A stretch of 63,516 bases of DNA, counting the filler, from Rhabdomonas costata (taxonomy: Eukaryota), in NCBI GenBank assembly GCA_019059605.1. It is 40 parts of 40 records of this genome, joined end to end, with 100 filler letters (N's around TTAATTAATTAA, not from the genome) between each part and the next. Parts side by side here need not be neighbours in the genome. Positions count along the whole stretch, not along the records: positions 22,276 to 23,763 come from JAHMHO010014626.1; 39 more parts are not named here. One strand, written 5' to 3'. Within the stretch, counting starts at the first letter, position 1. Each line of letters starts with the position of its first letter. The notes beneath the pieces were generated by a model, which saw only the letters and a program-made list of their open reading frames with translations, had not been told where the DNA came from and did no database searches. Shown here one piece after another: positions 1 through 63,516 of the stretch. A program made the position numbers and the translations under genes.

Positions 1-8
1 TGTGGGGT

Positions 9-84
9 GTGCGCAGCACCCCATTTCTGAGAGACGTGCTCCCAACATTGGAAGCACGTCTCTCAGAAATGGGGTGCTGCGCAC
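9..84. repeat. Perfect 32-bp inverted repeat (hairpin)
   Basis: 9-40 GTGCGCAGCACCCCATTTCTGAGAGACGTGCT is the exact reverse complement of 53-84. Inner CCAA/TTGG can extend the stem. Confidence 0.97.
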
Positions 85-103
85 TACCCCCGATCTCTCA
101 ACC

Positions 104-157
104 CAAAGCAAAGCAAAGCAAAGCAAAGCAAAGCAAAGCAAAGCAAAGCAAAGCAAA
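104..157 (+). repeat. (CAAAG)n pentanucleotide microsatellite
   Basis: About 11 tandem CAAAG units; explains the AKQSK repeats in ORF 9..323. Confidence 0.97.
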
Positions 158-980
158 GGGAACCTCAACTGAAGGCCCCAACATTCCTGTGCTGAGTGGT
201 GTGCACACGCCTACAGGTATGCATGCGCGGGCACACTCCCAGGACAAAGTACGACTCCGTCTCCTCACAAAGGCGACCCACATGCCCACTTGCATTTGGT
301 GGCGAGGCGGGGGGGGGGGATGAAATATGCGGTCTAGTTATCCAAACCCACGCCGCGCGGAACGCTGTACAAACGCGACCACTGCCTCTGCGGCCGGTTC
401 AAGGGCCTGCCCACGAAGACCCTGGTAGACACAGCACAGGCATATCGGAAAGTTTGCGGGGAGGTAAATGAGGACGGAGGGCGCTCTGATGTATTCGGGG
501 GGCCAGAGTGGTGAAAGTATACCCCGCAAAGCAGGGTACAGCAGGAAAAGAACCAAGCCTCAGGACCATCAGCTGGCGTCACCTTGTTTGCATGCTCGTC
601 TAGTCGGATTGAAGTGCCCTGAGATGCAAAGCTCCTCATCTACATACTCCTCCGTTGGTGTCCTATGCTGCCCCTCCCCCCATTCCGATTGTGGTGTTTC
701 TTCTCGAACTTTGCTATCTTCATTTTGATTGCCTTTTTCTGCTTTCTGCTGCTTTCTCCAATCTGCCGCGCTCATTGCGGTCAGAACAATGAATGCAGAT
801 ATTTAAAACATCAGTGGCGGCACGGAAGCGGCGACAAAATTGGTAAATACAAAGAGCCGCAGCCATGGCAATACAGTGAAGAAAGCCGCTAAAAAAGCCA
901 CGCATGCAAAGCCGAAGAGGGTTTCTTAGGGGGGGGGGGTGCGGATTGCTTTCCACACCTTCCACACACAAAATGCAAAC

Positions 981-1378
981 CTGAACCGCAGCGAGGGCGT
1001 GCTTCTGGGTCTCGAAGAGAACCTCGGCTTCACCATTCTCCAGCCACTGAAGCTTACATGGGCCTGCACATGCAACGCGCACCACAAGCGACACGAAGAT
1101 GTTTTGAAACAACCCACAACCACACAAGTCAGGCGTAGAGTTAAGAAAAGTAGGAGGTCAATCCCCTCGGCACAGCCACCTCACCACACCATGCCACGCC
1201 AGGGAAGACGGACAAGTCCGACAAGTCAACTGTTCAGCAAAATGGAACTGCACAACGCACACGCACCATAGGTCCCACACAGCTCCCGCATGTTGGCTGG
1301 GGTGAACTTCAGGGGAACTTTCTGCAGCACCACCAGCACAGGCCGGAGCCCCTGGACAGCAGTCTCCTCAGAGCACCC
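981..1378 (-). CDS. RRM-like domain protein, internal exons 1378-1267 and 1063-981
   Basis: GT-AG exons join in frame to GCSEETAVQGLRPVLVVLQKVPLKFTPANMRELCGTYG-PCKLQWLENGEAEVLFETQKHALAAVQ, matching the RRM beta1-alpha1-beta2-beta3-alpha2 pattern. Confidence 0.6.
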
Positions 1379-1492
1379 CTGGCAACACACATGGAAAAAA
1401 GGCTTCCTTGATATGCCATGTCCTGGGAAGCAGCACATTATACCATACTTTACAGTAAAGTACAGTGAAGTACGGTGTTACACAAAACAACC

Positions 1493-1592
1493 NNNNNNNN
1501 NNNNNNNNNNNNNNNNNNNNNNNNNNNNNNNNNNNNTTAATTAATTAANNNNNNNNNNNNNNNNNNNNNNNNNNNNNNNNNNNNNNNNNNNN
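1493..1592. other. Artificial contig linker N44-TTAATTAATTAA-N44 (first of 39, recurring about every 1.59 kb up to 61928-62027)
   Basis: Identical 100-bp block with a six-frame stop cassette. It separates contigs of near-identical length (~1490 bp), i.e. a concatenated, size-binned assembly. Confidence 0.99.
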
Positions 1593-4500
1593 GGTTTTTG
1601 TGAGTTTTGAGTCCAGAAATCGCACTGCGTACACTTAGCACCCATGGACTAGACTCAAAACTTACAAAAACAACACGCACTTGCCAATCCCGTCCGTCAA
1701 TGTGTTGGGTTTGCCCGCACGGCTGTTGGTATGATTGACGCTTGTTAGAGGGGAGAGGGGAGAGGTCATCAAGAACCCAGCATCGGCCGACCCCACGAAG
1801 GGTGGTGGTAGCGGTGTACTGCAGCTCCTGCGGGTTTTGCGCGTCCTGCCGCACAGGGGTGTACTGCAGATCAACCTCCCCAGGAAGCCACCGGTAAAGG
1901 CCGTGCACCCCCGGGAAAAACAAGGACAGCACGAGAGCCTGCAATGCCCCGACGTAGTGCATTTTTCCGGGAGGTAAAAAGACTGAAGAGAACTCAGGAT
2001 ATCTACTCCTACAAACCCGCACCATCTTCTCTCCAGCTTTATGTACACTCTCTACTCTTCAAGCACCACGTGGACTGCTCTGGCGAACAATGGCAAATAA
2101 TTCAGAGCCCATGAGGGCCCAAAGCAGTAACCCGAAACGTTGTGGGGAGGGTGAATGCAACACCAATAGTCCCATAGTCCCAAAAAAGGAAAAGCGAGCT
2201 CTGTGTCTGTCACGCCGACAACTGTTGGATGTAAAGGCACCTCAATACGCTCATCAGGCTTCTGCGTCATCGCCGAGTTTCTCTTCTGGCGGTTCTTTTT
2301 AGTTATCGAAACATTCACACAAACGCAGGCACATACGCTCGCACACAGACAGATGCCTTTAATGCCGGGCACTCCGGCAGAGTGGAGGCTAGCCCATCAG
2401 CCTCGAGCTTCTGGGAGGACTCCCCCATGACCACTCGTTGAACCAGCAGCAGGGGTCCGTAGAGGGCATGGTCCTGCCTGCTCTCTGCGGCGGGAGGCTG
2501 CCGCAGCAGCACAGGGTAAGCCAAGGAGTGCCGCACCCCGTAAAGCCTCACCCACGCCTCTTTGCCGCCACTCGCCGGCTGGGCTTCCGCGGAGGAAGAA
2601 CACAGCGGGCCAAACCCGTGAAAAATCAGGGGCCCTTACATTACCCTTGGCCACAACAAATGTCTCGCCATGTGCTGATTGCTGAAGGGAAGGGGTGGAA
2701 TTTATCTTTGCGTGGTTTTCTTAGAGGAGGGAGGCTGCTCCCCTCAACACCTTCGTGAACCTCGCCCCAAATCTTGCGAACTCAACATTAAAGTACATTG
2801 ATGTCCTGAGCGCCTCATAGGCTACTGGTGAGCAGACAGTCGCTTATGTGACCCCTGCATCTACCAGCGCCACACCGGTATGAAGCATCAGTAATTCATT
2901 CAGGGGCTCAGAGCAACAACGTCCACCCCCTCCACCAAAAAAATGATAGCGATTACGTACCGGCAATCGATGAAAGTACAGGTAATGAATTTGACAGTCT
3001 AAACTCATATTAAACGCCACTCTGCACGATGGCCCCGCCCTCTTCCGAGGGAACGAAACCGGCAACCCCCCACACCCAACACANNNNNNNNNNNNNNNNN
3101 NNNNNNNNNNNNNNNNNNNNNNNNNNNTTAATTAATTAANNNNNNNNNNNNNNNNNNNNNNNNNNNNNNNNNNNNNNNNNNNNGGGGTTGGTGGTGGGGA
3201 GAAAAATATGGCAGGACAGGGGTTCTCAAAAAGGAGTCTCTCGAAGTGGCCTGCAGGGTGCCGGTCCACAGCGAAACAGCTTTTACGGCCCGCTGAGGGA
3301 AAGAGTGGGACTGGCGGAAATTGCCTGCACGCTTTCGCGCCGCTCGGGCTCCAGGGTGGAATCGAAAGGACCCTGCTCCCATGGATGGAAGGCCGAGGAT
3401 ACAGCAGCCAGAGAAACCAGTGCAGCGGCTGGAGGGGTACCGTCCGTGGCGCCATTGGTCAACCCTATAGAGAAGGACTCATAAAAAGCAAGCTGGCAAG
3501 GCGTATACATCAGTCACATACAAGAATGTATTATTCTAGTGCAGAAACAGATCGTGGTTCGGTACACTGTCGTCATGTGCAGGATTGTTTCACTGATGAT
3601 TTCCCTTTTGTTCTTCTTTCTCGCCTCGAGCGCGCGCTTGAGTGAGACGAAAGTGCAACTATCACAAACATAGTGAATGAAAAAGAAGTGCGGGGTGTCG
3701 CGTTTACTTCAACCGTTGGGAAGCGGAGCGCTGGTAGCTTATTGGAGATCGGTGGGATTAACTCATGCTTGTACATTAAAATCAACAGGTGTCTTGCCTC
3801 TTCGCAACGTGGCCGCTTGAGGCCAAAACAGGTGCGTTCAGTCATCTCGCCGTTTTGACAGGATGCCAAGCGCGTGACAGGCGAGAGGAATCCAGCGTTA
3901 GTGTGCGAGCAGGAACAACAGAAACAAGAAACACCACCGACGAGCCGCCAAAACTCAAACCATTTCAGCCCACCACTTGCCAAACCAAGGCCTTTTTTTT
4001 GATTGATGGGTGCCAGGATAAAACTATTCACACACAAAGGGTCAAATTCGCAAGCACACCTTCGGCGACACACTCGTCAATCCAGCGCGCCACGTCAGGC
4101 TGGCCCAGCTCTGTGGGAAGCTCGTTTGGGAAGGCGAAAGCCAAATGCAGCACACGGGGAGGAAGGAGGTCAGAAGCACGATGGGCGGTCTCCATTTTTG
4201 AATGGGACGGTTTCACAACGGGACTGCTGCAAAGCAGAAGCATGGGAAGAGGGCATGAGCTTTTGTTTATCCGAAAGTTTCCGTGACGGGTCCAGCCCCC
4301 CCTCCCCCCTAAATATAACGCAAATGCACCTCCACCCATCCACTCATGTATCGGAGATGCACCCACTCAAGACCATCTCCATTTTATTACTATTTTTCAC
4401 AATAGTAAAAACGGCCGACCCTGGCCCCTGACTCCTTTCTCGAAGACACGGAAGGAAACAGCACATCTTATGAAATGCAAGAAAAGTGAACCAGTGCGGC

Positions 4501-6766
4501 AGCAGCGCAATAAATAACGCTGAGCACGCGCATAGTCCTATAAAAATATAAAAATAGGAAACCAAAAACCCTCGGGCGATACACCTTCTTTAAACCATGC
4601 CTGGATATCGCCTTGGAAGCAGCGGGTGCATCTCCGCAACTTAGGCAAAGTTGGCATCCGCGCTGGGAGAACACNNNNNNNNNNNNNNNNNNNNNNNNNN
4701 NNNNNNNNNNNNNNNNNNTTAATTAATTAANNNNNNNNNNNNNNNNNNNNNNNNNNNNNNNNNNNNNNNNNNNNTGTTGTGTGGTGCACATTGGTGTGAC
4801 AAGGATTGAGACTATCAATTGGCGTGGTGGTGGAGGCGTTATCTGTTTGACTTCGTTTAATAATCTTTGGTTACCTCCCCCCACTGAAGCTAAAGTACTT
4901 CAGCTTGGAACACTTGCATCTTATTTGCCGTTTGCTTACCTCGTAAAATTGGTTCTCTGAGCGAGCATGCCGCAGGATCCTTGCCCATTCCACGGTAAAA
5001 AAAACTGAACCTCCGCCTCCTTGCGCTACAATTGGGAGGGACTTCTGACAATGTAATCCGTAACCGGAAAACAACAAATCAGTTTCCTTATTGGAAGCAT
5101 AGAAATACGCCACAGACTCACATGCGATTTCCCGCGATACGGAGGATGGATTCGCGCCCATGCGGAAGGAATGCCACCCTACTTTTCGCCAGGTTTGAGA
5201 GGCAGCTTTCCTTTTTGAAAGACGGGTTTCATACAACCCAAGAAAAGCAAAAAGGAGCGTAGCATCGCCTGGCCCCCTCTCAGGGATTGTGGTGGTTTTC
5301 TTGGGCATCGTGTGGTACACCCACATCAAGATGCACGGTGGAGGCATTGTCACCAGGGAGCCGTCCGCAGGGAATCCCCTGCCTGTCGGGGCCCGAAGCA
5401 AAGGTGTCTTTGCCGAGGCAGGATACGCAGCGGGGTGCGAGTATAGAAGGATGCACGGAGGGTCGTAAGTCGTACGGCAAACCTCATCAACACTCCTCCC
5501 ATTGCCTACGCGGTCATGCGCTTTACTCCTCTCTCCTTCTCCTTTTTTTACTGTTTTCCCGCTCGGGTCAACAGAACTCAGGGTCGCAAGATGGAGAACC
5601 TTCAAGAACGTCTGAATAGGATGGTGCATCTGTGTCTTTGCGGTCTTTTATGATAAGCAAAAAGTATCAGGGGGTTGGGCAAGTTAAAATGTACTGAGAG
5701 ATTGTTGAACTGTAAACGCAGAAGCTTTTGCAATCCATAGGTGACAAAGCTAATGTTGCGATGGGTGCGCACAATGTTCTGCGGAGGAATTGTGGTTGAC
5801 ATTTGCCTCAAAACACAGGACCGCGCAGACTGCACACAGTATACCCAGTTTCTGAGTGGACCTATCTCAGCATTCTGTACTAACATGACCCCCACAACAG
5901 TGGTGATCGAGCTCCTACTTTTTCATAATCCTCGCCCTCTCTCAAATAGTTTTATCATTGCAGAGTGGAAGTGTGAAGTTAAGAGAAGCACTTCCTTTGT
6001 CCTTCCTTCTGCATTCCTCAGAGGATGTGTAGCCTCCGGATTCCCATGGTCTTCTTGCCGAAGCGGTGACTCCTCAGTTCTCGTCCAATCTCCACGCGTT
6101 TTCCTGCTTTTCCTTTGCTGCCCTGGAGCAACCTAGCACTGTTGGGCCAAGTGAGGACGTAAATATTTGGCGTGTTTTTTCTGCCATGTTTGGGCGTACG
6201 CGCGGGTGCATGTGTATGCGTGTGCTTTCTTTGGGAAGGATTAGAGCACACGCATACACACCACCNNNNNNNNNNNNNNNNNNNNNNNNNNNNNNNNNNN
6301 NNNNNNNNNTTAATTAATTAANNNNNNNNNNNNNNNNNNNNNNNNNNNNNNNNNNNNNNNNNNNNGTGGGGTTGGAAAGAGGTGATGTCCGACCACGGCT
6401 CCCGTGGTGTGACCTGGACAACTTATTACGTGTATGACACTTTGCGTAAGCATGTAAGCATGTTGTACACCAGCGGCAGCCTTTTTTTGGGGGGAGGGGG
6501 GGGTGTAAGCTGCTACCCTATGTCTCCCTTTCCCCTCCCCGCGTTTTGTTTTTGGTTTTCTTTCCCCGTCTGTTTCACTGTGCAACTGAACTTCAGGTGT
6601 ACAACCTTCAAGACGGAGCTGCGCACAAATATGCCCTATGAACAAGAGGAATGGAGAGTGGGACCACATGCAGGATAAAGTGTTTCACCGGAAAACCTCA
6701 GCGTTGTGGGAGCCATCTATCAGCAGATCCTGCTTCTGCCTTCTCTCGACCTGTTCCCACTCGCAG

Positions 6767-6987
6767 AGGACGGCTGCCAGAAAAACCGAACGTGCATCTC
6801 AACACGGACTGCAGGGACGTCTTCTTTAACACCGGACGATCGGTGGTGTTCCGCGAACACCCCCACGCTAAGCCGCCCACCAAGGAGTTCTGCATTGCCC
6901 TCTATGAATCGGACGGTGAGCTGGCGCACGAGTTCTGCAGCGTCCATTATGCTGTCCTCTCCGAAAACCCCGATCTGAAGGACGGAA
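6767..6987 (+). CDS. Probable internal exon of unknown protein
   Basis: Pyrimidine tract + CAG acceptor, GTATGT donor, open frame RGRLPEKPNVHLNTDCRDVFFNTGR...LSENPDLKDG with high GC3. Confidence 0.5.
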
Positions 6988-9602
6988 GTATGTGCGATCT
7001 CTTGCATCAGCTGTGCTGTGGGAAGACGGTGATGACGCCCTTGGGCGCTGGCCATGTAATGCGTGTGCGAGCCCACTGCACTCTCTGGGAATTCATTGTT
7101 AGACACCGCGCTGTTGGGGCACCAACATGTCACCTTTGCCGAACCCAGTTAACTGTCGCTGCCCCAATGGCCTTTTTATCGGCTTATTCCCTCCCCTTCG
7201 CGCAGCACCCTACTTCTGCCGCGCTACTCGTATTAATGAAATTCCTATAAAAAAACTATCATTCCTGCCCCATCCCTACCTAATTGTGGTTATCACACCA
7301 CACCAAGCATTATACCGTACATCACTGTTCATTATTACCATTGCACGATTGTGATCCTAGTTGACGCCCTGCCCTGCCCTCTGTCTTGAGTGTTGTCCCT
7401 CTTACCCCATCTGCCCCTGAGTAAAAACAAAACTGTGTTGTAGCATGTGAAGCATGAGAAGGTTACTCGACATCCTGGTTCTTTTAGCGTCATCTTGGGG
7501 GCACTGGCACACTCTACATACCCGCTTTGGGAAACATAACATCATCGAAGGTTCAAAACAACTTCACCAAATCATGAAAGATTCTTTTAGCGTCTCTTGT
7601 AGCATTTTTTACCCGCACTGTCAACAATTGAATGCAATACTTTTGTGCACTGTGCCTTTTCACTCCTGTTCTTCTCGTCAGATTGAATGGGACAACGTGC
7701 ACTGCATCATCTGCGAGCTCTATATATGGAGGAGGAGCTTCCTTCATCCGCATGCCTTCGGTCTCTCCGCACCGCCCAACTTCCATTCTTTTCCAAATCT
7801 CTTCGTCTTCTCTTCCTACTCGCTGCTGTGAGGCTTCCGAAATTCGCCCCAACCACNNNNNNNNNNNNNNNNNNNNNNNNNNNNNNNNNNNNNNNNNNNN
7901 TTAATTAATTAANNNNNNNNNNNNNNNNNNNNNNNNNNNNNNNNNNNNNNNNNNNNTTTTTGGGTGGAACAAAGGCAAAGAAAAAATGGTTGCGGTTGCA
8001 ACTTCCTTCAGGGGGACGTCTCACGGACGTCTTACCCCCCTCCCCCTCGATGGTTAGTGCGGATCTCTGCGACAGGCCACTACACCTTCCACCTCACGAT
8101 ACCTCAGGCCTAGGTTTAGTTATCGACTACTCGATTATTCGACTAGTTGAAAGTGACATGTTTTCTTCTAAAAGGCGAACCCTTCCCCTCCTATGGGATG
8201 GTCCTGCGAGACTGCTTTTGAGAAGGGAGGAGGAACCCGTCGAGGACAGTCTCTATTCGCTTCCGCGACGCAAAAACTGGGGGGGGTGGGGCCTAGCGAC
8301 TGGAAAGCCGCCGAAGGCGGTCTCCTTCTTTTGTGCGAGGCGAAAAGATGGCAGAGAAACGGAGGGACCCCTGCACACATTACTGCTGCTGAGCTGCAGC
8401 GCCACAACGACCCTTTGACAGCATTCATCCTCAGCAGTGCTGTTGGCGGTGAAAATTCCTTTGGTGCAAGTAAGTCCCATCTTTGCCCGGTAGGTAATTT
8501 GCCCTCCCACAAGTTGCTCCACCCGATTCCCCCCCATCCAATTGCCGCCGCGTTTTCTCTCTAAATGCCTGCACATATGCTCTAATGCCTATTCAGCAAC
8601 AAAGGCTCTCCAGCAAGCGTGCGAGGGTTGCGGTCATGTCAGCATTCCTCTTTTTTTCTCCACTCCAAGTCTCGCTTTCTGAATTTTAAAAACTTGTCAG
8701 CCGGTTTGCCCTTCCCTTCCCTTCAACCGTGCCCTCTCTCTACCAATGCATAGTGAACGTGGGGCTAGACACTTGAAGAGGAGTGTGCCCCCATGCGTGT
8801 TATATGGTTCGGTGTTGCATATATTTCGCTGGAGCGGGTGATGTCGCACGACCTTTTTTCTAATTTCTTCTTACATCGCTGTGGACACCAAGATTTTACC
8901 CGCAATTCGCGAACACTTTTTTTTTACTTTAGACAGGTTTTGGGAGAAAAATATGCTCCTCCCGGATGTGATCACCCATCTGGAATATACGTATGCAAAG
9001 TAGGGTTCACAAGAAACTTTGGAAATTTTTTGTTGCCCCAAGGGCCATGTGCAGACAGTATGAATGCTCGAAAAGCCAGGGTTGTAGCGCAGCAAAAGTG
9101 TAAAAAAAAAAGGCAGTTCAACGGGATTTTATGCCTTGGCGTTCCTTTTCGGTGAAGACACGGCTGCTGGGACCCTTGACGAGCGGCGATTATTGGGTTG
9201 AAATAAACGTGTCGATGGCGATATCTTGTACCCGATTAAGGTTCCACGCGTAAAAGTAGGTCTCTACTAGCGCAGCCCAATATGAAAACCGAGACGCTGT
9301 TTCTCCTTTTGGTCATCTGAACTTTTCCCATCAGGGCCAGGTGTGTACTGTCTCCTAGTTCACATAGGAACCCTCGCTCGGTCGCTCCACGCCGAAAACA
9401 TTTAGTAGCCCTGCCGATTCATTATCAACGCGTTTCTCTCAAACACTNNNNNNNNNNNNNNNNNNNNNNNNNNNNNNNNNNNNNNNNNNNNTTAATTAAT
9501 TAANNNNNNNNNNNNNNNNNNNNNNNNNNNNNNNNNNNNNNNNNNNNGGGGGGTGTGGCGAGAAGAGGGTGTGTGAAGGTGTGTTCTTCCTCTGTGTGTT
9601 AG

Positions 9603-10512
9603 GTTCTACCTCGCGACCTCATCGACCGACGGCACGGTGAAGATGTGGGACCTTCGCAAGCTGGTGAACTTCCGCACGTTGACCTTTGAAGACAGCAACC
9701 CTGCCAACCCCACCCATGTCAACTCCGTATGCTTCGACGTCAGCGGCAGCTACGTCGCACTGGCCGCGGACAACGTGAAGTACGTCATGCGCTCTGTTTG
9801 TGCGAGGAAGAAAACACTTGCGAGGGGCTTCAAAAACATCATTCTTTGATCTGCATTACAGAAGACCTGTTCGGTTACACAGGACCAGGACAAATGAAAC
9901 GAGCATTTGGAAGTTATTTTTTCTGTGCTGCAGTTGCATGGAAGGCCTCAGCAGAAAAATGCTTGGTTGCCTTTTCTTTTGTTGCGCAAGCAATGGTCTT
10001 TGGATTTTCGGTTTTGTATTCGCTCCTTTGAGCACGTAAGGTCTCGCGGGAATGCGAATTATATTTGCTCCCTGAAGTGGAGAGCAAACATCAAACAAAG
10101 CAAAACCAGTCGGGAGAGGGCAACGGACATGGCCAGGCGGTGTCGGTGCCTTGCTGATGATTGACCCAACCACCGGGCCGCCGAGGGTCCATAAACCCCA
10201 GTCACCTCAGTCACGCCGGACGCTCACCTTAGAGTTCGCTGCTTCTTGGAACCCAACTGAGCAGGCCTACTCAGACCCCCAAGGCCTGCTCGCGATAAAC
10301 TGCCTATAGGCACATTGGGTAGGCTAGTAGTGTTGGCGGGTTCGACAGTGGACAGTGGCTGGCCATCCTTGCGTGTGTGAGTGTGTGTGTGAGTGTGTGT
10401 GTGCCTTCATCCTAACGCCTAGAGACCAGCGTGTTAGACCGTGATATGGATTCGAGCCGACCTCGGTGCCTGACAGTATCCGTACCAGTGTTCTCCCTTC
10501 ACACCCAGCTCA

Positions 10513-10550
<38 letters not shown>

Positions 10551-11030
10551 GTGTGGTTGAGGTTCCCTCCGAGGCTCGATTCCTCTGGGTACGAAAGCCC
10601 TTAGACGTCTGAAGGCCACGGGGAGGGAATGAGCCCCAAAGGAGCACGAGAATAGCTTCTAAAAAAGGAGGGAACGAACCATGGACCCCTTTCATCCCTC
10701 ACTTTCACTCTCTCTCCCGCTGTCCTCTCTTTCACAATCCCTCCACCTCCACCACAGCCCTGTCACCCCTCGCACATTCCTTCTCTAAAACGCGAAAGCC
10801 GACCTCTGCCCTACAGTTGCAAAGAACCCGACGAAGAGCGTCCAAGGCCGGCGGAGACAAGGCCTTGCTGATCACTGAGGGGTCCGCCGAGGGTCGAGAC
10901 GCCACTCACTCCAGTAGCGCATGAGATCAGATCAGTTCAGACCCCTTTCACCCTCGCTTGCACATACTCTCACTTTCTCTCTCAGAATTTACTCCGTGAA
11001 GACCTGGAACGAGCTGAAGGTGCTGTACAA
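9603..11030 (+). CDS. PRP19: Pre-mRNA-processing factor 19, WD40 region (exons 9603-9779 and from 10986, partial)
   Basis: FYLATSSTDGTVKMWDLRKLVNFRTL...VCFDVSGSYVALAADNVK|IYSVKTWNEL matches the PRP19 C-terminal WD repeats ([26 protein letters not shown]...FDQSGTYLA...IYICKQW). GT-AG intron 9780-10985. Confidence 0.9.
10125..10198 (+). ncRNA. Degenerate type III hammerhead-ribozyme-like motif, copy 1
   Basis: CCTTG-CTGATGA core at 10154-10160; stem II GACCC (10163-67)/GGGTC (10185-89), then CATAAAC in place of CGAAAC. Direct-repeat homolog of 10838-10902. Confidence 0.4.
10241..10685 (+). mobile_element. Dispersed non-coding repeat, family A copy 1 (in the PRP19 intron)
   Basis: Colinear with 36721-37026 through shared blocks GCTTCT.GGAACCCA.CTGAGCA, GTTCGAC.GTGGACAGTGGCTGGCCAT, TGTGGTTGAGGTTCCCT, AAGCCCTTAGACGTC, GGGGAGGGAATGAGCC and AAAGGAGGGAACG. 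Confidence 0.85.
10403..10511 (+). mobile_element. Short dispersed repeat, family C copy 1, nested in family A between (TG)n tracts
   Basis: Colinear with 42744-42832, including the identical 23-mer CTGACAGTATCCGTACCAGTGTT. Absent from the 36.7-kb copy of family A. Confidence 0.8.
10838..10902 (+). ncRNA. Degenerate type III hammerhead-ribozyme-like motif, copy 2
   Basis: GCGTC (GUC triplet), perfect 7-bp stem I CAAGGCC/GGCCTTG, CTGATCA, ...GGGTC, GAGAC-GC; stem III GCGT/ACGC pairs. Two core positions deviate from CUGAUGA/GAAA. Confidence 0.45.
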
Positions 11031-11139
11031 CAACACCCCNNNNNNNNNNNNNNNNNNNNNNNNNNNNNNNNNNNNNNNNNNNNTTAATTAATTAANNNNN
11101 NNNNNNNNNNNNNNNNNNNNNNNNNNNNNNNNNNNNNNN

Positions 11140-11260
11140 CAGCTTGTGGCTGCTGCACAGCGGTGGGAGAATTGGGCAGAACGATCCAAGCGACACCCAG
11201 GATGGTGAATAGCACGACAACGGTTGTAACGGCGAGTGTGGCCATCACGAAAAGCATAGA
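11140..11260 (-). CDS. Possible exon encoding a transmembrane helix (partial)
   Basis: After a TAG acceptor: SMLFVMATLAVTTVVVLFTILGVAWIVLPNSP. Confidence 0.3.
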
Positions 11261-14200
11261 CTAGCGTTGGTCAGGTGGGATAAGGGAGTTCGCGGGCGGT
11301 CACGGAAGGCTGGGAATTGCCAAGGTTTAGGTTACATTGACACGAAGAAGGTACAGATCTAAAGGCACTGCAGGTTGTAAAGAAGAATGGGAAAAGACGA
11401 AGAAGACAATGCCCAAGGGAAGCCCCTGGGAAGTTTTCTGTTGCGGTGGCATTCAATAACCACCCCTTCGAACATAAGGTTTCTGTGAGTTGGGCGCATT
11501 GCGCGCTGGCTGTTGTTTGGTTGACCGGTTGCTTGGTTGTTGAACGGAAACCGGCTCACCACCGAACGTTATACATCTGGTAACCTCCCTTCTGCCCCAC
11601 CGGTCCCGGGCCTTTGTCGCGCAGCTGCTCTTTTCCAGCGGCGACCTGCATTGTTTCATTGCTGCTCAGGTCTCTGAGACTCTGCACTCCTTCCTTGGGG
11701 GGCTGGGGCCTTTTCCCATGGGAACCACCCTCGGAGCTTTTCTTTCGGATGGGTGAACGGGCAGCACCGGTATCTACAGCCGTTGCCCTGCCAGCACATC
11801 ACTCTATGGTTGCGCTGGGGGCTATTCCTGCCCACTTCCGCTGAACCTCCTGAACCTCGGGGTTGCCTAACTGACTCCTTGCCCTGGTGCGTCTGCGAGT
11901 ACTGTCGATTCCCGTTGGTGGTAGCATAAGAGCCGTGATTTCTTGCGTTGCTCGATGGTCCACTTGTGCGTCTGCACACTGGGTCCGTCTGTACGCGGGT
12001 TTGTTCCCTCGGGTGCACAAAGGGAGGTTTCTGTATGTGTGTGTCGCTCTTCGTGATTTTGCTTTTTTTCTTTCAACAACTTCATTTGCCATGCCGGTAA
12101 TTGGAAAACATCGCATCAAAACAAACCAGCAAGCCTGCACTGGCTGAGTTTCCACAACGTTCAGAAGTTGAGCCGGAACCCTCTAGGGATGCCAGGGGGC
12201 AACATTTACTGCCAAAGCACATCAATATGGCATAACGATATTGATTTTCAAAAGTTACCAAAAGTAAATCAAACTCCTAACGCACACGAGCTTGCCCTGC
12301 GAGACCACAGCCTTCAGAGATCACAATAGCAGAACAGTGCTCCAGCAAATCATGTCCGGTCACAGGAGAGGCCATCAAAAGCCATCACAGAAGGCGGCTA
12401 GTGATAGGGTCGCCCCGAGGCTTTCCCCGAGCGCTGTCTTCATATGGTTCGATCCCCGCTGTCGAATTACAACAACAAAGGCTCAACCTCAAAACAAAAA
12501 CACTGACATAAGCCACTCCGCAGCATGACCGAAACACGGCATCTGAGAGACGGTGATCTATTTGGGCAGCTGATGCGGCTGCTCTTCCCTTCACTCTTTG
12601 TCATAGTCGAAAATGGCGCGCCCAGCAGCNNNNNNNNNNNNNNNNNNNNNNNNNNNNNNNNNNNNNNNNNNNNTTAATTAATTAANNNNNNNNNNNNNNN
12701 NNNNNNNNNNNNNNNNNNNNNNNNNNNNNGGGGGTGGTGTTCCGCTGAGTTTGCAAAAAATTCTGTTTCAACTCAAATGTCTCTGGTTTTGGGGATATCG
12801 CCGGTGAGATCGGATTACAGGCTCGACAGTCTTTCGTCCGGGGTCGCTTTTCTTCGTTTTTTACAACATAACCCTAACCCTAAGGCAAGGCACCAAATTT
12901 GCTAAACCTTTTGCCAACCCCTCAGTGGCCCAGCTTTCCTTGGACGACGCCTCCAAGCCGGGGCCGAAATGCCCGTTCGGCTTGCGCTACCCACTTCGCA
13001 AGGTACCGGGAGGGTGGCGTGTTTCGGTGAAAGCCCGCGTTTGGAGGTTGATGACTGATAATGGGACATGTCTTCACTTTTTCCCAAATTGAATTGTAGC
13101 ACAGTTCGGTTTTTCTACCTTCTTCCAATGTCGTGTGAAGAAAGGCCCTTTGCATGTGGGGTGGATTGCCCCAGTAAATGTGTTCAGATTATGATTCGCT
13201 TTTTGCAGACTCCTCGAAATGTTAAGGAAGCTTCCCACCAATTCACGGACGTTTGCGCCGTCTATGAGGCCAAGAAGGTGAGCCTCTTCTACCTCCCACC
13301 TATGCCTTTCTCGGTCTCATTGTGCTGAACTGCTGGCGGTAGTTACCTCTGTCAACATTGACCTTGGTCTAGGAGGTTCTTGTATCCTTTCCTGTGTATC
13401 CTTCCTGTGCAGTCCTCTTTGAACATGCACGAGTAATGCGTTCCAGAATACAGTCGTTTGTTGTACCTATTTATGGTGGCCGATGAATTGCCGAAAGTCA
13501 CGTTGCCGTGCGGAGAAGCTCGCCTGGATCCCGCCTGATTCAGTTCTTTCCAACCGCAAACATCCGTCTTCCATACTGGTGCAGGGGGGCGCCTTCTCTT
13601 CTTCAGCTGTTTCTGCTGATGCTGCCCTCAGGATGAGCATTTGAGGGAGTTCTGGCTGCGGAGGAGGCGAGCGGAACGGAGGCGGGAGAGCGAGACTGCG
13701 GCACAGGCCGCGTATGCGGGGAAAAGCCCCCCGCCCCGGACCAACCTGAGCCCCAGTCACAGTCCCAGCCCCATCCGCTGCGCTCGTAGGCAGAAGCTGG
13801 TACGCCACTGAACCCCCCACGGTTAGGATCGCGGGCAAATTTGGTCGTCGTTGTGTTGCATACACCTGCTATCTATATTTGTTCATGCATACACCTGCTA
13901 TCTCTCTCATAGTCTGCCAGTCGATAGGTCACCAGCAGTCCGCCAGCCAATGGCCAGTGGCCCTATTCACACAGCACGCCCCATTCGCACCACACGAACT
14001 TTCCTTCTTGGTGCCTGGAAGAAGCATGGCGGCAATCCCAGTTCCACGGCAGAAGCTCAAGCCTCTGGCCTTGGGGCCCACGGCTGAACGTCTTTGCCCA
14101 CGTCCCTTTTCAGGGACGGCGACATAATGTCGGCGGGGGGAGGGGCCCCGGCCGACAACAAAAAGCTCCGGTTACCCAGCCGACCTGTCAAAAACAAAAC

Positions 14201-14621
14201 GGCCCAAAATCCAATAAAGGNNNNNNNNNNNNNNNNNNNNNNNNNNNNNNNNNNNNNNNNNNNNTTAATTAATTAANNNNNNNNNNNNNNNNNNNNNNNN
14301 NNNNNNNNNNNNNNNNNNNNTTGTGTTGGTGGGAAAGCCCGTTCAAAGCAAGGCGCTACAAGGGGCACGGGTGGGAACCGGCCTGAGGGTGCAAGGACCA
14401 GGCAGAGTTTTGGGAGGCCCACTGTAAATTAAAAGGCCCTGGTCTGCTTCGGTTTCGCTGAATAACCTCGAGTTCCGAGGTGCTACATTGAACACCGCGT
14501 GCACCGGTAAGTGCGAACGATGCTTTTCTGCTACGTCTTCTTTTCTTACCGATTTATGTCATGCCTGTTGTTTTCTTTGCCCTCGAAACCTACGAGCGCA
14601 CGCAAAAATCAGGATACACAC

Positions 14622-15510
14622 TTTTCAAAGTACTGGATCACCACTTGCCGGGTGTACGTCAGCGAGCCCGTGGCGCGCATCAGCCGCAGGGCATAGCGCT
14701 TCAGAGACTGCTCCGTAGTTCGCTGGCGGAGGATTTTCTGCAGCTTCTGGTCATCCTTCGCGCAGCTGATGTGGTGGATCATGGGGAAGCTGTACTTGCC
14801 CTCTGTGATGTCCTCGCAGAAGTCCTTGTTCTGCAAAAGAAAAAAGGAGGCGCGAGGAGGCGGCTAAATCGCCACCATCACCAGCATTGGGCCCTAAATC
14901 AGGTGACGACATCCGAATACCACCAGCCTCCTCCCATGATTGAGTCAACAACAGGGTGCAAAGGGTGCAAAAAGGTGATAACAATGATTAGCATTGCAAA
15001 ATTTGATCACCTCTCACCCCAACTATTCGGGTCAAAATAGCCATTTTGGTTGCTTTGTTGTAGTATGCTCAGGGGAACCGCAACCAAAGATTCCTTTCGA
15101 ACATCCCTGGTTTCAAAAACGATAAAATTCGGGAAACTTTGCGCCATTCGGCGGCAGGATGCGTATCCTGAAAGAAAGGCCTGCGCGGAGGAACAGGTGA
15201 AACCCTGGCCAAGTCAATGTTTGCATCACACCTTTCCATATTCGGTGGACTGAAGGTTCATGTAGTCATCCCGAATCTGCAAAGTACAAGGGAGAGAAAA
15301 ATTCCTCAAAATTCCATTCCTTCATTTCTTCCGCTGTTCGAATCCAAAAAGACAAACTCGTCCGACTGCACTGAGTGAGCTGAGCGGTGGGGATGCAAGC
15401 AAAGGTTGAAGAGGAGAGAAACAGAGCATGGGCAGAGGCAACAATAGGGCCAAAAACCTGGAAGTACACTGCGAAGTCGTCCACAATAGGGTTCAGGTCA
15501 ATAGTCCGGC
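14622..15510 (-). CDS. GGPS1: Geranylgeranyl diphosphate synthase, C-terminal exons 15510-15458, 15276-15232, 14830-14622
   Basis: Spliced product IDLNPIVDDFAVYFQ|IRDDYMNLQSTEYGK|NKDFCEDITEGKYSFPMIH...ILRQRTT...GSLTYTRQ contains the FQIRDD second Asp-rich motif and EDxTEGK of the animal/fungal (BTS1-type) GGPPS. Confidence 0.93.
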
Positions 15511-16392
15511 CTGCGTCCACAAGAACAATCACACACACACACAAGCGCAGAGGGAAAGAGAGCCAAACATCACGCAAATGTCTGCTGTATCAGGAAAAAC
15601 CACAAGCAAGCGTGAGAATAAGAAGCCCCTGGGCAGTTATGAATCAGCTACGGGGAATGCGTCTTTCCGGAGAATGAAACCCCTGTAGTGCTCAGGCCCC
15701 GGATCCTTCCCACATCGGTACGAGAGGGATTGCTGCTTGTCTCATACACGCACGCACACGCGCGAGCGCGCACCCTGTGGGTCGTCGGTGCAGGCCTGCA
15801 TCAGCCGCACGNNNNNNNNNNNNNNNNNNNNNNNNNNNNNNNNNNNNNNNNNNNNTTAATTAATTAANNNNNNNNNNNNNNNNNNNNNNNNNNNNNNNNN
15901 NNNNNNNNNNNTTGTTTTGTGTTGTGTACATTCTGTACATTCTCCTCATTGATGCCACGTATTCGGCGATTGGGTCAAAAAGGAGAATGTACAGAATGTA
16001 CACAACACAAAATATACAGAAGTACAGGGCGAAAAAGGGAACACCGATCCGGATCGGAGCAGTACAAACTTAGACAGAGAGTGTCTAAAAGGTGAACAAA
16101 CCCCTGAAATGCAAAATTCGGGCCAAAAGCCCGAGGGCGCACAATGCCTGACGCCCTCATTTCTGGGAAAAGAAAATCTGAAACGTACGGCAGAAAAAGG
16201 CGAAACCTTTTTTCGGCCACAGCGACAAAAAGAATGAAGTCGTTTGCCTGACTCCGACAGAGGTTTTGTAACGGTCATGGGAACGCCGCAGATGTACACG
16301 TCCAGAGAAGCGAGCGAGCAAAGCAAAGCAAAGAAGCAAGACAAACAAGCAAGCAACAAGAAGCACAGCAGCGCGCTGGCTTGATTGAGGGC

Positions 16393-17285
16393 TCATCCCC
16401 AAGCCTGAATGGCAGTCGAGGTCCGGAGCCGCCTGCTGCGCAGCGGATTGACCGCAGGGGCCTCTGGGCTAACGGCGGGAGTCCCTGGGGACGGGGAATG
16501 GGGAAGGGAAAGGCGGTCCATTGACCCCGTGGTCAGTTCCCGGGAGGCATTGTCCAGGCAAAGCTTGAGAGTGGCGGTGAGCCGACCAAACCCGAAGTCA
16601 ATTTGGTGCTGGGTGTATACCCCAAGGGGCAGATCGAGCTGCAGCTGGGCCAACGATATGCTCTGCGCCAGGAAGCAAGAGAGAGAGAGAGATTCAGAGG
16701 AGGCCTCCATATAGGAAGCGCAGCACGAAAGAAGCGGGCAAACGGCAATCAGGGCCAGCTCAGCTCAGCGGACAGCTCTGCCTAAATACCTAAACAACTC
16801 ATTTTTCAGTCGGCAAGCCAAGATTTGACTCCAAGAAGGGTACAGGAAAACAGACAGGAGGTTTTTTTGGGACAGGTCGACTGACAACCGAAGGAAGGAG
16901 GAGCCCATCCGTCTTTATCCGTTTAAAAAGAGGCGAAACGTAGAGGCAGAACCACAGACCCGACAAAGCGACCGCAACACAGCAGTAGGCCAATCCATTC
17001 AAGCCCCACTTCCTGCAGAGGGTTCTCATTCGATCCGGCAATTCAATAAGTGCCCCGCATCCGCATCCGGGAATAGCCCAAGCCCTGCGGGTGTCAGTTG
17101 TGTGGGTGCTGCCCGAAAGCCGAGATTCCTTCGTTCTCTTTGTTCTTTCGTTCCTTCGCTCGCTCGTTCGAAGACAAACCATGAAGGACAGCGTGGTCTC
17201 GGGGTTCACCAGCTTCAGCTGCAGCCGCAATACCTCCCTCTGGGAGTCCTCCGCGGTAAACACCCACGGCGCCCTAAGCTCCCAC
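16393..17285 (-). CDS. Last two exons (17285-17180, 16662-16393) of a protein with a possible C2-like beta-sandwich end
   Basis: In-frame GT-AG join WELRAPWVFTAEDSQREVLRLQLKLVNPETTLSFM|SISLAQLQLDLPLGVYTQHQIDFGFGRLTATLKLC..., ending at TGA. The domain call is tentative. Confidence 0.45.
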
Positions 17286-19324
17286 CTGCAAAAACCACAC
17301 CCCTCCAGCACCCGGGGCCGAACAGCCTCTGAACGCCGCGGGATCCCCAGCACGGGGCAGGGGCAGGACTCCGGGGCATCCCTGGGATGCAGCCCGAACC
17401 CCNNNNNNNNNNNNNNNNNNNNNNNNNNNNNNNNNNNNNNNNNNNNTTAATTAATTAANNNNNNNNNNNNNNNNNNNNNNNNNNNNNNNNNNNNNNNNNN
17501 NNGGTGTGGGGGATCACCGAGCTACACCAAGGTGCCCTGAAAACACAGGTGGCGGCAAGTGCTACGCCGTAATGATTGGGAACTTGCAGTCGAGTTGAGA
17601 GCATGAGAGGGTGGACCCCGTTTGCCCGTCCTCAGTTGTCTCGGAAAGGAGGACGTGAGTGTTCTGTTACTCCTTGCGGTGTGAGTTTTTCCCCGCGTCC
17701 TCTTTTCGAGGATGTTGTGGGAGGTGCCCTGTCTGCAGTCTTTGTGGGACTCTCAGTGGGTAGGCCCGCACGTGCTGTAAACCAAGTGTGTGTTATGAGA
17801 GGGCGAAAAAATGGTGGTGCCTCGACACCACCCCCTCAGTGATGGGGGGATGCCGGGAAGCTCCTGCCTGAGTGCGGAATGTCTCGGATAAAGATAAAGG
17901 GCAAGGTCTTGTTTATGGTTGAAAAGGGCGCACAGGAGATTGGCGTCTTCGAAGCTGTGAGCTGTCGCCCGAACGTGCCCACACATACATACAAACCCTC
18001 ATTTGATGTTTCGACCTCCTGTTTTTTTTTCTTTCGTTTTTTTCTCCACCCCCCCCGAGTCATATTTGCAGTCTCTTTTGTGTGAACATTCCCGCAATGG
18101 CTCCTCTCCGCCATTTTTCCTCGTCAGGAAGCTTTCCTCCCCGAACTCGAAGCTGCGTTTAGGGCACTGTCTGTCCCTTCAACTTCTATCTCTCCCTGCC
18201 CCGTGTCCTCCACTACATAGCTCATGGACACGTACATGAACCCTTGTCTTTTTATTTGAGCCTTCCTCTGTTGCTGTGCATTTTTCTTTATTCACGGCAT
18301 TCCTTCTGATGTGCGCCTTCTCGGTGGCGGACGTTGGCGCATCATGTTGGCTATGGTTGCGCGCACCCCGGCTCGTACGTTGGTTCTCTTGAGGTGCGCT
18401 TCTTGTGCGTGCAGAGGGTGTTGCACAGGAATTACAGAATAGAAGATAATCGCAGGGTGTAACGGAGGTTGGGGGAGGGAATGTGGTAATGGTCACTTTT
18501 GGTAACAATGTATTCTATGAGAGCATATTCGTATTGAAGGCCCCCTAAATCACGTCCCCGCCCCAGCCGCCCGGTCGCGTCGCGGACTGGCCTCCGCTGG
18601 CCTTCCCTGCTAAAACTAATGCTGTCCCACTCGTCCGGCCGGTAACCGTTACCCGGTCCCCCATCGGGCCAATTACATCATGTGACGACACATGGCACTG
18701 CGCACGGAAGCAAAGAAATCTATCGAGAAAACGCAGCGGGATAAACAGCACATGACGGGAAGGAGTTCTCTCGTACTTCGCAGCGAGAATTAAGAAGCGA
18801 AGAAAAAAGAAAAAACGAGTCGAAGAATGAAAGGAAGAAAATGAGGCAAGCATTTTGACACATTAGGCAGAGAGGAAACGAAAGCCTCACTGGAATGGTA
18901 CATATGTGCCCCAGAGGAGAGGACCTTGAGAGTACTAACAGGACAGGTGAGTTATATTTTTGGACAGGATCAAACGATTGGCTGCCCACACACANNNNNN
19001 NNNNNNNNNNNNNNNNNNNNNNNNNNNNNNNNNNNNNNTTAATTAATTAANNNNNNNNNNNNNNNNNNNNNNNNNNNNNNNNNNNNNNNNNNNNTGTTTG
19101 TGGGGAGACGGGGAAATGGCGGTGGCCTGGGTGGACTTTTCAACAATTCAGTGATCAACTGATTCTGGGGGATGCCTTCGGGGTTGTCTCCCAGCTGGTA
19201 GATTACTGCCCACCAGGCGCAACTTAGCAGCACGGGAAGCCGCGTGGGGGCCGCGGCGGCGGTGGCGACGGTCCCGGTTTGGATTCGCCCCCCTCCCTCC
19301 CTCCATCCCTTCTCCTCCCCTCAG

Positions 19325-20210
19325 GTATTGTGCTGCGGGCGAACAAGCTGAGTCCTGAGACCTTGGAGCAGGCCTTCCTGGAGATGAGCTTTGAGACAGT
19401 CTCAGAGGACACCCTGCAGGCTGGCGCGCCTTTCCTCTCTCCCTTTCTCCCTCGGCTTCCCCTCCGGCTGAAGCTGCAGGCGGGCTGAAATTTTCATGGG
19501 ACGAATTGGTGTTGCTGCACAGGAACAGAACAAACCGCACGGCGATGCGGGTGATAAAGCTTTCGATGAAAATAACGAGATTGGTTGTAATCCCCACTGA
19601 GCCTCAGAGCACATCATGTGCGTGCGTGTGTGTGTGTGTGTGTGTTTGTGACCGGGGAAGGCTAGGTACCCACAAAGAGACCTCTAAACGCGCCAATCGG
19701 GGTTCCCAAAGGCCCCGCGTACTCTCGGATTGCGGATCGGAGGTCACATGGGGTAAGCCAACCCTACGTGACGAGAGAAGAGAGGATCAAGACACCCTGT
19801 GACACACGCCGCGCTTCTTTTTTTTTTCGTTCGTCTCCCACCTGCTTCGGGTTTCCCCGATGCACCGTGCATTTGGTCTGCCACCCTTCGCCCACCTCGC
19901 TCCTCGCCACCGCATCGTGGCTGCCTTGCCGTAACCCAAGCACCCCCAGTCTTTTTGTGCGTGGATGATGTGAGTACGGGGTCTGTGGGTTGGAGGTGGC
20001 ATTTTTGGTTCTCCTGTTTAGGCGCTGCTGCCGCTGATCCCCACGCCGGACAAGCTTCGAGTGATCTCCAAGTTTTCCAAGGAGGCCGAGGAGAGTGCTG
20101 CCGCGGGGGGCCCGCCCGCGCGGCTCTCCAATGGGGTGCGATTCACCCTGGTCGCGGCTCGAATCCCCAGGCTAGCTACCCGGATCCAGTGCATGATCGC
20201 CCACCAGCGG
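19325..20210 (+). CDS. Formin FH2-domain protein, exons 19325-19419 and 20022-~20210
   Basis: IVLRANKLSPETLEQAFLEMSFETVSEDTLQ|ALLPLIPTPDKLRVISKF...LSNGVRFTLVAARIPRLATRIQCM matches the FH2 pattern I.L....L..EEI..AI..MD...L....L..LL...PT.EE...A.QF...L..IPRL..RL. Confidence 0.8.
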
Positions 20211-21278
20211 GTCCCCAAGCAGCTCGGTTTTGCTTGGCACCTTCCCCCCCCCCATCCTCCTTGTAAACCTCCTCCAATCCTCCTATAGATATTTGGCCCA
20301 CTCCACTGCCATCCAGGGGCCAGGTTAGGGGAGCGGTGTGCGCTGCAGGGCGATTCATTTTTTCTGGTTTCCTCTGGTTCCTCCTGCGGAAATTCTAGAA
20401 GTCAGGCCAACCCCTCCCTCCCTTCCTCCTTGTCGCTCTCAGTCTCTCGGTTCTTGTAGGGGAATCGCGCTGAGGTAAAAATGCTCTGCGTGCGGCTCAG
20501 CTTAGCGTGGAGGTCTAAAACCTTGATGGCTCTAGCGCCCCGCTTTCCCGTATGCCTTCTGTGCATCGTACCGGTACATGGACCGNNNNNNNNNNNNNNN
20601 NNNNNNNNNNNNNNNNNNNNNNNNNNNNNTTAATTAATTAANNNNNNNNNNNNNNNNNNNNNNNNNNNNNNNNNNNNNNNNNNNNCAGCGGAACGTGCTG
20701 AGGGTGAGTCAGGGAGTGACGATGAGGAGGGGAAGGGGTGCCCTGATGACCCTTTCTCTCAGGGAAACCCCAACCGGAGGGCTCCCGTTTGCTTGGACGG
20801 TGACTCTGATGGAGAGGACTAACTCTGTTAGTTCTCTTCCCTTTAACCCGAACCAAAGTGCATGCCTGATATCCATGCAAGCCTTGAACCCAATGAACGA
20901 GAATGATGATTGGTTGCGTTAAATATCGAGCCAGTCAGTCAGATACTAGGCCGTCGAACAGCACCAACGGGCCGTCTTGGGATGTGGGGTACAGACCCCC
21001 CGCCATGCCAGTCAGTGTGCTTGCACTGCGACCGGGTTACATGCTGGTTTTTCTGTTCGTGTCAGCTCGGTTCTGTTTTGAAGTATACGGAACACCAAGA
21101 GGTACATCGCCTTAGCGTCCTTTTATCTCGACCGCACACACGTCTTTTCCTCAGCAATACCTTTTCTTTGGGTTTCTGAATTTGTCATTTGCCGGAACTT
21201 TCTTTTTTGAGCTTCGTCCCTCCGCCTTCCCATCCCTCGTCTCCTGTGTGAGATTTTTTGTGTACATTTTCCAACAAC

Positions 21279-21754
21279 ATGTGGGCTGCTGGGCTAGCCG
21301 CGGGGCTGGGCTACCTGATCTACAAAGGCTTCAGCGGGCAGTTTCTTACGGAGAAACAGACTTACAGGTTGTGGTGTTTGGTGTGTTTTCTCCGAAGTGC
21401 GAGTTGCAAGAGCGAAGGTAGGCAACCGCAGCGTTACCCTTTCTTTTCCCAGCAGTTTAAAAATTGAGGGGAATTGATGACCGTTTGCCACTGCCTTCCA
21501 AAGCGAAAAGCTGCATACGAAGTTCTCTTTTCCTCTGAGTGGAAAAGGGCAACTTTTCACTATTCTTCTCCGTCACCTTTCTCTTCTTTTTATTGCACCT
21601 ATATCGCCCCCTTTACCGCTGCATCCCCACTCACTCTCCTTTCCACAGGGTGGACTGGCAGCCACCTCGCGGGGTAGAGCCTGGACTTGCGCCTTGCCTC
21701 AGCTTCGTTGGGAACACCAATGCGGTCCTCGTCGCCTACCAGCAATACGAAAAG
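21279..21754 (+). CDS. N-terminal exons (21279-21340, 21649-21754) of a membrane-anchored protein, possibly P450-like
   Basis: MWAAGLAAGLGYLIYKGFSGQ|VDWQPPRGVEPGLAPCLSFVGNT: an N-terminal anchor followed by a Pro-rich ..FVGN segment. Exon phases are compatible. Confidence 0.4.
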
Positions 21755-22275
21755 GTTTCACCCCCCCCCCCCAATCCTTCCCTTCGTTGCTTTTCCAGAG
21801 CTCATTTCCCGTACCGAATTCTTATGCATTGTGGGTGCCATGGTTTTGAGGATTTGATATGAACGATGAAAGCAGCTGCTCACCTCGGACGAAATGCGCG
21901 CAGTGCAGGATTGCAATTGCTGAAACAGTGCGATTGTGGACGACACGAATGGGGAAGACAATTTCCGTGCCTTCGTCTGAGAACATCGACTCTGCTCTCG
22001 CGTTAGTGATCCCTGCTCGACATTCGCTTTGGCTGGTGCGTTTCTGTAATGCTTCTTCCAGAGAACTTCAACTGCTTCTTTGTTCTGCTGGTTTTTTCTC
22101 CTTCGCTTCATGTTTGCATTGCCATTTTCTGCAGTGCATGCTGGTGGGGTGCACGGTGACGGAGAAAAAACCAACNNNNNNNNNNNNNNNNNNNNNNNNN
22201 NNNNNNNNNNNNNNNNNNNTTAATTAATTAANNNNNNNNNNNNNNNNNNNNNNNNNNNNNNNNNNNNNNNNNNNN

Positions 22276-22375
22276 TTAAAGGTTTGAAGTGTTTGTGTCT
22301 ACGAACCCAGCTTTGAGCTTGTCTTTTATTAAAGTAATCTTTTGAAAGAATTAGAGATTGAATATGTGTTGTCAT
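22276..22375 (-). CDS. 5' part of a small basic viral protein (truncated by contig end)
   Basis: ATG 9 nt after the ATPase stop; MTTHIQSLILSKDYFNKRQAQSWVRRHKHFKPL, open to the contig edge. Confidence 0.6.
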
Positions 22376-22384
22376 ATACCATTA

Positions 22385-22788
22385 CTACATAAATTTAATT
22401 AAATCTGCAAGTCTCATAATAGAATCAGGTATATTATCATAAATTTCTCTCATAACGATAAAAACATCAATATTTTGTTCATGTTTAAGAAATGTTAACA
22501 ATTTTATTATGTCATCGTATAATTCTATCTTGATGTTTAGAAAAAAGAAATTCTCAAATATAATACATCTTTTTTTTGTGTACTATTTTCATGAAATGAA
22601 TTATCTAAATACATAAAATGTGGTAATTTTAATAAAATACTATCACAACAATTTAAGTATTCAGTATACTTGTTCTCAGCATCTGCTAAATATACAACAT
22701 AAACAAAATCATATACATGTGTTAATAAATGTAGTTTAATGTATCTTGTCTTTCCTGATTTTTTCTTTCCAACCAAGATATAGAACAT
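22385..22788 (-). CDS. Short, degenerate A32/FtsK-like P-loop ATPase with a -1 frameshift at an A8 run
   Basis: Walker A ILVGKKKSGKT. After the A8 run (plus-strand T 22570-22577) the -1 frame continues RCIIFEN (Walker-B position)...LLTFLKHEQNIDVFIVMREIYDNIPDSIMRLADLIKFM*, aligning to A32 motifs GRH.NI.I....Q....IP..IR.N.D. About 134 aa fused. Confidence 0.7.
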
Positions 22789-22789
22789 T

Positions 22790-22809
22790 TAATAAAACTA
22801 TATATTTTA
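22790..22809 (-). promoter_or_regulatory. Conserved upstream motif TAAAATATATAGTTTTATTA next to the ATPase start codon
   Basis: Identical 20-mer also at 23240-23259. Confidence 0.7.
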
Positions 22810-22830
22810 TTTATCTAAATAAACTTTCAA

Positions 22831-23239
22831 TTATAAAAATGTATAAATATGTTGTCTGACATCATTGCATATATTCAGACTTTTCATAAAATCATGTTTG
22901 GCTTGATTTAATTTTTCAAGTCGTTCACGGGTTTCTATATTTTTTTTTCCAACCATGAATTGGTGTAAAACTAAATTGTAATAGAAGAAGACATCTTTAA
23001 AATAATAACGCAAAGTTATATTGTCTACGTAAGGAAATATATTATTCACGATTTTGTCTTTTTTTTTCAGCAATTCTATAAACGTCATTGTTTGCATTCA
23101 CAGAATATTGTTTGTTGTATATTTTGTAATAATGCTTATTCGGGTCCGGATAGTAAAATTTCTTTTTATCATGATGCAAGGATTTATGGGGGAAATTATT
23201 TCGTATGAATTCCTCAGTATCAACCGATGTTATTGTCAT
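22831..23239 (-). CDS. Hypothetical viral protein; ORFs 23239-23042 and 23097-22831 are probably one gene split at an A9 run
   Basis: The two frames overlap across an A9 run (plus-strand T 23059-23067). Removing one A fuses ...YRIAEKK to DKIVNNIF.... Only the first ORF has the conserved upstream motif. Confidence 0.55.
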
Positions 23240-23259
23240 TAATAAAACTATATATTTTA
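23240..23259 (-). promoter_or_regulatory. Conserved upstream motif TAAAATATATAGTTTTATTA directly before the ATG at 23239
   Basis: Identical 20-mer also at 22790-22809; similarity extends about 13 nt further upstream (TTATTTAGA.AAA). Confidence 0.7.
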
Positions 23260-23265
23260 ATTTCT

Positions 23266-23733
23266 CTAAATAATAGCACTAACTTTTTCACCGTGTAAAT
23301 GAAATGAGATTAGAAACGCAAGGCTTCTTTGTCCACAATCTTTTTCAGCGAATGACTCATCACGGTTGGTGTTAGCATTGATGAATTTTTTCTTTGCAAA
23401 GAAAGGGCTAAGTTTATGAATGTCTCTATTATATGTATCATATCCATATAATTTGGGTTTATGGTCTTTGTTCTTAGAAGATTTTATAAAACTTATCCAG
23501 TGTTCACCTTCCTTTGCTTTTGAACTTTTATTATTGATTATAAACATCTGGCCATTTTTTGTGTATTTTGGGAATTTTTCAGCTGAATAAACACCCATAA
23601 ATAAATCGTTGCCAAATATTGCTTTACCAAGTCTGTTTAGTTCTATATTTGTTGTAGTTGCTGAATTATTTAAAACATCATCTATATACATCAAGTTTTT
23701 GTTGTATTCCTGTAGAATTTTGTATTTGTTCAT
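23266..23733 (-). CDS. Adenain-like (clan CE, C5-type) cysteine protease, putative virion maturation protease
   Basis: 155 aa with FMGVYSAEKFP, FIINNKSS..EGEHW (His), YDTYNR (Asp) and EKDCGQRSLAFL (Cys): motif order and spacing typical of adenovirus/Polinton/virophage proteases. Confidence 0.85.
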   Translation of the reverse strand: MNKYKILQEYNKNLMYIDDVLNNSATTTNIELNRLGKAIFGNDLFMGVYSAEKFPKYTKNGQMFIINNKSSKAKEGEHWISFIKSSKNKDHKPKLYGYDTYNRDIHKLSPFFAKKKFINANTNRDESFAEKDCGQRSLAFLISFHLHGEKVSAII

Positions 23734-24038
23734 TTATATACTATTAAATAAGATTTTAGATTANNNNNNNNNNNNNNNNNNNNNNNNNNNNNNNNNNNNN
23801 NNNNNNNTTAATTAATTAANNNNNNNNNNNNNNNNNNNNNNNNNNNNNNNNNNNNNNNNNNNNTGTGGGTGTGTTTGGTGTTTGGTGTATTTTTGAAAGG
23901 TCCAAATCCTGACTTTTTGGTGACACTCTCCCCTCTCACGTTTGAGTTGTCACGGACAAGAAGTGGTGTGTTGTTTCGTTTTATGCTGTCTCGGCATTCC
24001 AACCGAATTGGACACTCTCATACCACCCGTCCACACAG

Positions 24039-25323
24039 TCCTTCAAGGCTGGAGTGGCCGAAGCGCAGCGCAAGCTCAACAGTTGGAAGGACAAGTTCAA
24101 GATCGACCTCGAGGCGGACATCAAGGCTTTCGACAAGGTCTGCTCCGCCCAGCTTCTTCGTCGGCGTTAGGCGTTCAGCAGTCGATCTTGCATTCGATGA
24201 AGGCGGATCTTTAAAGCAGAACCTAAACATGAGCATCAAGTGGCATTTATTATATGCACGTCATGCTCAATTGTTCGGGCTGCCGATTCACTCGCATTCA
24301 CGGGCATCCCTGGGTGGCATGTAAAAAGTCTCGGTGCCATATAAATGAGATAAACATGATATGGATGCAATCACTTATTTTTCGTATCACTGTTTTTTTT
24401 CGATCATTAAAAACGTTTAGTGAATATATTTACCTCTTGTGAGCTCTGCTTACTTTCGGATGAGATGTCATGTGTACACGCCTCAATTTGGCGCAGGTAC
24501 CACACGCGTGTCCGTCGTCGTCCCTGGGCTTTCTATTCACCTTGGGGGGTGGGGTGGATAGAGCGCCTCGGCCCTTCGCGACGACTTCCTGGCCCGTGGC
24601 CCGTTCGACGCCAGCGTGGGCTGCGCAAAGGCCTTTGCGGTGATTGCCGATTACCGCGGCAAGCTAGGCTCGAAGCGTGAGAAGGAGAACGAGCTCCGCG
24701 CTGGCATGGAGATCTTCGGTATCGACAAGGTACCACCCCGCGCTAATTTCCTCTTGCCTGCAAAGTGGAAACTCACCGCCCTACAAGGGCATGCCTACAT
24801 TCGTACCGACAGCCGAAAGTTAAGTTGTAAGTTGTACCCAAGGGGTTCCAACGTTTCAATATTGTTCTTCGAAAACCTCAATTCCTCCCTCCCACCACAT
24901 CCGACCTGCCCACCTGCCGTGAATTCTGGAACAGCGCACACGGAATTTGTTAAATGAGTAAGTTTGGCAAACGTTAGCTTCAAGTCTGCTTTATTTTCTG
25001 CCTTGTCTGAAACCCGCTCTGGGCATCCGTCAAATCATTGGCTCTGGAATCTCGTTGCTGCGGTGGTATTCGAAAGTTGAGTTAACCACCTCCCATGTCT
25101 TCTCGCGGCGATCGCCCTTGAGTCAGTGAAACCCCGTGTGGTGGGATTTTCGCAGCCTCCGTACAAGGAGCTGCAGGAGCTTAGCCATGAGCTTGATCAG
25201 CTGGAGGCGATCTGGAAGCTCACGGAGAGCTGGGGCAGCAGCTGGGAGCGGTGGAAGACCAACCCCTTCAAGGACCTCAAGATCGATGAGATGAGTGAGA
25301 CCGTCACCACGATGCGCAGTGAG
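24039..25323 (+). CDS. DNAH2: Axonemal dynein heavy chain (DNAH2/inner-arm I1-beta-like), exons 24039-24137, 24562-24729, 25156-25323
   Basis: Three phase-0 GT-AG exons: ...LRDDFLARGPFDASVG...ENELRAGMEIFGIDK|PPYKELQELSHELDQLEAIWKLTESWGSSWERWKTNPFKDL, the tail region leading into the DHC_N2 domain. Confidence 0.85.
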
Positions 25324-27062
25324 GTCCTTGAAGGGGTTGGTCTTCCACCACCCCNNNNNNNNNNNNNNNNNNNNNNNNNNNNNNNNNNNNNNNNNNNNTT
25401 AATTAATTAANNNNNNNNNNNNNNNNNNNNNNNNNNNNNNNNNNNNNNNNNNNNAGGGGGCTTCCGCTGCACTGCTGCCGGGCCGAGAGCGGGAGAGAGG
25501 TGGTGGCTGTGGGTGGGCCCGTCACGGCTTCGCAGCCCTCGGGAGGGAACCGTGGCGTGGGGGAGCGCAGGGCTCGTCCTCGGGACCGAGAGCTGACCAT
25601 GGGGCTGTGTTTGAATGAATGAAAGCCGCTTGTTGTGCAACGCTTGCGTTTGGGTTAGGGTTAAGCAGTGCTGTTTATGCACCGAAAGCCCTTGAGAAGG
25701 AGGAAAGGGTGAAGGAGTATATGCGAGAAGGCGAAAAGCAGAAGGAGCGGTCGGGTGTTCGGATGGGGGGGGGCATCATCCGGTCAAGGAAGGATAAACA
25801 ATCAACGCTTTTCTGTGTTTCGGGGGGTCATTCATACTGGTTATAATTTTTGGTGGAAACTCATTGCTTGCTGGGATGTAGGGACGGGATTAATTTATCC
25901 GTGGAAGCCAGTCCGGAGCGGGCGGCTGACACAGGGACATGGCCTGCGAGGAAGGTTTCGACTCTGCTTGGCGATGCAGGTCAAAGCGAAGGCATGCGCA
26001 GTGAGAGGCATGCCGAACCCTCGTCAAGTCAGCAACCACACCGATATGTTCACAGTGTTCAAAAAAGAGAGACGCTCTGCCAAACAGCCGGGAATGCTAC
26101 CAAGGCAAAAGAGCGTCTCGGCTGATCTAACACCCATTGAAGCGCCATATTTCAGGATAACGCCGAGGAATGAACGTCGTTTTTAATAAGGTGTGAGAGA
26201 AAGAGAATAAGAACCGCAGAGAGATGTCTTTCTCTTTTACTTTTCTGCATGGAAGAACCTTTCATTGAGATGTTGACTCTTAACTGACGGCGCAGCTGGT
26301 GCACCATTGCCCCCACTCCACCACCATTCCGGGTGGGGCTACAGAAAGACCAGCTGAGCTGGGGGGGCGGGGTGCGCGGCCACAACCTGATAAACCGAAC
26401 GGAGGTGCTGCGCTTGCCAAGCGTGGGTAGGGCACCAATGTTAGGGCACGTAGGCGATTTCTGAGAGCATCAACCCAGAGGAAACGCAATGAGCTGGGTG
26501 AGAAGGGCAGCCACTGGGGCGGACGCTGTCAGGAACCGAAATCGGCTTCGCGGTTTCGAACACAGTGGTATGAAAGGACGAAGGCAACCCTTCTTCATAA
26601 GTAGCGTGAAGAAGGACCGGAGTCTCGACGAGTCGCGGGATTTCAGATGATGAGAAATGTACATCTCTCTCCCATAAATACGGAGACAGACACATAAAAA
26701 GACGCACGCATCCATGTGCGGTGTGGTTGATATCATGCACCATTGGGTGTGAATACGTCGGGAACCGCGAACCACGAGGCACGAGAAGAGACGCGACAAG
26801 ACTCACAGCTGGCTCAGGGAGGAGAGAGTACGCCTGGCTGAACACGCACACACACAGACACACACATACACTTTTTGTTCTAGTCCTTTCCGCGGGGAAG
26901 AGACCACGGATAATCACAACAAAGAAGGACACACACACACGTCGNNNNNNNNNNNNNNNNNNNNNNNNNNNNNNNNNNNNNNNNNNNNTTAATTAATTAA
27001 NNNNNNNNNNNNNNNNNNNNNNNNNNNNNNNNNNNNNNNNNNNNCATTCTTGCTGCTGTGTC

Positions 27063-27200
27063 TTGGGCGCTGTTCGCACGCAGGTGCACTTCATCTGTTC
27101 CTCACTCAAGCGAGGTGGGTTAGGCTCGAGCTCCAGTGGTTCTTCCTTGGATAAGTCCCACCTGGTTGCTGTGGAGTCATTCGCTTTGTGGAAGCCCTGG
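27063..27200 (+). pseudogene. Possible non-LTR retrotransposon remnant (post-RT GGLG motif)
   Basis: FICSSLKRGGLGSSS resembles the L.P...GGLG motif downstream of the RT. No other RT motif was seen. Confidence 0.2.
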
Positions 27201-29035
27201 GCTCCTCTTATCCTGTTGTTGTTGGCGTTACATGGTTGTCTCCCCCCCCCCCCAGTTCAGGTTGGCTTGCATCCCGTTGTTCTTGTGTTCTCCTCTTCCA
27301 GTTTTTTGGGCTTTTGTACATTTTAGTAGTGCAGTTCCCTTTCTATTTTGACCAAGACGTTCTTTTCAAACCATCCTTTTGCCCGCGCTCTGTCACTCTG
27401 CCATTCGGCTCCCCCCCCCCTCCTGACAGTAGTGCTGCTAGCTCCCTGGGACCTGCTTCACTCCTTCCCCTGACCATCTCTTTCTTCGTTTCTCACGCCG
27501 CCGCCTTGTGAAAACCACAACGCGAGCCTCTTCTGCCGTGTTCACTGCACTTCCTATCTCCTCCTGTGTGGAACTTCGAAATTTCCGCCATTGTGCCACG
27601 CCGCTCTTTGCAACTTCGCACCGTATGTACACCGACCCTGGTCGTGCGGGTGCGTTTCGACAGTTGTGAGTGACTGCATGTGCAGCCCGAACCTGCGACC
27701 CTTCAGGCTTTTGGGTGTGCTTGCGTACATTCCTCCTTTTGTAGGTCTAAAGTCCTCCCCATCTGTCGTCATCTGTCGTGTTTCCCCACCTCCGGACATG
27801 CGCCAACTTCGGCTTCACCGATTTTACCGTTGCCTAGGAAGGTAGATCCCTGGTACCGGAGTCAAATTTAGTGGAAGTAGACTGGTCGGGTGGGGCCAAA
27901 ACATGGTATAGTGGTATAGTGGTATAGTGGCATACATGAGTTGAGAGAACTGACATATCCAGGCCGAGAGTTGGCAGGGGCCTTTTCGGCCTTTTTGCCT
28001 TCACACGGGTTGGGAAGTTCCACATTTGTGACCTTTGCAGGGGTCTGCTTGTTGAGCATAAGCGGGATGCTTAGGGTGGAGTCTAAGAGATCGTGTGGGG
28101 CCACCGGCCAGAATGACAGGTTCATTAGATGACCTACAAGCTCGTTTCAGGTCGATTTTTTCCTTGCGCCTGACAAAAAGAGGAATGTTGCTTTGCACAC
28201 TAACAGCGCCCACATTGTGTCAACATCTGGTTGGTGTATGTATGTATGTGTGTGTGTCTTCTCGGTGTGTGAGGAGGTGGGTGCACTGTGCACGGAAGGG
28301 AGTCGCTGGTGCATTTCTTGTTCCCCTGTCCGCACCATCGGCAGTGCTCATCATTGCGTAATTTGTGTGTGTGTGCGGTCAGGCAGCGGGATAGAATACG
28401 CCCGCTGGAGGCAGGAAGACCTCTGTCAAAGCAATACCGTGTGCACGTTGTGAGGAAGAGGAGGAGGAGGAGGTTGCGGTAAATGTGAATATCAGAGAAT
28501 TGTTCAAGCGAAATGCCTCCCTTGCCCCCCAAAANNNNNNNNNNNNNNNNNNNNNNNNNNNNNNNNNNNNNNNNNNNNTTAATTAATTAANNNNNNNNNN
28601 NNNNNNNNNNNNNNNNNNNNNNNNNNNNNNNNNNTCTTTCGGTTTTGTTCTTTTTTGGCCATTCCTTTTCTGCGGTGTTTGCTCTTTCGAACAAGGAGCA
28701 AATGGGGGCGTCTTCAGTAGAAACAAAACCTGCATGACAATATTGTAGCAAAGCTTGACGTTCACTCCCAAGTATGTTGTTAGCAAATCGTCTCGGGCCT
28801 GGCGCCCCTAGTAGCCCTCGAAATTTTCTCGGACCTTTTCCCTCGAACACCTCGTCCCCGCGATGCGGTGCGACTCCTTCAGCTGTAGTTACCTTTTGAG
28901 CCTCAGAGACAGGTTATGCCAAGTGCAGCTGTTGTTCCTGCGCTCACCTCTAAAAGGAAACTGTGCCCCCACCCACCCATTACCACCTGGTTTACGGCAA
29001 GTTCTGGTCTCTGTTTGTTTTGTGTATGCGGTTAG

Positions 29036-29239
29036 TCGGGATGCCAGTGCTTCAATGACCCCGTCAACGGCTACTGGACGGGCGCGAGCTGCGGCAGCTG
29101 CGCCTCGGGCTACTTTGGGAGCACGCTGGCCCAACCCTGCACCTACAGCACGGCCTGCGGGAACCGGGGCACCTTCGACTCCTCCGGGCTGGGGTCCTGC
29201 GTGTGCAACCTGGGCTGGGGCGGGGTGACCTGTGGGGAG
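29036..29239 (+). CDS. EGF/laminin-EGF-like Cys-rich repeat exon of a surface protein
   Basis: SGCQCFNDPVNGYWTGASCGSCASGYFGSTLAQPCTYSTACGNRGTFDSSGLGSCVCNLGWGGVTCGE between a TAG acceptor and a GT donor. Confidence 0.85.
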
Positions 29240-30514
29240 GTGTGGACCGAGGCTCTCCCTCTTCCCACTTGCTGCTAAGCTTTCGGCCGTTATACTTTTT
29301 TTTTGCATTCCCAAAGGTAGAGCCCAGGAATACGTCTTGCTGGCTGGAGTGAGCCGGAATGCTTGGGCCATTTTAGGGTGTTTTTGGGCTCCTTTTGCCC
29401 TTACAAACGCTTGGAAGGACCGATTTTTTTTACGCTCGGTTCACCTGGGGCTTGTTTTTTATAAGAGAAAGAATATAGACTGGCACACCGTCCGCCCATC
29501 TGCACGCTGGTGTGCCAGCACTGATTCACACCTTATTTTCAATGGGTTTTTTAAACGGCAGTGTACTCCCATGACATACGCACGTAGAAGACACGTGCGT
29601 CGCTACCTAACGAGAAATGTATCTTGTCCTAGGGGATTGAGAGTTTATGTTCATCATCAGCAATTTCCAGGACATTGTAAAGCGACAACATTGAAAAAAG
29701 AAACACAAAATAGCGATGGGAGTACACCGCCGAAGTAAAGCATTTTAAACTTACTCACTTTTGACGTGTACTGAAGCAAAGCAAAACAAACCAGAGCCAG
29801 CAAACGTGTCCATCACCTTCACAGTATACTGCTTTCATCCCATGGCCGGAAATTGTGGGGGACCCCCCCCACACAAGTGGGGTCCTCACAACTGGGGTAG
29901 GCAGTTTTGGGCTTTTAGGGCACCCTGCGATTTCCTGGTATCTCTGCGAACGGCGGCAGTTGAGGTTAGTCGCTTTTCCACAGGCCCGCAGACGAGCAGG
30001 TTACCGAGCGCCTTCACGTATCACCCGATCCCTGCTAGAGGTGGGGGTTCAGGTCCCCCCCCCTGCACTGGTGCACTGGTGGTAAACTGCATTGTCATTG
30101 AGACTCCCGGTTCACATGATACTCNNNNNNNNNNNNNNNNNNNNNNNNNNNNNNNNNNNNNNNNNNNNTTAATTAATTAANNNNNNNNNNNNNNNNNNNN
30201 NNNNNNNNNNNNNNNNNNNNNNNNGGCAGTATTACGCGGAGCAGGAGTGCAATGAAGAAGGCTAACCGCACGCTCTTTGCGGGTTTTTGGGGAGTTCTTT
30301 GGCGGCTCCATGCTGCTGCAAGCCACCTGTGTTGGAGCCCGGAGCTTGGGCTGCTCGTGGGCCTCTCGAACTCCGCAGCAAGGGGTAATCACATTCGCTG
30401 GTGTGTCGTCGTGGTGTGCAGCGCGATGTTCGGACAGCATTCCGGCTTCTTGACGATGAGGGTTTTCCCCTGGTGTTTTCTTCCATCTGCCTTTATGTGA
30501 CTGACGCTGTGCAG

Positions 30515-31089
30515 ACATCGTTCTAATTGGGAACAACGACCAGACCTATGTGCTGAACTTCAGTGTGCCGGGGAAGGGCTGGCTGAGCGTTCTCAGCGAA
30601 CCCATCAACATCGGGCTGTGCCCCGAGGCCCGGAGCTACGCCGTCAGCCGCACCACAACCTGCCTGCCGTGCCCCGCGAATGCACTCTGCAATGGTATGG
30701 GGATTGTTTTTTAAGGTTGGGTCTTCGCATCTCAGAGATATCCCCTTCTTTCCGGTCACCATCATTCATGCCCTCGGTAATGGTATGCAAAAGGAAATGC
30801 TTCTGGGTGTCAAATCCATGATCAGTCCCGGGCAAATACATTTCGAAATTATGTGCTTGCGACAAACCTCTCATTTCTTCTTGTTATTGTCGTTTTTTTT
30901 ATTTGAATCTGAATATCAGCGAGCGTGTGGCGATGCGTCTGCGCACGTATGTTAACGGTAGGTTCCAGCACCCTCCTCGTGGGGAGGGATTACTGGAGGG
31001 GAAGCGAAGACAGCCTCACGTTGTACCCGTGCCAGAACATGGGCGTGTGCAACCCCAACGGACCCCGGACACTGACCGAGTGTCAGAAG
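30515..31089 (+). CDS. Cys-rich extracellular region of a protist membrane protein, exons 30515-30694 and 30962-31089
   Basis: ...CLPCPANALCN|GSSTLLVGRDYWRGSEDSLTLYPCQNMGVC... matches the C..CP..A.C.G......GYWR.......Y.C....C module; exon phases are compatible. Confidence 0.75.
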
Positions 31090-31874
31090 GTTACCCACAC
31101 ACACAGAGATATTCTCCAGTGACGAGGCGGTATCTCCTCCGCCTCCATGTCAATGCTGAAGTGACTCTGCCAGCGTGTCCTTTTGAGTTTTTTGGTGATC
31201 CGTCCTGCGTGGTTCTTCCAAATTATCACTCAAGCTGCTCAAGATGCGAAAGAAAAAACGAAACAACATAGGGCATGCCCACACAAACAGATGCCAACCC
31301 GCGGTGGTTCAGCACACAAAAAAACGAAGCAGCGTTGGCTGCCCCGCGCAAACCTTTGTGGCCCAATGTTGACATTCGAGGGGTAGCCGTTGCCTGCGGT
31401 GACAGAAAACTTATCCTAAATTTGTTCTTATTTTAACTAGCACAAGGTTAGGTGATGCAAGCACCGTCGAAATGACTTTATTTTGATGTAAGGGGGTTGG
31501 GTGACCTGTGCCAATATCCCATAGATGAGTATTTTTGATGTGCACATCAAGTCTGGTGTTGGCGAAGAATTAGATTATGGCCGGGATTTGGGCGGACAAG
31601 TAGGACAGCATTAGTTTAGGGTTCAAGACCAGCGACGCCGCGGCGGGCGGCAGAAGCCAGTCCGCGTCCCAACGGGAGCGGGCGGCTGGGGCACGCACAT
31701 AAACAACCCCCACNNNNNNNNNNNNNNNNNNNNNNNNNNNNNNNNNNNNNNNNNNNNTTAATTAATTAANNNNNNNNNNNNNNNNNNNNNNNNNNNNNNN
31801 NNNNNNNNNNNNNCCCCCCCCCCCCCCTTTTTTTTTTCGAATTGTCGGGCTTTTACGTTTATTATTTCCCAGTC

Positions 31875-32740
31875 ATGGCCACGTCACCATTTCGGGGAGC
31901 GGCCAGTTTCGGTGCAACCGCAACCTCTCCGCTGCTTCGGCCCTCCTTCACGTCCAGCTCCTGCTCCTCCTCCTCCAGCGGATGGCTGGCGGTGTGGGGC
32001 GAGGACTTGGGTGCCGAGGGAAACGGTGGTGCTAGTAGCAGTGGGTGGCTGGAGCTTCGGCTGCCAGGGAGCGCGGAGTGGACCCTGAAGTGGGTCGAGC
32101 TGGCAGGCAGCGTGCTCAGCTTTGCCTCGGCGGAGCCCCGGCCTGAGGCGGGTCAGCCCGAACTGCCCGAGCAGAGCTTCGCAATAGAGCAGGTAGGCGC
32201 TCCGCGGTAATTATGATAATCCCAAGTGTGGGATCCTGTGTCTGCGCTTTGTGGCCACCACGCCGTGTCATCCTGAAATCCGTCCTCCGCAAAAAGCGTA
32301 CCGTCCTTTCCTTTTCGGTCCACACAGTCCTCTGGACACTGGCCACAGACGCCGTTTGTCTGCATCGTTGCTCGTGATGATTGTATGATTCTAAGGAACG
32401 TAATTCCGGCTGGCTTCTGTGGGATGGACGTTCTCAGCGAACCTCCAACTAACAAGTGAGTATTTGTGTGTACGCACGTCTGTGTGTATGTCTGCTTTCT
32501 TCGTGCACGGCGTGAACTCCGAGAGCCCACACACGCCAACAGCTGCGAGGCAGTAAATCCATCAACATGCTCCTAAACAACTCCGCGAAAGGATGACCGA
32601 CGTCATCTTCGCCCTTCCCGTGTTATATACGGCCAGCCTTCTGTTCTTGTTGCAAAGGTGGTGGAGCTTCCTGGCGAGTCCAACGCTTTTGCCGTCCGAA
32701 GCCCCAGCGGGGAGACCTATGGCCTACGTGCCGCAAGCGG
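31875..32740 (+). CDS. PH-domain protein, N-terminal exons 31875-32192 and 32658-~32740
   Basis: SGWLELRLPGSAEWTLKWVELAGSVLSF (PH beta1-3) ... VVELPGESNAFAVRSPSGETYGLRAAS (beta6-7). Confidence 0.75.
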
Positions 32741-35700
32741 GTTTCTTTGCTGCCTCCCATCTCAGCCCTGTCCTTATCAACCAGTGATACTCGTGAACAT
32801 GCATAATACCAGAGTTCGACAATTCCGCATTTGTTTGGTATGTTTCCTGGAAACCGTGGGCTCACTCGCGGAGTACTTCGGGCAATTCTTTTCGTCTCAA
32901 ATTAAATGGACCGCCGCAAGCCTGGAAGGCCTGCAACGCAAAAGGTGGAGGGCATTGGAGATTGCATGCACACATTTGCTGTGTGCTATGCCTTTCTCAC
33001 TTCGGAATTTTGGTCTCCGCAAGAAAATGGTGATGCCCTCTCATCTGGGTTTTTGTTTCCTTCCCTCGCATCCCTATTCCATTCGTCCTCTGGTTTTCCA
33101 CCACCCGCTTTCCTCTCAGCTTGCTGATGCGGCACTGGCTGGAGAAGTTTGCCTTGGCTGCCCGTGAGGGGGGCGTGCCTTCTCTTCGGTGGCGGCGCCT
33201 CAGGTTCGCAATTGAATGTCCTTTTTGTCCTTTTGTCCCCTTTATGGGACGATTGTAAATTGGGGAGGGGGGGCTTTAAACGTTTAACGCCCCCAACACC
33301 ACANNNNNNNNNNNNNNNNNNNNNNNNNNNNNNNNNNNNNNNNNNNNTTAATTAATTAANNNNNNNNNNNNNNNNNNNNNNNNNNNNNNNNNNNNNNNNN
33401 NNNGCGGAGTACCATAGTGGAGGTCGACTCCCCGTTGCAGAAAGGTGGGGCAGTGGAAGGGCAGGCGCAGCAAGCTGAGGTCAGCCCTCTGGCTTATTAC
33501 CAAATCAGAGTTCTTCCTCTTGTCCTTCGGTTGTTTGCTTCGTGCCTCAGTCTCACATTAGCTTTGCCACAGTTGCCCGGTGCACAGCCACTGCCCGGTC
33601 TTTTTTTTTTAATCTCTCGGTTTGCCTTCGTTACTTCTGGGTTTAAGTTATCCATGTTTCGCTCTCTGCACAGTCTCCTTTTTTTTGCATGGTTGAAAAT
33701 TGTAGGCTGCCAAAACTGCCAGCTGGAGATGACGTGACACCATAATAGTGTCTTCAGTGCTCGTGGATTATGGTATCTCATCACACACACTCTTCACTGC
33801 GCTGACTCCACTGTTTCACGGGCAGGTAGAACGTAGTGCATCCTGTCGGGGCATCGGTCCGCATGCATTGCAAGGCAATTGTCTCGTGAGCCCGGTCTTG
33901 CGCCCTTTGTGAACGTTCGCTTAGAATAAATAAGAGAACGTGGTTGTGGCGTGGGAGCTATCTGTAACTCTGCACGCGCAAACAGTGTTCAAGTGTATTT
34001 CGTCTGGCGGCAGGTGAATGGCAGTGACTCCACCGGGGGTGTGGTCCCGGCACCCCCGGGCAAGCTGCCTGTTTCGTCCCCACCCGCTGGGATTGAGGCA
34101 GCACCCGAGGAACATTTGAAGAAGGTCTGTTGCAGGGCATTGGAGCGGATGAAGAGGGGATGGGCCCTGTGATCATGGCTCCTTCTGCACTGGGCAAAAC
34201 ACGGCGGCGAAGAACCACGCACAGGGACCGCCGGCCTAGACTCCAGGCTAAGGGAATCCAGTTTGTCTGCTTTTTCTTTGCACACAGCCGAATCTTCGCC
34301 ACGAATTGCTGAAGAACGCCTGCCATCTCCTCTGTCTATGCCTGTGCTACCTCCGCAATGGCAGGGTGTGTGTGGCTGTGGGTGCGGGTTTTGGTGTGGG
34401 TGTTGGGGGAGGTGAGAGGGCAGAGGGCAGAGGGCAGGGACGGCAACGAGAGTAGAAAGAGCTCAACAGGAAGTGGAAGTGATCAGAGCCAGGGGTCTGC
34501 GTCGATGAGAGAGGGGAAATTGTGGAATTCAGGGATGGGAGGAAATTTAGAGACAGGTAGCTTGACTTCTGTAGTACCGTTGACACCTCTATATGTGAAT
34601 GAGAGGACGGAACCCGCGCCTGCACTCTCGCTTCTTAAGCTATATGTTCTTTTTCTTTTTGTTTTGTGGTTTTTTCCATCTGCCTTTCCTCTGCGGAAAG
34701 CACTGTTTCCCCTTACCGTTCTTCCCTCTCTCTGTTTTGTACTGCTCTGTCGCTGCTGTAGTAAATTTTTCCACCCCTTCCTCATATCTCGAAGGGCGCA
34801 CCACACTGGCGCACACCTGAGGGCATTTTATCTCCCCTCTTTGCGCCTCACACTCCCTTTTGCCTGGCTGTGTGTTGTGCTCAGGTGGAGAAGNNNNNNN
34901 NNNNNNNNNNNNNNNNNNNNNNNNNNNNNNNNNNNNNTTAATTAATTAANNNNNNNNNNNNNNNNNNNNNNNNNNNNNNNNNNNNNNNNNNNNCCGCCTA
35001 TTCGCGCGGCGGATACGCGGACAGGGTCTGCTTGAAGCGCCCGGTGTCCAGAACGTAGTGCAGGTCCAGCACAACAGGAGAGCCAGATACCTAACCCAAA
35101 GAGCGTGACTTACTCCCGATGACCTTTTGGTGGGTCAACGGTTATTATGTTGATCTTTTGTTTTGCTGCTGACCTTTAGGTTTGACCTTACTTGAGGTGT
35201 GCCTAAAACTTCATTCAGTAGTACAAATCCAACATGTTCAAGAATTTCCCCCAATTCTGAGTAGCTAAAGAACGAGACGATTAAAAACCTCTTCGAACTA
35301 CTTACTCGCGCGGCGATGCACACGCGCCATGAGCGTGTATTGGGATCCGAAAAATTGGTTGGACCGAAGGGCGAACTCGACAACAGCGATGATGCTGTTG
35401 TACTTGGCATGGGCCGGAAGAGATTTTAACGACTAAACGTGGTCCACCATGTAATCCGCACACAAGGGACGCAGGCGACACAGGGGACAGAGGCAGCTGC
35501 CACAGAAAGCAAATTCCTCAATCTCCCTGAGCATGGCCGATAGTTCGTAGATAGAAACCAAGGTGAGAAATTGGGAGAGCCGAGAACCGACTGTAGAGGG
35601 GCCAGCAGTGCCTCCCCGGGGAAGTACGGAGAGGCAGTGGGCCGGAGCTGCGGGCTGGTGAGCGGCGACGGCGTTGGCCCGCTCCCTGCGAAAGTCAGTG

Positions 35701-35953
35701 CAGACCCCCACTCTCCCCCCAAAAAGAACTGTGAACACAAGCGGGGGCCTGAGCCTCTTCAGTGGTCAGAAAGCACCACCGCAAAGCTGAAAAGTACTGT
35801 ATCCGCTCCGTTGCCGGTCAAGACGGTGTCACCAATTTAGTCATTTGACACTGCTACAGTCCCACCCCTCCCCGAATCTAACGGAGCCCAGGGAAATATC
35901 GCTGTGGACACCGAGATTTCTCCCACTTAGGGCTGTTGGAAACCTTGGCAAGC

Positions 35954-35997
35954 GGAAAGGAAATAGGAAAGGAAATAGGAAATAGGAAATAGGAAAT
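35954..35997 (+). repeat. (GGAAATA/GGAAA)n short tandem repeat
   Basis: GGAAAGGAAATAGGAAAGGAAATAGGAAATAGGAAATAGGAAAT. Confidence 0.9.
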
Positions 35998-36720
35998 TTC
36001 CTGTGTGGGTGAAGGGTAAACGTGTCCATGGCGGTATAACCGCAAATTTAAGTCCGGGCTCGGGCGGGTGGGAGAGGGCCCCCAAAACATGAGGAATATA
36101 CACACCACTCTGGCTAAAGAAGAAACTGCGCACCTCCGCTGTGCCCGAGCTGTGCGCTGAGCTGCAGGACTTCCTGAGGGGACGCGCTGGACAGGTCCAC
36201 CCCTGATGCACGTAAGTGGAGTATGCGGAGGGAAGAGGAGAGGAAAGGGAAACATATTGCGGAATCAAACCAGCATTGGCAAGCAGAGAGAGAGAGATCC
36301 AGAAAAAGGGGTCTCACGCTCGGCACCCATGTCTGGTCTTCAGGTTCTGACTCAATCACGGCTGGGTGTGTGCGCGCATGCGTGGTATGCGAAAACATTG
36401 TCTTCTTCTTTGCTCGAGCTGGCGTTCACCAATCTAACCATTGCGTACTGCAAAGCGCTAAACGCAATAAAGCACAAACAAACNNNNNNNNNNNNNNNNN
36501 NNNNNNNNNNNNNNNNNNNNNNNNNNNTTAATTAATTAANNNNNNNNNNNNNNNNNNNNNNNNNNNNNNNNNNNNNNNNNNNNAAAGACGGGTCGAACCC
36601 CTCCCCTCCCCTGCGGCGCCACTTCCCGCGCTTCTCGTGAATGCTCTCTCTGGGAATTGGAGCCCTGTGAATTTTTGGGGAAGTGTGGTGCGGGGCATGC
36701 CAGCAAGGCAAGATAGGGCC

Positions 36721-37026
36721 GCTTCTAGGAACCCAGCTGAGCACGCCCTCACAGGCCCACTATAGGCCTGTGTAGGTTGGCTGTGAGCTGCCTATGACCA
36801 AATTGGGTGGGATACTAGTGTAGGGAGTTCGACGGTGGACAGTGGCTGGCCATTCGGGCGTGCCGGTGTGGTTGAGGTTCCCTTAGGAAGGCTCGATTCC
36901 CCTGTGTACGGAAGCCCTTAGACGTCCTAAATCGAACATAGTGACCTCGGAAGGCCAGGGGAGGGAATGAGCCGACAAGGAGGACGAGAGTAGCTTTTAA
37001 AGAAAGGAGGGAACGCCCAAAATGGA
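36721..37026 (+). mobile_element. Dispersed repeat family A, copy 2
   Basis: Colinear with 10241-10685 but lacks the TG/family-C insertion; lies upstream of a PMK exon, probably intronic. Confidence 0.85.
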
Positions 37027-37366
37027 ACAAAGGATCCATTCAAAGCTGTAAAGTAGCAAAGAATGAGAATGGCTGTCCCGAAACCCCTCAGTCTTGGCTT
37101 GGCATTCAGTATGGGACGGTTTCGAGCACTTCGAGGTATATTGTCTCACTCCAGTGCGCACCCGCAGCCACAACAACAGAGTGCAGCGCGAGGAAGGCGC
37201 CTTTACCTATTCTTTAGAAGTGGGAAAGATCTTCGGTTACGGTTACCGTGCCTGCTGAGCTTTGCCTCAAGCCATGCGTTCTTTTTAAGTGAGCGATGTT
37301 GGGCACAGCCCGTTGGTCTGCCATTCCATTTGACTCTGCATTTTGGTGTGGGGGTGCCGTCCGCAG

Positions 37367-37448
37367 GTCTTGGGTCCTCGGCATCACTGGTGACAAGCCT
37401 GGTGGGGGCGGTGCTGCAGTACATGGAGGTGGTCAGCCTTCCCCGGAG
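37367..37448 (+). CDS. ERG8: Phosphomevalonate kinase (ERG8/plant-type GHMP kinase), single internal exon
   Basis: GLGSSASLVTSLVGAVLQYMEVVSLP matches the GHMP ATP-binding loop and the following helix of ERG8-type PMK (KTGLGSSAA....V.ALL.Y..VV.L). CAG acceptor, GTACC donor. Confidence 0.7.
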
Positions 37449-40400
37449 GTACCGGTGCACCCGACCGGCGCAACACCCCACCTCTGTACCTCTGTAAGGG
37501 TGGGAATGCCGCTGATGTGACACTCAGGAGATTAGCTCCTCCCATTGCGGAATCATGTGAAGGGTGGTGAGATCAAAAAAGCAGTGTGTGGTCAAACCAA
37601 GAGCTGAAGAATGGGTCATTGAGCTCTGAGCAGACTGGGCGCGCCGAGACATGGAGCTTCCTAAAATCGCGGTGGAATGCGCCATTGAGGTTTCCCAAGA
37701 ACCTCCACCCAGCAGCAGAGGGGTGATCCGAACGTACCGCGAGAAGTGGCCTGATAGCGGGAGAGCATTTGAAATCCCGCCGGAGGCAGAAAAGACCTCC
37801 ACCTAAATAATTTGCATATACAAACTTATACACTGTCCCAGTCACTCATACGTAAAATTGTGCACGTAGAGAGAGTGTGTGTGTGTGTCTGGCAGCGAGG
37901 GGTATTGGAAGGAAGGAAGGGGGTGAGAAACGATGGGCCCATATACATCCGATCAAAAAGCAACTGCCCGAAGCGAAAGTAACTGCTGAAAAACGAAGTA
38001 TGAACCCAAACCTTCCCACGCTACATGTGTTCCGAAGCTCTGGGTGGGTGACTCCGTGACCCGACCCACAACCNNNNNNNNNNNNNNNNNNNNNNNNNNN
38101 NNNNNNNNNNNNNNNNNTTAATTAATTAANNNNNNNNNNNNNNNNNNNNNNNNNNNNNNNNNNNNNNNNNNNNGGTGTTGTTGGCGCGGGGGGGCGCGGG
38201 GGTGATTGCATTCGTTTAATCCGATGTTTGATTCTTCCAGGCTACTGTGTCCCTCGGCAGAGTGCGCAGGCGGACCTAACAAGAGCTCACTCTCGCTGAG
38301 GATACCCAACTTCCTTCGCTTCTGGTCCTGCAGCACATTCAGGAAGACGTCCAGCCCTGCGCCCACACGCCCAAACAATGACAGAGTAGCGAGTCTGGAG
38401 AAGACCCCGCCTGACTCCTTGGTATCAGCAAATATTTTCGGAAAGCACAGCAAACACCCAGACGATCTCAAGACTCAAGTGCAGTATCTGAAAGGTGCAA
38501 GACATGTTGTATCCTTATGTTTTAAATGCTTCAGCACTTCCCCGACCACCAACTTTGTGTGCCGTTTTTACTCAACCCAGGTCTCGCGTTTCTACCTGTA
38601 AATTGTTTGCTTTCTGGCGAACCCCAAACTCCTGTGCCTGTGACCCAGAGCCGGGATTTAGACTCCTCCATGCAGTGTTGTATTCGACAGAAATCTGCAG
38701 CAGCCAGCAAAGGTACAAAGATGACATGGAGTTCGGTTTATTTCTAACTAGGATTCTTACCCAACGACTTGCGGGCGATGCAAAATCTGGTACGAATCTT
38801 ATTCAGCTGCCTATCTAGTACCTATCTAGGGTAGGTAAATCCGCCACCAGGAACACGCCAACGGAAAACGGTATTTCCCACCAACTAATTGCGCCAGAAA
38901 GCCTTTCGTTTCACCCTCGGTGCTGGTCAGCGTATTTGTTGTTAGGAGCCCATATCCGCCCATTTCTGCATCGCGGAGTCACCGTCACCGCCCTTTCGAC
39001 CTCATTTCAATTTCAATCTCAATCTCTCGTGCTGTACGCTGCTTGACCTCTAATTCAAAAGATAGGACACCGGTACGGCAATTTACTCTCAAGAGCATAT
39101 TCCACACAAACCGAGAACGGAGAGGGGAGCAGGAAGTAGCTCCTCCACTTCCGCATTGGGCAAGGGCGGCAGCCCAAGCTCTGCAACAAAAGAAGGAGGG
39201 GAGGCGATCGCACACGGTGCGAATTTCTTCGTCATCATTGGATTGGGAGCATATACATGAGCAATCGGGCCCAACGGTCCAAAAGGCAAATCAAACAATG
39301 ATGCCCAGTCGAAAATGTGGCAATGAGGCCTTCTGCAATCCATGCAGCATGCGCTTAAAAAGGAAAGAGCTTGAAACGCCATGGGCACCTTTTGAATCTC
39401 AAAAGCATCACTCGCTCCGAAGAAAACCATAGTCAGAGCATCCATACGGAAGCGGACAGAAGATAAAAGCACAGTATTCAACCCTGCAGGGCTTGACACA
39501 ACTTGGGCCGGGTCAGGATGCCATTCCAACGGTAAAAGAGCTGCTGAGCTCGGCTCACCTCCGTCGAGTTCAGCTGACATCTGAAACCGGCGACCCCACC
39601 CCCACACACACTTCATCCACACCCAATGAAAGCACCCAGTTTTTCGCAACCTCAAAAAAACCNNNNNNNNNNNNNNNNNNNNNNNNNNNNNNNNNNNNNN
39701 NNNNNNTTAATTAATTAANNNNNNNNNNNNNNNNNNNNNNNNNNNNNNNNNNNNNNNNNNNNGGGGTGGAGGCAATACAAAGGAAACTTTGATAGGTTTT
39801 TTTAAATTGGCAGTATAACTACTGTCCAGGGTGAGCAGACTGACGGACTGACAGATTGGTTTTGGTTCGAAGGCCAGCGCCGTGGAGGGCAGTCCGATGC
39901 ACGGCCGAGCGGGAGGTTCGGGACGATCCACGGGGTGTGCGATTGCTCCGTTTAGCACTGCTGAACGACCGAATCGGACATTTCGGGGGATGTTATTTTT
40001 TGGGGTACGTGAGTTTGGTTTACTCTGCCAACTTCCTCTTAATGCATCTATTTATTTATGCAAAATGGGATTTGTTATACTGTTTTTCTGTACCCTGGCA
40101 GATATACATTAATTTGAGGAGGGTTGATTAATTTATGACCGTTTGGAAGTGCTAAGCATTTAACGCCACCTCCTCCCAAAAACAAGGAAGCCCCCCCCCC
40201 ACTACGATTTTGTGGCAGCAGGCAAACGCATTGCCACGTCCGCCAATTGTTGGCATTCCACCCCTGCCACAACCTTGCAGTTAAGGGGGGGGGGGTCATG
40301 TATTTACTGGCAAACGCTGCGTCTACACCGCAGGAGATAGTGTTGGTACTGCGGGGTGAGTGAAGTGTGTGTGTGTGTGTGTGTGTGTGTCTGATATCTT

Positions 40401-40528
40401 CGGACTACTCAAGGACGGACAGAAACCAAGCCTGCCGTGAGCAGGTTATGCACCTGGCGAGTCCGTCGTTTTGACAAACGTTGACGGGCACCCACACTCA
40501 CACAGAGGAAGGCCTGGGGCACACAAAC

Positions 40529-40759
40529 CTCGCGGCACATCTCGAAGTAGGCAGGCTTTTCAAGCTCTCCGTGGAGATTTTTGGGGAGGCGCTCCCACCA
40601 CTGCGAGATCGTCGTCCGCAGGTTGGGCAGCTTGCGCATCGCTGCGCGCCTGCGCAGGCTCTCCGCGTCGTTGACGTCCATTCGGGCCTGAAGCCGCGCC
40701 GGCGCCGCGGCTACGACGTCCTCGGGCATCTCCTCCGTGACAAGGTTCAAACCTCGAAC
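40529..40759 (-). CDS. Exon of an EF-hand-like protein
   Basis: AG/GT-bounded exon ...ESLRRRAAMRKLPNLRTTISQWWERLPKNLHGELEKPAYFEMCRE with a helix-loop-helix of degenerate EF-hand type. Confidence 0.55.
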
Positions 40760-41388
40760 CTAAGAACAGTCACACTCGTACACCTAGCTGGGCCAATCAG
40801 AACCCGGCGCTCCATAGCACGGTCCAAGCTAGGGCTAGGGTGGAATTAAAAGGTCCAAGGTTCAGTTGTGGGCGAGGTCTCGGGCAAACACGTACCATCA
40901 CTTCAAGTCGGAAGATGTTGGCGTGGTTGCGGGTTGGAGCTATTTCGACTGGATAACACAAAAAGGGAGGGAAGCTCACAGCACCACAGCAGGGCAGCCA
41001 GCGACTTCACCTTTCACGAGCAACATTTCGACACATGATGTGGCAATGACGGATCATCAGTTGCCTCTTTCCCGGCCTTTCGTTTGCGTGTCGGTGTGTG
41101 TGCCAGCGATCGTCATGAGTTCTCGCAAGCACCACGAATGTGCTTCTTGAGTGGGTGGTTGTGACAGGTGACAGGGGGATGCGGCGCCACAGGACCACGG
41201 TCTTGATTTGCACGCTAAGGGCCTCCCAGTCCGTGTTCACGGAGGCCCGCCGCNNNNNNNNNNNNNNNNNNNNNNNNNNNNNNNNNNNNNNNNNNNNTTA
41301 ATTAATTAANNNNNNNNNNNNNNNNNNNNNNNNNNNNNNNNNNNNNNNNNNNNTTTTTGGGGGACTTTCACCCCGGGCAACCTCTCAG

Positions 41389-42566
41389 GTACATGGGTCA
41401 CTTCACATGCCGCCCCAGCGCGAAATGCTCTGTGCTACTTCCGTTCTGCAACACCTTGATCGACCGTCCCACCGACACGCAGCTGCTTCTCTATGAGGTG
41501 GGGATGTGCGCTGGATGGGGGCTGCGGTCGCGCTGGATGGCTTTTCCGAATGCGTTTTGAGTGGGTTTCCCACTCATTGTAAACTTGCGAGCTTGCATCG
41601 TTATTGATAGGCAGGTTCATTCCCCGATACTTCCCCATTTCTTCTGTTCGAAACATTCAACGCGGTTTTTTTGTTGTGTGGCTTCCTGTGCGTAATAAGG
41701 CGCAGACAACCCGCAACCTCATTACGAAAGCAAGCCACTTGAACTGTTGTTATCCAGGAGGCTGTGTGCGCCCTTTCTTTAGGTTAGCCCGTTGAAAAAT
41801 GCTCGCGTGGTTACTGTTGCATGGTTGGGTTTTCGCGGTGGACGAGGGCCAAAGCTGATGAACACCTAAAATTTGTTACGTTCGGGGGTCAGGAAGTCCG
41901 CTCCACCATGGTGGAGCGAGTGGACCCGAACCGTTCCTTCCGAGAGCAGGAGCTGCAGCATGGTGACATCATCGTCTTCCAGCTGGTGCCCCCGGAGGGG
42001 TATGTGTGTCAGCGACTGACTTCTTTCTGCCATCAATAAACCCCATCCCTTTCCCTCCTTTTTGCCCCATGCCTCTCGCATTGCTGTGTGCGATGCAACA
42101 GCCATCACCACCACCACCGCCGCACCTCCATCCACCAACCATGCCGTCTCCTCCTCCTGTCCTCCACCACCTCACTTTTTTGAAATTGTGTTGAAGTCCT
42201 TCGGTTTTACCCTCTCCCTCCTCCTTCTCTTTTTTTTTCTGTGTTTCTGCCCGCTCGGTTGAACACTGGACATTTTGGTGTAGTGCCCTGTGGAACCGCT
42301 GATTATAAACTTCCCAGTCGGAAATTTGCGGGCGTGTTCATCCACTAACTCCTCACGAACTCGAATACGCGATGCTGTTGGGTTGGGGAGCGATTCTCAT
42401 CCCACGATGACATGGCTCTCTCTCTTTAGCAACTCGTACAATTACCCATACGCCCCGGATATCTTCAAGTATATCGAGAAGCGGGTCACAGTGCGCTTTG
42501 CGCCCAAGGACCGTCCCAGCGAAGTGGCGTGCTCCGTGGAGCTGATGAAGGACATGGACCTCATCG
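41389..42566 (+). CDS. USP7: Ubiquitin carboxyl-terminal hydrolase 7 family (UBL region), exons 41389-41497, 41893-41999, 42430-42566
   Basis: YMGHF...DTQLLLYE|EVRSTMVERVD...ELQHGDIIVFQ...|YPYAPDIFKYIEKRVTVRF...VELMKDM matches USP7/UBP12 (YCGH...DTSLILYEEVKP...ELMDGDIIVFQ...RVDVIF). Confidence 0.9.
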
Positions 42567-42743
42567 GTTAGTGTGTTTGGGGTGTGTGGGTGTGACCTTC
42601 TCAGTCGTCACATTGTCTTAAGTCTCGCGACTGCTCGAGACGTTCACCTTCACGCAACTTACCAGGTATGTTCCCAACCAGGCACCTGCTGTCCCCCCCC
42701 CCCCATGTTCTGGGGAAGTCCTGGTTAGGGTAGGGCGGGGGTT

Positions 42744-42832
42744 GCCTTCAGCTTAACGCCGACTCGAGACCAGAGTGTTAGACAGTGATATAGATTCGAG
42801 CCGATTTCTCTGACAGTATCCGTACCAGTGTT
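42744..42832 (+). mobile_element. Short dispersed repeat family C, copy 2 (downstream of the last visible USP7 exon, probably intronic; truncated by contig end)
   Basis: Colinear with 10403-10492. Confidence 0.8.
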
Positions 42833-45200
42833 TACCCAACACCNNNNNNNNNNNNNNNNNNNNNNNNNNNNNNNNNNNNNNNNNNNNTTAATTAATTAAN
42901 NNNNNNNNNNNNNNNNNNNNNNNNNNNNNNNNNNNNNNNNNNNTCAGTGACCTTCAAGGTGCGACTCTCCACTCCCACAAGCACTCCAAACCGGCACAAG
43001 GCAGTAACCTGAATCACGGCAGGGCTGACCTTCCTCTGGGTTGAAGAAACTCGACCTAAACGCGATCGTCTCCCTGCTCAGTGTGAACAGTGTGCTCAAT
43101 GTAGTTTTTGTACAATGCATTCAAATTGTTGCCTTTCCTTGTTTTGGTGTTTGTTTGCTCCCCAGAGTCTCTAGGCACAGCCGTAGTAAGATGAGTGCGT
43201 GTGTGAATGTAATCCTAACCTTAACCCTAAAATCTCACTCTCACTCACCTGTAGTCCATGTTTTTGTGCTGTTTTGTTGGCTTTGTTCTCGGTGGAGCCA
43301 GAGCTGAATTGACGAAGGCGGATTTCTAACGCGTCGAGCTCAGCGGATAGTAGTCTTGTTCGTGGTGCTTTGATTTATTTTTGTTTGGCTCCAGCGGTCT
43401 CTTTGCGGCCATACATATAAATTTCTGTGCAGAAAAGTGCAGCGTCGGGATTTGTGGCAACAGTGTGCTCCTTCTCCGGCTGCGCTGACTTGTGACAAAA
43501 TGGATTAAGCTACTTAGGCCCAGAAAACACCCAAGAGAATCCATCCAGCACACCTGCCCGCCAATATGCGCCGATCTTTCAAACGCAAAATTTTCCACCA
43601 CAGAATAGTGTCAAGGTTTGGTTCCCGTGCCGGACCTTATATGCGGCGCGGCGCCATTCGTTCAAAGTGCTACGTTTGAGCTTTCTAAGAGCAATGCCGT
43701 CTTTTTTGTTTATGCCGGCCGCTCGTCCCGGAAACGCGCAAGACAACATGGGGACGACTTTGTTCCTATTTGGAGATTGTTATTTTTGCATAACGAGGTT
43801 GCTTTTACTTTTGCCGACGCGCCCCGGCCCCGTCAAAGGTGATTCCCTTTCGGGCCCCAAAGCCGGAATTTGAAAAAAAACAATCAGTCGCAGGAGAAAG
43901 TTTCGCTTTTTCTCGCCGTTACCGGGGTTCTTATTTCTGCTTAATTCCCCCTCGTAAAACTTTCGATTTTCCCGCCGTCCCGCTTTCCAGCTTTGTTATC
44001 GGCAACCGCTGTCCACAAGACTCCGCCTTTTTGCGCCGACCACTTCTTGCAATCCGGTCTCTTGCTTCCTTTGTTTTTTCTCGGTCGTTTTCGGTAAAAA
44101 AAAAATCTCCGAAGGCATCGTCGTAAACGCGGCCGTGTTCATGGTGTTGATGGCCGGGAACTGCGGGCACCGCAAGACGCTGGAGGGGTGCAGAACAATT
44201 GGTTGGGGGACTTGGGTCACCGCGTTTTACCCCGCGGTGGTGCCCCAATGTGTGGCCGGGTGACCGGTGATGCTTCGGGTCCAGCTGCTGTGGTTGGATG
44301 CCGCCTCAAATGTGGGTCGAACAAGCTACCCAAGAAGAGGTCGTGATGGAAAGGCGGGTACCGGGGCATTGGCAAGAACAGACTTACTGGCAATTAAACA
44401 AAACCCCCAAACACACCCCCCACACCCACCACANNNNNNNNNNNNNNNNNNNNNNNNNNNNNNNNNNNNNNNNNNNNTTAATTAATTAANNNNNNNNNNN
44501 NNNNNNNNNNNNNNNNNNNNNNNNNNNNNNNNNTAAAGTGCGTTACAGTGTCGTAAACTCAGAACAAGCAATACAAATTAAGACCTTTCTCTGATACAGG
44601 TGGAAACAAAAATGGCAAGGGGATGGGACGATGGCAAGCACACAGGGTCCGAGGAGACCAGGTTTAAATGGGTCACACACGTTCCTCTGAGTTTTAGGGT
44701 GTAGCTATCCTTGCCGTACCGGGCACAAAAGGGTCAAAGTACACCATTCGGAGTGTACCAATCTGGAGCGCTTTGCGTCACATATGATCACAAACTCATC
44801 AACAGCTCAGAAACACCGCCCGCATTCTGCCATGTAGTCGAATTCATCACATCCAGGACAAAGACACGATTCATGAAATAAAAATGTCCAGGGCAACATT
44901 AACGTGTTTCAACAATATGCCCCCGACTCGTTCCTGAGATCTGATGGTGGTAACATGCTGATAAGGGTTTGCAGCGGTTACCGAGCCAAAGCCGTACCTC
45001 TAGCTCAACATGGACTGCGTCAAGAAGGAACTTTTTGATCAGAGATTGAGATACAGCCTTCTCCTCCGAACCAAAAATAGATGCGCCGGTTTTCTTGTTC
45101 CGATGGACATTGTTAAACGACCTCAAATTGACTTCGCAGGCCTCGTTCTGGTGACAGTTTTGAATGGTGCATATCTGACCTTGTTCTTGTTTCTGCGAAG

Positions 45201-45987
45201 GGAGTCGCAGTGCATGGAGCGTGAGCGTAAGCTGCAGCAGGTGGAGATCACCCGGCAGCAGCTCGAGCTGCTGGTACAGCGCGAGAAGGAGGTGGCTCAG
45301 TACCAGGTGCCTGCAGTCACACCGCTATACTATCCCCGTGCCGATGCTTTAGTTTCTGGAATGGGTTTCAGCCATACACGCAGGGTCACTTTCCAACCCG
45401 CCATGAGCTGCAGCCAACATTATCGAACTCCAGGGTTCCGCAATCTCTCGTTGGCACGCAGGCCAGACTTTCTTGAGTGCGGTTTATAGGCTCTCTGGGG
45501 ATTTGTGCGGATACCTTTCGTGGGTTACCTCGCTCAATGTGTCATGGCTCGGCCGGTTTTTTTACTATTTCACGTTACATCGTAAACTCAGAACACACGT
45601 TCTTTGACCTCAGTATTATGAGAAACAATTTAAATGCATATGTGCCCGCCTGACGGCATTGTATATCGTTCCCGAGACTTTGGAAACTCGTTGCATTCTG
45701 AAATCTGATTTTGGGGATATAACTTCCCTTAGATTGCTGCCGTGGACTGCGGCCATCGCGCTGCGAATGATGCCCCTTGTGCGTGATTACCGGCAGGGCT
45801 CTTACCCTACCTCTGCAAACCGGAACAGTGGTGTTAACTTCGGTCTTTGATTAAGCGCCAGGTTTACCGATGAGCAACGGGTTCTGGTGCGGCGCCTTAG
45901 GTCGTGCTTGAGGACTCCAATTCCACCATTGCGGCGCTGAAGACCCGCGTGGAGCAGCTCTCCCAACAGCTGCAAATGCAGATGGAG
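45201..45987 (+). CDS. Coiled-coil protein, exons 45201-45306 and 45913-45987
   Basis: ESQCMERERKLQQVEITRQQLELLVQREKEVAQYQ|DSNSTIAALKTRVEQLSQQLQMQME; heptad pattern, GT-AG bounded. Confidence 0.65.
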
Positions 45988-47764
45988 GTTTCCCCGAAAT
46001 CCGTGCCGGAGGCCACCAACCCCNNNNNNNNNNNNNNNNNNNNNNNNNNNNNNNNNNNNNNNNNNNNTTAATTAATTAANNNNNNNNNNNNNNNNNNNNN
46101 NNNNNNNNNNNNNNNNNNNNNNNGTGTGGGGGGGCGCATAATGGGGTATTATAGCCATTATACTATAATATCATTATCTTTAACTTTAATGTACTCAGCT
46201 TGTGACATCCAGTGCAACCGCTGCATCGTTGCTGGTAAGGATAACAATCACCCAGACACGAGCCCATTGTGACACACTGCAACATAACGCAGCCCCAGCG
46301 ATCGCATGAAAACAGTATCCATCTTCATGAGTGTGTGCGTGAAAGTTGGCAGGCCGGGGAGAACTGAAGACTGGTGGTGAGGAGGGAGTACAAAAAAAAG
46401 GAGAGCAGCAATTTGCAAGCAAAACGCCGCACCTGAACTGAAAAGGAGATGAAAAGTTGGAAGTGGTTCTTTCAGCCTCCAAAAAAAAACGAGGCTGTGG
46501 GACGAAAGGACAGGAAGAGTAGGAGAGTCATCTCCGCCTCCTCTGTTGTGCCCTTTGTGTGTCCATATACCGGAGCACCGCTGCCCCAGGGGAGGATGTG
46601 GCAATGACAGGGGGAGCGACTGTGGGAACGGGCGCACAGCGAACGACGAGAATGAAGGAGAAAAGTTACAAGGACAATGTACTCGCACGCGCGTACACCG
46701 GGCTAAAAAGAGAAAGACGGGTTTTTGTTTCAACGACAAAAAAAACGGAAATGGGGGACCCTGGGCGGGTCACGAGACAACTAGAACTCTGTCGTTTCGT
46801 GGAGACTGCGAGTGTGTATGTGCATGTGCGTGTGGGTTGATGCATGGCAGTAATTTACAGGATGAGTCCGAATTTCAAGTGTATGAGTAAGTATTTTGCA
46901 CAACTTTGCATCCGGCAGGAGGTGAGAAGGGGCATACAGGTGATATGGGCTTGGACAGCATCACAGACAGAAGCGCAGAGAGAGCGGAATCGGAAGCTCG
47001 AAGAGAAGGCAAAAGAAAGGAGAGAAGAGGAGCCATTCAAGCAGTGAAGGAAAAAGGTTCAAGCGCAAAGAAAAAGGAGGTTTCCTGGCCCCTGCAGCTT
47101 GTGCAGGCAGTGCAAGTCAGGTAGAAGAAAACATGGGGGTCCTTGTCGACTGTATGGGGGTGCCCATCTGCGGGGGTGGAAAAGCGAAGGAGAAAGTGTT
47201 CATATGTTGCGGGAAGTGACAAGGGGTCGCTAGGGGAAGTGACACAAGGGGTCGCTACAGAAGTTGCATGGATTTGCGGGAGATGATCGCAGAGAGCAGG
47301 GTAGGTATTGTGATTTTTTAGGGGCATGTTCACAGGAAAACGCGCCGTGCGAGCGGACACTAGGAAAAAAAGGACTGCATTGATAATGTTCGGAGATTCA
47401 CTGGGAAGGTGGAAAGGCTGTGAAAACGAAGCAGCGGGACCTGTGAAGAAGGAAAAAAAAAGGATGAAAAAACCTCACTGCAAAATAAAAAATCTGAGAA
47501 AAGAAACCTCCCCACCCCACAAAAAATACAGGGAGAAAAGAGGACGTAAACAGTTGCACAGCACAACGCACATTTGCAAACACACACGTCTTCCCAAAAC
47601 ACAACCACAACCCNNNNNNNNNNNNNNNNNNNNNNNNNNNNNNNNNNNNNNNNNNNNTTAATTAATTAANNNNNNNNNNNNNNNNNNNNNNNNNNNNNNN
47701 NNNNNNNNNNNNNTGTTTTGGGGGAAGTGTTGGGCCTTGACGCTCCCTTTTGCTCTCAGCCGCG

Positions 47765-47804
<40 letters not shown>

Positions 47805-48074
47805 CATTCATTAGCCTCACGGCTATCTCGCTGGGCTTGTAGGACACTTTTTGCACCGGGGTTCTTCTCGCACTGCAGTATGGGTCTGATGATTCTTTAG
47901 TCTCAGTCTATCTCGGCGTGAGGTGCAGACTTCAGAGTTGATCGTGAAGTGATCTGGGACGGTACGGTTTCACTCTTGGGTGTGTGCCGCATAAACTGAA
48001 TTCACTTCGCTTCGCCTCCTCTGTATCTCCTCGAAAACATTCTTCCCTTTCGTCCCTCCTTCACCTTCCCCAAG

Positions 48075-48807
48075 GATCAATCCCTGCGAGTACGGTTGTC
48101 GGGCTTCCCCCAAAGAGCCTACAAAGTGAGGAGGCGAAGTCCCCGCTGACCAGAGCAGATTCCAATCGAGCCGCGCGGAGCGCTGGGCGCACCTCCGCGC
48201 ACCTGCAGGACTCCGACGATGGCCACCAGTGCTCGCGCTGTGGGAAGCAGAAGACCCCCATCATGGCCGGGTATGTTGGTGTGGGTGCTGGCTGTTATTT
48301 TGGGTGCTTGCTGATGTGCACAAATTTATCATCTCCAGTTGCACTCCCTTTTGCACAGCAGCCCTTTTGTGAGGTAAACTTTTGCGTTGCATTCCCTATA
48401 CAATATGTATTTGCTTTGGAGAAGGAGCGCTTTGCTTGCTGTATGCCACGGGTGCTGTTGCGTTGATGCACGCTGGTGGCGTGGGAAACGTATTTCTTTT
48501 CGTCCTATGTAATCCCCTCAAAGACACAAAGACACTGACTGACACCCCCCCCCAAAAAAATAAAAGAGCACATTCTACTGAAATTTCGCTTGGGTCTAAC
48601 CATTGAATAGCATAATTTCATTTCTCCATAATTCCAATGTGATGAGTATCTGATGAGCTTTTGGTATAATGTCGAGCTCCGCGAGGTACACATTCCCCCT
48701 CACAGCCAATTTACCCCAGAGGGCGTCGTGAGCCTCGAAGTTGAGGATATCGGAGGGGACCTTCGGTGCGGAGTATGTGGCAAACGCAAACTCCTCAGTC
48801 TCATCGG
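48075..48807 (+). CDS. Protein with repeated CxxCGK (zinc-knuckle-like) units, exons 48075-48270 and 48706-48807
   Basis: HQCSRCGKQKTPIMAG and LRCGVCGKRKLLSLIG both end phase-2 exons at the same relative position. Confidence 0.55.
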
Positions 48808-49308
48808 GTGCGCCTCCTTCCTCCCAATGGCCCCATGACCTCTAACCCCAACTCACCCCAAACACCTCAAACAAGATCAGGATTTCAGGAAGGCACAAAA
48901 GTTGCACGTGTTGCGCAGAAACCAGAATCTAAAGGCAGCCTCGTGGATCACAGTTCTGGGTCACGGTGATGATGGATTTGTTAAAGTTTTGGAGGAGAAT
49001 TTAAGGCTGTGAATAATTCCGGGCAGCGCTTCCAGGGGCCTGTATATAGACCCCGCTGCTAAAATTCAGCACAACAATATGGTATTTAAGAAAGCCACTT
49101 TGTCGTTGTCGTAGTCGTCGTCTTGGCTGGCAACGGGCTCTTTGCTTTTTCTCGATTAGCCAAGCTCTCTCTCTCCCTTGCTGAGGTTTTCTGCATTCCC
49201 CCCCAACCNNNNNNNNNNNNNNNNNNNNNNNNNNNNNNNNNNNNNNNNNNNNTTAATTAATTAANNNNNNNNNNNNNNNNNNNNNNNNNNNNNNNNNNNN
49301 NNNNNNNN

Positions 49309-50798
49309 GGGTGTGGTGGAGGGGTGTTTGGTGTCGAGTTGGTGTCTACTGTAGGGGAGCGACTGAAACACGCATCTAGGAGGGATGACGAGACCGTAGG
49401 TCGAGGCATCCCGACAGCAAAGACAAAAAGGGGCCCATGAGCGGGTAGCGAATGGGAATACAGGACGAAGTAGCGCAGCGACTGAGGACGTAAAGATAGG
49501 AACGGGGAACGACCCGCATAGTGGGGAGTGACGAAGTGACAGAACACAAACCCTTACATGATCTAGGAACGAAGACACAAGCGAACGGAGGGAGTGAGAG
49601 TCGAAGTGACAGAGTACAACCATGATGAAGCGTAGGAGACACGAACGTAGCGTAGCGAAGTGAGAGTCGAGTGTGACGAACCATCAACCATTCTCTCATC
49701 GTTTGCTCCTCCGCCATTAGGCGGTTACGCTCACCAATACCACTAACCCAACACTTCTAACCATGACGGCTCGCTCCACCGCTGCACTGTTTCGCTCACA
49801 CCACCATTAGCTATAAGTGTCTCTTCACATGCACTCCTCCACCCTAAGGTGCACACGTGCATGTTCCGACCGGGCGTAGCCGGAGTAAGGATACCTGGTA
49901 GGAGGTTACCCTTTGATGGTAGGGTAAGCGTTACATGAGCATTTCCCTTACGCATCAACTTCACTCTAACCCACACTCGTAGGGAGGGTGTTGGCATGGT
50001 GGTGGTGGTGACGAGTGTGTTGGTCGTAGCAGCATCAACAGCAGCAGGTAGCGTTAGCATCAGCCACTACGCCCTTCACCAACCCTTCACCTCACTCTAC
50101 CAACATCACCTCTACCATGGGTTGTAGCTTTGGGTGTGGAGGGTGAGACGTAGCGTACGATGCACTAGGTCAACACAACTACAATCAACGCAACCACCAA
50201 GGCAACCATCGTGTTAGGGTTCGGGTGTCGGAGTGTGAGCAATGGCAGCATGCACTACCACTACAGGTAACTCTGACGCCTCAACCACCAACATCGAGGT
50301 CATGGTTCGGGTGTCAGGGTGTGAGTGACGTTGGCATCACCGGTAACCCATCACCTCAACCATTTGCCTGTCATGTGGGTTGAGTGGTGCCCTGACGTTC
50401 CACCAGCAGTGGAGGGACAGCATAAACACTAGCAGCGTACCAACATCAACCCTATGCGTTGGATTACAGGTGTGTTACGCCCATACCACTACAGGGGTTG
50501 TATGCTGATACTAATCTAGCACAAACACTGCCTCGACCACCTTAGCAGTAGTGGTATAGCATGAGGTGAAGGCTAGGATGTTACTCCGACGCCTTGACAC
50601 TTACGCTCTACCACTACCGTCCATAGGATACGCGTAACACTACTAATAGGGTAACATGCCCCTACGTTGGTGTTATGCCTACGACCATGGTGGTGTAGTG
50701 TCTATGGCTGCATGGGGTCATGAACGTGTGACAACCTGTGAGGAACGTCCATGAATTGCCCCATGCCAACGCGATATCACCCCAACACCTGCACAAAA
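49309..50798. other. Non-coding, hairpin-dense contig of unknown nature
   Basis: Many nested stems (see findings), no recognisable coding exons, no ORF of 60 aa or more beyond 50060, and few of the A/T runs typical of the host contigs. Confidence 0.5.
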
Positions 50799-50898
50799 NN
50801 NNNNNNNNNNNNNNNNNNNNNNNNNNNNNNNNNNNNNNNNNNTTAATTAATTAANNNNNNNNNNNNNNNNNNNNNNNNNNNNNNNNNNNNNNNNNNNN

Positions 50899-51160
50899 TG
50901 TTGGAAGTCTGATTGGGGGTGCAGGTGAGAGCTGCAGAGTTGTTTTTCTTGCTTTTTTTCATCCTGAAAGCACCTGAAGCATCTTGAAACCAAGAGCAGT
51001 ATTCCCATCACTCGCAAAAGTCACACGTGAAAGGAGGAGTATCGAAGTGTTACAGGATTCAGGTTTTCGCCTTCAAGTCCGCTCAACACCCCAGCGATAA
51101 AAAAAAGCAAGAAAAACAACTCTGCAGCTCTCACCTGCACCCCCAATCAGACTTCCAACA
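50899..51160. repeat. Perfect 61-bp inverted repeat with a 140-bp spacer
   Basis: 50899-50959 is the exact reverse complement of 51100-51160. Confidence 0.95.
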
Positions 51161-51241
51161 CAACCAGACACGGCATTCGTTTGTTTCACCATGTCAAAAA
51201 TCGGGATTGGTGGGGGGTGGGCGGACGTCAAGTGTGCAGAC

Positions 51242-52042
51242 CTGAAGGTAGCTCAGCCGGAGCTCGTACTCAAACGATCCCTTGGACGTCAGCTGATCAA
51301 ACAGGTACCGCAGGGAGCGCGGAATCAGCCCCCGCTGCTGCACGTCATCATCCGGACCGGTGACGGTGAACGTCTTGCCACTGCCTTGCAGAACATAGCC
51401 ACCACCACGGGACGTCCAGGGACGCGCAGAAGGCACCAAGTATGCTTTGTTCGCACTGCACATTTCGGGCCAAACAGGCACCACTAGCTTCATCACCATA
51501 TGCCACACCGGCTCTGGGCTTCATCGCAACTTGGATGCAAAGTGGTCGGCAACGAGCGTTTCAAACGCCCTTAAAAAATAAAGCTCGTGGGCACAACACT
51601 GCCTTTGGGTTTAATTCTTTTTTGGGGGAGGCCAGATACCAGATACAGTTATCACAGATGCAAACACACGAACGGTCACAAAAATGGTCACGGCACAGCC
51701 TGTGTCCTTACACTTACACTCGCACAGACCAGTCTGCCCGTAGGCAAAGATGGTGGCGTTGTAGCCCTGGAGGACGCGGTCGAGGGCACCCCGGGCGACC
51801 TTCTCGAACACCTCCTGCTGCGAGCACTGTGGACCCAGGACATCGGTGAAGGCGAAGGGCTGCGGAGAGGCTTCCGGGAAGGTCACCACCACTGCAGGGG
51901 CGCCCCCCTCGGGCCCAGAGCGGGGAAGTGGTTGGGTGGTGATCTCCACCGCCTCCGCCTTGGCCGGCTTGACCCGGAGGAAGACCCGCATCTGTCCTGC
52001 CATCGGGTTACTGGACGCCGGCCCCGGTTGCGCAGCCACCAT
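51242..52042 (-). CDS. Kinesin motor domain, N-terminal exons 52042-51730 and 51384-51242 (possibly kinesin-9/KIF6-9-like)
   Basis: MRVFLRVKP...FAFTDVLGPQCSQQEVFEKVA...GYNATIFAYGQTG|SGKTFTVTG...RGLIPRSLRYLF...LSYLQ: canonical kinesin P-loop. Confidence 0.95.
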
Positions 52043-55000
52043 CTGCCGCCGCGTATGTTTAGATGGACAAAAATTGTGTCACAGTGCCTGTGGGGGTCGG
52101 CCAATGCGCCACAGTGTCCCCCAATAGCAACTAAAAGGAAAGTCCCCGCAACGTGGAGCAATGCATCCAGAGGACTTTGGTTCGCTTTAATGGCCATTTT
52201 CTCACAAAGACATGGAACTCCCCGTAAAAATCCATCAAAAATGCGTTGCAACAGTCTCATCACCATTCTAAGGTTCAAAGAAAGGGGCGAATTACTCACA
52301 GTACTTTCAGCTCCCTCGCCCAACGCCCACTTTCAGAGAAACAAGCGAAAATGTCGAGAAACCCCCCCACCCCAAACACACCCACCACNNNNNNNNNNNN
52401 NNNNNNNNNNNNNNNNNNNNNNNNNNNNNNNNTTAATTAATTAANNNNNNNNNNNNNNNNNNNNNNNNNNNNNNNNNNNNNNNNNNNNTGGTTGTCAGTT
52501 GTTGTCCCATTTAAATTGGGAACCAGGCAACCTATTATGCATCGCCATCGAGGATAGGCGCAAACGGAAAGAAGAGAGAGCGGTGCCCGCTGTCTGAAAC
52601 AAAACGCAATTGTGAAAAGGCGCTTTCAGTTTCCTCAATACTGCTTCTGTAAATTGCCATTATCCAATAGCGGCTCATTAACAGCCAACCCCCTGAATTG
52701 CATCTCCCAACAAGGATATTCTATAGCCCTATAGGCATGCCGGACCACAGCATACCAGATTACTCCCTCACCCCCATACCGGGAAGCCATTAGGGCCGCA
52801 TGACCCAGCTATCGATAGGAAGTGGGGCGGGCTGTAGGTATGGTGCAGGTGCGGAGCAGTGCATGTTAGGCCACATAGGGCCACCTGAAGCACCCGCCTG
52901 TTGGGTCTATATAGGCCCTGGATAGGATGGATCCAACGAAAAAACACCAATCATCCAACCCGTCAGCCAACAGAAACCTCAACAGAAACCATTTCTTTTA
53001 CAGACGAGACAGCGGATTTGCGTTCGAAATCCAACAATGCGTACAGCCCAAATAGTTGCTTGGTAAAGAAAAGGAGTAAAGACGGCTACACAATCCCTGA
53101 AACCCAGCCCTAAAGAGGAGCTAACATATGGGGCCCCTCAGTGAGCCATTCGGATCAAACTAAAAATAGAGAGGAAGGGCAAAACCGAAGTACCCCTGCC
53201 AGTCTGTCTTTAACATTTCAGTGAAACCGAGTAAAACGAAGTAGAGGAAGAATGGGAGAATCTCAGATTCAAAGACGTGAATTGAAAGTGGTGGTGGGAT
53301 GGTGGTGGTAGTGGTGGTGGTAGTAACGGTGGGAGGTATGGTACACGCTGTTAAACAAGAAAGGGCCTTTCTTCCTCTACTTTCGACCCAAGGGAACCCA
53401 GTCTGAAAGGTGAGGAAGAAAGGGGTACTTAGCTACACCCTCGCTCACTCATACACCGCCGACAACGCCATATGAGGAAAAAGGTATGTACGGCACAGTG
53501 CGGACCCATGGGGCTCAGGTGGTAAAGGACGCGGATGAAGGAGTACAAAAGCAAATACTCCGTAGACCTCAAGTCTCCTTCAAAGAGGACACTTGAAACA
53601 TAGCAATCCTCGAAATACCGTCCACTTGTCAAATGACACAAGGAAGAGCTCCCCGGATACCAGATACATCATCCCTCTCTTACGCACACACACACACACA
53701 CAAAGGATTTTCCTCCAAGTATTTCGAGCCTGGCAACTGCTACAGCATACAAGGCTGAGCGCAGTCAGGAATGGGAACCAAACAGGCTGCGCTGTCATCA
53801 CGGGGCGGGGCCGCCCGTCGAGTAGTATATAGTGGCGGATGCCACAAGATTTACACAAGAGCAACCCGAGAAACACTTGTTGTGGGTAGCAGTACTTCAA
53901 ACGAGGCCAGGGTGTCTTCAACATATCAACACGAAAAGCAAGCGATAAAGCGGAACAGGAGGGAGACAACAAAAACACNNNNNNNNNNNNNNNNNNNNNN
54001 NNNNNNNNNNNNNNNNNNNNNNTTAATTAATTAANNNNNNNNNNNNNNNNNNNNNNNNNNNNNNNNNNNNNNNNNNNNGTTGTGGTGGGGCGGCACTGCG
54101 CTGCATCCCGGAGAGGCTGTACATCCACTCCTGAGCGGGAGCGATTGCGCAGGGAAGCATCGGTGGTTGAGGATTTCAGTTTCGGTTGACTCTGTGGCTT
54201 GCTTCTGGAGCTCTGTGGGCTTGCGGGGGTTGAAGCGCACCAAGGGCGCAACATACAGTGGCGCTCTTAACACTTCTGGTGTACTGCTTGTTCTGCTCCC
54301 TGCTTTCAAGGACGGCATCATGTGTCTGATTCCCGGTTGACGGGTTTCTCCCCGCCCTTGGTGAGGTGCTGGAAGCACGGCGTTAGAACTTTAGAGGACA
54401 GTGTACAAAGCAGAAAACCGAACTTTCTTTCTGTCGATGTAACATTCCTGCGTTTTCACTCTGCAGGTTTGGTACCCTGACGAAACTGTGCTGTTTTTCT
54501 CCTTTTCTTGCGTGGTGCGAAATCGGTCCAAGAAAGAGGAAACCTGTCTCTCAATGTTAGAGTACTACTGATGTAATTATACATCCCAATGCCGGGATGA
54601 TGGGGGTCGGGACAACCTCAAACCAGCGGTCGGATGGAGGTGAGCGGAAAACTTGGGTGCTGGTGTCTTTGTTCCCAAAATGCACTTGACAGAGGGTTCC
54701 CGCATTTTCCAAAGGTTGACGGGGAACAACAACCCCATCACACATGATCACACATGAAATAAGGATGAAGGGAGACTGCTAATGGAGGATTCATGAAACT
54801 GTCATCGAACTGTGTGCTCCATTTTCGATGCCAAGGATTTGACCCACTTCACTCCTCAACCGTGACGCGATTATCTCATATATAACATAAGCTGGAAAGC
54901 CACAACGCCAAAAAAGAAACGACTACATCAGGTCCCCATTTCAAACTTGGTCGATCGCAGAGGTCGGGAATTCGCGAGTGGGGCGGTAGCACGCCAGCAC

Positions 55001-56544
55001 CCCGGGCGGGGGGTGCCGCAGCACAGCGGCAGGAAAGCATTGGATCTGGCAGCCAACCTGCAAAAAGGAAAAAAACAAAAAGGCATCCCGCAACAGCCTC
55101 ACGCAACGGAATAGATGGGAGGTTGACAAAGGGCATTCAAAGGGGTGCGCACAGCTAAGAGCAAATGAAAACAAAGCCACCACCAAGCACTGGTTCGGTC
55201 AAGATAGCGTCGCGCAGGTGCTGGTCACGTGCTCAACCTTTAGGCGGTGCGTACCTCCAATGTATGTTGGACCAGCAGTACCATGAAGCCAAAATTGGCT
55301 GCACGGAACTGGCACCACATGGTCAACCAGCCCAACAAGCAAGCAGTAAGCGGCCATTGTGTTGGTCAAAGACCGTAAAACATCTCAAGGAGTGCCGAGA
55401 CCAAAATCCAGCAAGAACAATGCGCCACACCTGGCTTCGCTTCATTTCGAAAAAATTTCTCAAGCAGGGAAAAAACAAAAAAGCCATCATGTTGCACTTG
55501 GCTGATAAATACCAGTTTTCTTGACCAAATCGCTTCGACCTCGACAACAGAAGGCAATCACCACAACCNNNNNNNNNNNNNNNNNNNNNNNNNNNNNNNN
55601 NNNNNNNNNNNNTTAATTAATTAANNNNNNNNNNNNNNNNNNNNNNNNNNNNNNNNNNNNNNNNNNNNGGGGGGTGGTTGAGGCAGTTGCGAGCGCGACG
55701 GGAGAGGGCCCACAGGGCGACGGAGACTGGGACCAGGCGCAGCAGGAGAGGAAGCAATCCGCCAGGGCCCGCCAACCCACCGGGGTCCCGGGGCCGTGGT
55801 TGGAATCGACGTATGGCATCAGCTCCTGCACCTCATGATTCGCGTCCCAACCCACCTACACCGTGCTGATGCACATGACGCGCCTCCACCGCGAGCCTGT
55901 TTCCATTTCCAAGCTCGTTTTTTTTTCACAGGTGTGACTTTTTCTCATTTTCCCTTCTTCCTACGTGCAACAGCATGCCTGCTTTCCCCCTGCCCTAACA
56001 TCTAGCACATCCATCGAGATCAGAAATAAGACACACCCTTCCATCAAGATTGCGGCGCGGTGCGTTAATCCCATTGCCGGAAGAGAACCCATCTTTCCTT
56101 TCTGGACGCATCACTCCTTTCAGCCAAATCGATTCAACCGCGACAAAAATGTCCGCACCCATCAGCACCACCAAGGACGCAGATCCAACCCCCACGTTGG
56201 CACGGGAACAAGAATGGAGCTAACTTCCCCCCACAACGAGCAGCAGTCAGCCGAGGCCCTACAGGAAGCTGGGCCGACCGATTTCGAGCCACTCTGCCCA
56301 GAAGCCGACAGCAAGGACCCTCACCACCCCAGCACGCCAAAACGCACGATCAGACACTTCCCCACCATCCAAGCTCGAGCCGCAGGAATGCATCTCACCC
56401 AGCGACAGCGAAAAGCCATGCAGCTTCCCATCAAACCTACCCTGGACCAGTGGCAACGGTCCAGCGACCAGCAGTACGAGGGCCGCTTTGGCAGTTAAGT
56501 TCCAGTACGACACGCTTGACAACGACAGTGCGCTGTCGGTGATG

Positions 56545-56922
56545 GGGGTGATCTACGCTTTGGTGTACATCACGGACAGGAGGGTGTACGTGGACCAGAC
56601 GGTTAACTCCGCCTGGTGAAGATTCCGCTCTCACGTCCTTGCCTCCGCTGAAGGTGAGTGAGAATACAAGGTTTTCCAAGCTTTTCAGTGGACACAATTC
56701 TGGAGGGACCTGTTCGTAGTTCCTCTTCCAGTAGTACCGATGCCTGGCTCGCAACCTCAGTGTCACCACACCGATCAGTGCCTTCGGAAATTTCGCCGCA
56801 GAGCGCTCCCTCTGAAGCAGCGCTGGATTTGCCTACTTCACGCAGATGGCCACAAAGGATTGAACGTGCAAGTCGATCCCCCGGCAGAGCGCACCAGTCA
56901 CGCAGCGGAATGTCAACCATAA
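56545..56922 (+). pseudogene. Decayed GIY-YIG endonuclease, probably from a Penelope-like retroelement
   Basis: One frame reads GVIYALVYITDRRVYVDQTVNSAW*RFRSH...E*E...ALPLKQRWICLLHADGHKGLNV. All GIY-YIG motifs are present, with TGA at 56617 and 56659, YVG>YVD, and the catalytic E>K. Confidence 0.8.
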
Positions 56923-57565
56923 AGCCACCTCAGCCGCACAAGCACCCAAGTCAAAGGCTAATCAGCGCCCCGCGCAGCCCACGCAGTTCATCTCCGTGGA
57001 CCCAGACGGAACGGTCCGCGTGAGCCTTGTACAAGGTGGCTTCATGCGAATCCGCAGGTCGCTGCATAACCTCCTTCAAGATCAGGCTGAAGGCAAAGAC
57101 CCCTTGGAGCGCATTTCCAGTTGGGACTCGCGGTACCGCAAGGACGTGATCTGCTTTCNNNNNNNNNNNNNNNNNNNNNNNNNNNNNNNNNNNNNNNNNN
57201 NNTTAATTAATTAANNNNNNNNNNNNNNNNNNNNNNNNNNNNNNNNNNNNNNNNNNNNGTTGTTGGTTTCTGCCGGCCGCTCCGGTGGATGCGTGTGGTG
57301 TGGATGCGGACACTCAGAATGGCAGTCTAGACAGCCTAAGAAGCTGATTTTAACATTCACCATGTTACAACTTTTCCTGAAGCCATGTTACAATTGTTGA
57401 AGTGCAATCATTCGAACAATCCATTCGAAAGCTAGCCCCGCTCATTCGAAACTATCATCAGAACCAGGAACACTGGCTTTGGGGCGTTGCCGCCGCTTTT
57501 GCCGCCGTATCGTGTGTGAAAGCGAGTCAACGGTTGATACAGACCACCACGCCCACCAACCACAC

Positions 57566-58632
57566 CGTGCCGGGAAACACGCCGCCAGAAGAAGGCCGTG
57601 GCCTTCCATAGTCCTCGTACAACACAGCATGGGCAATATCGCACAGCAGCTTGGTGGCATTGTTCTTGGGATGGAAGGCGTCATCGTGGGTCTTCAGCGT
57701 GGAGAGCAGCTTGTAAAAGAAGCTGATGTTGTCTGTCTCACTGTGCGGCATCAAAAGCTAATGGCGGCCTGTCCTTCCCTCCACGATCGTGAATGTATCC
57801 GGAAGTGACACGGACCCCATTATCCTTCTACCTCAGCCCCACGAAGGAAACAGAGTCATTCTGTATGCACGCTACCTTTTCGACAATTTATACGCACACA
57901 GAGGCACACAGAGGCATTCCTTACGAGCATACTTACATTAACGTTAACGTTAAACTAGTCGAACAACGTGGAAACGTGTCCCATCAGCTGTGGTAGGTAA
58001 AGAATTTAACAAAAGCGTCACGGCAACAACGGCAGCAGGGAGATTGTCACATACTTGCAAACCACCTCAAAGTAGGCGTAGAAGACGAGTTGGATGGGCT
58101 CATAGCTGGGGTGCAGATCATCCCGGTTGGGGTAGTGTGCCAGGACATAAAGCAGGTCGGGTAGGATGTACTCCGGGAACAGCAGCGGGGCGGTTGGGTC
58201 CGAAAGCATCACCTAAGCCACGACGTGGGTTTGGCTCAAGATACAGAGAAATCCATAAGGAAGGCAACTGTGGTCCACAAATTTTCTGTAGACGAGAATG
58301 AAAAAATCTCATATACAACCCATGGGTCTTTCCGCGGATTGAACAGAGAGTCCTCCCGAGCGATAAAGAGAGCACACTTATCCAAAAACTAACGGCACAA
58401 AACGTTCACACAACTCACTGAAAAATCTGCGTTAGCCAAATCACCCCCACCCCCAATGCCATTCTGCTGTTCACACCACCCCGGTATGAATATCCGCACA
58501 AACACATACACACACGTGCAGTGCCTTGGCGCCGCTCTTCCGCTGCATATCCTCGCAGCGCTGGCGGTAGTGGCGGATCAGAACCGAGACCTGCTCCATG
58601 GCCACCACCGCACTGGGCCTGTGTGAATCCGT
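57566..58632 (-). CDS. PDS5: Sister chromatid cohesion protein PDS5, exons 58632-58516, 58212-58055, 57740-~57566
   Basis: LFPEYILPDLLYVLAHYP...YFEVVCN|ETDNISFFYKLLSTLKTHDDA...TKLLCDIA matches the PDS5 C-terminal motifs PEY..PY..H.LAH.P, N..F......IK...DA and LY.VCD.A. Confidence 0.88.
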
Positions 58633-59374
58633 CTGAGCGCGCAGGAAGTATGAAGACCAGGCCCGCAGCAAAACAAAATCTTAGTGACAAAAAAGCCCTT
58701 GGTTCTGTCAATAAAAAAAGTTAACAACCCCCACCCACACCCAACACANNNNNNNNNNNNNNNNNNNNNNNNNNNNNNNNNNNNNNNNNNNNTTAATTAA
58801 TTAANNNNNNNNNNNNNNNNNNNNNNNNNNNNNNNNNNNNNNNNNNNNTTGGTAATCTCTGACTTACCGCGCCTTTGGCATTGTACATACCATCTGCAGA
58901 CCATTGGTGTTCAACTACTTCCACACAGTGGTCATTGTGCAAGTGCGTGCTATAGCCCACTGTTTTGGGCATAACGGTCACTCTGCACGCTGAATTGTGC
59001 CTTTCGTAACAGGGTTTTGCTTTCCGTTTGTTTATGTCTATTTTGGTCGTTCCAGCGTTTTCGGTGTCAGATCGCCAACTTGGGAAGACTGTTTTTTGGT
59101 GCTCCGTTCATCAACTGCGTGGTGTAGCAGTCGCAAACATGTCCTTTCCAAACTGTAAACAAACTGTCTTCATGTGACATTTGCATCATCACATTGTCAA
59201 GTAGAGGTTTTTTTGTGTATTCTTAAAGCATTGTTATTTCTCCAACCTTTCACTTGTTTCCCTATATGATGCTGGCCACTAGACTCCCAAGTACTATGCA
59301 CACAATACGATTACATACTCCAACATTGAAGTGCTGAACATGTTCCGAACTGGTGCGCTGTAAGCTGTATATTC

Positions 59375-59442
59375 CAACAACAACAACAACAACAACAACA
59401 GCAGCAGCAGCAGCAGCAGAATCAGCAGCAGCAGCAACAACA
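59375..59442 (+). repeat. Compound (CAA)n(CAG)n microsatellite
   Basis: Directly visible tandem trinucleotides. Confidence 0.95.
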
Positions 59443-60473
59443 CAGCACATTGCTCCTCGGCTCGGCGTGCTGGGGCGTGCAATTTTGCTGTTTTTTATGA
59501 ACACGTGTTGTTTTTTGACGCGTTCACTGTGCTTCTGTTTGTTCTGGAAGAAACGAGTGGAATTGGAGTGAGTACTTGCTCCGTGCACATCTATGCACAC
59601 GCTCTGGGAGCAGTGTGCTTTCTTGGTGTCTTACTTATTTCCTGTAATTGCGCTGTGTGTATTTGTATTTGCAACTGTGCACCGCGTTGTGACGCTGGTT
59701 GGTGCGTTCGCGTCCTGAAGGTGGGGTTCTCTGTGGAGTGCGAGATTGGAACCATTATGGGCGGAGATGGGCGTTGGTGTTGGCTGGTCGGTGGATATGG
59801 TTCCAGAAAAAGTGGAAAAACCTCAACGCAGTGGTGGCAGCGCAGCTCATTCTTCATCTGTGCTAGCGAGAGGGTGTGAAAACTTGGACTGCGGATCTTA
59901 TATCCGAAGTCTTATACACGCACTAGTACGTGTATATGATACATTCACATCTACACCGACAGCGGTTTTAAGTCAACGTTAAAAGACATGGAAACGTTTT
60001 ACTAAGGCATACTCTCTGGATTCAGAAGTGCCCGGACAATTTTCTGCCCAATTTGACCCTGACAGCTGCTATATAGTGTATTAATCTCCACAAACCGGAC
60101 CACAATGATTCATATTATTCATATTTTGTGCGCACTGACGCTACGGTATGTCTGGTGTGTACTATTAGGTGACATCAGCAAATTGTTTTTCAAATGATTC
60201 GCCCTAACTTTACGACTCATTGGTGTGGTATATGATCTGTGAAAAAAACCGAAACTGCCGAGGAGAAAATATTAACAAAAATTATTCCACATATTTTCTT
60301 TTAATGTAAAAACAGAACTCTACGTAGCGTGAAAACAANNNNNNNNNNNNNNNNNNNNNNNNNNNNNNNNNNNNNNNNNNNNTTAATTAATTAANNNNNN
60401 NNNNNNNNNNNNNNNNNNNNNNNNNNNNNNNNNNNNNNGGTTTGGGGGTTGGTTGGCACCTGAGACACGATGG

Positions 60474-60632
60474 GATTGTGATTGCCACCTGAGCATCCTT
60501 CACAGTGGTAACGTGCCAGTGACCTCGGAGTGCAGCCAATTTTGCAGAGAGAAAGCCTGTCACTGAGGCGGTCTTTCCGAAAGGGCATCCAAGGACAACC
60601 ACGTCCCCTTCTGGTGGAACAAAGGTCACGCC
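60474..60632 (-). pseudogene. Remnant of a CRE/SLACS-like non-LTR retrotransposon RT C-terminus
   Basis: GVTFVPPEGDVVVLGCPFGKTASVTGFLSAKLAAL...KDAQVAITI fits the G...LG.P.G...FV..F.......L..L.D.Q.A..L signature after RT motif 7 in CRE-clade elements. No intact YxDD was seen. Confidence 0.55.
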
Positions 60633-63516
60633 CGGAGGTGCAAGGGGGGCGGACCTGAACTGCGGAGCGCGCGGGCGGCGTGCCGCCCCCGATGACGAAG
60701 ATGAAGGACTGCAGCGCCAACCGCCTGCACTCGCCTGGCATGCGCCATCGCCGCCATTGTGGGGACGCAGCTGGCGGCCTCGGCCGCAATCTGCTGCAGC
60801 CAGTTCGAGCCCCATAGCGAGGTTGCAAGCGAGACCACCGTGCAGGACGATGATGCTGTGAATGCGGTGGACCCTGTAATCTGGGACTCCGCGTGTATTG
60901 TAGACTCAGTCCTCCGAAATGTTTTTGCTGTACTCCCACTCCCCTTACGCACTGGTCACTCTTTACAGTCACAGCCTTACCACTCTTTTGCCCTGCAGGA
61001 GTGTGCTCCCCGCAGTTGATGTGAGGGAGCTCTGCACACGTCTCCTGTACCACCTTCCGGCTTGTCATCCCGTATTGTTCCTTGTTGTGCGTGCTGTTTG
61101 CTGTTTGCCATTTACACCAGGGTCTTTCACTGAAAAGTGGTGATGCTGTGAGGTGAAAAAATAATCCTGAAAAAGTAACAGAAACCAATGTTTGAAAGGA
61201 AGCACTGAAAATGGCATCCTTTGCGCTTGTTTTGTGGTGCCCTTCGTCGAATTAGCAGCACCCCGCTAGTTTTGTTTGTTCGTTTTCATTTTTTGTGCTT
61301 ATACTATTCTGGTTGATTCCCACTTGATGGAATCCCCTCCGCTGCGCTGTAGCGCGGCTCCCAGCGGTCTTGGTCTTGTCAAGCTGCCTCGCTTTGCACG
61401 TTCGAGAACATTTTCGCCTGTCTTGGTGCAGAGTGATGAAGGTCCTTACTGCTTTCAAAGTGTTCCAAGTTTGCACACACCAGAAATGGGTGTTTCTGAC
61501 GTTACCATCACGCTTTCCTACTCGAGTTGACCACGGCCCAGGGACTTCAGATTCAATAGTCTTTACCAGTAGTTTTTGCAGGGCCAGCTTGTCTGCTAAA
61601 GTATTCTGAAAAAGAGGCCCAGTGGTTCAAGAAGTGTGTGAAGGGGCCAAGGAGGTGTAAGGTCTCGTGCTGCACATGCCGTAAACTCCCACCAAAAATT
61701 AGCGGCAAACTAAGTACATGCCGTGGCGGAATCCTGATCTTTCTTTCCCTCAGATGACTTTCTCCCCTCGTACCTCCAGTTTCCGAAGGGGCTGACCGTC
61801 TTTGCGGGGGTGAAGAAGCAGACCCCTCTGCTTCCACTGCAAGCCGACGGCAACGCAAAAGCCGAGGTGCTTCTTGAGGAGCGGTGTCCAGTCATTCGGG
61901 GAAGCGGCGAATGACTGAACACCACACNNNNNNNNNNNNNNNNNNNNNNNNNNNNNNNNNNNNNNNNNNNNTTAATTAATTAANNNNNNNNNNNNNNNNN
62001 NNNNNNNNNNNNNNNNNNNNNNNNNNNGGGTTTTGGGCAAACTGAGAGGTTGGAATTGATACCTCGAGCGGAAGACGATCCCATCGCAGCAGAGGCCACC
62101 GCGGAGGCGGGGACCCGGGAAGACCGAACCCGTCTGCCCTCCACAGAGTCGGTGTCCTGAATATATTTGGACTATAGGAAAGGCTGAGGCGTGCCTCACG
62201 GGTGCATTGGATGCCAGCGGCGGAATTGAGGAGCTGTTTACCCACTGTTTCTCAGCTGTGCCGTTTTCTCGGTCAGAACGGCGGGTGTCCGCAATGGGAC
62301 CCCAGCTGCTGAAAAAGCGCGGAATTCCAGGCGAGGTGACCGGGCTTCCAGTTTTGAATTCGCAAAAAACATCGCTGGAAACGCAGCACGGCGCATTTAT
62401 TTGCGCATGTGTGTATGCATGGGTCGTCACCGGCCACCGGCCACCAGTGGGGCTGTCGTCCCCGCACATCTTTGGACCATAGCCCTTTCCAGATCAATCG
62501 GAGGTTTTAGAGGAGAAGAGCAAGTGAGTGAGTGAAGGAGAAAAGCAGAGATGAACTGAAAACTGACAGAGTTGGGGGTTGGGGGGGGGGAGGAACAACC
62601 TCTCCACCCGCTGGCTTCGGCTTGGACGCTCGCAGCTCAGTGGTTGTCTTGGGGATCTGAGGAAGCCACCGGCCCTCCTTCCCTCCCAAACACTAAAATT
62701 GGGTGCCTTCACCTCAAAAGGAGGCTCAGCGCGGCGAGGCTCAGGCTCATGGAATGCTTCGTGCACATAAAGCGTGATTGACTTACGACTTTTCTATCTT
62801 TCTGAAAGCCTGATCGTCCATAGGTGTCTGGAGGGCGATTAACCCCACACCCCCTCATCGATTTTGATCTATACTTAAAAAGTAGGCTGAAATACGGTGT
62901 GACGAGTGTTTTACGGATGGAGGGGGGTGGACCCGTTCAGCTTTGCCAAAAGGTGAGGAGCAGTTTGGCCTTGCGATGCCTTTTCTCTGTATCTCAGTGG
63001 AGAATTCTGGCAGGCTGGAATCAATTTCGCCTTGGGCTTCAGCGGACAAGAGGGACACTTCCTTTGAGCGCGCCAGTTTGCGGCGGAGCCCCGGAGCTGG
63101 TGCCTGAGGCGGGAAGGTTGCCTGGGTAGGGCGTGGAGGTGGAGTTTTGAGCTTTCCTGGAAGTCTAAAGTGATTAGCGTGGCATTCTGGAGGGGGAGGG
63201 GGCAGATCCCCTCCCAGCATATTTTTGTAGTTTTGTACATAGCTTTGTTGTCCGACCCATAGCTTTTTTTTTCTTCAGCAAACTGATCCTTCCGCCCGCT
63301 CGGCGTTTGGCGGCCACCAAAGGTCCAACCACTGCTAAAAAAAGGAGCCCCAGAAAGAAACGACCCAAAGTTGAGAGAACATGTGTGTGTGTGGGGAGAG
63401 CATGCCCGTGTGGGGGAGCTGTAGCGTGGCGGCGTGGACGCCACCGCGGACCGCGCCGCAACCGCCTCGCGCACCGAGCCGGGCACTAGCCCACCGCCCC
63501 CACCCAACCCAAAACA

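Follow-up and report, generated by a model that had tools for sequence, protein, structure and literature searches.

Two hammerhead-like motifs in a Rhabdomonas costata intron as probable 3'-UTR fragments of a Chlamys-group Penelope-like element with a type III hammerhead

What kind of element leaves two broken, hammerhead-like motifs 714 nt apart within a single intron of a protist gene? The locus lies in a window of 63,516 nt from Rhabdomonas costata (GCA_019059605.1), the whole stretch of DNA analysed, which is made up of 40 unrelated contigs of ~1,490 nt each with N spacers between them; the motif-bearing contig (G000:C14618, or L001) occupies positions 9548-11039. Because the genome assembly consists of 104,289 contigs for 97 Mb, long repeats are fragmented in it. 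A sequence-only reading of the window had proposed an undescribed non-autonomous retroelement of retrozyme type, a 714-nt unit bracketed by two ribozymes and enclosing a dispersed repeat, family A. We argue that the motifs are very probably 3'-UTR fragments of a ~5.1-kb autonomous Penelope-like element (PLE) of the Chlamys group that carries a type III hammerhead. The ribozyme-bearing retroelement and the Penelope connection of that earlier proposal stand; its non-autonomy does not, the motifs belonging in all probability to the 3' UTR of an endonuclease/RT element.

The setting is the one first described, an intron of a PRP19-like gene. An exon encoding a WD40 repeat (9603..9779, plus strand) is recognized by its protein match and is followed by a GT donor at 9780; PRP19 is its best natural-protein match (E 6.5e-13, 56/58 aa), with two designed WD40 proteins scoring above. 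The predicted intron (9780..10985, plus strand) contains all of the repeats, and the downstream exon (10986-11039) keeps the reading frame. Both hammerhead-like motifs lie inside this intron in the sense orientation relative to the host gene, and the CT-rich end of the second element copy would furnish the polypyrimidine tract and AG of the predicted 3' splice site. Elsewhere in the window, the start of the first contig (10-83) holds a perfect inverted repeat of ~33 bp followed by (AAAGC)n, and a single contig at 22276-23763 has 26% GC as opposed to ~52% elsewhere, and is organelle or foreign DNA.

The two direct repeats (family D13) start at 10136 and 10850, at the spacing originally noted, and each carries a broken type III motif. 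Copy 1 has an exact CTGATGA at 10154-10160 and an intact stem II, lacks the GUC and stem III, and reads CATAAAC in place of GAAAC. Copy 2, whose decayed hammerhead spans 10838..10902 on the plus strand, still has its GUC (10840-10842) and stem III as well as a stem I of 7 bp (10843-10849/10861-10867) in which a double change has turned A-U into C-G; its core is broken (CTGATCA and GAGAC) and its stem II is down to 2/5 pairs. Neither copy passes a type III descriptor, and an Rfam scan of the window returned no hammerhead match at E<=5. On the spacing and on what each copy keeps, and in taking both copies to be probably inactive, the sequence-only reading was accurate.

That reading had also merged the two copies into one complete type III hammerhead. 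The merged form is no accident, as natural genomic copies do carry the whole motif. A genome search with copy 2 gave 101 candidates, among which 40 of 40 scored matches were positive, and exact genome occurrences of a 20-mer taken from the motif number 47, with 0 for its control. The motif comprises a stem III of 4 bp, GUC, a stem I of 7 bp, CUGAUGA, an extra U, a stem II of 5 bp, and GAAAC; loop 1 (GGCGGAG) is complementary to loop 2 (CUCCGCC), predicting a 7-bp Watson-Crick pseudoknot. The core order of cut site, CUGA, and GAAA, present in the family, is absent in both window copies. Matches overlapping the core number 78, of which 48 span all of it and 23 of these 48 pass a loose test; 12 distinct loci pass the strict type III descriptor, which finds 0 matches in 20,000 shuffles of one 340-nt copy. 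As the copies were collected by similarity, the intact share is inflated, and some of them are allele-like pairs. A topology test finds stems I and II closed by loops and stem III open. A type I reading was rejected, since in-register pairing with stem I fails for the bases that follow the downstream GUC.

The stems are also supported across copies. In the 28 of 39 full-cover copies that could be counted (the other 11, with large indels, being left out), 92% of cells are paired, against 31-43% in slid registers. Seven pairs show double changes, a number equalled in 1/500 shuffles; related sequences can beat shuffles, so this support is modest, and each double change occurs in a single copy among mostly decaying relatives, some of them being transitions. 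The loop 1-loop 2 contact is 89% paired with 2 double changes, and 10-33/1000 shuffles are equally strong. A tighter core pattern gave 81 genome matches, 36 of them in the element family by eye, compared with 53 for a control pattern, and no second hammerhead family was seen by eye among the 81; a looser genome pattern was uninformative (594 matches versus 578 for its control).

Conservation of this kind might nevertheless reflect a non-catalytic relic or a protein-binding structure, amplified by descent only. Rfam is silent, a scan of 20 loci, 14 of which bear the motif, yielding no hammerhead at E<=1; misfolding is predicted, in that the unconstrained (nested) minimum-energy fold does not give the hammerhead; and the extra U follows the core, all of which would suit a relic. 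An extra base at this core position does occur in some plant satellite and viroid hammerheads. Folding z scores are -1.2 and -1.9 for intact copies and 0.0 and 0.5 for the window copies. With the tail included, a rod of ~-36 kcal/mol is predicted against ~-24 kcal/mol for the constrained hammerhead, the pseudoknot being left out of the calculation. The tail from +66 to +102 of the cut site is predicted to be able to pair with the ribozyme 5' arm and core, a duplex equalled by 3-29/1000 shuffles, and tail pair-back as a gate on the ribozyme is suggestive only. In the tail of one copy, beyond GAAAC (L036:330-383, minus strand), a possible 2-bp stem III is followed by another GUC, with a near-copy of the stem I 5' strand 7 nt further on; this region may be what is left of a type I ancestor, or simply the pair-back arm. 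The distribution of insertion endpoints, taken up below, bears further on the relic.

How, then, do two copies of such a motif come to lie 714 nt apart? The "family A" of the sequence-only reading is in fact two repeats, a high-copy family B inside a low-copy family A. Family A (10238..10684) is inserted in the tail of copy 1, which breaks off at 10237 and picks up in register at 10685; family B (10403..10512, plus strand), flanked by (TG)n at 10374-10402 and 10513-10555, is the 5'-truncated 3' end of a separate, retroposon-like family. Element copy 1 thus comprises a first part (10128..10237, plus strand), 5'-truncated at the predicted cleavage site or no more than 5 nt off it, and a remaining tail ending in (CT)n (10685..10714, plus strand; 27/30 identical), and copy 2 stands head-to-tail behind it, starting near the internal (CT)n of the 3' UTR and extending to where the element ends (~10715..10985, plus strand; start approximate). 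The 714-nt spacing arises because family A, with B inside, was inserted into the copy 1 tail. As the sequence reads, the order along the intron is copy 1, interrupted by A, which B interrupts in turn, followed by copy 2 in head-to-tail orientation; the window probably holds two old, truncated tandem copies, the first split by later insertions, with both ribozymes dead.

A 714-nt non-autonomous retrozyme, consisting of family A between two hammerheads, has very little left to recommend it and is in our estimate close to untenable. Its length does fit the sizes spanned by plant LTR retrozymes (PMC7761336), but the DNA separating the motifs consists largely of two unrelated insertions, one nested in the other, copy 1 picks up in register beyond A, and the repeats and the hammerhead part company elsewhere. 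A genome search gave 5 family A matches on 4 contigs, and the 3 other contigs show no hammerhead element (the best candidate is one 34-nt match, E 0.44); conversely, family A is absent from all other hammerhead loci examined. Family B has 602 candidates in the genome, and none of 29 family B loci matches the hammerhead element. The earlier proposal had itself named failure of the motifs to co-occur with other family A copies as evidence against it, which is what these three contigs show; the other outcome it had named, a family consensus lacking the core, is not what was found, as complete-core copies exist. A further supposed link was GGGTCGAAC near 36590, at the start of a contig holding another A copy: this 9-mer has two occurrences in the window, 113/500 shuffles align at least as well as the 137 nt around it, and we reject it as a trace of the element, regarding it as chance.

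Both repeat families were also seen elsewhere. Family A also occurs at 36718-37015 of the window, where the copy at 36827-36926 is without family B, and in L016 (99% identical to the window copy over 111 nt) and L061. Family B has further copies at 42600-42843 and 26484-26700 (minus strand) of the window and in L002-L030; it shows a fixed 3' end, a variable 5' end, (TG)n targets, and tandem pairs, with a 16-nt duplication in L025, and shuffling gives its long hairpin no significance (z -0.34). In one locus, L156, family B and the hammerhead element stand side by side.

The hammerhead copies lead instead to a much larger element. Fourteen overlaps between contigs of this genome (113-587 nt, 91-100% identity) run from tail to ORF and back to tail, and the chain closes at ~5,123 nt, with the stop at ~4,631 and the cut site at ~4,982, ~141 nt before the end. 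The map, being a chain of contigs, could be a mosaic, and most pieces carry frameshifts or deletions. In order, it encodes an N-terminal GIY-YIG endonuclease, a KR-rich block, CxC, DKS, RT, a putative degenerate Josephin-like region, and a C2H2 finger, followed by a 490-nt 3' UTR with the internal (CT)n and then the type III hammerhead. Coding DNA and hammerhead share a contig in L102 (the zinc-finger end with the full motif), L112, and L056; no contig has both RT and hammerhead, and no intact ORF is assembled. GIY-YIG (at ~920) matches Pfam PF01541 at E 1.4e-4 and 22.5 bits, just below the cut-off of 22.6, and its domain has no Cys and no CCHH. CPC..HGHV (the CxC) and DKS precede RT in L136, and the RT motifs are GLPMGG and YIDD (L133; YIDD at ~3290). 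The RT call relies on these motifs and on homology, as Pfam gives no RT match on the element's own fragments; an AlphaFold model of the RT piece is poor (pLDDT 52), and a fold search with that model found nothing. The C2H2 finger is a weak Pfam match (E 0.02), and the element's own Josephin region, a remnant at most, has no Pfam match, with an hhalign probability of 4% and E 0.01.

The way in which copies are joined and truncated is that of a PLE. In six of seven loci (L035, L036, L153, L155, L156, and L157) the tail adjoins one and the same 5' start, which is a pseudo-LTR arrangement, and a walk 3' from L036 reaches the start of the same ORF region; the seventh locus, L154, has the element start without a tail. 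At least 7 loci contain inverted truncated pieces (L042, L080, L083, L114, L137, L138, and L155). Counted from the cut site, the 3' ends fall in a cluster between +127 and +144, and the 5' ends are scattered. Target-site-like repeats are found in L084 (20 nt), L088 (15 nt), and L085 (10 nt), and those of at least 12 nt occur in 4/28 copies, compared with 2.1% for cross pairs, a microsatellite and a tandem being among the longer ones. The flanks are rich in (CT)n, with pyrimidine fractions of 0.67 (n=44) and 0.62 (n=35), a weak test of microsatellite bias. Beside these, L036 and L153 have a GT...AG segment ~125-165 nt past the element 5' start, behind an ATG-led frame, which may be a retained intron as in other PLEs, and in L131:1390-1440 an element fragment runs into telomere-like (CCCTAA)n.

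Among exact-pattern copies with clean 5' ends, 4/21 begin at -1 to +4 of the cut site (p ~0.04, computed by hand and post hoc), the interval from +5 to +20 has none, and 6 begin between +21 and +33, at the 3' border of stem I. Insertions that end at the cut site are not in excess, as a relic would have it; however, 5' ends that avoid the one interval and gather in the next argue against a sequence passed on by descent only, and we give the relic little probability. Truncation also bears on whether a shorter, ~325-nt non-autonomous retrozyme-like sub-element, reaching from the internal (CT)n to the tail and including the window copies, spreads by itself. About 16 of the 78 matches start at the internal (CT)n, as judged by eye, short head-to-tail pairs stand in the window, L043, and L079, and non-autonomous Chlamys derivatives with common 3' ends have been described (PMC8557442). 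Yet L035 and L036, which start at the (CT)n, continue into the full-element 5' start, so that their template must have been a full tandem; 5' ends occur all along the ORF and UTR; the cluster is accounted for by microhomology to a (CT)n target; and short units were never seen in arrays beyond two, though contigs are short. Independent spread of such a unit is accordingly improbable in our judgement, and we return to the full-length element as the source of the copies.

The autonomous PLE would plausibly move as follows. It would be transcribed through its pseudo-LTR, and its endonuclease would nick CT/GA-rich DNA, often the polypyrimidine tracts of introns; target-primed reverse transcription would then initiate within the RNA, at the AC/CU-rich tail, where the tail meets the 5' start. 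Most copies extend across the cut site, and the tail-to-start junction is templated, which leaves uncut tandem RNA or a ligated circle as the template. Between these we favour uncut tandem RNA, and most templates would be uncut because the tail can pair back on the ribozyme 5' arm. A share of the RNA could be cut during transcription, since the ribozyme is complete before the pair-back tail is made, and such cutting would set the 5' end of element RNA within the upstream pseudo-LTR and account for a small number of insertions beginning at the cut site; co-transcriptional cutting is in line with the four 5' ends at -1 to +4 and with the start of copy 1 near the cut site. On this analysis the ribozyme likely serves to release the element's RNA, at the upstream pseudo-LTR, from read-through transcripts of the host, a role proposed for other PLEs (PMC4209133), and to judge from its sequence and position it would work like a PLE pseudo-LTR ribozyme. 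For a Poseidon PLE, internal initiation at an AC-rich site and the use of uncut RNA have been reported in vitro (PMC11167929).

The ligated circle would belong to the same element: tandem transcripts would be cut at both ends, the 5.1-kb unit RNA circularised, and reverse transcription would proceed round the circle, so that copies cross the cut site and, beyond one turn, yield a pseudo-LTR. The tail-to-5'-start junction is nearly identical in independent loci and hence templated, upstream pseudo-LTR pieces span the cut site (L035, and L036 from -183), and the predicted 7-bp pseudoknot with a stem III of at least 4 bp suggests a monomer-competent ribozyme, type III motifs being efficient in cleavage as monomers (PMC6155905). 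The same junctions, however, are explained by uncut tandem read-through RNA; in the only PLE tested in vitro hammerhead cleavage was dispensable and no reads ended at the cut site (PMC11167929); and tail-arm pairing predicts inhibition, though the shuffles noted above equal this duplex. We consider circle copying unlikely, and uncut tandem RNA remains the preferred template.

The protein relatives agree with the Chlamys assignment. Among 698 candidates, 4 are homologues of the RT piece at 40-44% identity, and two of these carry Josephin; P0002 matches the element from the endonuclease through the zinc finger. A profile search gave 3,447 cluster representatives at E<=0.001, and the endonuclease lies upstream of RT in 19/19 homologues showing both motifs among 154 examined; in Pfam the homologues give only sub-threshold RVT_1. 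The endonuclease resembles that of Chlamys-1_cBra, compared as text by eye. Motifs, homology, and this by-eye comparison, every feature that was tested, thus point to Chlamys, the group defined by Craig et al. 2021 (PMC8557442). Three related metagenome loci have no type III motif, their 3' UTRs being short or cut, and viral and prokaryote collections yielded no related loci. Two further observations concern the lineage. An RT thumb fragment in L058:1-126 (minus strand) is 79% identical to P0002, closer than is the studied element, and is by this measure a second Chlamys-type family in the genome. The RT relatives P0020, P0026, P0036, P0039, and P0046 have a UCH domain where others have Josephin, and two different deubiquitinase folds are, going by these domain assignments, found on one PLE lineage.

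What the analysis would add is a coding PLE parent for a type III hammerhead. We found no published type III hammerhead in a PLE, the primary Terminon paper, Lunse et al. 2017, and the plant retrozyme paper lying outside our search. The function of hammerheads in PLEs is not settled in the literature (PMC8557442, PMC7761336, PMC11167929). The metazoan PLE hammerheads are minimal type I motifs that cleave poorly and require dimers or protein, and cleavage by a complete type III motif, with its predicted Watson-Crick contact between loops, should be measurable in the monomer; a mapped ribozyme in a coding pseudo-LTR element would make the choice among cut, uncut, and circular templates directly testable. 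Type III ribozymes, so far tied to LTR-type retrozymes and circular RNA agents, would now be linked to a PLE, and calls of "no hammerhead" made with type I descriptors can be wrong. A bolder conjecture, which we regard as doubtful, is that PLEs with an N-terminal endonuclease, described as mostly without hammerheads, carry permuted ones, and that a tail-gated monomer ribozyme gives a circularised 5.1-kb coding RNA that is copied round. Were it true, permuted hammerheads (type III and type-CSG) would have escaped type I searches of these PLEs, and circle copying would explain pseudo-LTRs and give a PLE parent to type III retrozyme-like repeats.

Among known systems, the nearest is the Chlamys-1_cBra type (PMC8557442), with which the element shares an N-terminal GIY-YIG without CCHH, CxC, the DK motif, RT, and a C-terminal extension, as well as pseudo-LTRs, inverted 5'-truncated copies, and microsatellite bias. 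Its length is inside the Chlamys range of 3.3-8.2 kb, and its closest homologues carry Josephin as that type does (PMC8557442). Unlike Chlamys-1_cBra, it has a hammerhead, a Josephin region that is degenerate at best, and a terminal C2H2 finger. Files S1 and S2 of the same study list no hammerhead for Josephin-type Chlamys families, every hammerhead row of File S2 is type I, and no hammerhead core is seen by eye in the 3' UTR of Chlamys-1_cBra as given there (PMC8557442). File S5 marks two nematode Naiad 3' ends, Naiad-3_Nbra and probably Naiad_Hpol, as HHR_half_core (PMC8557442); by eye we read both as complete type-CSG hammerheads (CUGAUGA, GUC, and GAAA in that order), in which the stems would measure 5-6, 4-5, and 6-10 bp and the pseudoknot 7-8 bp, their sequences differing. 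Only two examples of type CSG are described in PMC10085705.

Compared with retrozymes, of which the plant LTR type has type III and the animal non-LTR type has type I hammerheads (PMC7761336), the latter derived in a preprint from PLE pseudo-LTRs (bioRxiv 10.64898/2026.07.22.740005), the family is similar in consisting of dispersed ribozyme-bearing repeats, with type III as in plants. It differs in its protein-coding parent, its variable 5' truncation, and the lack of a fixed unit between ribozymes, and its duplications are variable, at 10-20 nt versus the 4 bp of LTR-type retrozymes. Judged by a coding parent, by the want of a repeated inter-hammerhead unit, and by the want of a 4-bp duplication, it is, as its sequence reads, not a retrozyme.

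The hammerheads of PLEs and Terminons are type I (PMC7761336, PMC4209133). The element's ribozyme is like them in its core, in its sense orientation, and in its place near the 3' end within the pseudo-LTR, and is unlike them in being type III, in its predicted Watson-Crick loop-loop pseudoknot, and in its extra U. Pseudoknotted type III hammerheads have been described in D. pseudoobscura (PMC3088659) and in HDV-like RNAs of toad and termite (PMC7936874), and there loops 1 and 2 are joined by Watson-Crick pairing of the kind predicted here. Those examples, however, have an internal loop and an extra hairpin where the present motif has a simple 7-bp stem I with a terminal loop, and they reside in isolated genomic motifs or circular RNA agents, whereas the hammerhead described here very probably belongs to a coding retroelement.

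Follow-up and report, generated by a model that had tools for sequence, protein, structure and literature searches.

The A32-like packaging ATPases (PF04665), described from Nucleocytoviricota, virophages, polintons and polinton-like viruses, carry their Walker A motif near the N-terminus, as does the small P-loop gene reported here, and they are the best Pfam match of its first part. The order of the hydrophobic and polar motifs past Walker B is presumably similar as well. An adenain-type maturation protease gene accompanies the ATPase gene in such viruses and also lies nearby in the present contig, and in polintons, as in some of the polinton-like viruses, the two proteins form one morphogenetic module, according to the passages of bioRxiv 10.64898/2026.06.19.733378 on which we draw. 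Since both proteins share a morphogenetic module in those viruses, the neighbourhood of our locus fits an A32-like gene. The differences are as evident as the similarities. The PF04665 model has 242 positions, whereas the gene described here has 134 codons and a score below the Pfam cut-off; its Walker B position reads E-N, and K and R stand at the proposed arginine-finger and sensor-glutamine positions. Unlike the described ATPases, it has a second half without matches, no relatives in the collections searched and no capsid gene on its contig.

The gene is also unusual in being spread over two reading frames that meet at a run of eight A residues, an arrangement with parallels among recoded genes. 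Bacterial IS elements and dnaX (A_AAA_AAG) likewise have an A run where two open frames meet, with a heptamer in the register for a -1 shift, as set out in the relevant sections of PMC5009743. Similarly, slippage at an A run joins the frames of potyvirus P3N-PIPO (GAAAAAA), according to the portions of PMC4552492 and PMC5027478 concerned with it, and an A run occupies the corresponding place in our locus. In IS elements, dnaX and P3N-PIPO, relatives share the site as well as the two frames, often together with a stimulator; here, in contrast, we found neither a structure past the run nor any relatives.

The window, which is the whole stretch of DNA that was analysed (positions 1-63516, 63,516 bases), consists of about 40 separate contigs of about 1490 bases, unrelated to one another and joined by linkers of the form N44-TTAATTAATTAA-N44. 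Because the window is a chain of separate contigs, features are not readable across the linkers, and the context of the P-loop gene is taken from positions 22276-23763 alone (Table 1). The remaining contigs of the window have a GC content of 44-59% and longest ORFs of at most 271 codons; being GC-rich and ORF-poor, they look eukaryotic. All of the credible ORFs of the contig that carries the P-loop gene are on the minus strand, and those other than the P-loop gene, including the protease gene, are intact. The P-loop gene is downstream of the protease gene, with two small ORFs and about 480 bases between them, and the contig carries no capsid gene. We interpret the contig as a piece of a virus-like genome that is rich in AT, an interpretation that shares the evenly balanced standing of the favoured explanation, of which it is part. 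The kind of virus is loosely defined: it is AT-rich, and its hosts are probably microbial eukaryotes.

Table 1. Features of the contig that carries the P-loop gene, in coordinates of the window
Feature	Position	Strand	Remarks
Contig carrying the P-loop gene	22276..23763	.	1488 bases, 25.9% GC, sole AT-rich contig in the window
Adenain-like cysteine protease gene, 155 aa	23266..23733	-	Conserved GEHW and CGQR motifs
19-base motif, exact second copy	23240..23258	-	Directly before the ATG of orf65
orf65	23042-23239	-	ORF
A9 run, second frame switch	23059..23067	-	orf65/orf88 handover, 480 bases from the A8 run
orf88	22831-23097	-	ORF
19-base motif AAAATATATAGTTTTATTA	22790..22808	-	One base ahead of the P-loop ORF's start codon (ATG)
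P-loop ORF, 83 codons	22537-22788	-	Walker A loop; begins MFYILVGKKKSGKT
First part, 73 codons up to and including the A8 run	22570..22788	-	Walker A GKKKSGKT at 22747-22770; Pfam Pox_A32 E 0.013
A8 run (T8 on the plus strand)	22570..22577	-	Junction of two open frames; A_AAA_AAA in zero-frame register
Zero-frame tail past the A8 run	22537..22569	-	10 codons (DVLYLRISFF) and TAA
Second part, -1 frame, 61 codons	22388..22570	-	Walker-B-like CIIFEN at 22550-22567; coding-like codon use
TAG TAA double stop closing the second part	22382..22387	-	Sequence
Start of the likely next gene	22277..22375	-	33 codons, truncated by the contig end

The initial annotation of this DNA had proposed that an 83-residue ORF ends early, that the -1 frame after CAA AAA AAA G supplies the missing Walker B position, and that the fused product would have about 134 residues. 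Our analysis bears out this layout in full. The zero frame crosses the run as ...ACA CAA AAA AAA GAT... and reaches its stop 10 codons on. The -1 frame has no stop between 22582 and 22388 (65 codons), gives RCIIFEN... immediately past the run and continues to the TAG TAA double stop, so that the 73 codons of the first part and the 61 of the second add up to 134. The motif GKKKSGKT occupies residues 7-14 of the P-loop ORF and matches the Walker A pattern GxxxxGK[ST]. A T6 run at 22541-22546, which is also within the overlap of the two frames, was considered as the shift site and rejected, because a product shifted at that run would lack the hhhhE stretch.

The two frames are one gene, a conclusion that follows from the rarity of so long an open stretch, the lack of a suitable ATG, the spacing of the genes, codon use, the placing of a 19-base motif and a two-chain fold, all taken together. 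At least 61 open codons downstream were found at none of 5619 positions in shifted sense frames (14 real genes, related contigs), and in 6 of 2000 mononucleotide shuffles of the contig. The single ATG in the frame of the second part leaves 22 codons, which excludes an independent gene of appreciable length initiated at an ATG there. The frame of the second part scored +0.15 bits per codon, with the other five frames negative, on a codon-use score trained on genes of relatives. A stop-neutral version of the score gave +0.027, which is sixth among 23 open stretches of the contig; in relatives, about 14 of 76 open stretches that are non-coding score at least as high, making the codon evidence weak by itself. 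The 19-base motif that precedes the first part is absent before the second.

When the two parts were folded together with ATP and Mg, each as a chain of its own, they scored 0.59, compared with 0.02 for the best of three controls, a result graded as 'weak support'; agreement between runs was at least 84% of contacts, with a pLDDT of at least 71 for the partner. Of the solved complexes used in calibration, 51 of 78 attained the mark for this test, as did 2 of 108 mismatched pairs; at scores up to 0.60, just 5 of the 78 solved complexes attained it, and all 4 passing mismatches (of 180) were in that range. Halves of one domain can pass by resemblance to solved structures, and the present job, in which ligands were included, departs from the calibration.

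It has to be considered whether the second frame is non-coding, which would leave the 83-residue ORF on its own or make it spurious in turn. This reading, which draws on the lack of any database match for the second part and on its marginal stop-neutral codon score, seems to us scarcely credible. It has to contend with the counts in control positions and shuffles, with the two-chain fold, which weakly supports the packing of the halves against each other, and with the 161-base gap that a non-coding second part would leave in a tightly packed contig where the other gaps are 9-42 bases.

The end of the gene is as well marked as its course. Past the TAG TAA, an ATG follows in the same frame 9 bases further on. 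At an hhalign probability of 49% (E 1.7e-4), residues 4-27 of the next ORF align with residues 2-25 of proteins of about 70 aa whose genes lie downstream of the protease gene on related contigs; a BLASTP comparison of the start of this ORF with a related small protein gave no match. The alignment suggests that the ORF is a separate next gene and, judged by the aligned residues, it seems to belong to the family of about 70 aa. Because the double stop is followed by an apparently separate next gene, the small size of the P-loop gene is not an artefact of the contig end. An alternative genetic code, in which TAA and TAG would be read as sense and the gene lengthened, was rejected, as the intergenic stretches are full of both stops in all frames.

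The family of about 70 aa, with the consensus ...DWN.R...KFL..H....KPIH.T..YYRYRI..P, is seen repeatedly on related contigs, downstream of their protease genes, with members at L011 240-663, L002 1141-1359 and L006 1386-1613, sometimes as two tandem copies. Kinship of orf65 to this small-protein family was looked for and is unsupported (hhalign probability 0.3%; BLASTP E 0.022).

The 19-base motif occurs twice in the contig, with each copy embedded in about 30 near-identical bases. It has no other copy in the contig, is absent before orf88 and does not occur in any of the 11 related loci. Most probably, the virus uses it as a promoter or gene-start element.

The assignment of the P-loop protein to a family is less straightforward. 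The initial annotation had called it an A32-like ATPase, and this held in part: the Walker A motif is present, four hydrophobic residues and E-N stand at the place of Walker B, and Pox_A32 is the best Pfam match. The match, however, remains below the cut-off and covers the first half of the gene only. Of two Pfam matches to the first part, Pox_A32 (PF04665) is the better (E 0.013; 15.4 bits, with the gathering cut-off at 22.8 bits; profile positions 17-59 of 242), followed by ATPase_2 (E 0.066); no kinase family is found at E up to 1. The second part matches nothing in Pfam at E up to 1. PHROGs gave only weak matches, all to families of unknown function, NCBIfam gave no match, and tblastn against phages returned only noise. 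Among PDB sequences, the first part has no match and the second has two noise matches.

Among the look-alikes of the first part in the ESM Atlas are a Nucleocytoviricota cluster (0.94) and another cluster (0.93), 12% of whose members carry PF04665, although the Atlas 'recognition' of the first part, at 2271, is under the 2300 mark, so that such high scores are weak evidence and serve as a lead only. The best look-alike of the second part, at 0.79, is not significant.

Relatives of the first part were found neither in IMG/VR nor, at lengths of 45-146 aa, in an index of 5.8 billion proteins; at lengths of 147-2000 aa, the same index yielded 147 candidates, of which none matched with an E value of 10 or less. 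Among 1.84 billion representative proteins, there was no relative of the second part. The back-translated pattern GKKK[ST]GKT occurs at 53 loci in IMG/VR, none of which is A32-like, and a PF04665 search of one of five records gave nothing. AlphaFold2 models of each half alone are all-helix and of low confidence (pLDDT 61 and 50), with no strand-helix pattern.

The Walker B motif of A32 proteins reads hhhhDD or hhhhDE. In our gene, the corresponding position is CIIFEN, with four hydrophobic residues followed by E-N. Past this stretch, LKH would take the place of GRH and R that of the sensor Q, positions which presumably agree with alignments of A32 proteins, and the order of motifs presumably resembles that of A32 proteins. 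At 134 codons, compared with the 242 positions of the PF04665 model, the domain is not full-length. An A32-like identity is plausible, and whether the protein truly belongs to the A32/FtsK-HerA clade is, in our estimate, about evenly poised. With E-N at Walker B, the protein would probably bind ATP and hardly hydrolyse it, and is predicted to be a poor hydrolase.

The protein might instead belong to another small P-loop class, for example one similar to nucleotide kinases, with the adjacent protease a coincidence. Small kinases have an N-terminal Walker A motif and a size near 130-190 aa, all of the evidence on the family of our protein is sub-threshold, and the 11 related contigs give the protease different neighbours and no P-loop gene. 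Against this, Pox_A32 is the top Pfam match with no kinase family at E up to 1, NCBIfam gives nothing, and the order of motifs past the Walker-B-like stretch presumably resembles that of A32 proteins. We consider membership of another class unlikely, while keeping it as a real contender.

The protease gene is more readily placed. It has 30 relatives, with 42-79% identity, all on short contigs. In an alignment of the protease with 14 of these relatives (15 sequences), 12 of the 15 match Pfam Peptidase_C5 (best E 3.1e-5), and a profile of the alignment gives adenain as its top PDB sequence (E 0.11), with the GxHW and CG motifs aligned. From these matches, the protease upstream of the P-loop gene appears to be adenain-like. 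No relatives were found in IMG/VR or in GTDB genomes.

Eleven JGI metagenome loci (L001-L011) contain relatives of the protease and differ from our contig in their other genes; they showed no tblastn match to the parts of the ATPase gene, to orf65 or to orf88, and no Walker A motif. The neighbours of the protease in the related loci include a papain-family protease (E 1.1e-6) and a DUF3627 protein.

Several features of these related contigs deserve mention in their own right. Members of the protease family, of 145-160 aa with the motifs GEHW ... CGQR, were found solely on short AT-rich contigs of 0.5-3.7 kb (ENA, NCBI and JGI), and the family appears to mark a poorly assembled, undescribed group of viruses. 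A gene of the papain family (Peptidase_C1) adjoins the adenain-like protease gene in two contigs (L001 372-1133; L011 1602-2153), and these viruses thus carry two different cysteine proteases. In L003 (1240-3606), a 523-aa ORF, an arginine-rich protein of about 97 aa (MVSSIGVGLGRN...RRRATRGRG) and the protease follow one another, the first two upstream of the protease, and this order is conserved in L004, L005, L007 and L010. By analogy, it recalls the order of capsid protein, core protein and maturation protease. The 523-aa ORF of L003, the putative capsid gene, has no Pfam or PDB match, and nothing in IMG/VR corresponds to it.

We now turn to the break itself, which could be an error, a mutation or a signal. 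The heptamer A_AAA_AAA fits the X_XXY_YYZ slippery register of the zero frame, and an in-register heptamer with a nearby zero-frame stop is also what characterizes a programmed site. The heptamer on its own carries little weight, because any A8 run is in register for two of its three placements. No RNA structure was detected in the 141 bases from the run: their minimum free energy is -16.2 kcal/mol, compared with a shuffle mean of -17.5 (z +0.41), and 122 of 200 shuffles fold as well.

The relevant sections of Atkins et al. 2016 (PMC5009743) do not name A_AAA_AAA with the heptamers on which mammalian ribosomes shift most, and describe it as shifting less than A_AAA_AAG in E. coli; for giant viruses, the one case of frameshifting that those sections name is a release-factor gene. 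There is ample documentation of slippage on A/T runs, to which some viral polymerases are prone, as described in parts of PMC6260861 and PMC4552492.

A second frame switch was identified in the same contig, at the A9 run. The frame of orf65 has 70 open codons ahead of A9 and 8 past it, and that of orf88 has 10 ahead and 78 past; the two ORFs overlap by 56 bases (23042-23097), with the handover exactly at the run. They may be one gene, split in the same way as the ATPase gene. The shifts needed at A8 and A9 are in opposite directions. The contig holds three A runs of at least 8 residues, and two of the three lie within the frame-switch zones, which make up 115 of its 1488 positions (7.7%; P about 0.017). 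Because two of the three long A runs mark frame switches, a general run-length problem, whether in the sequencing or in the DNA itself, is favoured over dedicated signals, being simpler for both switches than two signals would be.

The programmed -1 frameshift that had been suggested for this site consequently gains no positive support, given the lack of a downstream structure and the second switch at A9. The homopolymer error that had been offered as its alternative is at least as likely as originally proposed. Among the possible causes, a run-length error in the assembly comes somewhat short of an even chance; a real indel, meaning a pseudogene or unselected rescue, is appreciably less likely, and programmed recoding is quite improbable. 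Other causes share what is left.

From the single gene, its end and its context as observed, we infer a fold, a family and a cause of the break in the following way. The explanation that we favour overall, and that seems to us as apt to be right as wrong, is that one diverged P-loop NTPase gene is broken at A8 by something other than a designed signal. Both frames encode one gene of 134 codons, for what would be a strongly diverged P-loop NTPase with Walker A at the very start, hhhhE-N about 60 residues on and two further hydrophobic, strand-like segments. This layout would be the minimal core of a packaging ATPase of the A32/FtsK-HerA type, minus the usual C-terminal third. With E-N replacing the acidic pair of Walker B, ATP would probably be bound and scarcely hydrolysed. 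The break would be a miscounted run in a poorly covered 1.5-kb contig, or else a real change of run length.

Two further explanations accept the run length as true. The gene could be a decaying pseudogene of a packaging-ATPase paralogue, perhaps within a virus relic in a host genome, with at most low-level rescue through unselected slippage on the A run. We regard this as the lesser prospect by some way, though a serious one. The motifs look degenerate (E-N for the acidic pair) and the gene is short; it has no relatives, whereas the adjacent protease has 30; its contig comes from an assembly of otherwise GC-rich, ORF-poor, eukaryotic-looking contigs; and another frame switch occurs at the A9 run. 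Decay is harder to reconcile with two parts that are free of stops, save for one shift, far beyond chance, with codon use that is still coding-like, with the intact protease and other ORFs of the contig, and with the neat end of the gene, where a double stop stands just ahead of the next ATG.

Alternatively, the break could be used on purpose, so that a set fraction of messages would yield the 134-residue protein, made by -1 ribosomal frameshifting on A_AAA_AAA or by polymerase slippage on A8, and perhaps the virus does likewise at its other long A runs. The register is right, the zero frame stops 10 codons on while the -1 frame is open to a natural gene end, frames switch at two of the three long A runs, and slippage on A/T runs is well documented in the parts of PMC6260861 and PMC4552492 used here. 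Purposeful use is nevertheless a slim prospect: no stimulatory structure was found past the A8 run, two of the three ways of placing an A8 run would put the heptamer in register anyway, the 83-residue zero-frame product would be only half a nucleotide-binding domain, the two switches require opposite shifts, no relatives were found in which the two-frame layout could be compared, and the release-factor gene is the single case of giant-virus frameshifting named in the sections of PMC5009743 that we draw on.

The most far-reaching version, which we hold to be slimmer still, is that an AT-rich virus infecting a microbial eukaryote maintains two or more genes interrupted by A8 and A9 runs and would obtain the full proteins through polymerase slippage on these runs. 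One of these proteins would be a minimal A32-type core of 134 residues, smaller than any other of its kind and with a Walker B that does not support hydrolysis, which might act as a nucleotide-binding accessory to or regulator of packaging and not as its motor.

Returning to the favoured explanation of one diverged gene with an undesigned break, its practical value at present is one of caution: in a stray contig of 1.5 kb where the frame switches twice, each time at a long A run, gene calls are not trustworthy before the reads have been checked. If the product is real and related to A32, it would indicate a lower size limit for this ATPase core, and it would represent a further copy of a packaging ATPase that has given up catalysis. 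If the breaks at the A runs are real and are read through, they would represent slippage-dependent gene expression in a eukaryotic DNA virus.
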